From Escherichia coli (GTDB lineage Bacteria; Pseudomonadota; Gammaproteobacteria; Enterobacterales; Enterobacteriaceae): a stretch of 64,000 bases of DNA. A program made the translations under genes and the position numbers. Positions 1 through 64,000 of this stretch are shown here, one piece after another (the stretch's first letter is position 1; every line of letters starts with the position of its first letter). The notes below the pieces were generated by a model, which was not told the DNA's origin, did not search any database, and worked only from the letters and a program-made list of their open reading frames with translations. The stretch lies in the NCBI RefSeq assembly GCF_030013205.1, contig NZ_CP122648.1; one strand, 5' to 3'.

Positions 1-664
1 GGATAGCGATTTCCTGACGCTAAAAGGTTTGCTCGCGGAAGGCGTACTGGGTGAAGTTGCTTACTTTGAGTCTCATTTTGACCGCTTCCGTCCGCAGGTG
101 CGCGATCGTTGGCGTGAACAGGGCGGCCCTGGCAGCGGTATCTGGTACGATTTAGCACCGCATCTTCTTGATCAGGCCATTACGCTATTTGGTTTACCGG
201 TTAGCATGACGGTAGATTTGGCACAGTTACGGCCCGGAGCGCAGTCGACTGATTATTTCCACGCCATCTTGTCCTATCCGCAGCGGCGAGTCATTTTACA
301 CGGCACCATGCTGGCAGCCGCTGAGTCAGCACGTTATATCGTGCATGGATCCCGAGGCAGTTATGTGAAATATGGCCTCGATCCACAGGAAGAACGTCTG
401 AAAAATGGCGAGCGTCTGCCGCAGGAAGACTGGGGCTACGATATGCGTGATGGCGTACTTACCCGCGTGGAAGGTGAGGAACGTGTCGAAGAAACGCTGT
501 TGACAGTACCTGGGAATTATCCGGCTTACTATGCGGCTATACGTGATGCGTTAAATGGCGATGGTGAAAATCCGGTTCCGGCAAGCCAGGCAATCCAGGT
601 CATGGAGTTGATTGAGCTGGGCATCGAATCCGCCAAACATCGCGCGACTTTGTGCCTTGCGTGA
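1..664 (+). CDS. ydgJ: Gfo/Idh/MocA-type oxidoreductase YdgJ, C-terminal part (5' end outside window)
   Basis: Reading frame open from window edge (codons from nt 2); translation matches YdgJ C-terminus; lies next to add as in K-12. Confidence 0.85.
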   Translation, partial: DSDFLTLKGLLAEGVLGEVAYFESHFDRFRPQVRDRWREQGGPGSGIWYDLAPHLLDQAITLFGLPVSMTVDLAQLRPGAQSTDYFHAILSYPQRRVILHGTMLAAAESARYIVHGSRGSYVKYGLDPQEERLKNGERLPQEDWGYDMRDGVLTRVEGEERVEETLLTVPGNYPAYYAAIRDALNGDGENPVPASQAIQVMELIELGIESAKHRATLCLA

Positions 665-699
665 AAAGGGGATGGTGCAATTTGCACCATCCATTTTTG

Positions 700-1701
700 T
701 TACTTCGCTGCAACTTTTTCTCGCAGTGCGCGTTTTTCCTCAGCGTTGAGGAAAGCCATTTCCAGACCATTAATCTGTGCCTGGCGGATTTGCTCGCGGG
801 ATAACCCAGCAGCCGGCGCGGCAACGGTATATTCGTGAATGATATCCACTCCCTGTACGCCGGGATCGTCAGTGTTAATGCTGGCACGAATGCCATGCTC
901 AAGGAACGTTTTCAGCGGATGTGCAGCCAGCTCTGCTACGGTGCTGGTCTGAATATTGGAGGTCAGACAGGATTCAATACCAATTTGTTGCTCGGCGAGG
1001 AAATCCATCAGCGCCCGATCTTCAATGGCTTTTACGCCATGTCCAATACGCTCCGCACCCAGTTCACGAATCGCCTGCCAGATGCTTTCCGGCCCGGCAG
1101 CTTCGCCTGCATGGACGGTAATATGCCAGCCCGCATCACGCGCGCGGTTGAAGTGAGAAAGGAACAGACTTCCCGGGAAACCAAGTTCATCACCGGCTAA
1201 ATCAAGTGCGGTAATCTGGTCATGGTGGGCTAAAAAGGCCTCCAGTTCTTGCTGACAGGCGGCTTCGCCGAAGGTCCGGCTCATAATGCCGATAAGCTTC
1301 GCCTGCACACCAAAGGTGCGGCAACCCTCACGTACGCCATCGATCACCGCTTCGACAACACCCGCTACAGGCAGCTGATGTGCCATTGCCATGTAGCCCG
1401 GTGAAAAACGCAGCTCGACATAGTGCAGGTCGTTACGGGCTGCATCTTCAATGTTTTCAAATGCCACGCGGCGACAGGCATCAAGAGAGGCGAGAACTTT
1501 AACGCCCCAGTCAAGTTTGGTCAGAAAGCTCACAAGATCGGGTTCGTTGGCAATGACCTGAACGTGGGGAATAAGTGTTTCCAGGGATTGTGCAGGAAGC
1601 GAGATATTATACTGGCGGCCAAGTTCAAGAATGGTCTGGGGACGAATGTTACCATCAAGGTGGCGATGGATATCAGTTAATGGCAGGGTGGTATCAATCA
1701 T
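700..1701 (-). CDS. add: adenosine deaminase
   Basis: 333-aa ORF; translation recognised as Add; conserved neighbourhood. Confidence 0.95.
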
Positions 1702-1804
1702 GGTCGCACTCTTTTTCTGGATATAAAAGTGCGCACCATTATAAAAACAAAGCAGGGTAAAAATCCACGATTGCGCAACGATTTTTTACGTTGCGCAATT
1801 TGGG

Positions 1805-2977
1805 TTAACGAACAGCGCGGATGGCGTTAATTAATCCAGCCACACCTTTTTCCAGTTTCGAACGCGGGCACCCGGCATTGAGACGAACAAAACCATGACC
1901 TTCTTCACCGTAGGTATACCCCGGCATGATCGCGACCTTCTCTTGCTCGATAAGCACTTTTTGCAACGCGTTGTCGTCAATATTCAACGGACGTAGATCA
2001 ATCCAGGCCAGATAAGTGGATTGCGGGATCTGCCAGTTGAGTTCAGGGAACGCGGCGTTCATTTTATCTGCGATATACGTCAGGTTATCTTTCAGATAGA
2101 CGCGTAAGGCATCCAGCCACGGCGCGCCTTGCTGATAGGCGGCGATATGGGCAGTTAACGCCAGTACCGAAGGGGAAGAAAGGCCATCACGTCCTTTCAG
2201 TGCCGATAAATAGGCATCACGGCTGCTGCTATTTTCTATAATCCCGTAAGCACCGGTCAGGGCGGGAATATTGAAACTTTTCGATCCCGACGTTAGCAAT
2301 GCCCAGTCTCCGCGCGCCACATTACTCCAGGGAATATGCGGCTGCTCGCCCCAAACCATATCCATATGGATTTCATCGGAAATAACCCGCACACCATGAC
2401 GCTCGCACAGGTCAGCCATGATCTCCAGTTCATCGCACGTCCACACTTTCCTGGTAGGATTCTGTGGGCTACACAGGAGCATAATTTTACATTCTGGTTT
2501 CGCCAACACGGCTTCCAGCTTGCCCATATCGCAAAACCAGCCGTCAGCCCGCTTCTCTAAAGCGACGGGCATTACTGTGCGCTGGTTACCTTCAATGGCC
2601 TTGTAAAATGCGTCATAGGCGGGTGTGTGGATCACCACGCCTTCACCTTTTTCAGACCACTGACGAATCAGTTCCGAGACCATGTAGATAACAGAAGGGC
2701 CATACACCACCGACTGCGTATCAATGGCGGTGTAATGCTGGGTGGAAAACCAGTGGGCAATAGCCGCGAGAAACTCATCGTTTTTCCAGCGGCTGTAGCC
2801 AAACACGCCGTGCATCAGGCGCTGATTCAGCGCCTCGATAATGCAGGGGGCAGTGGCAAAATCCATGTCTGAAATCGTGAACGGTAACAGGTCAGCAGTG
2901 CCGAAACGGTCAGCGACATAATCCCACTGCGTACACCATGTGCCATGACGATCCACGACCTTTGAAAAATCGAACAT
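1805..2977 (-). CDS. malY: MalY, PLP-dependent cystathionine beta-lyase / mal regulon modulator
   Basis: 390-aa ORF recognised as MalY; directly downstream of malX. Confidence 0.95.
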   Translation of the reverse strand: MFDFSKVVDRHGTWCTQWDYVADRFGTADLLPFTISDMDFATAPCIIEALNQRLMHGVFGYSRWKNDEFLAAIAHWFSTQHYTAIDTQSVVYGPSVIYMVSELIRQWSEKGEGVVIHTPAYDAFYKAIEGNQRTVMPVALEKRADGWFCDMGKLEAVLAKPECKIMLLCSPQNPTRKVWTCDELEIMADLCERHGVRVISDEIHMDMVWGEQPHIPWSNVARGDWALLTSGSKSFNIPALTGAYGIIENSSSRDAYLSALKGRDGLSSPSVLALTAHIAAYQQGAPWLDALRVYLKDNLTYIADKMNAAFPELNWQIPQSTYLAWIDLRPLNIDDNALQKVLIEQEKVAIMPGYTYGEEGHGFVRLNAGCPRSKLEKGVAGLINAIRAVR

Positions 2978-2986
2978 ATCTTATCC

Positions 2987-5782
<2,796 letters not shown>

Positions 5783-5893
5783 CCCTCTCTTTATCTGCTA
5801 TACCTGGTAGTGTCCTTTCCTCAAGGTTAATGATAAAAAATGTGGCACACAGGCGGTGCCTTTTATTTTTACTGAAGTTCACAGGAGGTTTAT

Positions 5894-6661
5894 GTGTTTA
5901 ATTCTGACAACCTGAGACTCGACGGAAAATGTGCCATCATCACAGGTGCCGGTGCAGGTATTGGTAAAGAAATTGCCATTACATTCGCGACAGCTGGCGC
6001 ATCTGTGGTGGTCAGTGATATTAACGCCGATGCAGCTAATCATGTTGTAGATGAAATTCAACAACTGGGTGGTCAGGCATTTGCCTGGCGCTGCGATATT
6101 ACTTCCGAACAGGAACTCTCTGCACTGGCAGACTTTGCCGTCAGTAAGCTGGGTAAAGTTGATATCCTGGTTAACAACGCCGGTGGCGGTGGGCCTAAAC
6201 CGTTTGATATGCCAATGGCAGATTTTCGCCGCGCTTATGAACTGAATGTATTTTCTTTTTTCCATCTGTCACAACTTGTTGCGCCAGAAATGGAAAAAAA
6301 TGGCGGTGGCGTTATTCTGACCATTACTTCTATGGCGGCAGAAAATAAAAATATAAACATGACCTCCTATGCATCATCTAAAGCTGCGGCCAGTCATCTG
6401 GTCAGAAACATGGCGTTTGACCTGGGTGAAAAAAATATTCGGGTGAATGGCATTGCGCCGGGGGCAATATTAACCGATGCCCTGAAATCCGTTATTACAC
6501 CTGAAATTGAACAAAAAATGTTACAGCACACACCGATTAGACGTCTGGGCCAACCGCAAGATATTGCTAACGCGGCGCTGTTCCTTTGCTCGCCTGCAGC
6601 CAGCTGGGTAAGCGGACAAATTCTCACCGTCTCCGGTGGTGGGGTACAGGAGCTCAATTAA
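5894..6661 (+). CDS. hdhA: 7-alpha-hydroxysteroid dehydrogenase (SDR family)
   Basis: 255-aa ORF with TGAGAGIG Rossmann motif; recognised as HdhA. Confidence 0.95.
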   Translation: MFNSDNLRLDGKCAIITGAGAGIGKEIAITFATAGASVVVSDINADAANHVVDEIQQLGGQAFAWRCDITSEQELSALADFAVSKLGKVDILVNNAGGGGPKPFDMPMADFRRAYELNVFSFFHLSQLVAPEMEKNGGGVILTITSMAAENKNINMTSYASSKAAASHLVRNMAFDLGEKNIRVNGIAPGAILTDALKSVITPEIEQKMLQHTPIRRLGQPQDIANAALFLCSPAASWVSGQILTVSGGGVQELN

Positions 6662-6673
6662 TACACTAACGGA

Positions 6674-6704
6674 CCGGTAAACAACCGTGCGTGTTGTTTA
6701 CCGG
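6674..6704 (+). terminator. 12-bp perfect inverted repeat hairpin downstream of hdhA (no clear U-tract)
   Basis: CCGGTAAACAAC-N7-GTTGTTTACCGG read directly 13 nt after the hdhA stop. Confidence 0.4.
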
Positions 6705-6881
6705 GATAAACTCATCAACGTCTCAGCTAAATAACTGGCAGCCAAATCACGGCTATTGGTTAACCAATTTTCGAGTGAAAAGTATACGAATAGAGTGTGC
6801 CTTCGCACTATTCAACAGCAATGATAGGCGCTCACCTGACAACGCGGTAAACTAGTTATTCACGCTAACTATAATGGTTTA

Positions 6882-7472
6882 ATGATGGATAACATGCAGA
6901 CTGAAGCACAACCGACACGGACCCGGATCCTCAATGCTGCCAGAGAGATTTTTTCAGAAAATGGATTTCACAGTGCCTCGATGAAAGCCATCTGTAAATC
7001 TTGCGCCATTAGTCCCGGGACGCTCTATCACCATTTCATCTCCAAAGAAGCCCTGATTCAGGCGATTATCTTACAGGACCAGGAGAGGGCGCTGGCCCGT
7101 TTCCGGGAACCGATTGAAGGGATTCATTTCGTTGACTATATGGTCAAGTCTATTGTCTCTCTCACCCATGAAGCCTTTGGACAACGGGCGCTGGTGGTCG
7201 AAATTATGGCGGAAGGGATGCGTAACCCACAGGTCGCCGCCATGCTTAAAAATAAGCATATGACGATCACGGAATTTGTTGCCCAGCGGATGCGTGATGC
7301 CCAGCAAAAAGGCGAGATAAGCCCAGACATCAACACGGCAATGACTTCACGTTTACTGCTGGATCTGACCTACGGTGTACTGGCCGATATCGAAGCGGAA
7401 GATCTGGCGCGTGAAGCGTCGTTTGCTCAGGGATTACGCGCGATGATTGGCGGTATCTTAACCGCATCCTGA
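6882..7472 (+). CDS. uidR: TetR-family repressor of the glucuronide operon
   Basis: 196-aa ORF with TetR-type N-terminal HTH; immediately upstream of uidA. Confidence 0.9.
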   Translation: MMDNMQTEAQPTRTRILNAAREIFSENGFHSASMKAICKSCAISPGTLYHHFISKEALIQAIILQDQERALARFREPIEGIHFVDYMVKSIVSLTHEAFGQRALVVEIMAEGMRNPQVAAMLKNKHMTITEFVAQRMRDAQQKGEISPDINTAMTSRLLLDLTYGVLADIEAEDLAREASFAQGLRAMIGGILTAS

Positions 7473-7811
7473 TCCTCTCTCTCTTTCCGCGGGCTGGTGA
7501 CAACTGAGCCCGCGTTTCATATCGTAATTTCTCTGTGCAAAAATTATCCTTCCCGGGTTCGGAGAATTCCCCCCAAAATATTCACTGTAGCCATATGTCA
7601 TGAGAGTTTATCGTTCCCAATATGCTCGAACGAACGTTCGATTGCTTATTTTGTGTCTTATGTCAACGCTGTTTTAAAGATTAATGCGATCTATATCACG
7701 CTGTGGGTATTGCAGTTTTTGGTTTTTTGATCCCGGTGTCAGTTCTTTTTATTTCCATTTCTCTTCCATGGGTTTCTCACAGATAACTGTGTGCAACACA
7801 GAATTGGTTAA

Positions 7812-11044
<3,233 letters not shown>

Positions 11045-11082
11045 TATTCAATAAAAATAATCAGAACATCAAAGGTGCAACT

Positions 11083-12348
11083 ATGAGAAAAATAGTGGCC
11101 ATGGCCGTTATTTGCCTGACGGCTGCCTCTGGCCTTACCTCTGCTTACGCGGCGCAACTGGCTGACGATGAAGCGGGACTACGCATCAGACTGAAAAACG
11201 AATTGCGCAGGGCTGATAAGCCCAGTGCTGGCGCGGGAAGAGATATTTACGCATGGGTACAGGGAGGATTGCTCGATTTCAATAGTGGTTATTATTCCAA
11301 TATTATTGGCGTTGAAGGCGGAGCGTATTATGTTTATAAATTAGGTGCTCGTGCTGATATGAGTACCCGGTGGTATCTTGATGGTGATAAAAGTTTTGGC
11401 TTTGCCCTGGGGGCAGTAAAAATAAAACCCAGTGAAAATAGCCTGCTTAAATTAGGTCGCTTCGGGACGGATTATAGTTATGGTAGCTTACCTTATCGTA
11501 TTCCGTTAATGGCTGGCAGTTCGCAACGTACATTACCGACAGTTTCTGAAGGAGCATTAGGTTACTGGGCTTTAACGCCAAATATTGATCTGTGGGGAAT
11601 GTGGCGTTCACGAGTATTTTTATGGACCGATTCAACAACCGGTATTCGTGATGAAGGGGTTTATAACAGCCAGACGGGAAAATACGATAAACATCGCGCA
11701 CGTTCTTTTTTAGCCGCCAGTTGGCATGATGATACCAGTCGCTATTCTCTGGGAGCATCGGTACAGAAAGATGTTTCCAATCAGATACAAAGTATTCTCG
11801 AGAAAAGCATACCGCTCGACCCGAATTATACGTTGAAAGGGGAGTTGCTCGGCTTTTACGCGCAACTCGAAGGTTTAAGTCGTAATACCAGCCAGCCCAA
11901 TGAAACGGCGTTGGTTAGTGGACAATTGACCTGGAATGCGCCGTGGGGAAGCGTATTTGGCAGTGGTGGTTATTTGCGCCATGCAATGAATGGTGCCGTG
12001 GTGGACACCGACATTGGCTATCCCTTTTCATTAAGTCTTGATCGTAACCGTGAAGGAATGCAGTCCTGGCAATTGGGCGTTAACTATCGTTTAACTCCTC
12101 AATTTACGCTGATATTTGCACCGATTGTGACTCGCGGCTATGAATCCAGTAAACGAGATGTGCGGATTGAAGGCGCGGGTATCTTAGGTGGTATGAACTA
12201 TCGGGTCAGCGAAGGGCCGTTACAAGGGATGAATTTCTTTCTTGCTGCCGATAAAGGGCGGGAAAAGCGCGATGGCAGTACACTGGGCGATCGCCTGAAT
12301 TACTGGGATGTGAAAATGAGTATTCAGTATGACTTTATGCTGAAGTAA
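11083..12348 (+). CDS. uidC: outer-membrane glucuronide porin
   Basis: 421-aa ORF with N-terminal signal peptide and C-terminal aromatic residue; third gene of uid operon. Confidence 0.9.
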   Translation: MRKIVAMAVICLTAASGLTSAYAAQLADDEAGLRIRLKNELRRADKPSAGAGRDIYAWVQGGLLDFNSGYYSNIIGVEGGAYYVYKLGARADMSTRWYLDGDKSFGFALGAVKIKPSENSLLKLGRFGTDYSYGSLPYRIPLMAGSSQRTLPTVSEGALGYWALTPNIDLWGMWRSRVFLWTDSTTGIRDEGVYNSQTGKYDKHRARSFLAASWHDDTSRYSLGASVQKDVSNQIQSILEKSIPLDPNYTLKGELLGFYAQLEGLSRNTSQPNETALVSGQLTWNAPWGSVFGSGGYLRHAMNGAVVDTDIGYPFSLSLDRNREGMQSWQLGVNYRLTPQFTLIFAPIVTRGYESSKRDVRIEGAGILGGMNYRVSEGPLQGMNFFLAADKGREKRDGSTLGDRLNYWDVKMSIQYDFMLK

Positions 12349-12356
12349 GAAAAAAC

Positions 12357-12383
12357 GCCGGAGAGAAAAATCTCCGGCATTTT
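12357..12383. terminator. Rho-independent terminator hairpin between convergent uidC and ydgA
   Basis: GCCGGAGA-loop-TCTCCGGC followed by ATTTT. Confidence 0.6.
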
Positions 12384-12392
12384 GGCTGTGAA

Positions 12393-13901
12393 TTACTGCT
12401 GCGGAATAGCGGGTACAGCCGGAACATTTAATGCCGGCATCGCAAACATCCCAACAAAATCTTCCAGTGGCATTTTCTGCCCGTTTAACGTGATCTGACC
12501 GTTAGCATATTGCAGGCTGGTGGTGATGGTATTGTCCTGCAAGGTGGTCAGACGGAACATCTGCCCCATTGCTGACGCACCTTCAACTTGCTGTTTCGCC
12601 AGTTTTTTCGCTTGATCTTCCTGATAACCTTCCAGCTTCGCTACCTGAGTCATCAACTCAGTTGCCATATCCACCGGAATGGTCAGTTTCGCATCCAGAG
12701 ATTTAACCGAGCGGTCTACTTCCTGCGCCAGCGTTTGCGGCGCTTCTTTAGTCGTTGCCGGATCTTTCAGGAACAGCGACAGATTCAGCGCACTTTCACC
12801 CTGACTGTTCTTCCAGCTTAGTGGCGCGATAGTAATCACCGGATCGCCTTTCAACATCAGTGGCAGGGCGCTAAAGAAGGCTTCCGTCACTTTCTCCTGA
12901 TAGAGTTCGGGATTGTTGGCAATTTCTGGCTGTGCCAGCAGCGCCTGAGTTTGCGCGTTATATTGCTGGCTAAACTGATGCCAGGCTTCACCATCAATCT
13001 GGCCGACTTTTAAAGTCAGCTTGCCGCTGCCCAGATCCTGATTCTGTACCTTCAGGCTGTTTAGCGAGTAATCCAGTTGGCTATTGATCGTTTTACCGTC
13101 ATTGACCAGATCCGATTTACCGCTGATCTCCATGCCTTCCAGCAGTGCCAGTTCTTTGCCTTCCACTGAAATGGTCATTTTTTCCAGTGACAGTTTTTGA
13201 TTTCCTACGCGCTCACCAAAACTTGCCAGCGTGCTGGAACCGTCGGTTTTCAGATTATTAAAGGTCAACTGTACTTTCTGGTTATATTCGTTAACCGCGT
13301 CTATCCGACCACTTTGCGCCTCCCCGGAAAGGGAGATAGCTTTGCCGTCTCTGTCTGCATTTAACTGGAACTCGCCGCCGCTAAAGGCGACTTTTTCATC
13401 CTTTTGCTCGTAATTCAGTGGCTTGAGCGAAATATCGGAACTGGAATCTCCGCTGTAACCAATGCGGGAGTTAATCTCAAAAGGCGTTTCACCTTTTGCC
13501 ATATCAAACAGTGGCTTGCTAACTTCGTTATTAACCAGCGTGGTTTGAATTGATGCCATCGACGGGATCAGGTTCAGTTTTTTTAGCTGGGCAAGGGGGA
13601 AGGGACCATGATCAACCGATTCGTTGAAGATGACGCTCTGACCACTTTTAATCCACGGATTTTCTTTCCCGGCAATGGGTTTCACCAACAGTTGCAGCTG
13701 ACTGCTGAATACGCCGCGATGATAGTTTTGATAACTCACTTCCAGGTTGGATTCAGGAGCGGTCAGTTTGAGTTGCGCGTTCGCCTGCGCGACCATGTCT
13801 TCGAGATGGGTTTCAATCTTCTTGCCTGTATACCATGCGCCGCCTGTCCAGACTACGCCTAGCGCAACAATGACGCCTACCGCTACCAGCGATTTATTCA
13901 T
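12393..13901 (-). CDS. ydgA: DUF945-family periplasmic protein YdgA
   Basis: 502-aa ORF with signal-anchor N-terminus; recognised as YdgA. Confidence 0.9.
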   Translation of the reverse strand: MNKSLVAVGVIVALGVVWTGGAWYTGKKIETHLEDMVAQANAQLKLTAPESNLEVSYQNYHRGVFSSQLQLLVKPIAGKENPWIKSGQSVIFNESVDHGPFPLAQLKKLNLIPSMASIQTTLVNNEVSKPLFDMAKGETPFEINSRIGYSGDSSSDISLKPLNYEQKDEKVAFSGGEFQLNADRDGKAISLSGEAQSGRIDAVNEYNQKVQLTFNNLKTDGSSTLASFGERVGNQKLSLEKMTISVEGKELALLEGMEISGKSDLVNDGKTINSQLDYSLNSLKVQNQDLGSGKLTLKVGQIDGEAWHQFSQQYNAQTQALLAQPEIANNPELYQEKVTEAFFSALPLMLKGDPVITIAPLSWKNSQGESALNLSLFLKDPATTKEAPQTLAQEVDRSVKSLDAKLTIPVDMATELMTQVAKLEGYQEDQAKKLAKQQVEGASAMGQMFRLTTLQDNTITTSLQYANGQITLNGQKMPLEDFVGMFAMPALNVPAVPAIPQQ

Positions 13902-14001
13902 AATGATTATCCATAAAATGAAATCAGGCGGACTGGCCGCCTGAAGGTGTTATAAGCCTTTAATAAGCTTAGCAAGAGATGTTAATTTTTTCAGTAAGCT
14001 C

Positions 14002-15177
14002 TTACAGCTTGTTGTAAACACGCGCTAAACGGCCGTGGCCTTTGACACTCACCGGTGATTCGTTGGCGGCAATAAACGCTGATTCACCCGGTTTAAGCTG
14101 TAACTGCTGAGAACCTTTCCACAGCGTTGCATCGCCTTCGACGCAGAACAAAATGGCGGCACTCTGCTGGCTGATGGTGGTTTCTTTATCACTAAGGTCA
14201 TGCAGCGAGAAGGCAAAATCATCCACAGGAATCGGGAAGTCCAGTTCTGCACCTTGTTTCACCGGCTGGGTCAACAACTGGTTAGCCGGTTTGGCTTCGA
14301 ACTTCACATTGGCAACCAGTTCCGGAATATCAATGTATTTAGGCGTCAGACCCGCACGCAGCACGTTATCGGAGTTCGCCATCACTTCCAGCGCCACGCC
14401 TTGCAGGTAAGCGTGCGGTGTTTCAGCGAACAGGAACATCGCTTCGCCAGGATTCAATTTCACCACATTCAGCAACAGCGGGGAGAACAGACCGCTGTCA
14501 TCCGGGTAAAATTCAGAAATTAAACGAATTGTTTGCCACGGTTCACCCTGCTGGCTGTCAAGGGCCGATTTTAAAATCGCCAGCGCGCGGGATTTTTCTT
14601 CACCCTGCATATTCAACAGGCTGGCGAACAGTTCGCTTAAACGTTCGGCATCAGGCTGTTGTAAAAAGTGAGCAATCGCCGGATGTGCACCTGCGACCGG
14701 CTGGAGCAGGGAGACAATCTCGGAAAACTCACGAAACGCGTTCATCGCAAGGAAAGGCGTCAGCGCAAAAACCAGCTCCGGCTTGTGGTTAGGATCTTTA
14801 TAGTTACGCTCGGCGGCATCCATCGGAATACCTGCGGCATTTTCTTTGGCAAAACCGATTTCAGAATTGCGTTTGTTTGGATGAACCTGAATGGAGAGCG
14901 GCTGTGCTGCGCATAATACTTTGAACAGGAAAGGCAGTTCGCCAAAGCGTTTGGCAACGGCCTCTCCGAGCAGAGTCGATTTATTACTCTCAATCACATC
15001 ACGCAGTGAAACGATATCTCCGGCGGCATTCTGCACCCGTGAACTGCTTCTCGGATGTGCGCCCATCCACAGCTCGGCCATCGGCTGGCTGGACGGATTT
15101 TCCATGCCATAAAGTTCAGTCAACGCCGTTTTGCTGCCCCAGGCATAGTTTTGCACTGAGTTAATGAGTTTTTGCAT
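14002..15177 (-). CDS. manA: mannose-6-phosphate isomerase
   Basis: ORF track gives 417 aa; trimmed to ATG at 15175-15177 (MQKLINSVQNYAWG...) giving 391 aa. Confidence 0.95.
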   Translation of the reverse strand: MQKLINSVQNYAWGSKTALTELYGMENPSSQPMAELWMGAHPRSSSRVQNAAGDIVSLRDVIESNKSTLLGEAVAKRFGELPFLFKVLCAAQPLSIQVHPNKRNSEIGFAKENAAGIPMDAAERNYKDPNHKPELVFALTPFLAMNAFREFSEIVSLLQPVAGAHPAIAHFLQQPDAERLSELFASLLNMQGEEKSRALAILKSALDSQQGEPWQTIRLISEFYPDDSGLFSPLLLNVVKLNPGEAMFLFAETPHAYLQGVALEVMANSDNVLRAGLTPKYIDIPELVANVKFEAKPANQLLTQPVKQGAELDFPIPVDDFAFSLHDLSDKETTISQQSAAILFCVEGDATLWKGSQQLQLKPGESAFIAANESPVSVKGHGRLARVYNKL

Positions 15178-15375
15178 GATCAATCCCTGTTTTAATGTGG
15201 AAATTAATCCCGCTATTAAAGCAAGAATCCTACGGGAAGTAACCTGGAGCCGCAAAAAGTCGTACTAGTCTCAGTTTTTGTTAAAAAAGTGTGTAGGATA
15301 TTGTTACTCGCTTTTAACAGGGCAACGGAACACCCGCCCAGAGCATAACCAAACCAGGCAGTAAGTGAGAGAACA

Positions 15376-17022
15376 ATGTCAAACAAACCCTTTCATTATC
15401 AGGCTCCTTTTCCACTCAAAAAAGATGATACTGAGTATTACCTGCTAACCAGCGAACACGTTAGCGTATCTGAATTTGAAGGGCAGGAGATTTTGAAAGT
15501 CGCACCCGAAGCGTTAACTTTGTTGGCGCGTCAGGCGTTTCATGATGCGTCATTTATGCTGCGTCCGGCTCACCAACAACAGGTGGCCGACATTCTGCGT
15601 GACCCGGAAGCCAGCGAAAATGATAAATATGTGGCGCTGCAATTCCTGCGCAACTCCGACATCGCGGCGAAAGGCGTTCTGCCAACCTGTCAGGATACCG
15701 GCACCGCGATTATTGTTGGCAAAAAAGGGCAGCGTGTATGGACCGGTGGCGGTGATGAAGCGGCGCTGGCACGCGGTGTCTATAACACTTATAGCGAAGA
15801 TAATCTGCGCTACTCGCAAAACGCGCCGCTGGATATGTATAAAGAGGTGAATACCGGTACCAACTTGCCGGCGCAGATCGATCTTTATGCCGTTGATGGC
15901 GACGAGTACAAATTCCTCTGTATCGCCAAAGGTGGCGGTTCGGCAAACAAGACGTATCTGTATCAGGAAACCAAAGCGTTACTGACGCCGGGAAAACTGA
16001 AAAATTACCTGGTTGAGAAAATGCGCACGCTGGGTACGGCAGCCTGTCCTCCCTATCATATTGCATTTGTGATTGGTGGAACTTCTGCGGAAACGAACCT
16101 TAAAACGGTGAAACTGGCTTCCGCTAAATACTATGATGAACTGCCAACGGAAGGGAATGAGCACGGACAGGCGTTCCGCGATGTGGAACTGGAAAAAGAA
16201 TTGCTGATCGAAGCGCAAAATCTTGGTCTGGGTGCGCAGTTTGGTGGTAAATACTTCGCTCACGACATCCGCGTGATTCGCCTGCCACGTCACGGCGCAT
16301 CCTGCCCGGTCGGAATGGGCGTCTCCTGTTCTGCTGACCGTAATATCAAAGCGAAGATCAATCGTCAGGGGATCTGGATCGAAAAACTGGAACATAATCC
16401 AGGCAAATATATTCCGGAAGAGCTGCGCAAAACGGGAGAAGGCGAAGCGGTGCGCGTTGACCTTAACCGTCCGATGAAAGAGATCCTCGCACAGTTGTCG
16501 CAGTACCCCGTTTCTACACGCTTATCGCTTAACGGCACGATTATCGTTGGTCGTGATATTGCTCACGCCAAACTGAAAGAGCGGATGGATAACGGTGAAG
16601 GGCTGCCGCAGTACATTAAAGATCATCCGATTTACTACGCGGGTCCGGCCAAAACGCCGGAAGGTTATGCCTCCGGTTCTCTTGGCCCAACGACCGCCGG
16701 ACGGATGGATTCTTATGTCGATCAACTGCAAGCGCAGGGCGGAAGTATGATCATGCTGGCGAAAGGCAACCGCAGCCAGCAGGTGACGGATGCCTGTAAA
16801 AAACACGGCGGCTTCTACCTTGGCAGTATCGGTGGTCCGGCCGCTGTATTGGCGCAGGGTAGTATTAAGAGCCTGGAATGTGTTGAATATCCGGAACTGG
16901 GAATGGAAGCCATCTGGAAAATTGAAGTGGAAGATTTCCCGGCGTTTATCCTTGTGGATGATAAAGGAAATGACTTCTTCCAGCAGATACAACTCACACA
17001 GTGCACCCGCTGTGTGAAATAA
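15376..17022 (+). CDS. fumA: class I (Fe-S) fumarate hydratase
   Basis: 548-aa ORF recognised as FumA; upstream of fumC. Confidence 0.95.
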
Positions 17023-17027
17023 ACAGA

Positions 17028-17051
17028 GCCGCCCTTCGGGGCGGTTTTTTT
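17028..17051 (+). terminator. Rho-independent terminator after fumA
   Basis: GCCGCCC-TTCG-GGGCGG hairpin followed by TTTTTTT, 6 nt after the fumA stop. Confidence 0.75.
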
Positions 17052-17164
17052 ACATGGCACGAAAGACCAAACATTTGTTATCAAATAGTAAATAATGAGT
17101 GAGCTAAAAGTTGCTTAACGAAAGCAAAACAGAAAGAAAAAATTAATCAGGTGAGGAGCAGGCC

Positions 17165-19527
<2,363 letters not shown>

Positions 19528-19569
19528 TTATAGCACAGTGGTGGTGACTTGACCACCGTGCGCGTAATG

Positions 19570-20871
19570 TCAAACAGAGGTAAATTGCGGGATGTTATGC
19601 CATAACGGCCAGCTAAACAAGAAGCGGGCACCACCCAGTTCGCTGGTGTCACAATTAACCGTACCGCCCATTGCCAGTGCTATAGAGTGGACAATTGCCA
19701 ACCCCAGCCCGCAGCCGCCGGTTGAGCGATCCCGGCTGGGATCGAGTCGAACAAAAGGTTCAAAGATATGTTCGCGGTTTTCAGGGGCAATCCCTGGGCC
19801 ATCATCCTCAACAATTAATGTCGCTCTATTCCCCGACAGTAGCAGGCTGGTTTCAACCGTTGAGTGACAGTAGCGCAGGGCGTTATTGAGCAAATTATCC
19901 AGCACGCGCTCCATTAAGCGCATATCCAACGCCGCATAATGGCCTTGCATGAGCGTTTTTATCCGTACCATTTTATCGGGCGTTACTGCCTGAATATCTG
20001 CCAGATGCGTTGACAGCCATAACGGCAGGTCTGGTTCGCTAAGATGAAGCTCATTTTGTGGGCGATCGAGTCGGGCATAAGTTAGCAACTCTTCAATTAA
20101 AGCTTCAAGTTGACTGATATCACGATTCAATGCCTGGGATTCGGCGGCGCTCAGGTTATCACTCATCTCCTGTCGATAACGCAAGCGCACTAACGGCGTT
20201 CGCAGTTCGTGAGCGATTCCGTCAATAAGCTGTTTTTTGCTGGCTATCAAGGCGTTGATATTGTCCGCCATCTGGTTAAATGCGACGCCAAGGCGTTCAA
20301 AGCTCGAACCCTCATCAAAGTGGATACGTTCATTGAGATGCCCATCGCCAAATCGTTGCGCCGCTGCTTCCAGTTTTAACATATCCTGCCAGTGCGGACG
20401 CATCCAGATAAACACCGGAAAGGCGAGGGAAATGGCAATAAAAGCGATCAGGGCGATATCCAGCAATCGCATCTGATGGAGGTAATAAAGATAAGGAACA
20501 GGACCAACTGCCAGCACGTAGTGGCTGCGCGGGATACGTTGCAAAAACGTGTACTGATCGTCCAGGGCGACAATTTCGCCGCCACGCAGCCGGTGCATGG
20601 AAATATCATCAAGATGGTATTTACTCAGTGGCTCGACTCGCAGATCGAAAGAGAGATTTAAATCCATCTCCTTCAGCGTCTTACCCCAATCGTGTGGGGG
20701 GATCTCACGCAATTCGCTGCGCATCAGATACAGCGAACTGTTCATCAAATCATCCAGCGACTGTTTGCCCGCGCGTTCGGCGGTAAATTTGTACACCAGC
20801 CCAACCAGCAGAGACATCACAAGGAAGCAGACAAACAATAACAGGTAAAACTGGATAAACAGTTTTTTCAT
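19570..20871 (-). CDS. rstB: two-component sensor histidine kinase RstB
   Basis: 433-aa ORF with TM segments and HisKA/HATPase motifs; downstream of rstA. Confidence 0.93.
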   Translation of the reverse strand: MKKLFIQFYLLLFVCFLVMSLLVGLVYKFTAERAGKQSLDDLMNSSLYLMRSELREIPPHDWGKTLKEMDLNLSFDLRVEPLSKYHLDDISMHRLRGGEIVALDDQYTFLQRIPRSHYVLAVGPVPYLYYLHQMRLLDIALIAFIAISLAFPVFIWMRPHWQDMLKLEAAAQRFGDGHLNERIHFDEGSSFERLGVAFNQMADNINALIASKKQLIDGIAHELRTPLVRLRYRQEMSDNLSAAESQALNRDISQLEALIEELLTYARLDRPQNELHLSEPDLPLWLSTHLADIQAVTPDKMVRIKTLMQGHYAALDMRLMERVLDNLLNNALRYCHSTVETSLLLSGNRATLIVEDDGPGIAPENREHIFEPFVRLDPSRDRSTGGCGLGLAIVHSIALAMGGTVNCDTSELGGARFLFSWPLWHNIPQFTSV

Positions 20872-20874
20872 CGC

Positions 20875-21594
20875 TTATTCCCATGCATGAGGCGCAAAAA
20901 GATAGCCTTTGTTACGCACAGTTTTAATGCGATAAGGTTCTGCGGCGTTATCGAGCAGTTTTTTTCTTAACCGCGAAATAGCCACGTCCACGCTACGATC
21001 CAGTCCGTCATAACTGACGCCGCGTAAATTTTTCAGCAATGCATCGCGGTCCATGATTTGCCCGGCATGGGTAGCTAATTCCCACAATAATTCGAAATCA
21101 GCTGTCGAGAGCGAGATTTCAGTGTTAGCCAGGGTGACTACGCGGTTGATAGGATCGATGGTCAACGTGCCGAAATGCAGGGCTTTGTAGGGAGTCAGTG
21201 ACGTTTCCTGAAGACCTTTGGTCAGCGTGGCTTGCTCATTCTGACGCAAATGCAAACGTAAACGCGCTAACAAAACAGCAGGGGGCGTCGTTTTGAGAAT
21301 ATAGTCGCAGGCACCCATTTCCAGTGCCAGGATGTGGTTCATATCGCTATCGAGAGAGGTTAGAAGAACAATCGGTCCGGACCACTTTGCGCGTAAATCA
21401 CGACAAATGGTCATGCCGTCCTTGCCTGGTAGCATGATGTCGAGTAACACCAAATCCGGATTTTCTCGCAGAATAGTTTCTTCGGCCTGGTCGCCGCGCG
21501 GCTCTACGGTAACCTGCATATCATGTTTTGCCAGGTACGCGGCAATCAGTGAACCGACTTCCGCATCATCTTCCACAAATACGATAGTGTTCAT
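20875..21594 (-). CDS. rstA: OmpR-family response regulator RstA
   Basis: ORF trimmed to ATG at 21592-21594 (MNTIVFVEDD...) giving 239 aa. Confidence 0.93.
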   Translation of the reverse strand: MNTIVFVEDDAEVGSLIAAYLAKHDMQVTVEPRGDQAEETILRENPDLVLLDIMLPGKDGMTICRDLRAKWSGPIVLLTSLDSDMNHILALEMGACDYILKTTPPAVLLARLRLHLRQNEQATLTKGLQETSLTPYKALHFGTLTIDPINRVVTLANTEISLSTADFELLWELATHAGQIMDRDALLKNLRGVSYDGLDRSVDVAISRLRKKLLDNAAEPYRIKTVRNKGYLFAPHAWE

Positions 21595-21722
21595 ATTATT
21601 CACGGTAGATATAAAAACGTCACAATACACCGCGCTGTTTTTACTTACTATCAATCGTTTCTAAACAAGTTTTCATCAGGTATTCTACTGATGACTTGTT
21701 ATGGAAGTGTTAAGGTAAAAAG

Positions 21723-22058
21723 ATGGGGCTGGTAATCAAAGCCGCGCTCGGTGCGCTGGTAGTGCTGTTGATTGGTGTTTTAGCAAAAACGAAAAATTAT
21801 TATATCGCCGGGCTGATTCCACTTTTCCCGACCTTTGCGCTCATCGCGCATTATATTGTTGCCAGCGAACGCGGCATTGAAGCCTTACGCGCAACCATCA
21901 TTTTTAGCATGTGGTCAATTATTCCCTATTTTGTTTACCTGGCGTCGCTGTGGTATTTCACCGGAATGATGCGCTTGCCCGCCGCTTTTGTTGGTTCTGT
22001 TGCGTGTTGGGGGATAAGCGCATGGGTGTTGATTATATGCTGGATAAAGCTGCATTAA
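21723..22058 (+). CDS. ydgC: GlpM-family inner-membrane protein YdgC
   Basis: 111-aa hydrophobic ORF recognised as YdgC. Confidence 0.85.
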   Translation: MGLVIKAALGALVVLLIGVLAKTKNYYIAGLIPLFPTFALIAHYIVASERGIEALRATIIFSMWSIIPYFVYLASLWYFTGMMRLPAAFVGSVACWGISAWVLIICWIKLH

Positions 22059-22777
22059 CGCAGATGACGACCGCCATCAAGAGGGAAACTGCGTCCGGTG
22101 ACAAAGCAGCTGGTAAGTAAGTAATCGACCAGGTCGATTACTTCTTTCTCGCCAGGCGCGGTTTTCATCAGTGATTTATTCAGCGCCTGTTGTCGATATT
22201 CGGCATCATCATGTTCATTAAACAGGATCAGCGATGGCGCAATAGAATTCACTTTCACTTCCGGTGCCAGCTTGCGGGCAAACGAGCGAGTCATATTATC
22301 CAGTGCCGCTTTGCTTGCAGCATAGGCAATATGTTTGTCGCTACCGCGCTCCACCACATAATCGGTAAAGTGAATGATATCGCTGGCGGCGTGTCCGTGC
22401 CCACGCAGTAATCTTTCCAGAGCATGGTTGAGCAGATATGGGGTATTAACGTGGATCTGCATCATGCAAGCCAGTACGTCGGTCAGTGGTGTACCTGGTT
22501 TTTCTGCCATCCACGCGCTGGCGTTATGCAAAATAGCACGCAGGCCATGGGTGCTTTTTAGTACTTCATCGGCAAACGCCATCACACCGTCGTTGGTCGA
22601 AAAATCAGCCTGAATACACTGCGCACCTGCCTTAATCAGTCCATCAATGGCTGGATAGTGCGTCCGATAGCTGATAATCACCGGTTGCTTTTGATTAATG
22701 AAATGCCAGGCGAGTGCGAGGCCGATGCGACGACCTCCGCCAGTAATTAATATTGGCAAGGGCTGGGCTTTACCCAT
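22055..22777 (-). CDS. folM: dihydromonapterin/dihydrofolate reductase (SDR)
   Basis: 240-aa ORF with TGGGRRIG motif recognised as FolM. Confidence 0.92.
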   Translation of the reverse strand: MGKAQPLPILITGGGRRIGLALAWHFINQKQPVIISYRTHYPAIDGLIKAGAQCIQADFSTNDGVMAFADEVLKSTHGLRAILHNASAWMAEKPGTPLTDVLACMMQIHVNTPYLLNHALERLLRGHGHAASDIIHFTDYVVERGSDKHIAYAASKAALDNMTRSFARKLAPEVKVNSIAPSLILFNEHDDAEYRQQALNKSLMKTAPGEKEVIDLVDYLLTSCFVTGRSFPLDGGRHLR

Positions 22778-22813
22778 CGTTATCTCCTTTGCTATCCAAC
22801 GATGGGATGAACG

Positions 22814-24196
22814 TTATCCCACCAGCATCCAGGTCGCCGGAACTGAGGCAATTAACAGCATGCCAATTAGCACCATTTCCTGACGGTTCAGTACGTTATC
22901 ATGTGTATGCGTTTTACGCGCATACAGGAAAACCAGCAGCCCCGGCGCATACAGAACAACGGATAACAGCAAGTGCATTGGACCAGAGGCGTACAATAAC
23001 CATAAGCCATAAATGCAGGCACCGACACCTACCGCTTTATGCAGTGGACGGGTTGCGATTTTCAGCAAGAACGCGCCGACCAGGAAATAGGGCACCAGAA
23101 TCATTTCTGAGGCGATGGTCAGCAACGTGTTGTAATCGGAACCGGTCAGCCAGATGAGTACCAGACAAATTTGCACGCAGATGTTGGTCAACCACAGTGA
23201 GGCGGATGGCGCAGCTTGTGCGTTCTGGCGCGCAAAAATGCGCGGGAATGCTTTATGAGTGGCGGCCAGGAACGGAACTTCTGCCGCCATGATGGTCCAG
23301 CTTAAGTACGCGCCGCAAACGGAAACGATCAAACCGGCAGCGATGATGATTTCGCCCCATGGTCCCATCATTTCCACCATCAGACCGGCCATTGACGGGT
23401 TACGAATTTCAGCCAGTTCAGGACGTGCCACCACGCCCAGCGAAAGCAGCGTTACCAGCAAGTAAACGCCCAGAGCGGAGAGAACCGCCAGCAGTGTCGC
23501 TTTGCCAACATCACGTTTATTACGCGCACGCGCAGAAACAACCACGGCACCTTCCACACCAATGAAAACCCACAGGGTGATCAGCATGGTGTTTTTCACC
23601 TGTTCCCAAACGGGTACGCCAAGTGCAAGTCCGGTGAAGTCGAGCTTGAAGGTATCCAGTTTGAACATCATCATCGCCAACACAACAAACAGACCCAGCG
23701 GCAACAGTTTTGCCAGTGTTGCCACCAGGTTAATGCTGGCAGCGGTTTGCACCCCGCGCAGGATCAAAAAGTGAACAATCCACAATAAAGCCGATGCACC
23801 GACGATCGATTGCCAGGTATTACCATCGCCAAACAGGCGCAATTCCGGCGTGTCCGTAAAAAAGCTTAACGCGGAAAAAACGATCACCAGATAGGAGACG
23901 TTGGCGATGACCGCGCACAGCCAGTATCCCCATGCGGAACAAAAGCCGATTAGCTCGCCAAACCCTTCGCGGGCATAGGTAAAGATACCGCCGTCAAGTT
24001 CGGGACGAATGCGCGTGAGGATCAGCATGGCAAAGGCCAGCAATAAAATGCCTGCGCCAGTAATACCCCAGCCGATGAGCAGTGCTGCCGGGCTGGCAAC
24101 TGCCGCCATATTTTGCGGCAGACTGAAAACACCCGCGCCCAGCATTGAGCTTAATACCAGCGCGGTGAGTGCGCTCAGTCCCAGTTTCTTTTCCAT
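22814..24196 (-). CDS. ydgI: APC-family putative arginine:ornithine antiporter YdgI
   Basis: 460-aa polytopic ORF recognised as YdgI/ArcD-like. Confidence 0.9.
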   Translation of the reverse strand: MEKKLGLSALTALVLSSMLGAGVFSLPQNMAAVASPAALLIGWGITGAGILLLAFAMLILTRIRPELDGGIFTYAREGFGELIGFCSAWGYWLCAVIANVSYLVIVFSALSFFTDTPELRLFGDGNTWQSIVGASALLWIVHFLILRGVQTAASINLVATLAKLLPLGLFVVLAMMMFKLDTFKLDFTGLALGVPVWEQVKNTMLITLWVFIGVEGAVVVSARARNKRDVGKATLLAVLSALGVYLLVTLLSLGVVARPELAEIRNPSMAGLMVEMMGPWGEIIIAAGLIVSVCGAYLSWTIMAAEVPFLAATHKAFPRIFARQNAQAAPSASLWLTNICVQICLVLIWLTGSDYNTLLTIASEMILVPYFLVGAFLLKIATRPLHKAVGVGACIYGLWLLYASGPMHLLLSVVLYAPGLLVFLYARKTHTHDNVLNRQEMVLIGMLLIASVPATWMLVG

Positions 24197-24332
24197 CGAT
24201 ATCCAGTGATTAAAACGTGATAAGAAGAATAAATATTAGGGCAAAACGCATAAAAATGGAGTTTGCCACTGAAGCGCGGGATTTTACGAAGAGATGTGTC
24301 TGCATGCAATGGTCGCGGGGAAATTTGTGACT

Positions 24333-24361
24333 AAAAATGCGAAAGGCGGCATCAAGCCGCC
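24333..24361 (-). terminator. Rho-independent terminator after ydgH
   Basis: Minus strand: GGCGGC-TTGAT-GCCGCC followed by TTTCGCATTTTT. Confidence 0.6.
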
Positions 24362-24381
24362 TTATAGGAGTAACTGAATAG

Positions 24382-25326
24382 TTATTTATACAGATCTGCG
24401 CTGACGGTCAGGTTATTACCACGTTCCTGCCACTGGCGGGTGATGTGGTAATACTTAGCACCTTTCTTCGCGGCACGTTTCGCAACCTGATAGGAGACTT
24501 CGGTCATGTTGCCGTAGTTGCCAGAGAATTTGATGCTGTCGAACGGGACCATCATCGCTGCGGTCGCTTTGTTCAGTTCTTCGACTTTAGTGCCATCCGG
24601 GAGCGTGACGGTGTAACGCCCGCCTTTTGATGACTGGGTTTCAAAGAAGCGACCGACTTCAGAACTTGGTGATGCGGTAGTCGCAACACCCGGGATCTCA
24701 ACTTTCTTCGCGGCTTCGCCACCGGCAGCCAGAGCTGCACGTCCTGCTTCGGAATCTGCCGGGATCACATCCGGGCTCTGGACGATACGTTTCTTAGCAT
24801 CTTTTTTATAGATGAATGCAGTAATACGCTGGTTGCCGCCCTGGTTGGCATCGATTTGACGAACGATGTAGAAAGAGTAGGCACCTTTCGCTTTTGCCGC
24901 TTTGGTGATGGCATCATTGACTTCTGGCTGGCTACGATAAAAGCCCTGGACGGTGACCGTGTCAAACGGTTCAATCAGAACGGCCTGATCTTTCGGCAGT
25001 TCGACAACTCCGTTAATTACGCGATTACTTGTTTCTTCTGCTTTTTCAGCATCGGCTTTATAGAGGTCAGCGACCACACGCCAGTTACCGCTGTTACCAA
25101 AATCAGAAGTGTCGACAACATAAAAAGAGGCGGCACCTTCTTTATCTGCGCGACGAGAAACGGCTTTCACCGCTTCGCCAATAGCATTAAAACGACCGGT
25201 AACCACTACACGGTCAAAAGGTTTAACCGCTGCCGCTTGCTCCGGTGTCAGTTCTGTTGCTGCGTTAACGGAGAATGCCGTAGCAGAAAGCAGTGCCGAC
25301 GCCAGGAGGGTGTTCTTAAGCTTCAT
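24382..25326 (-). CDS. ydgH: DUF1471 (YdgH/BhsA/McbA-like) periplasmic protein
   Basis: 314-aa ORF with signal peptide and three internal repeats; recognised as YdgH. Confidence 0.9.
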   Translation of the reverse strand: MKLKNTLLASALLSATAFSVNAATELTPEQAAAVKPFDRVVVTGRFNAIGEAVKAVSRRADKEGAASFYVVDTSDFGNSGNWRVVADLYKADAEKAEETSNRVINGVVELPKDQAVLIEPFDTVTVQGFYRSQPEVNDAITKAAKAKGAYSFYIVRQIDANQGGNQRITAFIYKKDAKKRIVQSPDVIPADSEAGRAALAAGGEAAKKVEIPGVATTASPSSEVGRFFETQSSKGGRYTVTLPDGTKVEELNKATAAMMVPFDSIKFSGNYGNMTEVSYQVAKRAAKKGAKYYHITRQWQERGNNLTVSADLYK

Positions 25327-25786
25327 AAAAATAATCCTTCGCCTTGCGCAAACCAGGTACTGGTATTGTTATTAACGAGAAACGTGGCTGATTATTGCAT
25401 TTAAACGGTGTAACTGTCTGCGTCATTTTTCATATCACATTCCTTAAGCCAATTTTAATCCTGCTCAAATGACCGTCTATGCTTAAAAAACAGCCGTATC
25501 AGCATCAATACTACTGAAGCAACTGAATTGTATAAGTTAATTTAATGTTAAGTAGTGATTCGTGCCGGGGCGATGTCTCGTTTTACCCGACCGTCGAAGA
25601 CAATTATCAGTCTTTATCCAGCGTTCTAAGGTGTTTATCCCACTATCACGGCTGAATCGTTAATATTTTGCGAGTTCACGCCGAAATACTGATTTTTGGC
25701 GCTAGATCACAGGCATAATTTTCAGTACGTTATAGGGCGTTTGTTACTAATTTATTTTAACGGAGTAACATTTAGCTCGTACATGA

Positions 25787-27382
<1,596 letters not shown>

Positions 27383-27389
27383 GGGGTAA

Positions 27390-28781
<1,392 letters not shown>

Positions 28782-28783
28782 AC

Positions 28784-28814
28784 GTGACGGCCTCTGCAGA
28801 GGCCGTCACTCTTT
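28784..28814. terminator. Bidirectional terminator hairpin between convergent pntB and tqsA
   Basis: GTGACGGCCTC-TGCA-GAGGCCGTCAC followed by TCTTT; overlaps the tqsA stop. Confidence 0.65.
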
Positions 28815-29840
28815 ATTGAGATCGCTTAACAGAACGGCGATGCTTTGACCTCCCGCTGTTTGTTCAAGCGCAATTTTGACAATAATTGTCAACGGCACGG
28901 AAAGCAGCATACCCACCGGTCCTAACAACCATCCCCAAAAAATCAACGACAAAAATACCACCAATGTGGAAAGCCCCAGCCCACGCCCCATGATGCGTGG
29001 CTCCAGAATATTGCCGAAGACCAGATTAATCAGCAGATATCCCGCCAGCACCAGCAACGCTTCGTAGAAGCCATTAAACACCAGTACCTGAGCGATAGGG
29101 GGGATTGCCGCGAGAACTGAACCAATATTAGGGATGTAATTAAGCGCAAAGGCCAGCAATCCCCAGACAAAAGCGAAGCGAACATCGAGTGCGGCGAGCA
29201 TCGCCCAGGCGACCAGGCCGGTGATGATGCTGATGGCTGTTTTCAGCACCAGATAATGAGAAACACTGTCAATCGCACGCTGAATCGCCGCCATCCCTTC
29301 AACCGGACGCGCCATCATTTGCTGAAATTTTCCGGGCAATTGTGGCACTTCGAGCAGCATAAACAGCACCGTCAGCAGCAATAAAAATATTGATGACATG
29401 GCATTAGATAACTGCGTCAATAAGTTGGTGAGCAACGTCATCGCCGCGTTCGGATCAATGTAATGCGCCAGTTGGTCAACTGAGACATCAATCCCTACGC
29501 GTTGCAACAACGGTTCAATCGCTTGCAGCGGCGTCATAATAGAGTTGCGATATTGCGGTAACGTCCGCGTCAACTCGTTGAGCGCGGAACCCAGATAAGC
29601 TAACAGCAACACCATCGCCATCACGATGATGGTCATCAAAATCGACACCGCCAGTACACGCGGCACTCGCCAGCGGACCATGTGTTGCACCAGCGGGTTA
29701 AGAATAACAGCAATAAATAATGCGAGAATAAACGGCACGATGATCTCGGCGGCAAAACGGATACCGCAGAGAATAATGACCAGCATTCCCAACATAATGA
29801 CGATTTTTAGGCCATTGAGCGTGATGATCGGCTTTGCCAT
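28806..29840 (-). CDS. tqsA: AI-2 exporter TqsA (YdgG)
   Basis: 344-aa polytopic ORF recognised as TqsA. Confidence 0.92.
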
Positions 29841-30251
29841 GCTTGTCCCCGTTTTTTCTTCCTTTGCTAATAATAATGTCTTTTTCGCTCCGTCATCATA
29901 ACGAAAATCAAACCGCTCAGGTAAAGAAGTGAAAATATTTTGAGTTAATTCTTAAGCTATGATACAAATCAGGCGTGTTCAACTACCGAGGACAATTATC
30001 ATCCGCGATGACGAGAAGCAACACTGCGGATAATTGTAATATTATGGACAATTTGTTCAGGACGTTATTTTCTACATTTACCCATCTTCGTACCTCATCC
30101 ACTATCTTGCTCGTAGGTGAGCAGCACTGGCGCAACGCGCTTTAGTCCTTTCTTCTGCCAAAGCTTGCGCTAAGCGCGGGGCTTGACCACTTTACTTTGG
30201 TTTCGCTGAATTAAGCGAAAATTAAAATAATTCTCTTGCAGGAGAAGGACA

Positions 30252-30617
30252 ATGTATATTTATTGGATTTTATTAGGCCTGGCTATTGCTACAGAAATTA
30301 CCGGTACGCTGTCCATGAAATGGGCGAGCGTCAGTGAGGGAAATGGCGGCTTTATTTTAATGCTGGTGATGATTTCTCTGTCGTATATATTTCTCTCTTT
30401 CGCCGTTAAAAAAATCGCCTTAGGCGTGGCTTATGCGCTGTGGGAAGGTATCGGTATTTTATTTATTACCTTGTTTAGCGTTTTGTTATTCGACGAAAGT
30501 TTATCGCTGATGAAAATTGCCGGGTTAACCACCCTGGTGGCCGGGATTGTATTGATCAAATCAGGTACCCGTAAAGCGCGTAAACCTGAACTGGAGGTGA
30601 ACCATGGCGCAGTTTGA
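30252..30617 (+). CDS. mdtJ: SMR-family spermidine exporter subunit MdtJ
   Basis: 121-aa 4-TM ORF recognised as MdtJ. Confidence 0.92.
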
Positions 30618-30933
30618 ATGGGTTCACGCCGCCTGGCTGGCATTGGCAATCGTGCTGGAAATCGTTGCTAACGTCTTTTTGAAATTTTCTGACGGCTTTC
30701 GTCGCAAAATATTTGGCTTGCTCTCCCTGTCGGCGGTGCTGGCTGCCTTTAGTGCGCTTTCTCAGGCCGTTAAAGGGATCGACTTGTCTGTCGCTTATGC
30801 ATTGTGGGGCGGGTTTGGTATTGCCGCCACGTTAGCCGCAGGTTGGATCTTGTTTGGTCAACGGTTAAATCGTAAAGGCTGGATTGGCCTGGTCTTGCTG
30901 TTGGCTGGAATGATCATGGTGAAACTTGCCTGA
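30604..30933 (+). CDS. mdtI: SMR-family spermidine exporter subunit MdtI
   Basis: 109-aa 4-TM ORF overlapping mdtJ by 14 nt; recognised as MdtI. Confidence 0.92.
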
Positions 30934-30971
30934 TGAACACGCTGCCCGCGCTGTCGGGCAGCGTTTGAACA

Positions 30972-31793
30972 TTATTTTTGCGACAGTTGATCCAGCCTGT
31001 CGCGAAAACCGGTAACAGAAATGGCCCGGTTATCGGCGCGCCAGCGATCTTTCGCGGCAGGAGCCGAACTTTGCACCCCAATTAATTGCCAGCCGTCATC
31101 GGTATGCAACATCAGAGGCGAACCGCTGTCACCCGGCAAGGTATCGCACTGATGCGACATCACCGACGTTTGCGCCCAGCCAGTCACTTCACAGTTTTGA
31201 TGACTGTACAACGTATCGAGATGATCTTCAGGGTATCCCGCCTGAGTCACTTTACGACCTGCCGCTTTTAATGCGGCGGTAAGCGCGGCTTTATCTCCCT
31301 CAAATAACGGCAATGGTGTAATGCCAGAAGGGGGATTACGTAGCACAATCAAACCGAAGTCCCACGGCGCAGCTGCGGGAGGAACAATCCAACCATCCCC
31401 ATCTGCTTTTAACCGCTTTCCCAGTGTCGGGTCAACGCGGCCTTCTATGTCGTGGATCTCATAGCGCCAAAGACCTTTATTTGACACAAAACGCAGCGCC
31501 ACCGCTTTATCGGCTTTACCCTTTGGCGGCGTCAATAAACAGTGTCCTGCCGTTAATGCCAGATTGGGTGCAATCAGCGTCGCTGTACATAAATTGCCGC
31601 TGGCCGTTTCCAGTTGCCCAACCGCATCCCACGGTGATTGGGTCGTGTCATTCACTGGCACACGATCATCATGACCAAAAAACAGGGTGCTGACCTCATC
31701 GTTTGCCGATTTGGCAACGTCTGGTTTATCTGCAAACACAAAAGCAGACGTCAAACTAATTGCACCCAACACTACAGCAATGGTTGTACGCAT
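30972..31793 (-). CDS. ydgD: trypsin-like (S1) serine peptidase YdgD
   Basis: 273-aa ORF with signal peptide and TAGHC / GDSGSP catalytic motifs. Confidence 0.9.
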
Positions 31794-31892
31794 ATCACAC
31801 TCTGGTGGGTAATTATGATTATTAAAAGCAAACCCTCATAAATACTATAGACGGGACGGGATGAAAGTGGGAGTAAAATCAGATAACTACGA

Positions 31893-31976
31893 TCAGGAAA
31901 GATAAAAACGGGCGGCAATCAGTGCGCATAAAATAAGGATGATAAGAATGAACTCAAAGCGATAACGGCCCACCAT
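31893..31976 (-). CDS. ydgU: 27-aa small membrane protein YdgU
   Basis: Hand-translated minus-strand ORF MVGRYRFEFILIILILCALIAARFYLS with GGAGGG 6 nt upstream; below the ORF-track size cutoff. Confidence 0.7.
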   Translation of the reverse strand: MVGRYRFEFILIILILCALIAARFYLS

Positions 31977-32068
31977 ACTACCCTCCGCTAAAGGCGGTGC
32001 TAAACGTTATCCGCTTAGCACCGTAATTTTCAGGCGCGAGGGGGCGCGCCAGCATTACTATTGATAAC

Positions 32069-32377
32069 TTACGCTGCGGGTTGTGCTGCAGGTTTTGCCG
32101 GTTGCTGATGGCTGTGTTTCTTGGCGTGTTTCTTCGCTGCCTGCGCTTTTTGTTCAGGAGCTTTCTGTTCAGCTTTGGCATTTTTATGATGCTTTTTAGC
32201 CGCCTGCGCTTTCTGGGCAGGTGCTGCTTTATGCTGTTTTTTATGATGTGTGGTTTTCGCCGGCGCTGCTTTGGTGGTCGTCGCAGTCGGAGCAGGTGTG
32301 GTCGCAGTCTCTGCAGCAAAGGCAGCAGAAGACAGACCCATAGCAGCGGCAACAACCAGAGCTAATACTTTTTTCAT
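32069..32377 (-). CDS. asr: acid shock protein Asr
   Basis: ORF trimmed to ATG at 32375-32377 (MKKVLALVV...) giving 102 aa; Lys/Ala/His-rich repeats. Confidence 0.92.
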
Positions 32378-32800
32378 TGTCATACCCTCAATTTGTTTTT
32401 TCATTTAACCCCACTGCGGGGCCGTTGAAATAACTATATCCCTGGGAATGGCAGACTTCCGTGAGTGGTTGGTTTCAGCGTGTAACGATATGTACAAACG
32501 CTGAATAAATTACAGCGTTGATAATAACGTATTGTGACTTAAGGGAAATTTAGCTACCAATAATAGTAGTCTTGATCAGGTTAACTATTTTACTACTTAC
32601 AAAGCGGTAGAATAACTGCGCATCAGTAATAAATGACACACAGCAAAATGAATCCGTTTATTTGGGTACTTATAATCCTGATGACGCTAGATGCGCTGCG
32701 GGAATTGGCTGGCGCTTCGTCTATTTTAGGATGGCTATTAACGTTGGTTTGAGCAGGCAATAAGTCCGGATGGGTATTTACCGCAGTCCGGACTTATTTT

Positions 32801-34054
32801 TCAGGCGTGCAGACGACGATGCAAACGCGTCCCGACCAGCAGAGCAATGACCAGCATCAGAGCAATAAATGCGCCGACGCCGTTCCAGCCATAGTTATGC
32901 CAGAAAACACCACCCAGCGTCCCGGCAATACTCGACCCCAGATAGTAACTGAACAGATACAGCGAGGAGGCCTGGCCTTTAGCGCGTTTTGCGCGGGGGC
33001 CGATCCAGCTGCTGGCTACTGAGTGGGCTGCGAAGAATCCGGCTGAGAAGAGTAACATTCCGGCAAAGATCAGCCACAGCGAGCTAAATAAGGTCATCAG
33101 TAAACCAAACAGCATAACCCCCGTCGAAAACAACATCACCGGACCGCGCCCATAGCGGGTGGTCATGGTTCCGGCTTTGGGGGAGCTCCATGTACCGGTC
33201 AAATAGGCCAGCGATAATAAGCCAACCACGGCCTGGCTGACATGCCAGGGAGAGAGCATCAACCGATAGCCGATGTAATTAAACAGCGTGACGAACGACC
33301 CCATCAGCAAAAAGCCTTCTGCGAACAATAACGGTAATCCCCGGTCACGCCAGTGCAGACGAAAGTTGATGAATAACGTCTTAGGGCGCAGTGAAGTCGG
33401 GCGAAAATGGCGTGATTCCGGGAGGATTTTCCAGAACATCAACGCCGAGGCCAGCGCGAAACAACCGATTGCCGCCAAAGCAATTCGCCAGTTGAAAAAG
33501 TCCGTGAAGACACCGCTAATTAAGCGTCCGCTCATACCGCCAATTGAGTTGCCGCTGATATACAACCCCATCGAAAAGGCCACGAAACTGGGGTGGATTT
33601 CCTCGCTAAGATAAGTCATGCCAACAGCTGCCACGCCACTTAACGAAAGCCCAATCAAGGCGCGCATAATCAAAATGCCGTGCCAGCTGGTCATCATTGT
33701 CGAAAGTAACGTACAAATGGAGGCCAACAGTAGCGCCGTGACCATCACTGGTTTGCGACCAATGGCATCGGATAGCGGGCCAGTAAACAGCAAACCGATA
33801 GCCAACATCGCCGTTGAAATGGACAGTGAAATACTACTGTTAGCAGGCGTTAAGCCAAACTCCTGCGAAAGCACCGGAAGGATAGGTTGCACACAATAGA
33901 GAAGTGCGAAGGTTGCCAGTCCGGCAGAGAAAAGCGCCAGGGTGACACGCATAAATTGCGGCGTACCGCGTTTAATAAATTGATTTGGCTGAGAAATGCT
34001 TTGCTTGTCAGTGTCGCTTGCCGGAGCGCCATCAACAGTTGTAGTACGGCTCAC
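32801..34054 (-). CDS. ynfM: MFS transporter YnfM
   Basis: 417-aa 12-TM ORF recognised as YnfM; divergent from ynfL. Confidence 0.9.
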   Translation of the reverse strand: MSRTTTVDGAPASDTDKQSISQPNQFIKRGTPQFMRVTLALFSAGLATFALLYCVQPILPVLSQEFGLTPANSSISLSISTAMLAIGLLFTGPLSDAIGRKPVMVTALLLASICTLLSTMMTSWHGILIMRALIGLSLSGVAAVGMTYLSEEIHPSFVAFSMGLYISGNSIGGMSGRLISGVFTDFFNWRIALAAIGCFALASALMFWKILPESRHFRPTSLRPKTLFINFRLHWRDRGLPLLFAEGFLLMGSFVTLFNYIGYRLMLSPWHVSQAVVGLLSLAYLTGTWSSPKAGTMTTRYGRGPVMLFSTGVMLFGLLMTLFSSLWLIFAGMLLFSAGFFAAHSVASSWIGPRAKRAKGQASSLYLFSYYLGSSIAGTLGGVFWHNYGWNGVGAFIALMLVIALLVGTRLHRRLHA

Positions 34055-34160
34055 TTGAAATCCTTGCTAAATATGCCTGTGGATCAGGCTTATGAATAGA
34101 TTAGGAAAATCGAATTGTTCTGTCTAATATATTAATAATCTCAAATAAGATGTTTTAAAT

Positions 34161-35054
34161 ATGAATATTGAACTTCGTCATCTGCGTTACTTTGTTGCGG
34201 TTGCAGAAGAGCTGCATTTCGGGCGCGCCGCTGCCCGCCTGAATATTTCGCAACCACCGCTAAGTCAACAGATTCAGGCGCTGGAGCAACAAATTGGTGC
34301 CCGACTGCTGGCACGGACCAATCGCAGTGTATTGCTGACGGCAGCAGGAAAACAGTTTCTTGTAGATAGTCGGCAAATCCTGTCTATGGTGGATGATGCT
34401 GCCGCTCGCGCTGAAAGGCTGCATCAGGGCGAAGCGGGGGAGTTGCGCATTGGTTTTACTTCGTCCGCTCCTTTTATTCGGGCAGTGTCCGATACGTTAT
34501 CGCTGTTTCGCCGTGATTATCCCGATGTCCATTTACAAACCCGCGAAATGAACACTCGCGAGCAAATCGCTCCGCTCATTGAAGGAACGCTGGATATGGG
34601 ATTGCTGCGTAACACAGCGTTACCGGAGACGCTTGAACACGCAGTCATCGTCCATGAACCGCTTATGGCGATGATCCCGCACGATCATCCCCTGGCAAAT
34701 AACCCGAGTGTAACGCTGGCTGAACTGGCGAAAGAACCCTTTGTCTTTTTTGATCCGCACGTCGGGACAGGGCTGTATGACGATATTCTCGGGCTGATGA
34801 GACGTTACAATTTGACGCCCGTCATCACTCAGGAGGTGGGTGAGGCAATGACCATCATCGGTCTGGTTTCCGCCGGTCTGGGTGTTTCAATTTTGCCTGC
34901 GTCATTTAAACGTGTTCAGCTCAACGAAATGCGCTGGGTGCCGATTGCTGAAGAGGATGCGGTTTCTGAAATGTGGTTGGTCTGGCCGAAACATCATGAA
35001 CAAAGTCCGGCTGCGCGTAACTTTCGTATTCATCTGCTGAATGCTCTCAGGTGA
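34161..35054 (+). CDS. ynfL: LysR-family transcriptional regulator YnfL
   Basis: 297-aa ORF with LysR-type N-terminal HTH. Confidence 0.9.
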   Translation: MNIELRHLRYFVAVAEELHFGRAAARLNISQPPLSQQIQALEQQIGARLLARTNRSVLLTAAGKQFLVDSRQILSMVDDAAARAERLHQGEAGELRIGFTSSAPFIRAVSDTLSLFRRDYPDVHLQTREMNTREQIAPLIEGTLDMGLLRNTALPETLEHAVIVHEPLMAMIPHDHPLANNPSVTLAELAKEPFVFFDPHVGTGLYDDILGLMRRYNLTPVITQEVGEAMTIIGLVSAGLGVSILPASFKRVQLNEMRWVPIAEEDAVSEMWLVWPKHHEQSPAARNFRIHLLNALR

Positions 35055-35188
35055 GGGAAATTTCAGCGAAAAAGCCCGAAAAATGTGCTGTTAATCACAT
35101 GCCTAAGTAAAAATTTGACGACACGTATTGAAGTGCTTCACCATAGCCTACAGATTATTTCGGAGCGCGAAAATATAGGGAGTATGCG

Positions 35189-36409
35189 GTGGTTGCTGAA
35201 AATCAGCCTGGGCACATTGATCAAATAAAGCAGACCAACGCGGGCGCGGTTTATCGCCTGATTGATCAGCTTGGTCCAGTCTCGCGTATCGATCTTTCCC
35301 GTCTGGCGCAGCTGGCTCCTGCCAGTATCACTAAAATTGTCCGTGAGATGCTCGAAGCACACCTGGTGCAAGAGCTGGAAATCAAAGAAGCGGGGAACCG
35401 TGGCCGTCCGGCAGTGGGGCTGGTGGTTGAAACTGAAGCCTGGCACTATCTTTCTCTGCGCATTAGTCGCGGGGAGATTTTCCTTGCTCTGCGCGATCTG
35501 AGCAGCAAACTGGTGGTGGAGGAGGCGCAGGAACTGGCGTTAAAAGATGACTCACCATTGCTGGATCGTATCATTTCCCATATCGATCAGTTTTTTATCC
35601 GCCACCAGAAAAAACTTGAGCGTCTGACTTCGATTGCCATTACCTTGCCGGGAATTATTGATACGGAAAATGGTATTGTACATCGCATGCCGTTCTACGA
35701 GGATGTAAAAGAGATGCCGCTCGGCGAGGCGCTGGAGCAGCATACCGGCGTACCGGTTTATATTCAGCATGATATCAGCGCATGGACGATGGCTGAGGCC
35801 TTGTTTGGTGCCTCACGCGGGGCGCGCGATGTGATTCAGGTGGTTATCGATCACAACGTGGGGGCGGGCGTCATTACCGATGGTCATCTGCTACACGCAG
35901 GCAGCAGTAGCCTCGTGGAAATAGGTCACACGCAGGTCGACCCGTATGGGAAACGCTGTTATTGCGGGAATCACGGCTGCCTCGAAACCATCGCCAGTGT
36001 GGACAGTATTCTTGAGCTGGCACAGCTGCGTCTCAATCAATCCATGAGCTCGATGTTACATGGACAACCGTTAACCGTGGACTCATTGTGTCAGGCGGCA
36101 TTGCGCGGCGATCTGCTGGCAAAAGACATCATTACCGGGGTGGGCGCGCATGTAGGGCGCATTCTTGCCATCATGGTGAATTTATTTAACCCACAAAAAA
36201 TACTGATTGGCTCACCGTTAAGTAAAGCGGCAGATATCCTCTTCCCGGTCATCTCAGATAGCATCCGTCAGCAGGCCCTTCCTGCGTATAGTCAGCACAT
36301 TAGCGTTGAGAGTACTCAGTTTTCTAACCAGGGCACGATGGCAGGGGCTGCGCTGGTAAAAGACGCGATGTATAACGGTTCTTTGTTGATTCGTCTGTTG
36401 CAGGGTTAA
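35189..36409 (+). CDS. mlc: ROK-family global repressor Mlc (DgsA)
   Basis: 406-aa ORF starting at GTG 35189 (the in-frame ATG at 35184 is a different frame); recognised as Mlc. Confidence 0.93.
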   Translation: MVAENQPGHIDQIKQTNAGAVYRLIDQLGPVSRIDLSRLAQLAPASITKIVREMLEAHLVQELEIKEAGNRGRPAVGLVVETEAWHYLSLRISRGEIFLALRDLSSKLVVEEAQELALKDDSPLLDRIISHIDQFFIRHQKKLERLTSIAITLPGIIDTENGIVHRMPFYEDVKEMPLGEALEQHTGVPVYIQHDISAWTMAEALFGASRGARDVIQVVIDHNVGAGVITDGHLLHAGSSSLVEIGHTQVDPYGKRCYCGNHGCLETIASVDSILELAQLRLNQSMSSMLHGQPLTVDSLCQAALRGDLLAKDIITGVGAHVGRILAIMVNLFNPQKILIGSPLSKAADILFPVISDSIRQQALPAYSQHISVESTQFSNQGTMAGAALVKDAMYNGSLLIRLLQG

Positions 36410-36533
36410 CATTTTTTAACTGTTCTACCAAAATTTGCGCTATCTCAATTTGGGCCAGGAAAGCATAACTTAGACTTTCAAGGTTAATTATTTTCCTGGT
36501 TTATATTTGTGAAGCATAACGGTGGAGTTAGTG

Positions 36534-37229
36534 ATGCTGAAGCGTTTCTTTATTACCGGTACAGACACTTCTGTAGGGAAAACGGTGGTTTCCCGCGCAT
36601 TGCTACAAGCGTTAGCCTCCCAGGGAAAAACGGTTGCGGGATATAAACCCGTAGCGAAGGGGAGCAAAGAGACACCCGAAGGGCTGCGTAATAAAGATGC
36701 CCTGGTGTTGCAGAGTGTTTCAACCATCGAACTGCCTTATGAAGCAGTTAATCCTATCGCGTTAAGCGAAGAAGAAAGTAGCGTGGCGCACAGTTGCCCA
36801 ATCAATTACACCCTCATTTCAAACGGCCTGGCAAACCTGACCGATAAAGTCGATCATGTGGTGGTAGAAGGGACTGGCGGCTGGCGCAGTCTGATGAATG
36901 ATTTGCGTCCGCTCTCTGAATGGGTGGTGCAGGAACAACTGCCGGTGTTGATGGTTGTCGGTATTCAGGAAGGTTGCATTAACCATGCACTGCTAACAGC
37001 TCAGGCGATCGCCAACGACGGGCTACCGCTCATTGGCTGGGTGGCTAACCGAATCAATCCAGGACTGGCGCATTATGCGGAAATCATTGATGTGCTGGGT
37101 AAAAAACTTCCGGCACCGCTCATTGGTGAACTGCCTTATCTGCCGCGCGCCGAACAGCGTGAACTGGGGCAATACATCCGCTTAGCTATGCTGCGCAGTG
37201 TGCTGGCGGTAGATAGAGTCACGGTGTAA
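36534..37229 (+). CDS. bioD2: dethiobiotin synthetase paralog BioD2 (YnfK)
   Basis: ORF trimmed to ATG at 36534 ([17 protein letters not shown]...) giving 231 aa; P-loop motif. Confidence 0.9.
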
Positions 37230-38438
37230 AGTCCGCGAAATTACCGACGCAATTACGCAGGCAATCAATAAACCGGGGAGTAGCTGATACTCCCCGGTCA
37301 TTTCACATATCATCAACGTCGACATAATCGGCGCGTGCGTGGTTGCCGCCAACAGTGTCGCCATCCCGGTCAATCCGAGTAAAAGCGTAATTTCTTCGCC
37401 ATCAGGGAACCATAATCCCAGGCTACGACCATACAACATGCCAATGGCAAGACCGATAAATAGCGTCGGTGTAAAGACACCACCGGGCGCGCCAGAACCA
37501 CTACTCGCCAGCACGGCAAACAGTTTACAGAGGAAGATCCCGGCAATGATCATTAACAGTGGCGGGGCGGTTAAAAAGGATTGTACGGTGCTATAGCCGT
37601 TGCCCCACACTGCAGGTGTGAACAGGGAAAGCAGACCCACGATCAACCCGCCCAGTGCCAGTTGCCAGGGCGGCGCAAGTTTGAGACTTACAAATCCACG
37701 ATGACAGGCGTTCATTAACGTTAACAACAGTGGTCCGCACAGACCTGCCAGCACACCTGTACTGATAATCAGCGCATAGTCACGAGCCTGAACCGTCACT
37801 GAGAGTTGTACGCTGTAGAGTAACGCGTCGCTATGATTAATCAGATTGCTAACCAGCAACGCCACGACGGCGGAAATAATCACCGGGCCGAGAGAGGCCA
37901 ACATCATAGTGCCAAACAGCACTTCGGCTATAAATAAACTGCCAGCAAGCGGGGCGCGATAGGCCGCAGCCATTCCCGCCGCAGCTCCACAGGCGATCCA
38001 TAATTTCCACTCCTGGCGTGGCGTAAAACGTTGGACAAAACAGGAGGCGGCAAGGGCAGCTAAAAGAATCATCGCACCTTCGCGACCAATTGCACTGCCG
38101 CTGGTTACTACCAGCAGAGAGGCAAGCGATTTAACCAGGCTTGCTGCGTAATCAAACTGCCCATCGGTTTGCAACGCTTCCATGTAATCGGTCGGCGCAT
38201 GAGGGCGTTGCTGGGTAAATTTCTGCCAGCCCATCAGCAACAAACCCGCCGCCAGTCCGCCGAGCGCCGGAGTTAGCAGCCGTCGCCACGGGGAAAGATT
38301 TGTCGCTGCATTGACCAGACTGCCCGAGTCATTATTGAGGAACAACCACTCCAGTAGCAGCATTGCATGACGAAACCCGGCAACGGCAAAGGCCGCGAGA
38401 ATACCGACGACTGTTGCGATAAGCAGACGGCGGAACAT
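37182..38438 (-). CDS. clcB: ClC-family voltage-gated chloride channel ClcB
   Basis: ORF trimmed to [12 protein letters not shown]... giving 418 aa; 3' end overlaps bioD2 convergently. Confidence 0.9.
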
Positions 38439-38631
38439 AGTGCGCAGATCCGGATAGATGTGTAGATGATGCATGAGCAGAAATGGGCAATGAAACACGG
38501 GCGACTATTTTGCGGCAAAAGAAGCCAGACGCAAAAGCAGTGCGTGCTTTAAGAGATAAAAAACGTGACACTGTAACGTATTATTGCCGAATTGCGCGTA
38601 ATCGTCACCATCCGGCAATATTACGGTGATC

Positions 38632-39246
38632 CTATCGAAACAGCGATTTAACCGCGACAGGAATTAACAGTTGTGATTGCCATTGCGCCAGCGTTAAGCG
38701 AGCCAGTTCACCCAGTGCACGGTAGAAAGGGTGTTCTGCTTTTTCGATAAAAACGTCAAGAAATCGTGTTGACCACGGAAAAAGGTGCCATGCCAGCAAT
38801 TCTTCGCATTCTGTCTGGCGACCATTCTCCGCCAACCACGCAGCCATCAACAGCAGTGAACCAAAATGATCTTCCGGTTCGTTTTGCTGCATTTCAAACT
38901 GAATGCCTTTCTCGCGCATCCACTGACGAAGTGCCAATGTTGAATCGCCAAACAGCACAGATTCGCGATCCAGCCAGACCGACCCCCACGGCGGTGATGG
39001 CAGAGCCCACGGACCGACAAACAAACGCTGCCAGGCCTGGGCGCGAGTCTCTTCACTCTGTGCCTGAAAAGCCGTCACCAGCGGCGCTAATGACGCTTCT
39101 GGTAGAGGCCACTGAGTTTCCCAGCCGTCACGGGTGAGTACCGCAACCAGAGGTGCGGCTTCCGCACTCTCTGGAGCGTAATAAAACAGCGCGCCCAACA
39201 CGCGCGCCGCGACAGAAAAATTATCTTGCTGTGAAAAATGGGTCAT
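38632..39246 (-). CDS. dmsD: Tat proofreading chaperone DmsD
   Basis: ORF trimmed to MTHFSQQDNF... giving 204 aa; downstream of ynfEFGH. Confidence 0.92.
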   Translation of the reverse strand: MTHFSQQDNFSVAARVLGALFYYAPESAEAAPLVAVLTRDGWETQWPLPEASLAPLVTAFQAQSEETRAQAWQRLFVGPWALPSPPWGSVWLDRESVLFGDSTLALRQWMREKGIQFEMQQNEPEDHFGSLLLMAAWLAENGRQTECEELLAWHLFPWSTRFLDVFIEKAEHPFYRALGELARLTLAQWQSQLLIPVAVKSLFR

Positions 39247-39288
39247 TCCTAACATCCTGAAATGTGCGGGGTGCCCCGCACCAATTTG

Positions 39289-40143
39289 TTAACCTGCAAT
39301 AGCCATTCCTACCGTCATGTGCAGGCCATAAAAGAGCACACGCCCGATCATCTCACCGCCAAGTATGAGGATTAGCCCCAGAATAAGTCCGGCAACGTGA
39401 GGTTCACGGCGACGAATGAGCGGACAAAGCCAGCATCCTAGACCTGTGCATAACAATACCACACGCCAGACCTGTAAGGAGGCGTAATCTGGTACCAGTG
39501 CGCTGGCTTGTTGTACGGATGAGTGAATAGACGCCAGAGACAAACCTTGCAGCACAATCACCCCGGCACAAGCGATCAGCGCCAGAACGCTAATGATGGC
39601 AAATGTTGTGGTATTAAATGTAACGCGGGCTGCCCGCAGAATTGTGGCAGCAAGTATTGGACCGCTCAACAATACTGTCAGGAAGAAAGCCAGCGTAGTG
39701 TAACCGTTATACCAGGTTGGCACTGTGTCGATTTGATACACGCAGGTCATCATCCAGACGAAAATGACGCCGAGCGCCATGCTGACAAGTAACCAGAGTT
39801 TCCCCAACGCTTGCGGCATTTTACCGATGACCGCCACCAGCCACCATAATCCGCCAACGGCAAAAAATATGGAACCGGCAGCAATCTCGTTACTCAGACC
39901 AGAAGCTCCGATTCGATTCAGCGAGTTAAACGCCCGCAGTGGGGATCCCAGGTGCATGACAGAGGCAATAAACCCGATGCCCATCAACAGCCAGAGGAAA
40001 AACATGCCACGAACAATGTGCTGACGGTCTGCGTCATTTTTGGCGGCGAACCAGCCAATTCCGCTAACAATCAGCGCGCCTACTACGCATTGACCCAATA
40101 CGGTAAAGATAACCAGTGGCCATTCATGCCATCCATTTCCCAT
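39289..40143 (-). CDS. ynfH: DmsC-type membrane anchor subunit YnfH
   Basis: ORF track gives 364 aa; trimmed to ATG at 40141-40143 (MGNGWHEWPL...) giving 284 aa. Confidence 0.9.
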   Translation of the reverse strand: MGNGWHEWPLVIFTVLGQCVVGALIVSGIGWFAAKNDADRQHIVRGMFFLWLLMGIGFIASVMHLGSPLRAFNSLNRIGASGLSNEIAAGSIFFAVGGLWWLVAVIGKMPQALGKLWLLVSMALGVIFVWMMTCVYQIDTVPTWYNGYTTLAFFLTVLLSGPILAATILRAARVTFNTTTFAIISVLALIACAGVIVLQGLSLASIHSSVQQASALVPDYASLQVWRVVLLCTGLGCWLCPLIRRREPHVAGLILGLILILGGEMIGRVLFYGLHMTVGMAIAG

Positions 40144-40144
40144 T

Positions 40145-40762
40145 TTACACTTCCTCCGGATTAGCCAGATAACCAGTGGTATCGCCGGTTGGGCGGCTGT
40201 TGGCGTTAGGTTTGATAACGATATTGGGTTTTGTGAAATGCGCGCGCGGCAGTGGCGCGACGGCAGCCAGAGTGCCGTGCTTCTGGCGCAGCTCTTCAAT
40301 TGGACCGAACTCAAGTGCACGCAGCGGGCAGGATTCGACACATATGGGTTGTTTCCCCTCGGCGACGCGCGAATAACAACCATCGCACTTCGTCATGTGC
40401 CCTTTTTCAGCATTGTACTGTGGCGCGCCGTACGGACAAGCCATGTGGCAGTAGCGGCAGCCGATACAAACATCTTCATCAACCACCACAAAGCCATCTT
40501 CACGCTTATGCATTGCGCCGCTGGGGCAGACTTTTGTACATGCGGGGTCATCGCAATGGTTACAGGAGATGGAGAGATAATAAGCGAACACGTTCTGGTG
40601 CCAGACGCCATTATCTTCCTGCCAGTCGCCGCCAGCATATTCATAAATACGGCGGAAACTGACTTCCGGGCCAAGATCTTTAAAATCTTTGCACGCCAGT
40701 TCGCAGGTTTTACAGCCAGTACAGCGGCTGGAATCGATAAAAAATCCATATTGTGTGGTCAT
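40145..40762 (-). CDS. ynfG: DmsB-type 4Fe-4S ferredoxin subunit YnfG
   Basis: 205-aa ORF with four Cys clusters of CxxCxxCxxxCP type. Confidence 0.93.
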   Translation of the reverse strand: MTTQYGFFIDSSRCTGCKTCELACKDFKDLGPEVSFRRIYEYAGGDWQEDNGVWHQNVFAYYLSISCNHCDDPACTKVCPSGAMHKREDGFVVVDEDVCIGCRYCHMACPYGAPQYNAEKGHMTKCDGCYSRVAEGKQPICVESCPLRALEFGPIEELRQKHGTLAAVAPLPRAHFTKPNIVIKPNANSRPTGDTTGYLANPEEV

Positions 40763-40772
40763 GGGCTACTCC

Positions 40773-43199
40773 TTAAACCTTTTCGATCTGGACAAGATTG
40801 CTGTGCGACGGGTTTCCCTTTGCCAGCGGTGAAGGGCGGTGAGAGGTCAGAATATTGATACTGCCGCCGTGATCGACCCGGTCACCAAACATATCCGCTT
40901 TAAGCCACGCACCTTGCCCGATGGCGGTAACGCCAGGCAGAATACGCGGAGTCACTTTTGCGGCAATCAGCATTTCTCCATTATTGTTAAATACCCGCAC
41001 GGTATCGCCATGACGGATACCGCGTGCCTGAGCATCAATAGGGTTGATCCACACCTCTTGTGGGCAGGCCTGCTGTAACACATCAATATTGCCGTAGCTG
41101 GAGTGGGTACGCGCTTTGTAGTGGAAGCCCGTTAGCTGCAGTGGATAGGTTTTCCGCAGGGGATCGTCCCAGCCATCAAAACCTGGGGTATACGCAGGAA
41201 GGGGATGAATAATTTCATCTTTTTTCAATTCCCAGGTATCCGCAATCGTCGCCAGTCGTTCAGAATAAATTTCGATTTTCCCCGAAGGTGTTTTCAACGG
41301 GTTTGCCTGTGGATCTTCACGGAATGCGCGGAAAGCGACGTAGTGTTCTTCCGGGCATTTTTTCTTAAAGATCCCGGTCGTTTTCATCTCCTCGTAGTCG
41401 GGCATCTCAGGGTTACGTTCCTTCGTTTTCGCATGGAGATATTTGATCCATTCGTGCTGACTGCGGCCTTCAGTAAAGGTTTGATAAACGTCTGGTCCTA
41501 AGCGTTTGGCGACTTCGCTCAGCATCCAGTAGATGGGTTTGCGTTCAAATTTTGCTGAGGTTGCGGGTTGGGCGAGGATCACATAGCCCATATTCCCGGC
41601 AGATTCATGAGAGATAAGGTCTTCTTGCTCTGTTGGCATCAGGTCGGGCAACAGGATATCGCAATACTTAGCCGAGGCAGTCATGAAGTGGTCAATGCCA
41701 ACAATCATCTCGCACTTGCTGTCATCCTGAAGCACCTCATGGGTGTGATTGATGTCGCCATGTTGATTGATCAATGTGTTACTGGCGTAGCACCATAAAA
41801 ACTTGATGGGGACATCCAGTTTTTCTTTTCCACGAACACCATCACGGGTCGCGGTCATTTCCGTACCGTGGTCGATGGCATCTGTCCATGTAAAGACGGA
41901 AATCTGCGTTTTAACAGGATTCTCGAGCATCGGGAACCATTCTACCCCCAGATCCCAGCTACCTTCGCGTACACCTGAGTTGCCGCCGTTTATGCCGACG
42001 TTACCGGTGAGAACGGAAAGCATGGCAATAGCGCGGGACGTTTGTTCGCCGTTGGAGTGTCGTTGTGGCCCCCAACCCTGACAAATATAAGCAGGTTTTG
42101 CTGAACCGATCTCTCGTGCCAACTGGATAATTTTTTCTGCCGGGATGCTGGTGATTTTTGCTGCCCATTCCGGCGTTTTAGCTATGCCGTCAGGCCCTTC
42201 GCCCAGAATATAGGCTTTATAATGCGCGTTACGTGGTGCGTTGGCGGGCAGCGTTTTTTCATCGTAACCAACACAATATTTGTCGAGAAATGGCTGATCG
42301 ACCATGTTTTCAGTAATCAGTACCCAGGCAATCGCACAGGCCAGTGCGCCATCGGTGCCTGGGCGAATTGGCAGCCATTCATCTTCACGCCCGGCAGCAG
42401 TGTCGTTATAACGTGGATCGATGACGATCATGCGTGCGTTTGAACGTTCTCGGGCTTGCTCGACGTAGTAAGTGACACCACCGCCGCTCATCCGGGTTTC
42501 TGCCGGGTTATTTCCGAACATAACGACCAGTTTCGTATTGGCTATATCATCCGGGCTGTTGCCATCATTGGCACCGAACATATAACTCATTGCGGCACTG
42601 ATTTGAGCGGTACTGTAGCTGCCATAGCGACTGAGAAAACCACCGCAAGAGTTCATCAGACGGTACGGGACGTTCGAGTTGGTGATGTTTCCGCCATCTA
42701 CGCCTGTTCCGTACAGGACATGTACAGCCTCATTGCCGTATTCTTTCAGGATCCGCCGAAGATTATCACTGATGGTATCCAGGGCTTCATCCCAACTTAT
42801 CCGTTCAAATTTACCTTCACCGCGCTTGCCGACGCGCTTCATGGGATATTTCAACCTATCAGGATGATTCATCCGTCGGCGGATAGAGCGCCCGCGTAAA
42901 CACGCTCGAACCTGATGATTACCGTAGACGTCGTCACCTGTCGTATCAGACTCCACCCAGTACACGGTGTCATCTTTCACATGCAAACGTAACAGACAGC
43001 GGCTCCCGCAGTTAACGGTGCAGGAACTCCAGACCGCTTTCTCTTCTACCGGTGCCTCTGCCGCTCGGACCATTTGGGAAAATGGCAGAGTGAAAGCACT
43101 GCTTGCCAGCGCGAGACTGCCAAGTGCGGAGGTTTTCATCAGACTTCTACGGCTGATTTCAGCCTTCATGAGCGCCTCTGTGGTATGGATTTTCATCAT
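40773..43199 (-). CDS. ynfF: DmsA-paralog molybdopterin oxidoreductase catalytic subunit YnfF
   Basis: 808-codon ORF with twin-arginine (SRRSLMK) Tat signal; true start may be the second Met (43196). Confidence 0.93.
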   Translation of the reverse strand: MMKIHTTEALMKAEISRRSLMKTSALGSLALASSAFTLPFSQMVRAAEAPVEEKAVWSSCTVNCGSRCLLRLHVKDDTVYWVESDTTGDDVYGNHQVRACLRGRSIRRRMNHPDRLKYPMKRVGKRGEGKFERISWDEALDTISDNLRRILKEYGNEAVHVLYGTGVDGGNITNSNVPYRLMNSCGGFLSRYGSYSTAQISAAMSYMFGANDGNSPDDIANTKLVVMFGNNPAETRMSGGGVTYYVEQARERSNARMIVIDPRYNDTAAGREDEWLPIRPGTDGALACAIAWVLITENMVDQPFLDKYCVGYDEKTLPANAPRNAHYKAYILGEGPDGIAKTPEWAAKITSIPAEKIIQLAREIGSAKPAYICQGWGPQRHSNGEQTSRAIAMLSVLTGNVGINGGNSGVREGSWDLGVEWFPMLENPVKTQISVFTWTDAIDHGTEMTATRDGVRGKEKLDVPIKFLWCYASNTLINQHGDINHTHEVLQDDSKCEMIVGIDHFMTASAKYCDILLPDLMPTEQEDLISHESAGNMGYVILAQPATSAKFERKPIYWMLSEVAKRLGPDVYQTFTEGRSQHEWIKYLHAKTKERNPEMPDYEEMKTTGIFKKKCPEEHYVAFRAFREDPQANPLKTPSGKIEIYSERLATIADTWELKKDEIIHPLPAYTPGFDGWDDPLRKTYPLQLTGFHYKARTHSSYGNIDVLQQACPQEVWINPIDAQARGIRHGDTVRVFNNNGEMLIAAKVTPRILPGVTAIGQGAWLKADMFGDRVDHGGSINILTSHRPSPLAKGNPSHSNLVQIEKV

Positions 43200-43256
43200 T
43201 ACTCACTTATTGCTTTTCAAACAAAATGTCATGCCAGAATTTATGGTTGTAGAGGG

Positions 43257-45683
43257 TTATATTTTTTCGATCTCGACCAGATTAGTGTGCTGCGGGTTTC
43301 CCTTCGCCAGTGGTGAAGGGCGCAGAGTGGTTAGCGTATTCACACAGCCGCCGTGGTCGATTTTATCGCCAGACATATTGGCCTCGTGCCAGGCTCCCTG
43401 GCCCATAGCGCTAACCCCAGGGAGAATGCGTGGTGTTACTTTGGCTGGTAGCCGAACTTCGCCACGATGGTTAAACACCCGCACCATATCGCCGTTGGCA
43501 ATCCCACGTTTCTGTGCGTCTATAGGGTTGATCCACACCTCCTGACGGCAGGCAGCCTTCAGGACATCAATGTTGCCGTAGGTCGAGTGAGTACGGGATT
43601 TGTAATGGAAACCAAACAGTTGCAGTGGAAAGGTACTACGTTCAGGGGAGTCCCAGCCTTCAAAGGTTGAGGCATAAACCGGCAGTGGGCTTATCACTTC
43701 ATCTTTTTCCAGTTCCCAGGTACGGGCAATTTCCGCCAGCTTGCTGGAATAAATTTCAATCTTACCGGAAGGCGTTTTAAGTGGATTTGCCTCGGGGTCG
43801 TCACGAAATGCTTTGTAGGCGACAAAATGACCATTAGGATCTTTACGCTTATAGATACCCATTTTTTTCAGTTCGTCGTAAGACGGTAACGCCGGATCTT
43901 TGGCAAGCATTTTGGCGTACAGATGTTGTAACCATTGTTCCTGCGTGCGACCTTCTGTGAACTTTTGATAGACGTCAGGTCCAAGACGTTTCGCGACCTC
44001 ACTCAGGATCCAGTAAATCGGTTTGCGTTCGAATTTTTCGCTGGTGACTGGCTGAAGGAAAATGAGATATCCCATGTTACCGGCGTAGTCGTTAGGAATA
44101 ATATCTTCCTGCTCAACGGTCATCAGGTCTGGCAGCAGAATGTCGGCATATTTTGCCGATGAGGTCATAAAGTTTTCGATGACCACAATCATTTCGCATT
44201 TCGATTCGTCCTGCAGAATTTCATGCGTTTTGTTGATGTCAGAATGCTGATTAACGAGGGTATTTCCCGCGTAGTTCCAGATGAACTTAATGGGCACATC
44301 CAGTTTATCTTTGCCGCGGACGCCGTCGCGGATTGCCGTCATTTGCGGGCCATGATCGATAGCATCTGTCCAGCTGAAGCAGGAGATTGACGTTTTGACC
44401 GGATTATCAAGCACCGGCAGGCGTTCTATGGTAATGGTATAGGTCGATTCACGCGCGCCACTATTTCCGCCGCTGATGCCGACATTGCCCGTCAGAATAG
44501 GCAACATCGCAATAGCGCGTGCAGTCAGCTCGCCGTTTGCCTGGCGTTGCGGTCCCCAGCCCTGACAGATATAAGCGGGTTTTGCTGTGCCAATTTCACG
44601 CGCCAGTTTGATGATACGGTCCACCGGGATACCGGTAATTTGCGAAGCCCACTGCGGCGTTTTCGCTGTTTTGTCGTCTCCTTCACCAAGAATATAGGCT
44701 TTATAGTGACCATTTTTTGGTGCATCTGCGGGTAAGGTTTTTTCGTCATAGCCGACGCAGTATTTATCGAGAAAAGGTTGATCAACGAGATTTTCGTTAA
44801 TCAATACCCAGGCAATACCCGCAACCAGCGCGGCATCGGTGCCCGGGCGAATAGGTAGCCATTCGTCTTCACGACCAGCAGCCGTATCGGTATATCGCGG
44901 ATCGATAACAATCATTTTTGCGTTCGATTTCTCTCGCGCTTTTTCAAGAAGATAAGTGATGCCACCGCCGCTCATGCGGGTTTCTGCCGGGTTGTTACCA
45001 AACATCACGACCAGCTTGCTGTTTTCAATATCCGTGGTGCTGTTGCCATCATTACTGCCGTAGGTGTAGGGCATGGCACAGGAAATTTGCGCGGTGCTGT
45101 AGGAGCCATACTGGTTGAGTGAACCGCCGTAGCAGTTCATCAGGCGTTTGACCGCCGAGGCTGATGGTGAAGAGCGGGTCATATTGCCGCCAACAATCCC
45201 CGAAGAGTACTGAATATATACAGCCTCATTGCCATATTGTTCGACGGTTTTTTTCAGGCTACTGGCGATAGTATCCAGGGCTTCATCCCAGCTAATCCGT
45301 TCGAATTTGCCTTCGCCGCGTTTGCCCACGCGTTTCATTGGGTAATTCAAGCGATCGGGATGATTAATACGCCGACGGATGGAGCGACCGCGCAAACAGG
45401 CACGTACTTGATGATTGCCATACTCGTCGTTGCCGGTGTTGTCAGTTTCCACCCAGGTCACTTCATTATCTTTAACATGCAGACGAAGTGCACAGCGGCT
45501 ACCACAGTTGACGGAACAGGCACCCCAGACCACTTTCTCGCTGGCCTGTTGTACCGCTGCCGCTGCACTGCGCAGGGTGAACGGTAAAGAAAAACCGCCT
45601 GCAGCCAGCGCCAGAGAACCTATCGCGGTAGATTTAACGAGTGTTCTGCGGCTGATGCCCACCATTTGTTCATTTTTGGACAT
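43257..45683 (-). CDS. ynfE: DmsA-paralog molybdopterin oxidoreductase catalytic subunit YnfE
   Basis: 808-aa ORF with twin-arginine (SRRTLVK) Tat signal; about 70 percent identical to YnfF by eye. Confidence 0.93.
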   Translation of the reverse strand: MSKNEQMVGISRRTLVKSTAIGSLALAAGGFSLPFTLRSAAAAVQQASEKVVWGACSVNCGSRCALRLHVKDNEVTWVETDNTGNDEYGNHQVRACLRGRSIRRRINHPDRLNYPMKRVGKRGEGKFERISWDEALDTIASSLKKTVEQYGNEAVYIQYSSGIVGGNMTRSSPSASAVKRLMNCYGGSLNQYGSYSTAQISCAMPYTYGSNDGNSTTDIENSKLVVMFGNNPAETRMSGGGITYLLEKAREKSNAKMIVIDPRYTDTAAGREDEWLPIRPGTDAALVAGIAWVLINENLVDQPFLDKYCVGYDEKTLPADAPKNGHYKAYILGEGDDKTAKTPQWASQITGIPVDRIIKLAREIGTAKPAYICQGWGPQRQANGELTARAIAMLPILTGNVGISGGNSGARESTYTITIERLPVLDNPVKTSISCFSWTDAIDHGPQMTAIRDGVRGKDKLDVPIKFIWNYAGNTLVNQHSDINKTHEILQDESKCEMIVVIENFMTSSAKYADILLPDLMTVEQEDIIPNDYAGNMGYLIFLQPVTSEKFERKPIYWILSEVAKRLGPDVYQKFTEGRTQEQWLQHLYAKMLAKDPALPSYDELKKMGIYKRKDPNGHFVAYKAFRDDPEANPLKTPSGKIEIYSSKLAEIARTWELEKDEVISPLPVYASTFEGWDSPERSTFPLQLFGFHYKSRTHSTYGNIDVLKAACRQEVWINPIDAQKRGIANGDMVRVFNHRGEVRLPAKVTPRILPGVSAMGQGAWHEANMSGDKIDHGGCVNTLTTLRPSPLAKGNPQHTNLVEIEKI

Positions 45684-45881
45684 AACTCACTCCCTGTTCT
45701 TTATCGTTATATAAAAGTTTATATATTGAATATTTAGCGCGCTAACAATAGAGGGGGTCTACCTATTTTGGGTTAAGAATTATTAATCCATATCAATAGA
45801 AGGGTATGAGTAATAAGGTGGGATTATGTTGTATGTTCAAATCGCCGGATGTGTCGTATCCGGCGTGCAGTCGATAATGTA

Positions 45882-46187
45882 TTACTGCGGTTCGGCAGGC
45901 GCGCCATCCTGGGTAGACTGCGCGGGAGCAGAGACGTTACCGCTGGTGGTGCGGGTGTAGAGAATTTTATGCGTATCATTAGCGCAATGCCCGACGACCT
46001 GGGAATCAGGCTGATCAACCTGGTCATTGGGTACAATACTTAACGTGAAGCTGCTTTCGGGAACGCCATTATTGATAATGCGCTGTGATATATCGCTCTG
46101 TATGCGCTCACAGGATCCCGGCGCGGCGAGTACCGCGGGTGAGGCGAGGGCGAGCAGAAGCGCGGCACAGCAGGTTGAGAGTTTCAT
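45882..46187 (-). CDS. ynfD: DUF1161 periplasmic protein YnfD
   Basis: ORF trimmed to MKLSTCCAALLLALASPAVLA... (signal peptide), about 101 aa; start may be 3 nt upstream. Confidence 0.85.
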   Translation of the reverse strand: MKLSTCCAALLLALASPAVLAAPGSCERIQSDISQRIINNGVPESSFTLSIVPNDQVDQPDSQVVGHCANDTHKILYTRTTSGNVSAPAQSTQDGAPAEPQ

Positions 46188-46294
46188 CATAAGCTCCTTA
46201 CGCGAAGATAACTTCTTTAAGCATAGCATTTAACGTGTAAAGTACTGTATTTGCTACTATGATTGAGAATCATCTCTACTCTCTGGTGACTGTT

Positions 46295-47005
46295 GTGAAA
46301 TACAAATTACTGCCATGCTTACTCGCGATATTCCTCACAGGATGTGACCGCACAGAGGTAACACTTTCATTTACCCCTGAGATGGCCAGTTTCTCTAATG
46401 AATTCGATTTTGATCCGCTGCGTGGTCCGGTAAAAGATTTCACTCAGACATTAATGGATGAGCAAGGTGAAGTGACGAAACGTGTTTCGGGGACTTTGTC
46501 GGAAGAAGGCTGTTTTGATTCACTCGAATTACTGGATCTGGAAAATAATACCGTGGTTGCCCTGGTACTGGACGCCAATTATTACCGTGATGCCCAGACA
46601 CTGGAGAAAAGAGTTCGTTTGCAGGGAAAATGCCAGCTAGCAGAATTACCTTCTGCAGGGGTGAGTTGGGAAACCGATGATAATGGCTTTGTGATTAAAG
46701 CCAGCAGCAAACAGATGCAGATGGAATATCGCTATGATGATCAGGGTTATCCGCTGGGTAAAACCACGAAAAGTAACGACAAAACATTATCTGTCAGCGC
46801 TACGCCATCAACGGATCCGATCAAAAAATTAGATTACACAGCGGTTACTTTACTGAATAATCAACGAGTTGGTAATGTAAAACAGAGCTGTGAATATGAC
46901 AGTCACGCCAATCCGGTGGACTGTCAGCTAATCATTGTTGATGAAGGAGTAAAACCCGCCGTCGAACGGGTTTACACCATCAAAAATACTATCGATTATT
47001 ATTAA
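46295..47005 (+). CDS. ynfC: UPF0257 lipoprotein YnfC
   Basis: ORF trimmed to GTG at 46295 (MKYKLLPCLLAIFLTGC, lipobox) giving 236 aa. Confidence 0.85.
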   Translation: MKYKLLPCLLAIFLTGCDRTEVTLSFTPEMASFSNEFDFDPLRGPVKDFTQTLMDEQGEVTKRVSGTLSEEGCFDSLELLDLENNTVVALVLDANYYRDAQTLEKRVRLQGKCQLAELPSAGVSWETDDNGFVIKASSKQMQMEYRYDDQGYPLGKTTKSNDKTLSVSATPSTDPIKKLDYTAVTLLNNQRVGNVKQSCEYDSHANPVDCQLIIVDEGVKPAVERVYTIKNTIDYY

Positions 47006-47007
47006 TG

Positions 47008-47568
47008 CTATTGTGCGGTCGGCTTCAGGAGAGTCTGACCCGGTGTTTTGTGCTCTGCCAGATACTGATGCTGGAATATGCACATGCGAATGGCATTCCG
47101 ATATTGACCATTAATAAAGAACTCATGCATCAATTCACCTTCAACCGTAAAGCCAAGCTTGCGGTAAATGTGAATCGCTTTTTCATTCTCTTTATCGACG
47201 ATCAGATACAGCTTATAGAGATTGAGAACGGTGAAGCCATAGTCCATTGCTAATTTTGCAGCACGGGTTGCCAGACCTTTCCCCTGATATTCCGGGGAGA
47301 TAATTATCTGAAATTCTGCGCGGCGATGAACATGGTTAATTTCCACCAGCTCCACCAGACCGGCTTTTTCGCCGTCACATTCCACCACAAAGCGCCGTTC
47401 GCTCTGATCGTGAATATGCTTATCGTACAGATCAGAGAGTTCAACAAAGGCTTCGTAGGGTTCCTCAAACCAGTAACGCATCACACTGGCGTTATTGTCG
47501 AGTTGATGTACATAGCGTAAATCTTCACGCTCCAGCGGGCGTAGCTTAACACTGTGGGCGCTTGGCAT
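47008..47568 (-). CDS. speG: spermidine N1-acetyltransferase
   Basis: 186-aa GNAT ORF recognised as SpeG. Confidence 0.95.
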
Positions 47569-47602
47569 AACGTGTCCTTACATTCCTTAAATCAATAACA
47601 GG

Positions 47603-47944
47603 TTAGGGGGTAATAACGCGGCCAGTTCGACGGTCCAGGCAGCGCAAAGTATTTGGCTCCCAGTAGGCATTGATGTTGGCGCTTTGCTCACATTTATCGC
47701 GGTTATCAAAAGCGGCGTCGGCTTTATCCCACTCTTTTTCAGTGCGTTTATTCACTTTCTGACGCAGATTGCGCGTGTCATTCCATTGCTCTTTTTCCAT
47801 AGCGGCGTGCTGGCGGCTTTGTGCACTGTCGCCAGACTCAATCACCAGTTTGTTAGTTTCGGCATGAACAGTTGTGCTCAATGCCATTGCGCAAGGCAGC
47901 AGAAAAGCGAGCAGGCCAATTCGTTTGCTGAGAGTAATTTTCAT
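47603..47944 (-). CDS. ynfB: UPF0482 secreted protein YnfB
   Basis: 113-aa ORF with signal peptide; recognised as YnfB. Confidence 0.88.
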
Positions 47945-48078
47945 AATTCATTCCCTGTATGAATGATTAAAGGTGATTCTACACCATCCACTGCGAACGC
48001 AAAACGTACCAGGAGGATGTTTATATTGATGATATTATGTCGTCCTATAACTATACATGATGTCAATAAGTGACAAAG

Positions 48079-48405
48079 ATGATTAAAACAACGTTACTAT
48101 TTTTTGCTACTGCGCTGTGTGAAATTATTGGATGCTTTCTGCCCTGGTTGTGGTTAAAACGAAACGCCAGTATCTGGCTGTTGCTTCCGGCGGGGATTTC
48201 TCTGGCACTGTTTGTCTGGTTGTTAACGTTGCATCCTGCGGCGAGTGGGCGTGTTTACGCGGCTTATGGTGGCGTTTATGTCTGCACGGCGTTGATTTGG
48301 CTGCGTGTTGTGGATGGCGTGAAACTGAGTCTTTATGACTGGACGGGGGCGTTGATTGCGCTTTGCGGCATGTTGATCATTGTTGCGGGCTGGGGGCGCG
48401 CGTAA
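48079..48405 (+). CDS. ynfA: UPF0060 membrane protein YnfA
   Basis: ORF trimmed to [19 protein letters not shown]... giving 108 aa. Confidence 0.88.
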
Positions 48406-48449
48406 GGACATAAATCCATTTTATCAATAAGATACAAGGAAGTGTCAGC

Positions 48450-48481
48450 TGACAAAAGATATTCTATTTCATCTTTTGTCA
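48450..48481. promoter_or_regulatory. 11-bp perfect inverted repeat upstream of rspA, candidate operator
   Basis: TGACAAAAGAT-N10-ATCTTTTGTCA read directly, about 130 bp upstream of the rspA start. Confidence 0.45.
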
Positions 48482-48610
48482 ACCATTCACGGCGCAAATA
48501 TACGCCTTTTTTTGTGATCACTCCGGCTTTTTTTGATCTTTATGCTTGTATGGTAGTAGCTCAGTTGCGTAGATTTCATGCATCACGACAAGCGATGCAA
48601 GGAATCGAAC

Positions 48611-49825
48611 ATGAAGATCGTAAAGGCTGAAGTTTTTGTTACCTGTCCGGGGCGTAATTTCGTCACATTAAAAATCACCACTGAGGACGGTATTACGGGC
48701 CTTGGGGATGCCACCCTCAATGGACGTGAGCTTTCCGTGGCCTCTTATTTGCAGGATCACCTTTGTCCGCAGCTTATTGGTCGCGATGCGCACCGTATCG
48801 AAGATATCTGGCAGTTTTTCTATAAAGGTGCTTACTGGCGTCGCGGTCCGGTTACGATGTCGGCCATTTCAGCGGTTGATATGGCGCTGTGGGATATTAA
48901 AGCCAAAGCTGCCAACATGCCGCTTTACCAGTTACTCGGCGGCGCGTCTCGTGAAGGGGTGATGGTTTATTGCCATACCACCGGTCACAGTATTGATGAA
49001 GCTCTGGATGATTATGCTCGTCATCAGGAGCTGGGATTCAAAGCCATCCGCGTGCAGTGCGGAATCCCTGGTATGAAAACCACCTACGGCATGTCGAAAG
49101 GTAAAGGTCTGGCTTATGAACCCGCAACCAAAGGACAGTGGCCGGAAGAGCAGCTGTGGTCGACGGAGAAATACCTCGATTTCATGCCGAAATTGTTTGA
49201 CGCGGTACGTAACAAGTTTGGTTTTAATGAACATTTGCTGCATGACATGCACCATCGCTTAACGCCTATTGAAGCGGCGCGCTTTGGTAAAAGCATTGAA
49301 GATTATCGCATGTTCTGGATGGAAGACCCGACGCCTGCGGAAAACCAGGAATGCTTCCGTCTCATTCGCCAACATACCGTCACACCCATCGCGGTGGGTG
49401 AAGTCTTCAACAGCATCTGGGACTGCAAGCAACTGATTGAAGAGCAACTTATCGATTATATCCGCACCACGCTGACCCATGCAGGCGGAATTACCGGTAT
49501 GCGCCGGATTGCCGATTTTGCTTCGTTGTATCAGGTACGTACTGGCTCACACGGTCCTTCCGATTTGTCACCAGTCTGCATGGCTGCGGCGCTGCACTTT
49601 GATCTGTGGGTCCCCAATTTCGGTGTCCAGGAGTACATGGGTTATTCCGAACAAATGCTTGAAGTCTTCCCGCACAACTGGACTTTCGATAACGGCTATA
49701 TGCATCCGGGAGACAAACCGGGTCTTGGCATCGAATTCGATGAAAAGCTGGCGGCGAAATATCCCTATGAACCTGCTTATCTGCCAGTCGCACGTCTGGA
49801 AGATGGCACGCTGTGGAACTGGTAA
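48611..49825 (+). CDS. rspA: starvation-sensing protein RspA (enolase superfamily, mannonate dehydratase-like)
   Basis: ORF trimmed to ATG at 48611 ([17 protein letters not shown]...) giving 404 aa. Confidence 0.93.
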
Positions 49826-49836
49826 GGAGTAAGATA

Positions 49837-50856
49837 ATGAAAAGCATTTTAATTGAAAAACCGAATCAACTGGCAATTATCGAACGCGAAATACCCACCC
49901 CGTCAGCGGGTGAAGTACGAGTAAAAGTGAAACTTGCCGGAATTTGTGGTTCAGATAGCCATATTTATCGTGGGCATAATCCTTTTGCGAAATATCCGCG
50001 CGTCATTGGTCATGAATTCTTTGGCGTCATTGATGCAGTGGGTGAAGGCGTGGAAAGCGCCAGAGTCGGTGAACGCGTTGCTGTCGATCCGGTGGTCAGC
50101 TGTGGGCATTGCTATCCGTGCTCTATAGGTAAGCCGAACGTTTGTACGACACTGGCTGTATTAGGTGTGCACGCTGACGGTGGTTTCAGTGAATATGCCG
50201 TGGTGCCGGCAAAAAATGCGTGGAAAATTCCTGAAGCAGTGGCCGATCAATATGCGGTGATGATCGAACCTTTTACCATTGCGGCTAACGTAACCGGACA
50301 TGGTCAACCGACTGAAAATGATACCGTTCTGGTTTACGGTGCCGGTCCAATCGGCCTGACGATCGTTCAGGTATTAAAAGGCGTCTATAACGTTAAAAAT
50401 GTGATTGTTGCCGATCGCATTGATGAACGACTGGAAAAAGCGAAAGAGAGCGGGGCAGACTGGGCGATTAATAACAGCCAGACACCGCTTGGCGAGATTT
50501 TCGCTGAAAAAGGCATCAAGCCGACATTAATTATCGATGCGGCTTGTCATCCTTCTATCCTGAAAGAGGCTGTAACGCTGGCTTCTCCGGCGGCACGTAT
50601 TGTATTGATGGGGTTCTCCAGTGAACCGTCTGAAGTGATTCAGCAAGGAATTACCGGAAAAGAACTCTCTATTTTTTCTTCACGCTTAAATGCAAATAAA
50701 TTCCCGGTCGTTATCGACTGGTTAAGTAAAGGGTTAATTAAACCAGAAAAATTAATTACCCATATGTTTGATTTCCAGCATGTTGCTGATGCCATTAGTT
50801 TATTTGAACAGGATCAAAAACATTGCTGCAAAGTCTTACTCACTTTTTCTGAATAA
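49837..50856 (+). CDS. rspB: zinc-dependent alcohol dehydrogenase-family protein RspB
   Basis: ORF trimmed to ATG at 49837 with GGAG upstream, giving 339 aa; GHEFFG / GxGxxG motifs. Confidence 0.93.
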   Translation: MKSILIEKPNQLAIIEREIPTPSAGEVRVKVKLAGICGSDSHIYRGHNPFAKYPRVIGHEFFGVIDAVGEGVESARVGERVAVDPVVSCGHCYPCSIGKPNVCTTLAVLGVHADGGFSEYAVVPAKNAWKIPEAVADQYAVMIEPFTIAANVTGHGQPTENDTVLVYGAGPIGLTIVQVLKGVYNVKNVIVADRIDERLEKAKESGADWAINNSQTPLGEIFAEKGIKPTLIIDAACHPSILKEAVTLASPAARIVLMGFSSEPSEVIQQGITGKELSIFSSRLNANKFPVVIDWLSKGLIKPEKLITHMFDFQHVADAISLFEQDQKHCCKVLLTFSE

Positions 50857-50913
50857 TACCAATAACGGCGAGTAAGTAGTACGCATCTTACCTCTTTTTT
50901 AGAGATAACCATT

Positions 50914-51024
50914 ATGACAATAGAAAAACACGAAAGAAGCACTAAGGATTTGGTGAAAGCAGCAGTATCGGGATGGCTGGGCACTGCGCTTGAATTTATG
51001 GATTTCAAGAGTCATGCGTGTTAA
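50914..51024 (+). pseudogene. ydfJ: 36-codon 5' remnant of an MFS transporter gene (ydfJ-like) cut off at the prophage junction
   Basis: Hand translation MTIEKHERSTKDLVKAAVSGWLGTALEFMDFKSHAC*; resembles an MFS N-terminus and stops just before the integrase gene. Confidence 0.5.
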
Positions 51025-51043
51025 CTATTTGATAAATATTAAA

Positions 51044-52339
51044 TTAATTTTTCATTGCTTCGTTATGGGGCATGGTTGGGGCAAACTCGCTTAACTGTGT
51101 ATTTAACAAAGCTACCTGTGCATTATTGTTTTCAGACATCCATTTTCCGTATACCTGAAATACCATTTGCGCATCTGCATGGCCCATCTGGTTTGCTATA
51201 AATGCCGGGTTAGCACCAGCTGTCAGCGACCAGCAGGCATAAGTATGTCTCGACTGATATGATTTTCGATGGCGGAGTCCGGCACGTTTTATCGCTGCGT
51301 CCCACATCTGCCTTATTGAGTCAACGGTAAAATGGTCACCATAATTTTTTACTCTCGCTGACACTTCAGGTTGAAAAACAAAGGTGCATTTTTGTTTTTC
51401 TGTTCTGCCATACTCTCTGAGGTGAACATCAATGATATGCTCTTTGCTCAGTCTCGTTAATGTCATCTGACTCCGGAGAGCGTCGATTGCTGGCTTAATA
51501 AGATGAATGACCCGATTGGTTCCCGCCTGTGTTTTTGGTACCGTGAAACGGTCTTTTGCTAAATTTCTCCTGATCATCATTGTTCCATTTTTCAGATCTA
51601 TGTCCTCCCATCCAAGTGCACACAGCTCACCAGGGCGAACTCCAGTATAAACAGAAACACACCATAAATTTTTTGCTTGCTGATTTCTGCACGCATCGAT
51701 AAGACGGATAAATTCTTCCCGCGAAAGAGGATCCGGAATGGTTCTTGATTCCTTTAATGGCGAGATCCCCTTAAACGGATTATCTGCCAGGTAACCGTTA
51801 TCAACACCAAACTGGAACACGGCGTTAAGATTTGTCATGTAATTATTTACAGTTACAGCCGATCTCCCTGGTTGTGTAACAATATAGTTACTTTTGGGGA
51901 TCTGGTATCCAGTCAGTAACTCTTTACGAACCTCCAGTAATTTTTCTTTATTAATCGATGAGGCAAGATTTTTTTCACCGATTATGCTCAGGATATTTTT
52001 GATGACGGCACGGTATGTGTTGAGTGATGTTTTGGCGACTTCAGTTTCTTTCAGTGCCAGAAATTTTTCAGCCAGTTCTTTTATGGTTAAATCTTGTCGG
52101 GCCTCACCAAATTTTTCCAGATTGCGTGAGGAGGGAAACTGTTTTGCATAGTCGAAAACACCAGTTTTTATTGCGTAACAAACAGAGGAGCGTAGTTCAC
52201 CTGCAACGCGCCTGTTTTTTGCTGTGTCAGGAACCCCCAGATTTTCCCTGACTCTTACGTCTTTATAAACAAACCAGATACGTAATTTCCCTCCATGGTT
52301 TTCCACGCCTGTCGGATATTTCATTTCAACTTCTCTCAT
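51044..52339 (-). CDS. phage tyrosine integrase
   Basis: 431-aa ORF with C-terminal R..H..R..Y catalytic-type residues (HTYACW...ANQMGHADAQMVFQVYGKW); start could be the Met 5 codons in (52324). Confidence 0.85.
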   Translation of the reverse strand: MREVEMKYPTGVENHGGKLRIWFVYKDVRVRENLGVPDTAKNRRVAGELRSSVCYAIKTGVFDYAKQFPSSRNLEKFGEARQDLTIKELAEKFLALKETEVAKTSLNTYRAVIKNILSIIGEKNLASSINKEKLLEVRKELLTGYQIPKSNYIVTQPGRSAVTVNNYMTNLNAVFQFGVDNGYLADNPFKGISPLKESRTIPDPLSREEFIRLIDACRNQQAKNLWCVSVYTGVRPGELCALGWEDIDLKNGTMMIRRNLAKDRFTVPKTQAGTNRVIHLIKPAIDALRSQMTLTRLSKEHIIDVHLREYGRTEKQKCTFVFQPEVSARVKNYGDHFTVDSIRQMWDAAIKRAGLRHRKSYQSRHTYACWSLTAGANPAFIANQMGHADAQMVFQVYGKWMSENNNAQVALLNTQLSEFAPTMPHNEAMKN

Positions 52340-52358
52340 TAGTTAGTGTGGCTTTTAG

Positions 52359-52610
52359 TCAAGTAAGATGACGTCTTGGTCTCGCTGATGCCTGGCGCTC
52401 AATCCAGCGATCAATTTCTTCCAGGTTGTAAAAGCATGGACTGTTATCCCATGGCATACCGTCATGAGCGACATGCTTATATTCCCTTCCTTCCATAAAC
52501 GATTTTTCCCGGGCCTTTTTTAACGTACCTTTTTTTATTCCTTTCAGCGCAATTAACTGCTCTTCGGATACCCATTTGCCGGGAGAGACAATCATGATTA
52601 CTTCGCTCAT
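52359..52610 (-). CDS. putative excisionase (Xis)
   Basis: 83-aa basic ORF immediately upstream of int in the same orientation; typical xis position. Confidence 0.6.
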   Translation of the reverse strand: MSEVIMIVSPGKWVSEEQLIALKGIKKGTLKKAREKSFMEGREYKHVAHDGMPWDNSPCFYNLEEIDRWIERQASARPRRHLT

Positions 52611-52682
52611 CGATTTCTTTATCTCTTACATCAGACGAGCGCCGGTTGCAGAATACCAGTCACAACCGGCGACAGTTGAACA

Positions 52683-55154
52683 TTAAGAATCAGCCTGACT
52701 CGGGATCAGTTTTTGCCAGATAACTGAAACGTATTTTGCCTGGTAACGGGCGTCATCAAGTGCATTATGGCGCTCACCTTCGAATGGAATAGCCGTTCTG
52801 GCATCGAAGTCTATGGCTTTCCCCAGCTCAACGATTGTGCGTACATCGCGATCGTTGTAGTAACGCCACGGGCAGGGGATCCCCTGCCGTTCGTATGAAC
52901 GGCGCAAAATCGTGTTGTCGAAGTTGGCTCCATTTCCCCAAACCTGAACAAAAAATTCACCGGAGTTTTCGTCGATAAATTCTCGCAATTGTAACAGTGC
53001 ATCATCTAACGGGATTTCATCGGTCATAATGGCAGATTGCGCTTCGCGTGATTGCTTAAGCCACCATTTAATGGTGTCCCGATCAATGACTCCGCCAGCA
53101 GTTTCCAGATCGATAGTCTTACTAAATTCCGGTCCCATATCTCCGGTTTGCGGATCGAAAAATATTGCACCTATTGAGATGATCGGGGCATCAGGATTTT
53201 TTCCCATGGTTTCAAGGTCGATCATTAGATGGTCACACGTCCTGCTGGTGGATGTGATTTCGTGATGACCGTTCACCTTAATTGGGTGATCTGCCGTCTC
53301 GCCAGTTTCATTATCGCTATTGTGATGCTGATTGCCGCCAGTGTTCTCCTTGTGTGGATGTTCAGCGCCTTCCATTTCCTCCGGATCATCTTCCTGAACT
53401 TCAACCTGATACTCTTCATCGAATGTTTCTTGGTATGTTGCGTCGCCCATCACCGCGCCACAATCAGGGCAGTTGCCGCCGCCGGTCTGACCGCAGGCGG
53501 TGCAGACTTTTTCCACTTCCTGTTGCGCTACTGGTTCAGGCTGTTTCGTTTCTGGCTCGTTTTGTAACGCATTTGGACTGTTTTGTTCCGCTTTTTGGTA
53601 GTTCCGTTCCGATTCATGCTGGTTCTGGTTCACAGAATCGCGGGTCTGGAGCCCCTTAACCCATTTCGGATCATTCGGGTCACTAATCCCTTCAACAAAT
53701 TCACCACGTGATGCAGCAAGCAACTTATCGGCGTCAGGCTGGCTGATATTGGCTGCCTGCATAATTTTGTTTACTTCGTCAGCGGTAACTTTTATCGGCT
53801 CTGGTTGTTCTGAATCTTCAGCGGTATCTACATTTTGCGGTAAGCCCGTGTATGTGCCATTTTTTCGGGCAAAATATTCTTCTTTTGTGATTTCAGTGGC
53901 GCCAGCAGCCAGTGCCTTATCCAGACCAGAGAGTTTGTTTGCGCGACCGTATTTTTCTCCGTCCTTATCTGCGAAGAGGAAATAGAACGGCCCCTCACGC
54001 TCTACAGATGGTTCAGCTTCCGGCGCGGTTTCATTTTTTGGGATATCAGATACCTCAGTTTCCACTGCATCAGTTTGTGTTTCTGATGACTGGAGAACAT
54101 CAACAGTGCCCAGGTCTGTTTCTTCATTCTCAAACACGCCCTTTGTCGTCAGGTATTCGCAGATATATTTGTTCAGTGCTACGGGATCTTTGTGAATGTC
54201 GATCGGACGCTCACGGACAAGGCCAAAAATAGTTTGGCGGTCGTAGCGAAGGGCATCAGGCTGTTTGCGCATTGATGCCGAGATACGCTTCCAGTCTTCG
54301 CGGTCGTTGTCGATAACTTCTTTTTTTGCCCAGCGATGGATGCTGCCGTCAATGTTTCCGGCATCCACATCACTAGGCCAGAGAGCGTAGGCCAGTTCGT
54401 CATCCAGTGTTTTCCATGTCTGCTTGTATTCGCGATGAATGGCAGCAATGACCGGGCTGATTTTTCCTGTTGAATTTTCAGTGTACTGTTGATTGGCTCT
54501 GGCGCGGGCGAGATCAACAACAGACGTGTATTTTCCGGTTTCCTTGCGTTCACCTTCGCGACGTTTTTTCCAGATGCGCATCTCTGCCTGAATTTCGGGC
54601 CATTTAGCACCAGGAATACATTTATGCTTAACCCACCCAATGGCGTGCAACTTAAGCTCCGGATACATGGCGTTAACTTCTGGCATTTTCATCAACGCTT
54701 CAACGATATGTCCGTCGAATGTTGCCATGTCTTCCTGCAACAATTCCTGTGCGCTAATAACCATATCAACGGTGATGTTTTCACATGTGTCGAACTTAAC
54801 CATGACAGCGTTCTGTACTTCAGGGGCCAGCTTGTCAAAAGTGACGTTCATCGGATCGGATTCAGTCTCAACCGGGACAAAAGAAGCAGACTCCTCATCC
54901 CAGCGGTTTTCCTGCATATATTCAGCATCCCATGAATCGAGGGCAGGGCGGGGTATGCCAGGTTTATCCTCGCAGACAATAAATTTATAAGCGCAGTCCT
55001 GAGCAGCCGGATAATGTTCCAGGAATTGCCAGTGAAATTTTGCTCGAGCACGGCGTTCGTCGCCAGCTTCAATGGCTGTGGCTACAGCCACAGCGCCTTC
55101 TTCCCTTGTTGCCAGTTCGTCAGGAATAGCGGCGCAAATAAAGACTTTACTCAT
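52683..55154 (-). CDS. prophage exonuclease, C-terminal DEDDh (DnaQ-like) 3'-5' exonuclease domain
   Basis: ORF track start at 55190 is TTG; ATG at 55152-55154 has GAGG upstream and gives about 823 aa; motifs IDLETMG, WGNGANFD, HNALDDARYQAKY; central CTACGQTGGGNCPDCG. Confidence 0.75.
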   Translation of the reverse strand: MSKVFICAAIPDELATREEGAVAVATAIEAGDERRARAKFHWQFLEHYPAAQDCAYKFIVCEDKPGIPRPALDSWDAEYMQENRWDEESASFVPVETESDPMNVTFDKLAPEVQNAVMVKFDTCENITVDMVISAQELLQEDMATFDGHIVEALMKMPEVNAMYPELKLHAIGWVKHKCIPGAKWPEIQAEMRIWKKRREGERKETGKYTSVVDLARARANQQYTENSTGKISPVIAAIHREYKQTWKTLDDELAYALWPSDVDAGNIDGSIHRWAKKEVIDNDREDWKRISASMRKQPDALRYDRQTIFGLVRERPIDIHKDPVALNKYICEYLTTKGVFENEETDLGTVDVLQSSETQTDAVETEVSDIPKNETAPEAEPSVEREGPFYFLFADKDGEKYGRANKLSGLDKALAAGATEITKEEYFARKNGTYTGLPQNVDTAEDSEQPEPIKVTADEVNKIMQAANISQPDADKLLAASRGEFVEGISDPNDPKWVKGLQTRDSVNQNQHESERNYQKAEQNSPNALQNEPETKQPEPVAQQEVEKVCTACGQTGGGNCPDCGAVMGDATYQETFDEEYQVEVQEDDPEEMEGAEHPHKENTGGNQHHNSDNETGETADHPIKVNGHHEITSTSRTCDHLMIDLETMGKNPDAPIISIGAIFFDPQTGDMGPEFSKTIDLETAGGVIDRDTIKWWLKQSREAQSAIMTDEIPLDDALLQLREFIDENSGEFFVQVWGNGANFDNTILRRSYERQGIPCPWRYYNDRDVRTIVELGKAIDFDARTAIPFEGERHNALDDARYQAKYVSVIWQKLIPSQADS

Positions 55155-55246
55155 TTGTTTTAACCTCATGACAGATTTAAGGATGAACAAATCCCTGCCA
55201 TTGCTGGCATATAAGAATGAAACCGGATATTTATTACGGAACTGTT

Positions 55247-55438
55247 TTAAAGACCTGCCGGGATTTCGATATTATCCTGGTGAATAACTTTATCGACCGG
55301 GTAACAGTTACCGGGAATTTTCTGTTCGGTTGCTGCAGTCATACACTCCTGCATTGTCCAGTGAACACTGACTGCAATATCAACTGGCTCTCCGGAAACA
55401 AGAAAAACTGTCAGAACAAGCACAAATGCTGAATTCAT
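55247..55438 (-). CDS. ydfD: Qin prophage small protein YdfD
   Basis: ORF trimmed to MNSAFVLVLTVFLVSG... (63 aa); ATG overlaps the dicB stop (ATGA). Confidence 0.8.
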   Translation of the reverse strand: MNSAFVLVLTVFLVSGEPVDIAVSVHWTMQECMTAATEQKIPGNCYPVDKVIHQDNIEIPAGL

Positions 55439-55623
55439 TGTGCACATCCTTTTGGCATCAGACGTAAACGAGCCAGCATTGAAACAATGCATATTTTATT
55501 TAATAGCTCCCGTTCTTGTTTTCTCTTGTTAATGGCATCTTCAGTAAATACTGGGTTACTGATAGTGACACCAATTTCAAAACAACCTTCAGACGTATTA
55601 ACGTTTGGTAATAACGTTTTCAT
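55435..55623 (-). CDS. dicB: cell division inhibitor DicB
   Basis: ORF trimmed to 62 aa MKTLLPNVNTSEGCFEIGVTISNPVF...; recognised as DicB. Confidence 0.9.
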   Translation of the reverse strand: MKTLLPNVNTSEGCFEIGVTISNPVFTEDAINKRKQERELLNKICIVSMLARLRLMPKGCAQ

Positions 55624-55797
55624 TATCGCGTCCTCAACAATGAATTTTGTGATGCAGTGCCTGGTGCCTCCAGGTGACGTTAACCAGTTAACAATTAACG
55701 CCGGATACAGAGAATCCACCCATAACACTGTTTTTGGTTTTAACTGTTCCGCGTGCGCTCAGCCGCATTCACCACATCACAAAATTCACTTTAAAAA

Positions 55798-55850
55798 GGG
55801 CAGCAGAGCAGTCACGGAGTAAAACTGATACCGCCAAACGTCACCAGAAA
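55798..55850 (-). ncRNA. dicF: DicF small regulatory RNA
   Basis: Minus strand reads UUUCUGGUGACGUUUGGCGGUAUCAGUUUUACUCCGUGACUGCUCUGCUGCCC followed by UUUUU; matches remembered DicF; sits between ydfC and dicB. Confidence 0.85.
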
Positions 55851-56190
55851 ATTGATAACAGAGGGCGTTGCAGCGGGGTTGTCACTTAAGCGTATGGTCA
55901 ACCTGACAACCCGGTGTCCTCAACGGGGAAGGAATAACCCCGCCATACTTACCGCCGCGCCATTTCGCGGGTTGCCACAACCGGAAGCGCACGGTCGACG
56001 AAAATTTAACGACAGGCTATCTATGAACCAGCTACCTCGCCGTGCGCTTTCGCGTTATGGTCTGACTTTTCAGGGAAATATCCTTTCAGTAAACTGTCAG
56101 TTCCGGATGCGCACCCGTGTCCGGCGCACGCACTCCACCTCACCCGTGGAGAACTCCTTAATTACTAACCTTAGCTTTGTTGATTAGCTA

Positions 56191-56409
56191 CTAACGCGGG
56201 TATGTAATCATTCTGGCAATGCTTAATGCCGCTGCTTTTTCCAGATTGGTGATATCCTGCTCCAGAGCGGACAGATTTTCAGCCTGCTTAGCCCTGGCTT
56301 CATTAGCCCATTTCAGATCCTGCGCTGCATTAATTTTCTGGCGCATCCACTCATAAAGTTCATCATCGGTATAGTCTGGCGCGATGATGACGGGTTCTCG
56401 TTTCTGCAT
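56191..56409 (-). CDS. ydfC: Qin prophage protein YdfC
   Basis: 72-aa ORF in the dicB operon upstream of dicF. Confidence 0.8.
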   Translation of the reverse strand: MQKREPVIIAPDYTDDELYEWMRQKINAAQDLKWANEARAKQAENLSALEQDITNLEKAAALSIARMITYPR

Positions 56410-56438
56410 ACTGATTCCTCGCGGTGCTGTTTCGCTTA

Positions 56439-56567
56439 TCAGCCGTTAGATTTTGCCGAACTGGAAAGCGCCTGTTTAAACTCACTGAAGCTGAGAGCTT
56501 CTTCGCCTTCGGCAAGGCCTTCGAAGTATTCTTCGTAAGCCTTTTCCATGATTGTGTCGAAATCCAT
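56439..56567 (-). CDS. ydfB: Qin prophage small protein YdfB (42 aa)
   Basis: Hand-translated MDFDTIMEKAYEEYFEGLAEGEEALSFSEFKQALSSSAKSNG*; below the ORF-track cutoff. Confidence 0.75.
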   Translation of the reverse strand: MDFDTIMEKAYEEYFEGLAEGEEALSFSEFKQALSSSAKSNG

Positions 56568-56568
56568 A

Positions 56569-56724
56569 TCACTCACCTGAGTTTCTTTCCAGCCAGCGAC
56601 GGGCACCATTTTCGGTTTTAAACGTTTTGCTTTTGGTATACGTCATTGCGGTGAACGTGCCGTCCTGGTTTGGAAACACGCCGTACACCAGAGATTCGTT
56701 GTTGCCAAGATCGATAGTATCCAT
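56569..56724 (-). CDS. ydfA: Qin prophage small protein YdfA (51 aa)
   Basis: ORF trimmed to MDTIDLGNNESLVYGVFPNQDGTF...; first gene after dicA. Confidence 0.75.
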   Translation of the reverse strand: MDTIDLGNNESLVYGVFPNQDGTFTAMTYTKSKTFKTENGARRWLERNSGE

Positions 56725-56890
56725 GCTGACCTCATTTCCCCTTAACGCTGGGGTAGCGGAACTGTTTGCTGAGAACACCGTGCGGTGTGTTGATGCAAAC
56801 AAGATTAGCCATGACTAACATATCGGTCAAGTGATTTTGTATGCTATAGCTAACATAATTGATGTGGTAAAAGATAACTCATTGATGATG

Positions 56891-57298
56891 TTATCTTTTA
56901 TTTGTCCGCTGACGGGCTTTTAGTAATTCTTCAAAGAGTTTATTGAAGTTTTTTACTCGAGCTCGCATTTCGGCGAGCTGGGTATCCTGTTCTGATTCTG
57001 GCAGTGCATTAAACAGCTCAAGGAGCTCTAGTTCTTTGGGGGATAAGGCAACTGGCTTCTCAACAGGTGGTGTTGGTTGCTTGTCTTCATCGCCAAATAG
57101 AATCCATGTTGGTGAGCATTGCAATACTTTGCTGAGGGCAAAAAGGTTCTTCCCTGTAGGTTCACTATCACCCCGTTCCCATTGTGATACAGACACATGG
57201 GAGATTTTCAGGGCTTTAGCAAGAGAGCTTTGGGTGTGTTTGAGGTTTTTCCGACGATACCTGATGCGTTCGCCGATAGTTAAATTTTTTGTTTCCAT
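56891..57298 (-). CDS. dicA: XRE-family HTH repressor DicA (cI-like)
   Basis: 135-aa ORF with N-terminal HTH; divergent from dicC. Confidence 0.92.
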   Translation of the reverse strand: METKNLTIGERIRYRRKNLKHTQSSLAKALKISHVSVSQWERGDSEPTGKNLFALSKVLQCSPTWILFGDEDKQPTPPVEKPVALSPKELELLELFNALPESEQDTQLAEMRARVKNFNKLFEELLKARQRTNKR

Positions 57299-57381
57299 AG
57301 TTAGCTAATGCTAAATCGTATTGACTATGTTTTTGTTAACATCTATCTTGTTAGTTATGACTAACAATAAAGGTGTTTTAA
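57299..57381. promoter_or_regulatory. dicA-dicC divergent promoter/operator region
   Basis: 83-bp AT-rich spacer containing dyads TTAGCTAA and TTAGT-TATG-ACTAA between divergent repressor genes. Confidence 0.55.
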
Positions 57382-57612
57382 ATGCTTAAAACTGACGCTC
57401 TTTTGTATTTCGGTTCAAAAACAAAACTTGCACAAGCAGCAGGTATTCGTTTGGCTTCGCTTTATAGCTGGAAAGGGGATTTAGTTCCCGAAGGTCGCGC
57501 GATGCGTCTACAGGAGGCATCTGGCGGGGAGCTTCAGTATGATCCCAAAGTTTATGATGAATATCGTAAGACGAAGCGGGCGGGGCGGTTGAACAATGAA
57601 AATCACTCCTGA
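57382..57612 (+). CDS. dicC: Cro-like regulator DicC
   Basis: 76-aa ORF divergent from dicA; recognised as DicC. Confidence 0.9.
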   Translation: MLKTDALLYFGSKTKLAQAAGIRLASLYSWKGDLVPEGRAMRLQEASGGELQYDPKVYDEYRKTKRAGRLNNENHS

Positions 57613-57919
57613 ACAGGCTCGTGAGGCTCTGGATGCCTGGATATGTCGACCAGGAATGACACAGGAGCAGGCGACGATATTAATCACTGAAGCATTCTGG
57701 GCTTTGAAAGAGCGCCCGAACATCGATGTTCAGCGTGTCACATATGAAGGTGGCGCGATTGATCAGCGAGCGCTTGGCGTTATCTGGTCATCACCTGACG
57801 GAGAAATACGTCGCTACGACAGTCGCCTAAACATAATCTGTCGCGAGTGCCGGAAGAGCGAAGTTATGCAGCGCATACTGGCTTTCTATCAGGGTAATTT
57901 TCAGGACGTGGCGCAGTGA
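57596..57919 (+). CDS. hypothetical prophage protein (YdfX-like position), Cys-containing
   Basis: 107-aa ORF overlapping the dicC 3' end by 17 nt; CxxC at CRECRK; family not assigned. Confidence 0.5.
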   Translation: MKITPEQAREALDAWICRPGMTQEQATILITEAFWALKERPNIDVQRVTYEGGAIDQRALGVIWSSPDGEIRRYDSRLNIICRECRKSEVMQRILAFYQGNFQDVAQ

Positions 57920-58272
57920 GTGCACCGGCAACCATTCTTGATATGTGCTGTGGCAGCCGCATGTTCTGGTTCGATAAGTCTGACGAACGGGCGATATTCA
58001 GCGATATCAGAAAAGAAGGATACACATTACGCAATGGGAGACGCTTGATTATCAGCCCTGACATTATCGCAGATTTTCGTGCATTATCATTTGCAGACGC
58101 ATCTTTTTCGATGGTTGTATTAGACCCTCCGCATCTTGAGAGTGTTGGTGATAACGCCTGGATGGGAAAGAAATATGGACGGCTGAATAAAGATGCCTGG
58201 CGTGATGATTCGCGACAGAGATTTAAAGAAGCCTTTCGGGGGTTGAGGCCGCACGGCGTTCTGATTTTTTAA
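57916..58272 (+). pseudogene. short SAM-methyltransferase-like ORF, probably truncated
   Basis: 118-codon ORF starting at GTG overlapping the upstream stop; motif-I-like ILDMCCGS and DPPH (DPPY-like); ends at a T6 run. Confidence 0.4.
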
Positions 58273-58631
58273 TGGAATGAAACGCAAATACCGGTAAGCC
58301 AGATTCTGGCACTGACAGACAGAAAACCTGTTATCTGTCAACGAACAGGGAAAAAACGATAAAACCCACTGGATTATTTTTATGAAAGAGGCATCCAGTG
58401 AGTAGATTCGTAAGGCTACAGATACGTATATCTGAATAATTAAATTCAGTTCTGTAAATAAAATTTAATCCTTAACCGGATGGATTTCTGCACCCTCAGA
58501 ACATCAGGAGGCCGCCCGAAAGGGCGGTAGTGAAATGCGAATGTTCAAAATTATTATTGAAACGGGAATAGCTGGTGGAGATTTTGAGGATGTATTCGAA
58601 GTGGACGATGACGCAACACCTGAGGAAATTC

Positions 58632-58886
58632 ATGACGGAGCATAAGAAATTTTCTTTAACTACTGCAATTACTCATACCACGAAATAAAAGACGATGAGG
58701 AAGAACAAAGTGGCTGATTTTTGTTCAGCTAAATATAACATCAGTTTTGAAGAGCGGGATGAACTATTAATGGACTATGGTGAGTTACGCGGTGGAAGTG
58801 CTGCTGATGTCGAATCCTAGCGTGATGACTATGAAGCGGGAAAAACTCCGGTCGAAGCATATTGTGATGAGTGGGGCGATGAATGA
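58632..58886 (+). pseudogene. reading frame interrupted by in-frame TAA and TAG, otherwise open
   Basis: Hand translation MTEHKKFSLTTAITHTTK*KTMRKNKVADFCSAKYNISFEERDELLMDYGELRGGSAADVES*RDDYEAGKTPVEAYCDEWGDE*. Confidence 0.3.
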
Positions 58887-59170
58887 GCGAGATTAATTAT
58901 CAGGAAGGGCATGAAACGGCGGGGCAAGCAAAACCAGTGGCATGGCGATATCGCTACGTGAAAAAAGGCGTTACGGACTTTCAGGGGAAGTAGTGGTCTG
59001 GTGACTGGAAATATGTACCGAAAAAAGAGGATTGTAACGACAGGCCGAACTATCAAATTCAGGCCTTATTCACTGCCTCACCAGTCCCAGTTACATCAGA
59101 AGAACTGGTTAAAGCTGTGCACTTTTATGAACAACTAAAACGCGAAAATCCACCAACATCCGGCAACTAG
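58883..59170 (+). pseudogene. reading frame interrupted by one in-frame TAG, start overlaps previous stop (ATGA)
   Basis: Hand translation MSEINYQEGHETAGQAKPVAWRYRYVKKGVTDFQGK*WSGDWKYVPKKEDCNDRPNYQIQALFTASPVPVTSEELVKAVHFYEQLKRENPPTSGN*. Confidence 0.3.
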
Positions 59171-59424
59171 ATTAATGGATTAACTATGTCGGTTAAACGA
59201 CCAGCCAACTGAAAAAGCGGAAACCTGATTACAGGTTGCCAGATAAGGCAATGAGCTACCTGGCGCGGAACGGACTGATAAGTATGGGGAATGTTTTACG
59301 ATGAACCTTTAGACTAAAGAGTTTGTAACGCTATGTAAGTGATTTTTTCTGGTTTAGATATTTATATGTCCGGCCAAATTGAGGTGTGTTTAAATGTAAT
59401 TGCACATTGATTGTAGGAGGAATA

Positions 59425-59604
59425 ATGAAAAACGCATTGCAGTTTTTGTTTGTTGCGTTCTGGTTGTTCGCATCATGTATGCCCATCATCTTCACAGCAA
59501 GGTATATGGAAAAAGTTGATGTTTTGATATTAATATTTGGATATATAAATGCCCTTTTTTTAGGGGTGTTCATGGCGGTCATGTGCATTGAATACTGGCG
59601 GTAA
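59425..59604 (+). CDS. 59-aa hydrophobic (two predicted TM) small protein
   Basis: MKNALQFLFVAFWLFASCMPIIFTARYMEKVDVLILIFGYINALFLGVFMAVMCIEYWR; GGAGG about 6 nt upstream of the ATG. Confidence 0.45.
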   Translation: MKNALQFLFVAFWLFASCMPIIFTARYMEKVDVLILIFGYINALFLGVFMAVMCIEYWR

Positions 59605-59938
59605 ATACAGCGAACTCCATTGGTTTAGTTGGATATTTACTGTGCTGGACAAAAACGGTTTGCGGGGAAATCTTAGTTAAGTAGAATGACTGCGGGTGCT
59701 TGAGGCTATCTGCCTCGGGCATGGACACCAACGGCAGATAGAGAAAAGCCCCAGTTAACATTACGCGTCCTGCAAGACGCTTAACATTAATCTGAGGCCA
59801 ATTTCATGCTAGACACATGTAGGTTAGCCTCTTACGTGCCGAAAGGCACGGAGAAGCAGGCTATTGTTAACACCAAGTTGTAATGTCCCCTTTGAACCAT
59901 TCTAAAATGTCCCCAGACAATTCTCTGGGGGATTTTTC

Positions 59939-61252
59939 ATGATCAAAGAGACTGTTACGATGAGTCATAAGGAACTCCACCGACTTCAGATTATTCAGGA
60001 ACAAGCTGCGGCACGCATTGGCATTTCTATTCGGCAGGTTAAACGTCTGGTGCAACGGTATAGAAATGAAGGGCCTTCTGGTCTGGTTTCCCACCGACGT
60101 GGAAAGCGTCCTAATAATTCCTTTTCTACTGAATTCAGAGCAACAGTAATTTCACTCCTCAAAGGCCGTTACGCTGATTTTGGACCTACGTTTGCGTGCG
60201 AAAAATTGCGCGAGATACACGGTTTATCTTTATCCGTTGAAACTCTCAGAAAGTGGATGATAGAAGAGGGGTTATGGCGTGAACGCCGTCGTAAAATTGC
60301 CCGTATATATCAACGCCGCATGCGACGACCATCTTACGGTGAACTGATCCAGATTGATGGCTCACCTCATGACTGGTTTGAAAATCGAGGCCCCAGATGT
60401 ACACTGATCGTTTTCATTGATGATGCCACCAGTGCGTTGATGGCGTTGCGTTTTGTGCCTGCTGAAACAACCCGGGCTTACATGGAAACCCTCCGGGGTT
60501 ACCTTAATGATCATGGCGTACCGCTCGCTCTCTACTCTGATAGACACAGTATATTCAGGGTAAATAACCCAGAGCGGGAAGGTGAGCTGACCCAGTTCAC
60601 TCGTGCGATAAAGACACTGGGCATCGAGCCAATCCATGCCAACAGCCCGCAGGCAAAAGGGCGGGTAGAGCGCGCCAATCAGACACTACAGGACAGGCTG
60701 GTCAAAGAAATGCGGCTTCAGAATATCAGTGATATTGAAACAGCAAATGCATGGTTGCCGACCTTTATTGAAGCCTATAACAACCGGTTCGCTACGTCGC
60801 CTCGTACTACTGATAATGCTCATCTTGATGTGCACCATTCTGAAGAGGAACTGGGTTATATCTTCAGCCTACAGGCGAAGCGCGTTCTGTCTAAAAATCT
60901 CACTTTCCAGTACAAAAGCAGTGCGTTTCAGGTACGCAGTGAGGGCCGGGGATATCGACTTAGGCATTCGGTTGTTACTGTATGCGAGAACTTTGACGGT
61001 GAAATTAACGTTCTGTATGACGGGAAAGCGCTGGGCTGGGAAAAGTATGTTGATGGCCCGGAGCCTATACCACTGGATGATGAAAAGAGTGTCCATGAAC
61101 GAGTGGATAATGCCCGTATTGATTTACGCTCAAAATACTATGTTAAACCTAAAGCTGACCATCCCTGGCTTACGCGCCGAACGCAAAGTCATCAGCAAGT
61201 TAAGCCCCCGAAGTTACCTAAAAAGAAGCCTGATCCCGATAAAAAAGATTGA
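59939..61252 (+). CDS. DDE transposase with N-terminal HTH and rve-type integrase core (IS481/ISNCY-like), Lys-rich tail
   Basis: 437-aa ORF; HTH at IGISIRQVKRLVQRY; acidic residues in DGSPHDW / FIDDATS / RVERANQ context; family assigned from memory only. Confidence 0.65.
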   Translation: MIKETVTMSHKELHRLQIIQEQAAARIGISIRQVKRLVQRYRNEGPSGLVSHRRGKRPNNSFSTEFRATVISLLKGRYADFGPTFACEKLREIHGLSLSVETLRKWMIEEGLWRERRRKIARIYQRRMRRPSYGELIQIDGSPHDWFENRGPRCTLIVFIDDATSALMALRFVPAETTRAYMETLRGYLNDHGVPLALYSDRHSIFRVNNPEREGELTQFTRAIKTLGIEPIHANSPQAKGRVERANQTLQDRLVKEMRLQNISDIETANAWLPTFIEAYNNRFATSPRTTDNAHLDVHHSEEELGYIFSLQAKRVLSKNLTFQYKSSAFQVRSEGRGYRLRHSVVTVCENFDGEINVLYDGKALGWEKYVDGPEPIPLDDEKSVHERVDNARIDLRSKYYVKPKADHPWLTRRTQSHQQVKPPKLPKKKPDPDKKD

Positions 61253-61586
61253 AACCAAGATCGATTCGGTTGAGTGCATATCCATTCATAGGGTAGATTC
61301 TTAAGTCGCGTTTCTGGTGTTCATTTTCGGGTGGTTTGTTACTTGTTTTACCGGGGATATGCCAGAAACGCGCTGAGTCAGTCTGGGCGGTGCGCGTAAT
61401 GAGGCGTTATGGTAAATAGCCTATGCTAATGTCCGCTAAGAGCAAGAAGCGGAAGTTGGCAGTTTTGTGGACTGTCCCCACAAAAGTGACTACAGAAATA
61501 GTTGCAATTCATAATTGATCATGGGTTGTCAGTTAAACTCGTGGCGATTTAAATAGACTAATTGGGAGTGCGTCCATTACTTATAT

Positions 61587-61635
61587 CTTGTAATGTTAAC
61601 TATCAGAAATTCTTGTAATGTTAACTATCAGAAAT
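61587..61635. repeat. Two tandem copies of a 24-bp unit CTTGTAATGTTAACTATCAGAAAT separated by 1 nt
   Basis: Read directly: 61587-61610 and 61612-61635 are identical; located 3' of flxA. Confidence 0.9.
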
Positions 61636-61713
61636 GATACAAAGATAATATGTCTTTAAAGAAAAGGCTGATGGCGAAAAGTGGCCCGATGAGGGCCACA
61701 ATACGGCTGTCAC

Positions 61714-62046
61714 TTAGACGTAAATATCAATGGTGCCAGCGGTATTTGTATCGTCTTTTTTCTCTTCTTTTTTATCAGGCTGAACTGTCGCGTCTTCATT
61801 CTTTTTCTCTGCCTGCTGCCTTAACAACTGCTCCAGTTGAGCCCAGAGGCTTTCAATTTGCTTCTGTACCAATGCAGCCATTTCTTTTTTCTGCTGTGTC
61901 GTCATCCCCTCTTCCGATGAGATTTTCCCAAGCTTTTCAGTCAGCACCTGAATTTGTCTTGTGATTTTGGCTATTTCTGATGTTCCTTCCGGGGCGGAGT
62001 TGTTTGAAATAACGGTTGAGGTATTTCCCTGAATTGTGACAGACAT
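61714..62046 (-). CDS. flxA: FlxA (FliA-regulated Qin prophage protein)
   Basis: 110-aa ORF MSVTIQGNTSTVISNN... recognised as FlxA; AGGAG upstream. Confidence 0.88.
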   Translation of the reverse strand: MSVTIQGNTSTVISNNSAPEGTSEIAKITRQIQVLTEKLGKISSEEGMTTQQKKEMAALVQKQIESLWAQLEQLLRQQAEKKNEDATVQPDKKEEKKDDTNTAGTIDIYV

Positions 62047-62069
62047 AGATTTCTCCTTTTAAAAAAGCA

Positions 62070-62096
62070 CTATCGGCATGCACAAAAAAATCTTTA
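62070..62096 (-). promoter_or_regulatory. sigma-28 (FliA) type promoter for flxA
   Basis: Minus strand TAAAGATT-N11-GCCGATAG versus consensus TAAAGTTT-N11-GCCGATAA, about 25-50 nt upstream of the flxA ATG. Confidence 0.75.
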
Positions 62097-62248
62097 ATCG
62101 TATTTCTTGTGTCATTAATTGTTTGATGTTCAGATTGTTTTCCTCGCGGGCTGGCGCGCCTCAGAAAGTAAAGCTTGTTGACAGGGGTAAACGTTCGGCA
62201 ATAATTTTCTGCCGCATGCGGGTGTTGCATAAAACGTGTTACGTTCCT

Positions 62249-62554
62249 TTATCGACAGGTCAGGTCACCGCTCACCCGCCGACGAGAAAGCAACACTGAC
62301 ATGCTAAAGCAAAAAATAGATGAATAAGTTGAGTTGTGCATATGTAGCCTGACCGTCACAAAGTATATGGTGTCTGTACCAGTAAGATGATGGCCGGACT
62401 CTTTAAAAACGAGCTGACCTGCACAATACAGGATGGACTTAGCAATGGCTGCTCCTGGCACAAAGCGGACAGTGATCACCGTTCTTACGACTACTTTCTG
62501 ACTTCCTTCGTGACTTGCCCTAAGCATGTTGTAGTGCGATACTTGTAATGACAT
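62249..62554 (-). CDS. ydfV: Qin prophage protein YdfV
   Basis: 101-aa ORF between flxA and relB; identity by position and length, low compositional confidence. Confidence 0.5.
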   Translation of the reverse strand: MSLQVSHYNMLRASHEGSQKVVVRTVITVRFVPGAAIAKSILYCAGQLVFKESGHHLTGTDTIYFVTVRLHMHNSTYSSIFCFSMSVLLSRRRVSGDLTCR

Positions 62555-62566
62555 TTGTAATTACAA
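62543..62566. promoter_or_regulatory. relBE operator (relO) dyad
   Basis: TTGTAATGACATTTGTAATTACAA, containing the 12-bp palindrome TTGTAATTACAA, 13 nt upstream of the relB ATG. Confidence 0.7.
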
Positions 62567-62578
62567 GAGGTGTAAGAC

Positions 62579-62818
62579 ATGGGTAGCATTAACCTGCGTA
62601 TTGACGATGAACTTAAAGCGCGTTCTTACGCCGCGCTTGAAAAAATGGGTGTAACTCCTTCTGAAGCGCTTCGTCTCATGCTCGAGTATATCGCTGACAA
62701 TGAACGCTTGCCGTTCAAACAGACACTCCTGAGTGATGAAGATGCTGAACTTGTGGAGATAGTGAAAGAACGGCTTCGTAATCCTAAGCCAGTACGTGTG
62801 ACGCTGGATGAACTCTGA
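62579..62818 (+). CDS. relB: antitoxin RelB
   Basis: 79-aa ORF recognised as RelB. Confidence 0.95.
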   Translation: MGSINLRIDDELKARSYAALEKMGVTPSEALRLMLEYIADNERLPFKQTLLSDEDAELVEIVKERLRNPKPVRVTLDEL

Positions 62819-63105
62819 TGGCGTATTTTCTGGATTTTGACGAGCGGGCACTAAAGGAATGGCGAAAGCTGGGCTCGACGGTACGTGAACAGTTGAAAAA
62901 GAAGCTGGTTGAAGTACTTGAGTCACCCCGGATTGAAGCAAACAAGCTCCGTGGTATGCCTGATTGTTACAAGATTAAGCTCCGGTCTTCAGGCTATCGC
63001 CTTGTATACCAGGTTATAGACGAGAAAGTTGTCGTTTTCGTGATTTCTGTTGGGAAAAGAGAACGCTCGGAAGTATATAGCGAGGCGGTCAAACGCATTC
63101 TCTGA
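62818..63105 (+). CDS. relE: mRNA interferase toxin RelE
   Basis: 95-aa ORF overlapping the relB stop by 1 nt (TGATG); recognised as RelE. Confidence 0.95.
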   Translation: MAYFLDFDERALKEWRKLGSTVREQLKKKLVEVLESPRIEANKLRGMPDCYKIKLRSSGYRLVYQVIDEKVVVFVISVGKRERSEVYSEAVKRIL

Positions 63106-63176
63106 ACCAAAGCATGACATCTCTGTTTCGCACCGAAGGTGACACTTCTGCTTTGCGTTGACAGGAGAAGCAGGCT

Positions 63177-63332
63177 ATGAAGCAGCAAAAGGCGATGTTA
63201 ATCGCCCTGATCGTCATCTGTTTAACCGTCATAGTGACGGCACTGGTAACGAGGAAAGACCTCTGCGAGGTACGAATCCGAACCGGCCAGACGGAGGTCG
63301 CTGTCTTCACAGCTTACGAACCTGAGGAGTAA
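63177..63332 (+). CDS. hokD: Hok-family membrane toxin HokD (RelF)
   Basis: Hand-translated 51-aa ORF MKQQKAMLIALIVICLTVIVTALVTRKDLCEVRIRTGQTEVAVFTAYEPEE with AGGAG upstream; below ORF-track cutoff. Confidence 0.85.
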   Translation: MKQQKAMLIALIVICLTVIVTALVTRKDLCEVRIRTGQTEVAVFTAYEPEE

Positions 63333-63401
63333 GAGACCCGGCGGGGGAGAAATCCCTCGCCACCTCTGATGTGGCAGGCATCCTCAACGCACCCGCACTT
63401 A

Positions 63402-63430
63402 ACCCGCTTCGGCGGGTTTTTGTTTTTATT
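63402..63430 (+). terminator. Rho-independent terminator after hokD
   Basis: ACCCGC-TTCG-GCGGGT followed by TTTTTGTTTTTATTTT. Confidence 0.7.
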
Positions 63431-63548
63431 TTCAACGCGTTTGAAGTTCTGGACGGTGCCGGAATAGAATCAAAAATACTTAAGTAGCGCGCAGGGATAA
63501 GAGGGATGGTCCCTTAAAGGGGAGAGCTAATTATCCGGAAGGATTCTG

Positions 63549-63800
63549 ATGATGAACATCGAAGAACTGCGTAAAATTTTTTGTGAAGATGGCCTCTATG
63601 CTGTGTGCGTTGAAAATGGAAATCTTGTTAGTCATTACCGCATTATGTGTTTGCGAAAGAATGGGGCTGCGTTAATTAATTTTGTGGATGCTCGGGTCAC
63701 GGACGGATTTATCTTGCGCGAAGGTGAGTTTGTCACTTCATTACAGGCATTGAAAGAGATCGGAATAAAAGCTGGCTTTTCTGCTTTTTCAGGAGAATAA
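63549..63800 (+). CDS. rem: Qin prophage protein Rem
   Basis: 83-aa ORF MMNIEELRKIFCEDGLYAVC... at the position of rem after hokD. Confidence 0.7.
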   Translation: MMNIEELRKIFCEDGLYAVCVENGNLVSHYRIMCLRKNGAALINFVDARVTDGFILREGEFVTSLQALKEIGIKAGFSAFSGE

Positions 63801-63866
63801 ACTCATCTACAATCTTGCGCGGGGCTGAACTCCCGCTGAGTAACACCGTGCCACCGGAGAAAACCG

Positions 63867-64000
63867 ATGGCACGCAACGCAAAATATTACAATTCTGATA
63901 ATTCGCCCGTTCTTGCCTGCACGCACGGGCGGTATTCTCACGCATTCAAGTCTGAATGGTTCCAGCACCCTCCATGCACTGCAGAACAGGCCGAATGGCT
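63867..64000 (+). CDS. ydfU: 5' part of YdfU-like prophage protein (continues beyond window)
   Basis: ATG at 63867 opens frame MARNAKYYNSDNSPVLACTHGRYSHAFKSEWFQHPPCTAEQAEW... running to the window edge; call by position only. Confidence 0.4.
   Translation, partial: MARNAKYYNSDNSPVLACTHGRYSHAFKSEWFQHPPCTAEQAEW

What the first reader, a model, noticed from the sequence alone, without database searches (positions are those of the whole stretch)
62543..62566. relBE operator shares the TTGTAATG motif with the tandem repeat and the transposase flank
The relB upstream dyad is TTGTAATGACATTTGTAATTACAA. The same TTGTAATG octamer recurs at 61588 and 61613 (tandem repeat) and at 59878 (transposase flank). 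Extra RelB-type binding sites scattered through the prophage would be worth knowing about, though an 8-mer can recur by chance in AT-rich phage DNA.
Basis: seen in the sequence. Interest (0 to 1): 0.3.

Follow-up and report, generated by a model that had tools for sequence, protein, structure and literature searches.

The report
Known relBE operator; octamer repeats coincidental
The 24-bp dyad is the well-studied RelB operator of the E. coli relBE toxin-antitoxin operon, and the other copies of its first eight bases are coincidences (a private point mutation and a recent 25-bp duplication), not extra RelB sites; all of them lie inside one 3.3-kb transposon that inserted relBE at the start codon of a hok toxin gene.

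Summary
TTGTAATGACATTTGTAATTACAA lies at 62543-62566, 13 bp upstream of relB, and TTGTAATG recurs at 59878, 61588 and 61613, and also at 43600.

- The 24-mer is the published relO operator. RelB needs paired inverted hexads [A/T]TGT[A/C]A in two abutting 12-bp half-sites. The other octamers carry one hexad only.
- The full half-site pattern, with up to 1 mismatch, occurs only at relO and at one unrelated site.
- 61588 and 61613 are one sequence, doubled by a 25-bp tandem duplication found in 29 of about 1191 E. coli genomes that carry the region.
- The T at 59878 is a private SNP. Of 5426 genomes, 792 read CTGTAATG and none reads TTGTAATG.
- After correction for choosing the octamer post hoc, sharing is at chance (P=0.36; ancestral state P=0.55).

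The context is the more interesting result. Window 59865-63163 is an IS1202-family ("ISEsa1") transposon with 30-bp imperfect inverted repeats and a 15-bp target duplication. It sits at the Shine-Dalgarno/ATG of hokD, and empty sites exist in other strains. Independent copies sit at the same position of three other hok genes. relBE with relO forms the conserved right arm; the cargo between the arms varies.

As posed, the finding is ordinary.

The parts
62543..62566 (.). relO, the RelB/RelBE operator. Left half-site 62543-62554 (TTGTAATGACAT), right half-site 62555-62566 (TTGTAATTACAA); four hexads [A/T]TGT[A/C]A.
   Evidence: Sequence. Unique at up to 3 mismatches. Identical to the published relO half-sites (PMC2812701). 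Invariant in every other copy that carries the right arm, except the Acinetobacter copy, which has one substitution in the operator.
62515..62543 (+). Probable relBE promoter: -35 TTGCCC (62515-62520), 17-nt spacer, -10 GATACT (62538-62543) abutting relO.
   Evidence: Inferred by eye from the sequence. It fits the description that relO overlaps the -10 box and transcription start (PMC3507626). Columns are invariant in 4 diverged copies. The consensus scan did not pick it up.
62579..62818 (+). relB antitoxin (79 aa, ribbon-helix-helix repressor).
   Evidence: NCBIfam NF008412, 133 bits against a cut-off of 96. RefSeq annotation WP_000534858.1.
62818..63105 (+). relE toxin (95 aa).
   Evidence: NCBIfam TIGR02385, 54.7 bits against a cut-off of 27.9. 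RefSeq annotation.
61586..61635 (+). 25-bp unit TCTTGTAATGTTAACTATCAGAAAT in two perfect tandem copies (octamers at 61588 and 61613). It lies in the non-coding stretch between the transposase gene and the 3' end of flxA, inside the variable cargo.
   Evidence: A single copy is present in K-12-type genomes, the plasmids and all IMG/VR contigs. The two-copy junction is in 29 of 5426 genomes.
59878..59885 (+). TTGTAATG inside the left inverted repeat, created by a private C>T change at 59878.
   Evidence: The T-variant 39-mer has no match in 5426 E. coli genomes. The C-variant is in 792 genomes. ATCC 8739 has C here. All plasmid and IMG/VR copies read CTGTAATG. The corresponding IRR positions read CAGAAGTG.
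59865..59894 (+). IRL, the left terminal inverted repeat of the transposon (TGTTAACACCAAGTTGTAATGTCCCCTTTG).
   Evidence: 21 of 30 identical to the reverse complement of 63134-63163. Homology to empty sites stops at 59864.
63134..63163 (-). IRR, the right terminal inverted repeat (reverse complement TGTCAACGCAAAGCAGAAGTGTCACCTTCG).
59850..59864 (+). Left copy of the 15-bp target-site duplication GGAGAAGCAGGCTAT (hok Shine-Dalgarno plus the first two bases of the ATG).
   Evidence: D7. Present once in the empty sites L006 and L007.
63164..63178 (+). Right copy of the 15-bp target-site duplication. It supplies the Shine-Dalgarno sequence and the AT of the hokD start codon.
59865..61457 (+). Left arm of the transposon. 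It holds the IS1202-family ('ISEsa1') DDE transposase gene 59939-61252 (437 aa).
   Evidence: NCBIfam NF033594, 456 bits against a cut-off of 250. 98% identical to the left arm of the 12.8-kb element. Annotated as an ISEsa1 family transposase in plasmids.
61458..62451 (.). Variable cargo of the Qin-type element: flxA (61714-62046, minus strand), most of the ydfV ORF (62249-62554, minus strand), and the 25-bp unit.
   Evidence: No homology to the Phytobacter element, which carries ncr/chr metal-resistance genes in this position.
62452..63163 (+). Conserved right arm: relBE promoter, relO, relB, relE and IRR.
   Evidence: 98.9% identical over 712 bp to the right end of the 12.8-kb element. Found next to IRR in the pOU7519 and S. 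Cubana plasmids.
59694..59865 (+). Orphaned sok/hok leader, the 5' regulatory part of the interrupted hok locus.
   Evidence: Rfam RF01794 (sok), 104 bits against a gathering score of 59, full length. Contiguous with hokD in the empty sites.
63177..63332 (+). hokD (relF), the type I toxin ORF now downstream of relBE.
   Evidence: RefSeq annotation WP_000813254.1. Weak NCBIfam Hok hits. The same protein follows the sok leader directly in L006 and L007.

Best explanation
The 24-bp dyad at 62543-62566 is relO, the operator of the relBE toxin-antitoxin operon. It works as published. Each 12-bp half-site holds two inverted hexads [A/T]TGT[A/C]A and binds one RelB ribbon-helix-helix dimer. Two RelB2-RelE trimers bind the two abutting half-sites cooperatively over the -10/start region and shut the promoter. 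Excess RelE breaks the complex (conditional cooperativity).

The other TTGTAATG copies are not RelB sites; they are coincidences.
- 61588 and 61613 are a single cargo sequence that a minority E. coli lineage duplicated as a perfect 25-bp tandem.
- 59878 lies in the left terminal inverted repeat of a transposon. It matches the octamer only because of a private C>T change in this strain.

All these sites cluster because they sit in one AT-richer 3.3-kb mobile element (59865-63163). This is an IS1202-family ('ISEsa1') transposon with a transposase left arm, a variable middle, and a conserved right arm made of relO-relB-relE plus IRR. It inserted with a 15-bp duplication exactly at the Shine-Dalgarno/ATG of a prophage hok gene. 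That cut hokD off from its sok/mok control region and placed it behind relBE.

Shown here: the sequence identities, the non-conservation of the extra octamers, the element's ends, the duplications and the empty sites.
Inferred: that RelB does not bind the extra octamers, and that the insertion created the relBE-hokD co-transcription unit.
For: relO identity. The published half-sites, the hexad core, and the requirement for both hexads and both adjacent half-sites are in PMC2812701 and PMC3507626.

No second RelB-type site: WTGTMAWKACAW with up to 1 mismatch matches only relO and an unrelated site at 5973. That is 6 strand-matches against 8.7 expected.

Non-independence and non-conservation:
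- The 25-mer is a single copy in K-12-type, plasmid and IMG/VR copies. The duplication junction is in 29 of 5426 genomes.
- The T-variant IRL has no match, against 792 genomes with the C-variant.
- The 12.8-kb element has the octamer only at relO.
- The Acinetobacter copy keeps the hexads but not the octamer.

Statistics.

Transposon:
- IR match of 21/30.
- The healed site aligns as one 1187-bp HSP at 98.2% to empty site L006.
- Four different perfect 15-bp duplications flank the element at four hok genes. A fifth insertion lies in a non-hok site.
- 28 IMG/VR contigs have both ends and matching duplications.
- Arm and cargo structure.
Against: No binding experiment was possible, so weak RelB binding to a lone hexad cannot be formally excluded.

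The naive local count is high: 3 against 0.15 expected.

The 25-mer resembles the relO edges over more than 8 bases. ATTCTTGTAATG against ATACTTGTAATG is 11/12 (D19). A 20-nt stretch is 75% complementary to the right part of relO (I7/I8).

For the transposon:
- Transposition was not observed directly.
- The ISfinder entry, as tabulated in PMC10132070, gives ISEsa1 as 1609 bp with no target duplication.
- One non-hok insertion shows only a 6-bp flanking repeat.
Confidence: 0.9

Rival explanations
1. One reading: the extra TTGTAATG copies are auxiliary or low-affinity RelB (RelB2E) binding sites. They would tie the transposase, flxA or other prophage genes to the relBE autoregulatory circuit, or act as decoys.
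For: The octamer holds one complete hexad, TTGTAA. Naive local enrichment is P about 0.001. The unit matches 11/12 with the left edge of relO (D19). Duplicating the unit would double such a site.
Against: Each extra site lacks the inverted second hexad: TGTTAA and TGTCCC in place of TGACAT or TTACAA. Mutating that side of a half-site derepresses 12- to 36-fold, and both half-sites must abut. No half-site-like match appears at up to 1 mismatch. 59878 is a private SNP. The duplication is in 29 of about 1191 genomes. The 12.8-kb sister element lacks the unit altogether. The look-elsewhere-corrected P is 0.36.
Confidence: 0.04
2. The shared motif reflects transposase biology rather than RelB. On this view (C/T)TGTAATGT is a transposase-binding subterminal motif, and the internal 25-bp unit, which also contains the IRL tip TGTTAAC, is a vestigial or alternative transposon end.
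For: The octamer lies within IRL positions 14-21. The unit reads TTGTAA-TGTTAAC, and TGTTAAC is the first 7 bp of IRL. TGTCCCC recurs at 59884, 59908 and 61473 (D14).
Against: The IRR counterpart of the octamer is CAGAAGTG, so the motif is not part of the conserved IR core. The unit lies in cargo that other family members lack. No element was found ending at the unit. A 7-mer or 8-mer match in 3.3 kb is expected by chance.
Confidence: 0.03
3. The 25-bp unit is a degenerate relic of an older relO-like operator, related by descent rather than by chance. It would be left over from a former TA promoter in the cargo.
For: 20-nt arms are 75% complementary to the right part of relO (I7/I8). There is an 11/12 match to its left edge (D19).
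Against: No antitoxin-like ORF adjoins the unit; it lies downstream of the 3' end of flxA. Similarity does not extend beyond about 12 nt. It is within chance expectations for an AT-rich motif.
Confidence: 0.03

Closest known systems
relO, the RelB/RelBE operator of E. coli K-12 (Overgaard et al. 2008, 2009; Li et al. 2008; Boggild et al. 2012)
   Same: 62543-62566 is identical in sequence and position to the published operator. It has two abutting 12-bp half-sites and four [A/T]TGT[A/C]A hexads, lies next to the -10 box, and sits 13 bp before the relB ATG.
   Different: Nothing differs at relO itself. The other three octamers share only one hexad plus two less critical bases, and fail the operator definition.
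Arc/MetJ/CopG-type ribbon-helix-helix operators
   Same: Tandem short inverted subsites on one face of the helix, bound cooperatively by dimers. The published RelB-DNA model was built on the Arc-operator structure.
   Different: Arc's operator is one base pair shorter. The comparison is relevant only to relO.
IS1202 family insertion sequences (ISEsa1, ISAjo2, IS1202; Microb Genom 2023, PMC10132070)
   Same: The transposase matches NF033594 and is annotated as an ISEsa1 family transposase. The terminal repeats are imperfect. The 15-bp duplication is close to the 16-17 bp listed for several family members. Insertion is orientation- and position-specific next to a defined target, as with ISAjo2-type elements at dif/pdif.
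   Different: The unit delimited here is 3.3 to 12.8 kb and carries passenger genes, with relBE always at the right end. ISEsa1 is tabulated as 1609 bp, IR 15/22, with no duplication detected. The target is the Shine-Dalgarno/ATG of hok genes, not a Xer site.
[quoted passage not shown]
   Same: The left flank is a full-length sok/hok leader (Rfam, 104 bits) and the right flank is hokD. Intact versions exist in other strains. From my own knowledge (Pedersen and Gerdes 1999), several K-12 hok loci are inactivated by IS elements.
   Different: Here the insertion falls precisely between the leader and the coding region. It duplicates the Shine-Dalgarno sequence, so hokD keeps a ribosome-binding site but loses sok/mok control and acquires relBE upstream.

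Membership tests
RelB operator (relO-type site): 62543-62566 | 12-bp half-site made of two inverted hexads [A/T]TGT[A/C]A | tested here: met
   TTGTAA/TGACAT and TTGTAA/TTACAA. The pattern WTGTMAWKACAW matches with 0 mismatches at 62543 and 62555. The definition comes from PMC2812701.
RelB operator (relO-type site): 62543-62566 | Two half-sites directly abutting, with no spacer | tested here: met
   62543-62554 is followed immediately by 62555-62566. The requirement is stated.
RelB operator (relO-type site): 62543-62566 | Overlaps the promoter (-10/start) of a relB-relE operon | tested here: met
   The relB ATG is at 62579. An inferred -10 GATACT lies at 62538-62543. relB and relE are confirmed by NCBIfam. 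The promoter assignment itself is inferred.
RelB operator (relO-type site): 62543-62566 | Bound by RelB2/RelB2E in vitro or in vivo | not testable with these tools
   Binding is established for the identical K-12 sequence in the literature.
RelB operator (relO-type site): extra octamers at 59878, 61588, 61613 | Second inverted hexad completing a 12-bp half-site | tested here: not met
   The following hexads are TGTCCC (59884) and TGTTAA (61594, 61619). None matches the half-site pattern even with 1 mismatch.
RelB operator (relO-type site): extra octamers at 59878, 61588, 61613 | Adjacent second half-site in phase | tested here: not met
   No hexad pair follows any of them. The two tandem units are 25 bp apart, not 12.
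RelB operator (relO-type site): extra octamers at 59878, 61588, 61613 | Conservation among related elements, as seen for relO | tested here: not met
   59878 is T only in this window. The unit is absent from the 12.8-kb element. The duplication is in 29 genomes only.
IS1202-family transposable element: 59865-63163 | DDE transposase of the IS1202/ISNCY_2 type | tested here: met
   NF033594, E=7e-137, 456 bits against a cut-off of 250.
IS1202-family transposable element: 59865-63163 | Imperfect terminal inverted repeats of about 24-30 bp | tested here: met
   21 of 30 identical, both ends starting TGT. The same ends occur in the plasmid and IMG/VR copies.
IS1202-family transposable element: 59865-63163 | Direct target-site duplication flanking the ends, single copy in the empty site | tested here: met
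   The 15-bp GGAGAAGCAGGCTAT is on both sides (D7) and occurs once in L006 and L007. Three other 15-bp duplications flank other hok genes.
IS1202-family transposable element: 59865-63163 | Agreement with the catalogued ISEsa1 boundaries (1609 bp, no duplication) | tested here: not met
   Homology between elements with different cargo ends near element position 1593, close to the catalogued 1609 bp. The duplications, however, flank the 3.3- and 12.8-kb units. The ISfinder sequence itself could not be inspected.
IS1202-family transposable element: 59865-63163 | Demonstrated transposition | not testable with these tools
   Only comparative evidence is available: five distinct insertion sites.
hok/sok locus: 59694-59865 plus 63164-63332 | sok/hok-leader RNA structure and a Hok ORF | tested here: met
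   Rfam RF01794, 104 bits against a gathering score of 59. The HokD ORF is identical to WP_000813254.1.

The most novel reading that the evidence does not exclude
relBE with its operator is not a free-standing prophage gene pair. It is the fixed right-end module of an IS1202-family transposon that targets the Shine-Dalgarno/start codon of hok toxin genes. The left arm is the catalogued 'ISEsa1'. The middle holds exchangeable cargo: flxA-ydfV here, and ncr/chr metal-resistance genes on IncF plasmids. On this reading the catalogued 1609-bp ISEsa1 with 'no target duplication' is only the left arm of the real mobile unit. The classical relBE-hokD ('relBEF') operon of E. coli K-12 would then be the product of such an insertion, which swapped sok/mok control of a type I toxin for RelB-controlled read-through. 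I found no description of this in the searchable literature. The fact that relBE integrated at hokD was noted earlier (cited in PMC6379469). The probability given is for the structure being right and also previously undescribed.
Probability: 0.45. Interest if true: 0.5.

Novelty: already known. Interest (0 to 1): 0.2.

Why it matters
As posed, the finding does not matter much. relO is one of the best-characterised toxin-antitoxin operators, and there is no evidence for a wider RelB regulon in this prophage.

The useful results are these.
- A clear negative. The octamer is not the functional unit of RelB recognition. Its recurrences are a SNP and a recent duplication, so no gel shift is worth prioritising.
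- A better description of the locus. relBE, flxA and ydfV arrived together as the payload of a hok-targeting IS1202-family transposon.

If the second point holds up, it explains several things:
- why hokD lacks sok/mok and is co-transcribed with relBE;
- why no target duplication was found for 'ISEsa1';
- how relBE spreads among IncF and IncI plasmids and prophages together with metal-resistance cargo.

Tried and rejected
1. I first looked for the right end of the IS near 61570-61600, just before the tandem repeat. Pairing GTCCATTAC with the left-end GTAATGTCC gave only a weak, gapped inverted repeat. I dropped this once the 15-bp direct repeat (D7), the 21/30 IR at 63134-63163 and the empty sites fixed the real end.

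2. The 12-bp perfect inverted match between 59753-59764 (sok leader) and the repeat unit (I17/I18) is judged chance. About 0.4 such matches are expected in 3.8 kb, and the two hits are one duplicated sequence.

3. I considered the 25-bp tandem as a transposon footprint or target duplication. Some IS1202 members make 24-29-bp duplications. There is no supporting evidence: no IS ends adjoin it, and it is a minority allele. Simple duplication is preferred.

4. The promoter/terminator scan of 59600-63400 found nothing above shuffle expectation. It did not detect a promoter at the units beyond a 9/12 match at 61621-61649.

5. An Rfam scan of 57000-64000 found only the sok leader above threshold.

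6. The NCBIfam scan returned no family for the flxA product, which told me nothing about the cargo.

7. The search for the T-variant IRL returned no match. This first looked like a tool problem. It was then explained by the SNP against ATCC 8739.

8. The original paper on relBE integration at hokD (Ramisetty and Santhosh 2016, doi 10.1093/femsle/fnv238) is not held and no preprint was found. What it says about the vehicle is therefore unknown to me.

9. The 64-kb window served as background: 1 copy in the 59.9 kb outside the element.

Full report
**1. The observation**

The window tail matches the E. coli Qin prophage. Positions 61250-63400 are 100% identical to E. coli ATCC 8739, with flxA, ydfV, relB, relE and hokD annotated. 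TTGTAATGACATTTGTAATTACAA lies at 62543-62566, 13 bp before the relB ATG at 62579. It is unique in the window even with 3 mismatches allowed. TTGTAATG occurs five times on the + strand: 43600, 59878, 61588, 61613 and 62543. The tandem repeat is a 25-bp unit, TCTTGTAATGTTAACTATCAGAAAT, present as two perfect copies at 61586-61635.

**2. What the dyad is**

It is relO, letter for letter. Overgaard et al. 2009 (PMC2812701) describe:
- a pseudo-palindromic left half-site, TTGTAATGACAT;
- four hexads with core [A/T]TGT[A/C]A.

Mutations on either side of a half-site derepress 12- to 36-fold. Spacers of 2 or 10 nt between the half-sites abolish repression. The central AT and the terminal A of each hexad matter least.

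Boggild et al. 2012 (PMC3507626) give the structural model. Two RelB2E trimers sit on adjacent sites over the -10/start region, and excess RelE releases them (conditional cooperativity).

relB and relE are confirmed by NCBIfam. The operator and promoter are invariant in Salmonella and Phytobacter copies. In an Acinetobacter copy the left half-site reads TTGTAACGACAT, which keeps the hexad cores but not the octamer. The functional unit is therefore the pair of hexads, not TTGTAATG.

**3. Are the other octamers RelB sites?**

Each carries one hexad (TTGTAA) followed by TG. The next six bases are TGTCCC at 59878 and TGTTAA at 61588 and 61613, not an inverted hexad. No second half-site follows. 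The degenerate half-site WTGTMAWKACAW with up to 1 mismatch hits only relO and one unrelated site at 5973. That is 6 strand-matches against 8.7 expected. By the published operator genetics, these sequences should not bind RelB dimers to any useful extent. That last step is inference; no binding assay was possible.

**4. Independence and conservation**

*The tandem repeat.*
- The 25-bp unit is a single copy in a K-12-type genome, in two plasmids and in every IMG/VR contig that carries it.
- In a spread sample of the 1191 E. coli genomes with this region, all but two of the 30 records listed span 145 bp instead of 170.
- A 40-mer across the duplication junction is found in only 29 of 5426 genomes.
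- So 61588 and 61613 count as one occurrence, recently doubled.

*The copy at 59878.*
- The window differs from ATCC 8739 by four SNPs in 6.2 kb, and one of them is C>T at 59878.
- A 39-mer with T has no match in 5426 complete E. coli genomes. The same 39-mer with C is in 792.
- All plasmid copies and all IMG/VR copies read CTGTAATG.
- This octamer exists only in this strain.

**5. Statistics**

- Whole window: 5 observed against 2.68 expected; 15 of 100 shuffles reach 5.
- Within the 3.3-kb element, which is 45.5% GC against 49.2% for the window, a naive test gives 3 independent copies against 0.15 expected, P about 0.001.
- The octamer was chosen after the fact, from a 24-mer that offers 29 distinct 8-mers on two strands. 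Counting any relO 8-mer elsewhere in the element, with the duplication collapsed, gives 3 hits against 2.15 expected (P=0.36). The same 8-mer hit twice has P=0.12.
- With the ancestral C at 59878 there are 2 hits (P=0.55).

The recurrence is what chance gives.

**6. What is really around it**

*The transposase.* The 437-aa ORF at 59939-61252 is an IS1202-family (ISNCY_2) transposase, 456 bits. Plasmid records annotate it as an 'IS1202-like element ISEsa1 family transposase'.

*The flanks.* Immediately to the left, Rfam finds a full-length sok/hok leader at 59694-59865 (104 bits). A 15-bp direct repeat, GGAGAAGCAGGCTAT, lies at 59850-59864 and again at 63164-63178, just before hokD (D7). The 30 bp inside these repeats are inverted repeats, 21 of 30 identical.

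*Empty sites.* Other E. coli strains (L006, L007) have the same prophage region with the sok leader running straight into hokD. Joining window 59300-59864 to 63179-63800 gives a single 1187-bp alignment at 98.2% to L006. Hence 59865-63163 (3299 bp) is an insertion with a 15-bp target duplication.

*Independent insertions.*

| Copy | Host and replicon | Flanking repeat | Target |
|---|---|---|---|
| Window | E. coli Qin prophage | GGAGAAGCAGGCTAT (15 bp) | hokD |
| L008 | Enterobacter IncF plasmid | GGAGAAGAAGGCCAT (15 bp) | a different hok gene |
| L009 | Salmonella IncI plasmid | TGGAGGGGCTATGAT (15 bp) | a different hok gene |
| L010 | Phytobacter IncF plasmid, 12,843-bp version | GGAGAAGTCAGCTAT (15 bp) | a different hok gene |
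| L018 | IMG/VR contig | CGCCTT (6 bp) | not a hok site |

In every hok case the duplication ends at the second base of the hok ATG.

*Arms and cargo.* The 3.3-kb and 12.8-kb versions share a left arm (59865-61457) and a right arm (62452-63163: promoter, relO, relB, relE, IRR). They differ completely in between. The window has flxA-ydfV there; the Phytobacter element has ncrYCBA, chrBA and other genes.

*Where the octamers fall.* relO is in the conserved right arm. The 25-bp unit is in the variable cargo. The SNP-made copy is in IRL. Their clustering reflects a shared AT-richer mobile element, not a regulon.

**7. Comparison with the literature**

The IS1202-family paper (PMC10132070) lists ISEsa1 as 1609 bp, IR 15/22, 439-aa transposase, with no target duplication found. 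It places ISEsa1 in a sub-group defined by that absence. The point where homology between differently loaded elements ends (element position about 1593, or 1620 with the 27-bp indel) is close to 1609. The catalogued right end is therefore probably the arm/cargo boundary rather than a true terminus. I could not inspect the ISfinder entry, so this remains a well-supported inference.

That relBE integrated at hokD and came from plasmids was already noted by Ramisetty and Santhosh 2016, as cited in PMC6379469. The original is not held. No paper in the searchable library links hok with IS1202 or ISEsa1, or describes relBE as a transposon module.

**8. Verdict**

- The dyad is the known relO.
- The shared octamer is real but coincidental, so the 'extra RelB sites' idea is not supported.
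- The finding as posed is ordinary, at about 0.05-0.1 interest.
- The overall score of 0.2 allows for the by-product: a re-delimited, hok-targeting, relBE-carrying IS1202-family transposon. A mobile-element or toxin-antitoxin specialist would find it moderately interesting. It is testable with simple assays.

Noticed in passing
window 59939-61252 (deletion point after codon 21, about 60001): The window's transposase (437 aa) is 100% identical to the 446-aa plasmid ISEsa1-family transposase except for an in-frame 9-aa deletion (SINRHITQE) in the N-terminal helix-turn-helix region. Both length classes of the element (3274 and 3301 bp) occur in IMG/VR contigs. The Qin copy may be unable to transpose.
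   Followed up: partly
L018 1345-4645 (IMG/VR contig IMGVR_UViG_2912051188_000002): A complete 3301-bp copy of the element lies in a non-hok site. It is flanked by only a 6-bp direct repeat (CGCCTT), not the 15 bp seen at hok sites. This is a single example. Whether duplication length depends on the target is unexplained.
   Followed up: partly
L011 about 2185-2240; L058 712-4011: L011 has the right end of one element, 15 bp (GGAGAAGAAGGCCTG), then the left end of another. This looks like repeated insertion into the regenerated hok target. L058 has a pndA-type left flank and a hokD-type right flank, which suggests recombination between two copies.
   Followed up: no
L010 1016-13858 (Phytobacter plasmid pMRY16-398_1); also L012 (pECL_A): The nickel (ncrABCY) and chromate (chrBA) resistance cluster common on Klebsiella and Enterobacter IncF plasmids sits between the ISEsa1 left arm and the relBE/IRR right arm. 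The 12.8-kb unit is flanked by a 15-bp duplication at a hok gene, so the cluster appears to be transposon cargo.
   Followed up: partly
window 62249-62554 (ydfV ORF, minus strand): The annotated ydfV ORF straddles the boundary at 62451/62452 between variable cargo and the conserved right arm, and it overlaps the relBE promoter and relO. It is therefore a chimeric reading frame, and its status as a real gene is doubtful.
   Followed up: no
window 62178-62205 (+): The best sigma-70-like match in the region is here: TTGACA, 16 nt, AATAAT (11/12). It lies inside the cargo, about 50 bp beyond the 3' end of the ydfV ORF (minus strand), and points towards relB. Its function is unknown.
   Followed up: no
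window about 57782 compared with L001 927-2530: Relative to ATCC 8739, the window lacks about 1.6 kb. In ATCC 8739 that stretch covers part of a YdaT-family gene, a hypothetical gene and the start of a DUF977 gene. The window also carries SNPs at 58241, 58542, 59878 and 60353. The source strain is close to, but not the same as, ATCC 8739.
   Followed up: no
window 59884, 59908, 61473: TGTCCCC occurs three times in the same orientation: in IRL, 24 bp further in, and at the start of the cargo inside a small hairpin at 61455-61493 (D14 and I15). The last might be a vestige of another element end at the arm/cargo boundary.
   Followed up: no
window 63341-63422 (+): There is a weak, sub-threshold Rfam match to isrK (25 bits against a gathering score of 50, E=0.029) just downstream of hokD. 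It probably reflects the 3' structured region or terminator of hok mRNA rather than an isrK homologue.
   Followed up: no
window 43600-43607: A fifth TTGTAATG lies about 16 kb upstream of the cluster. It is the only copy in the 59.9 kb outside the transposon.
   Followed up: no
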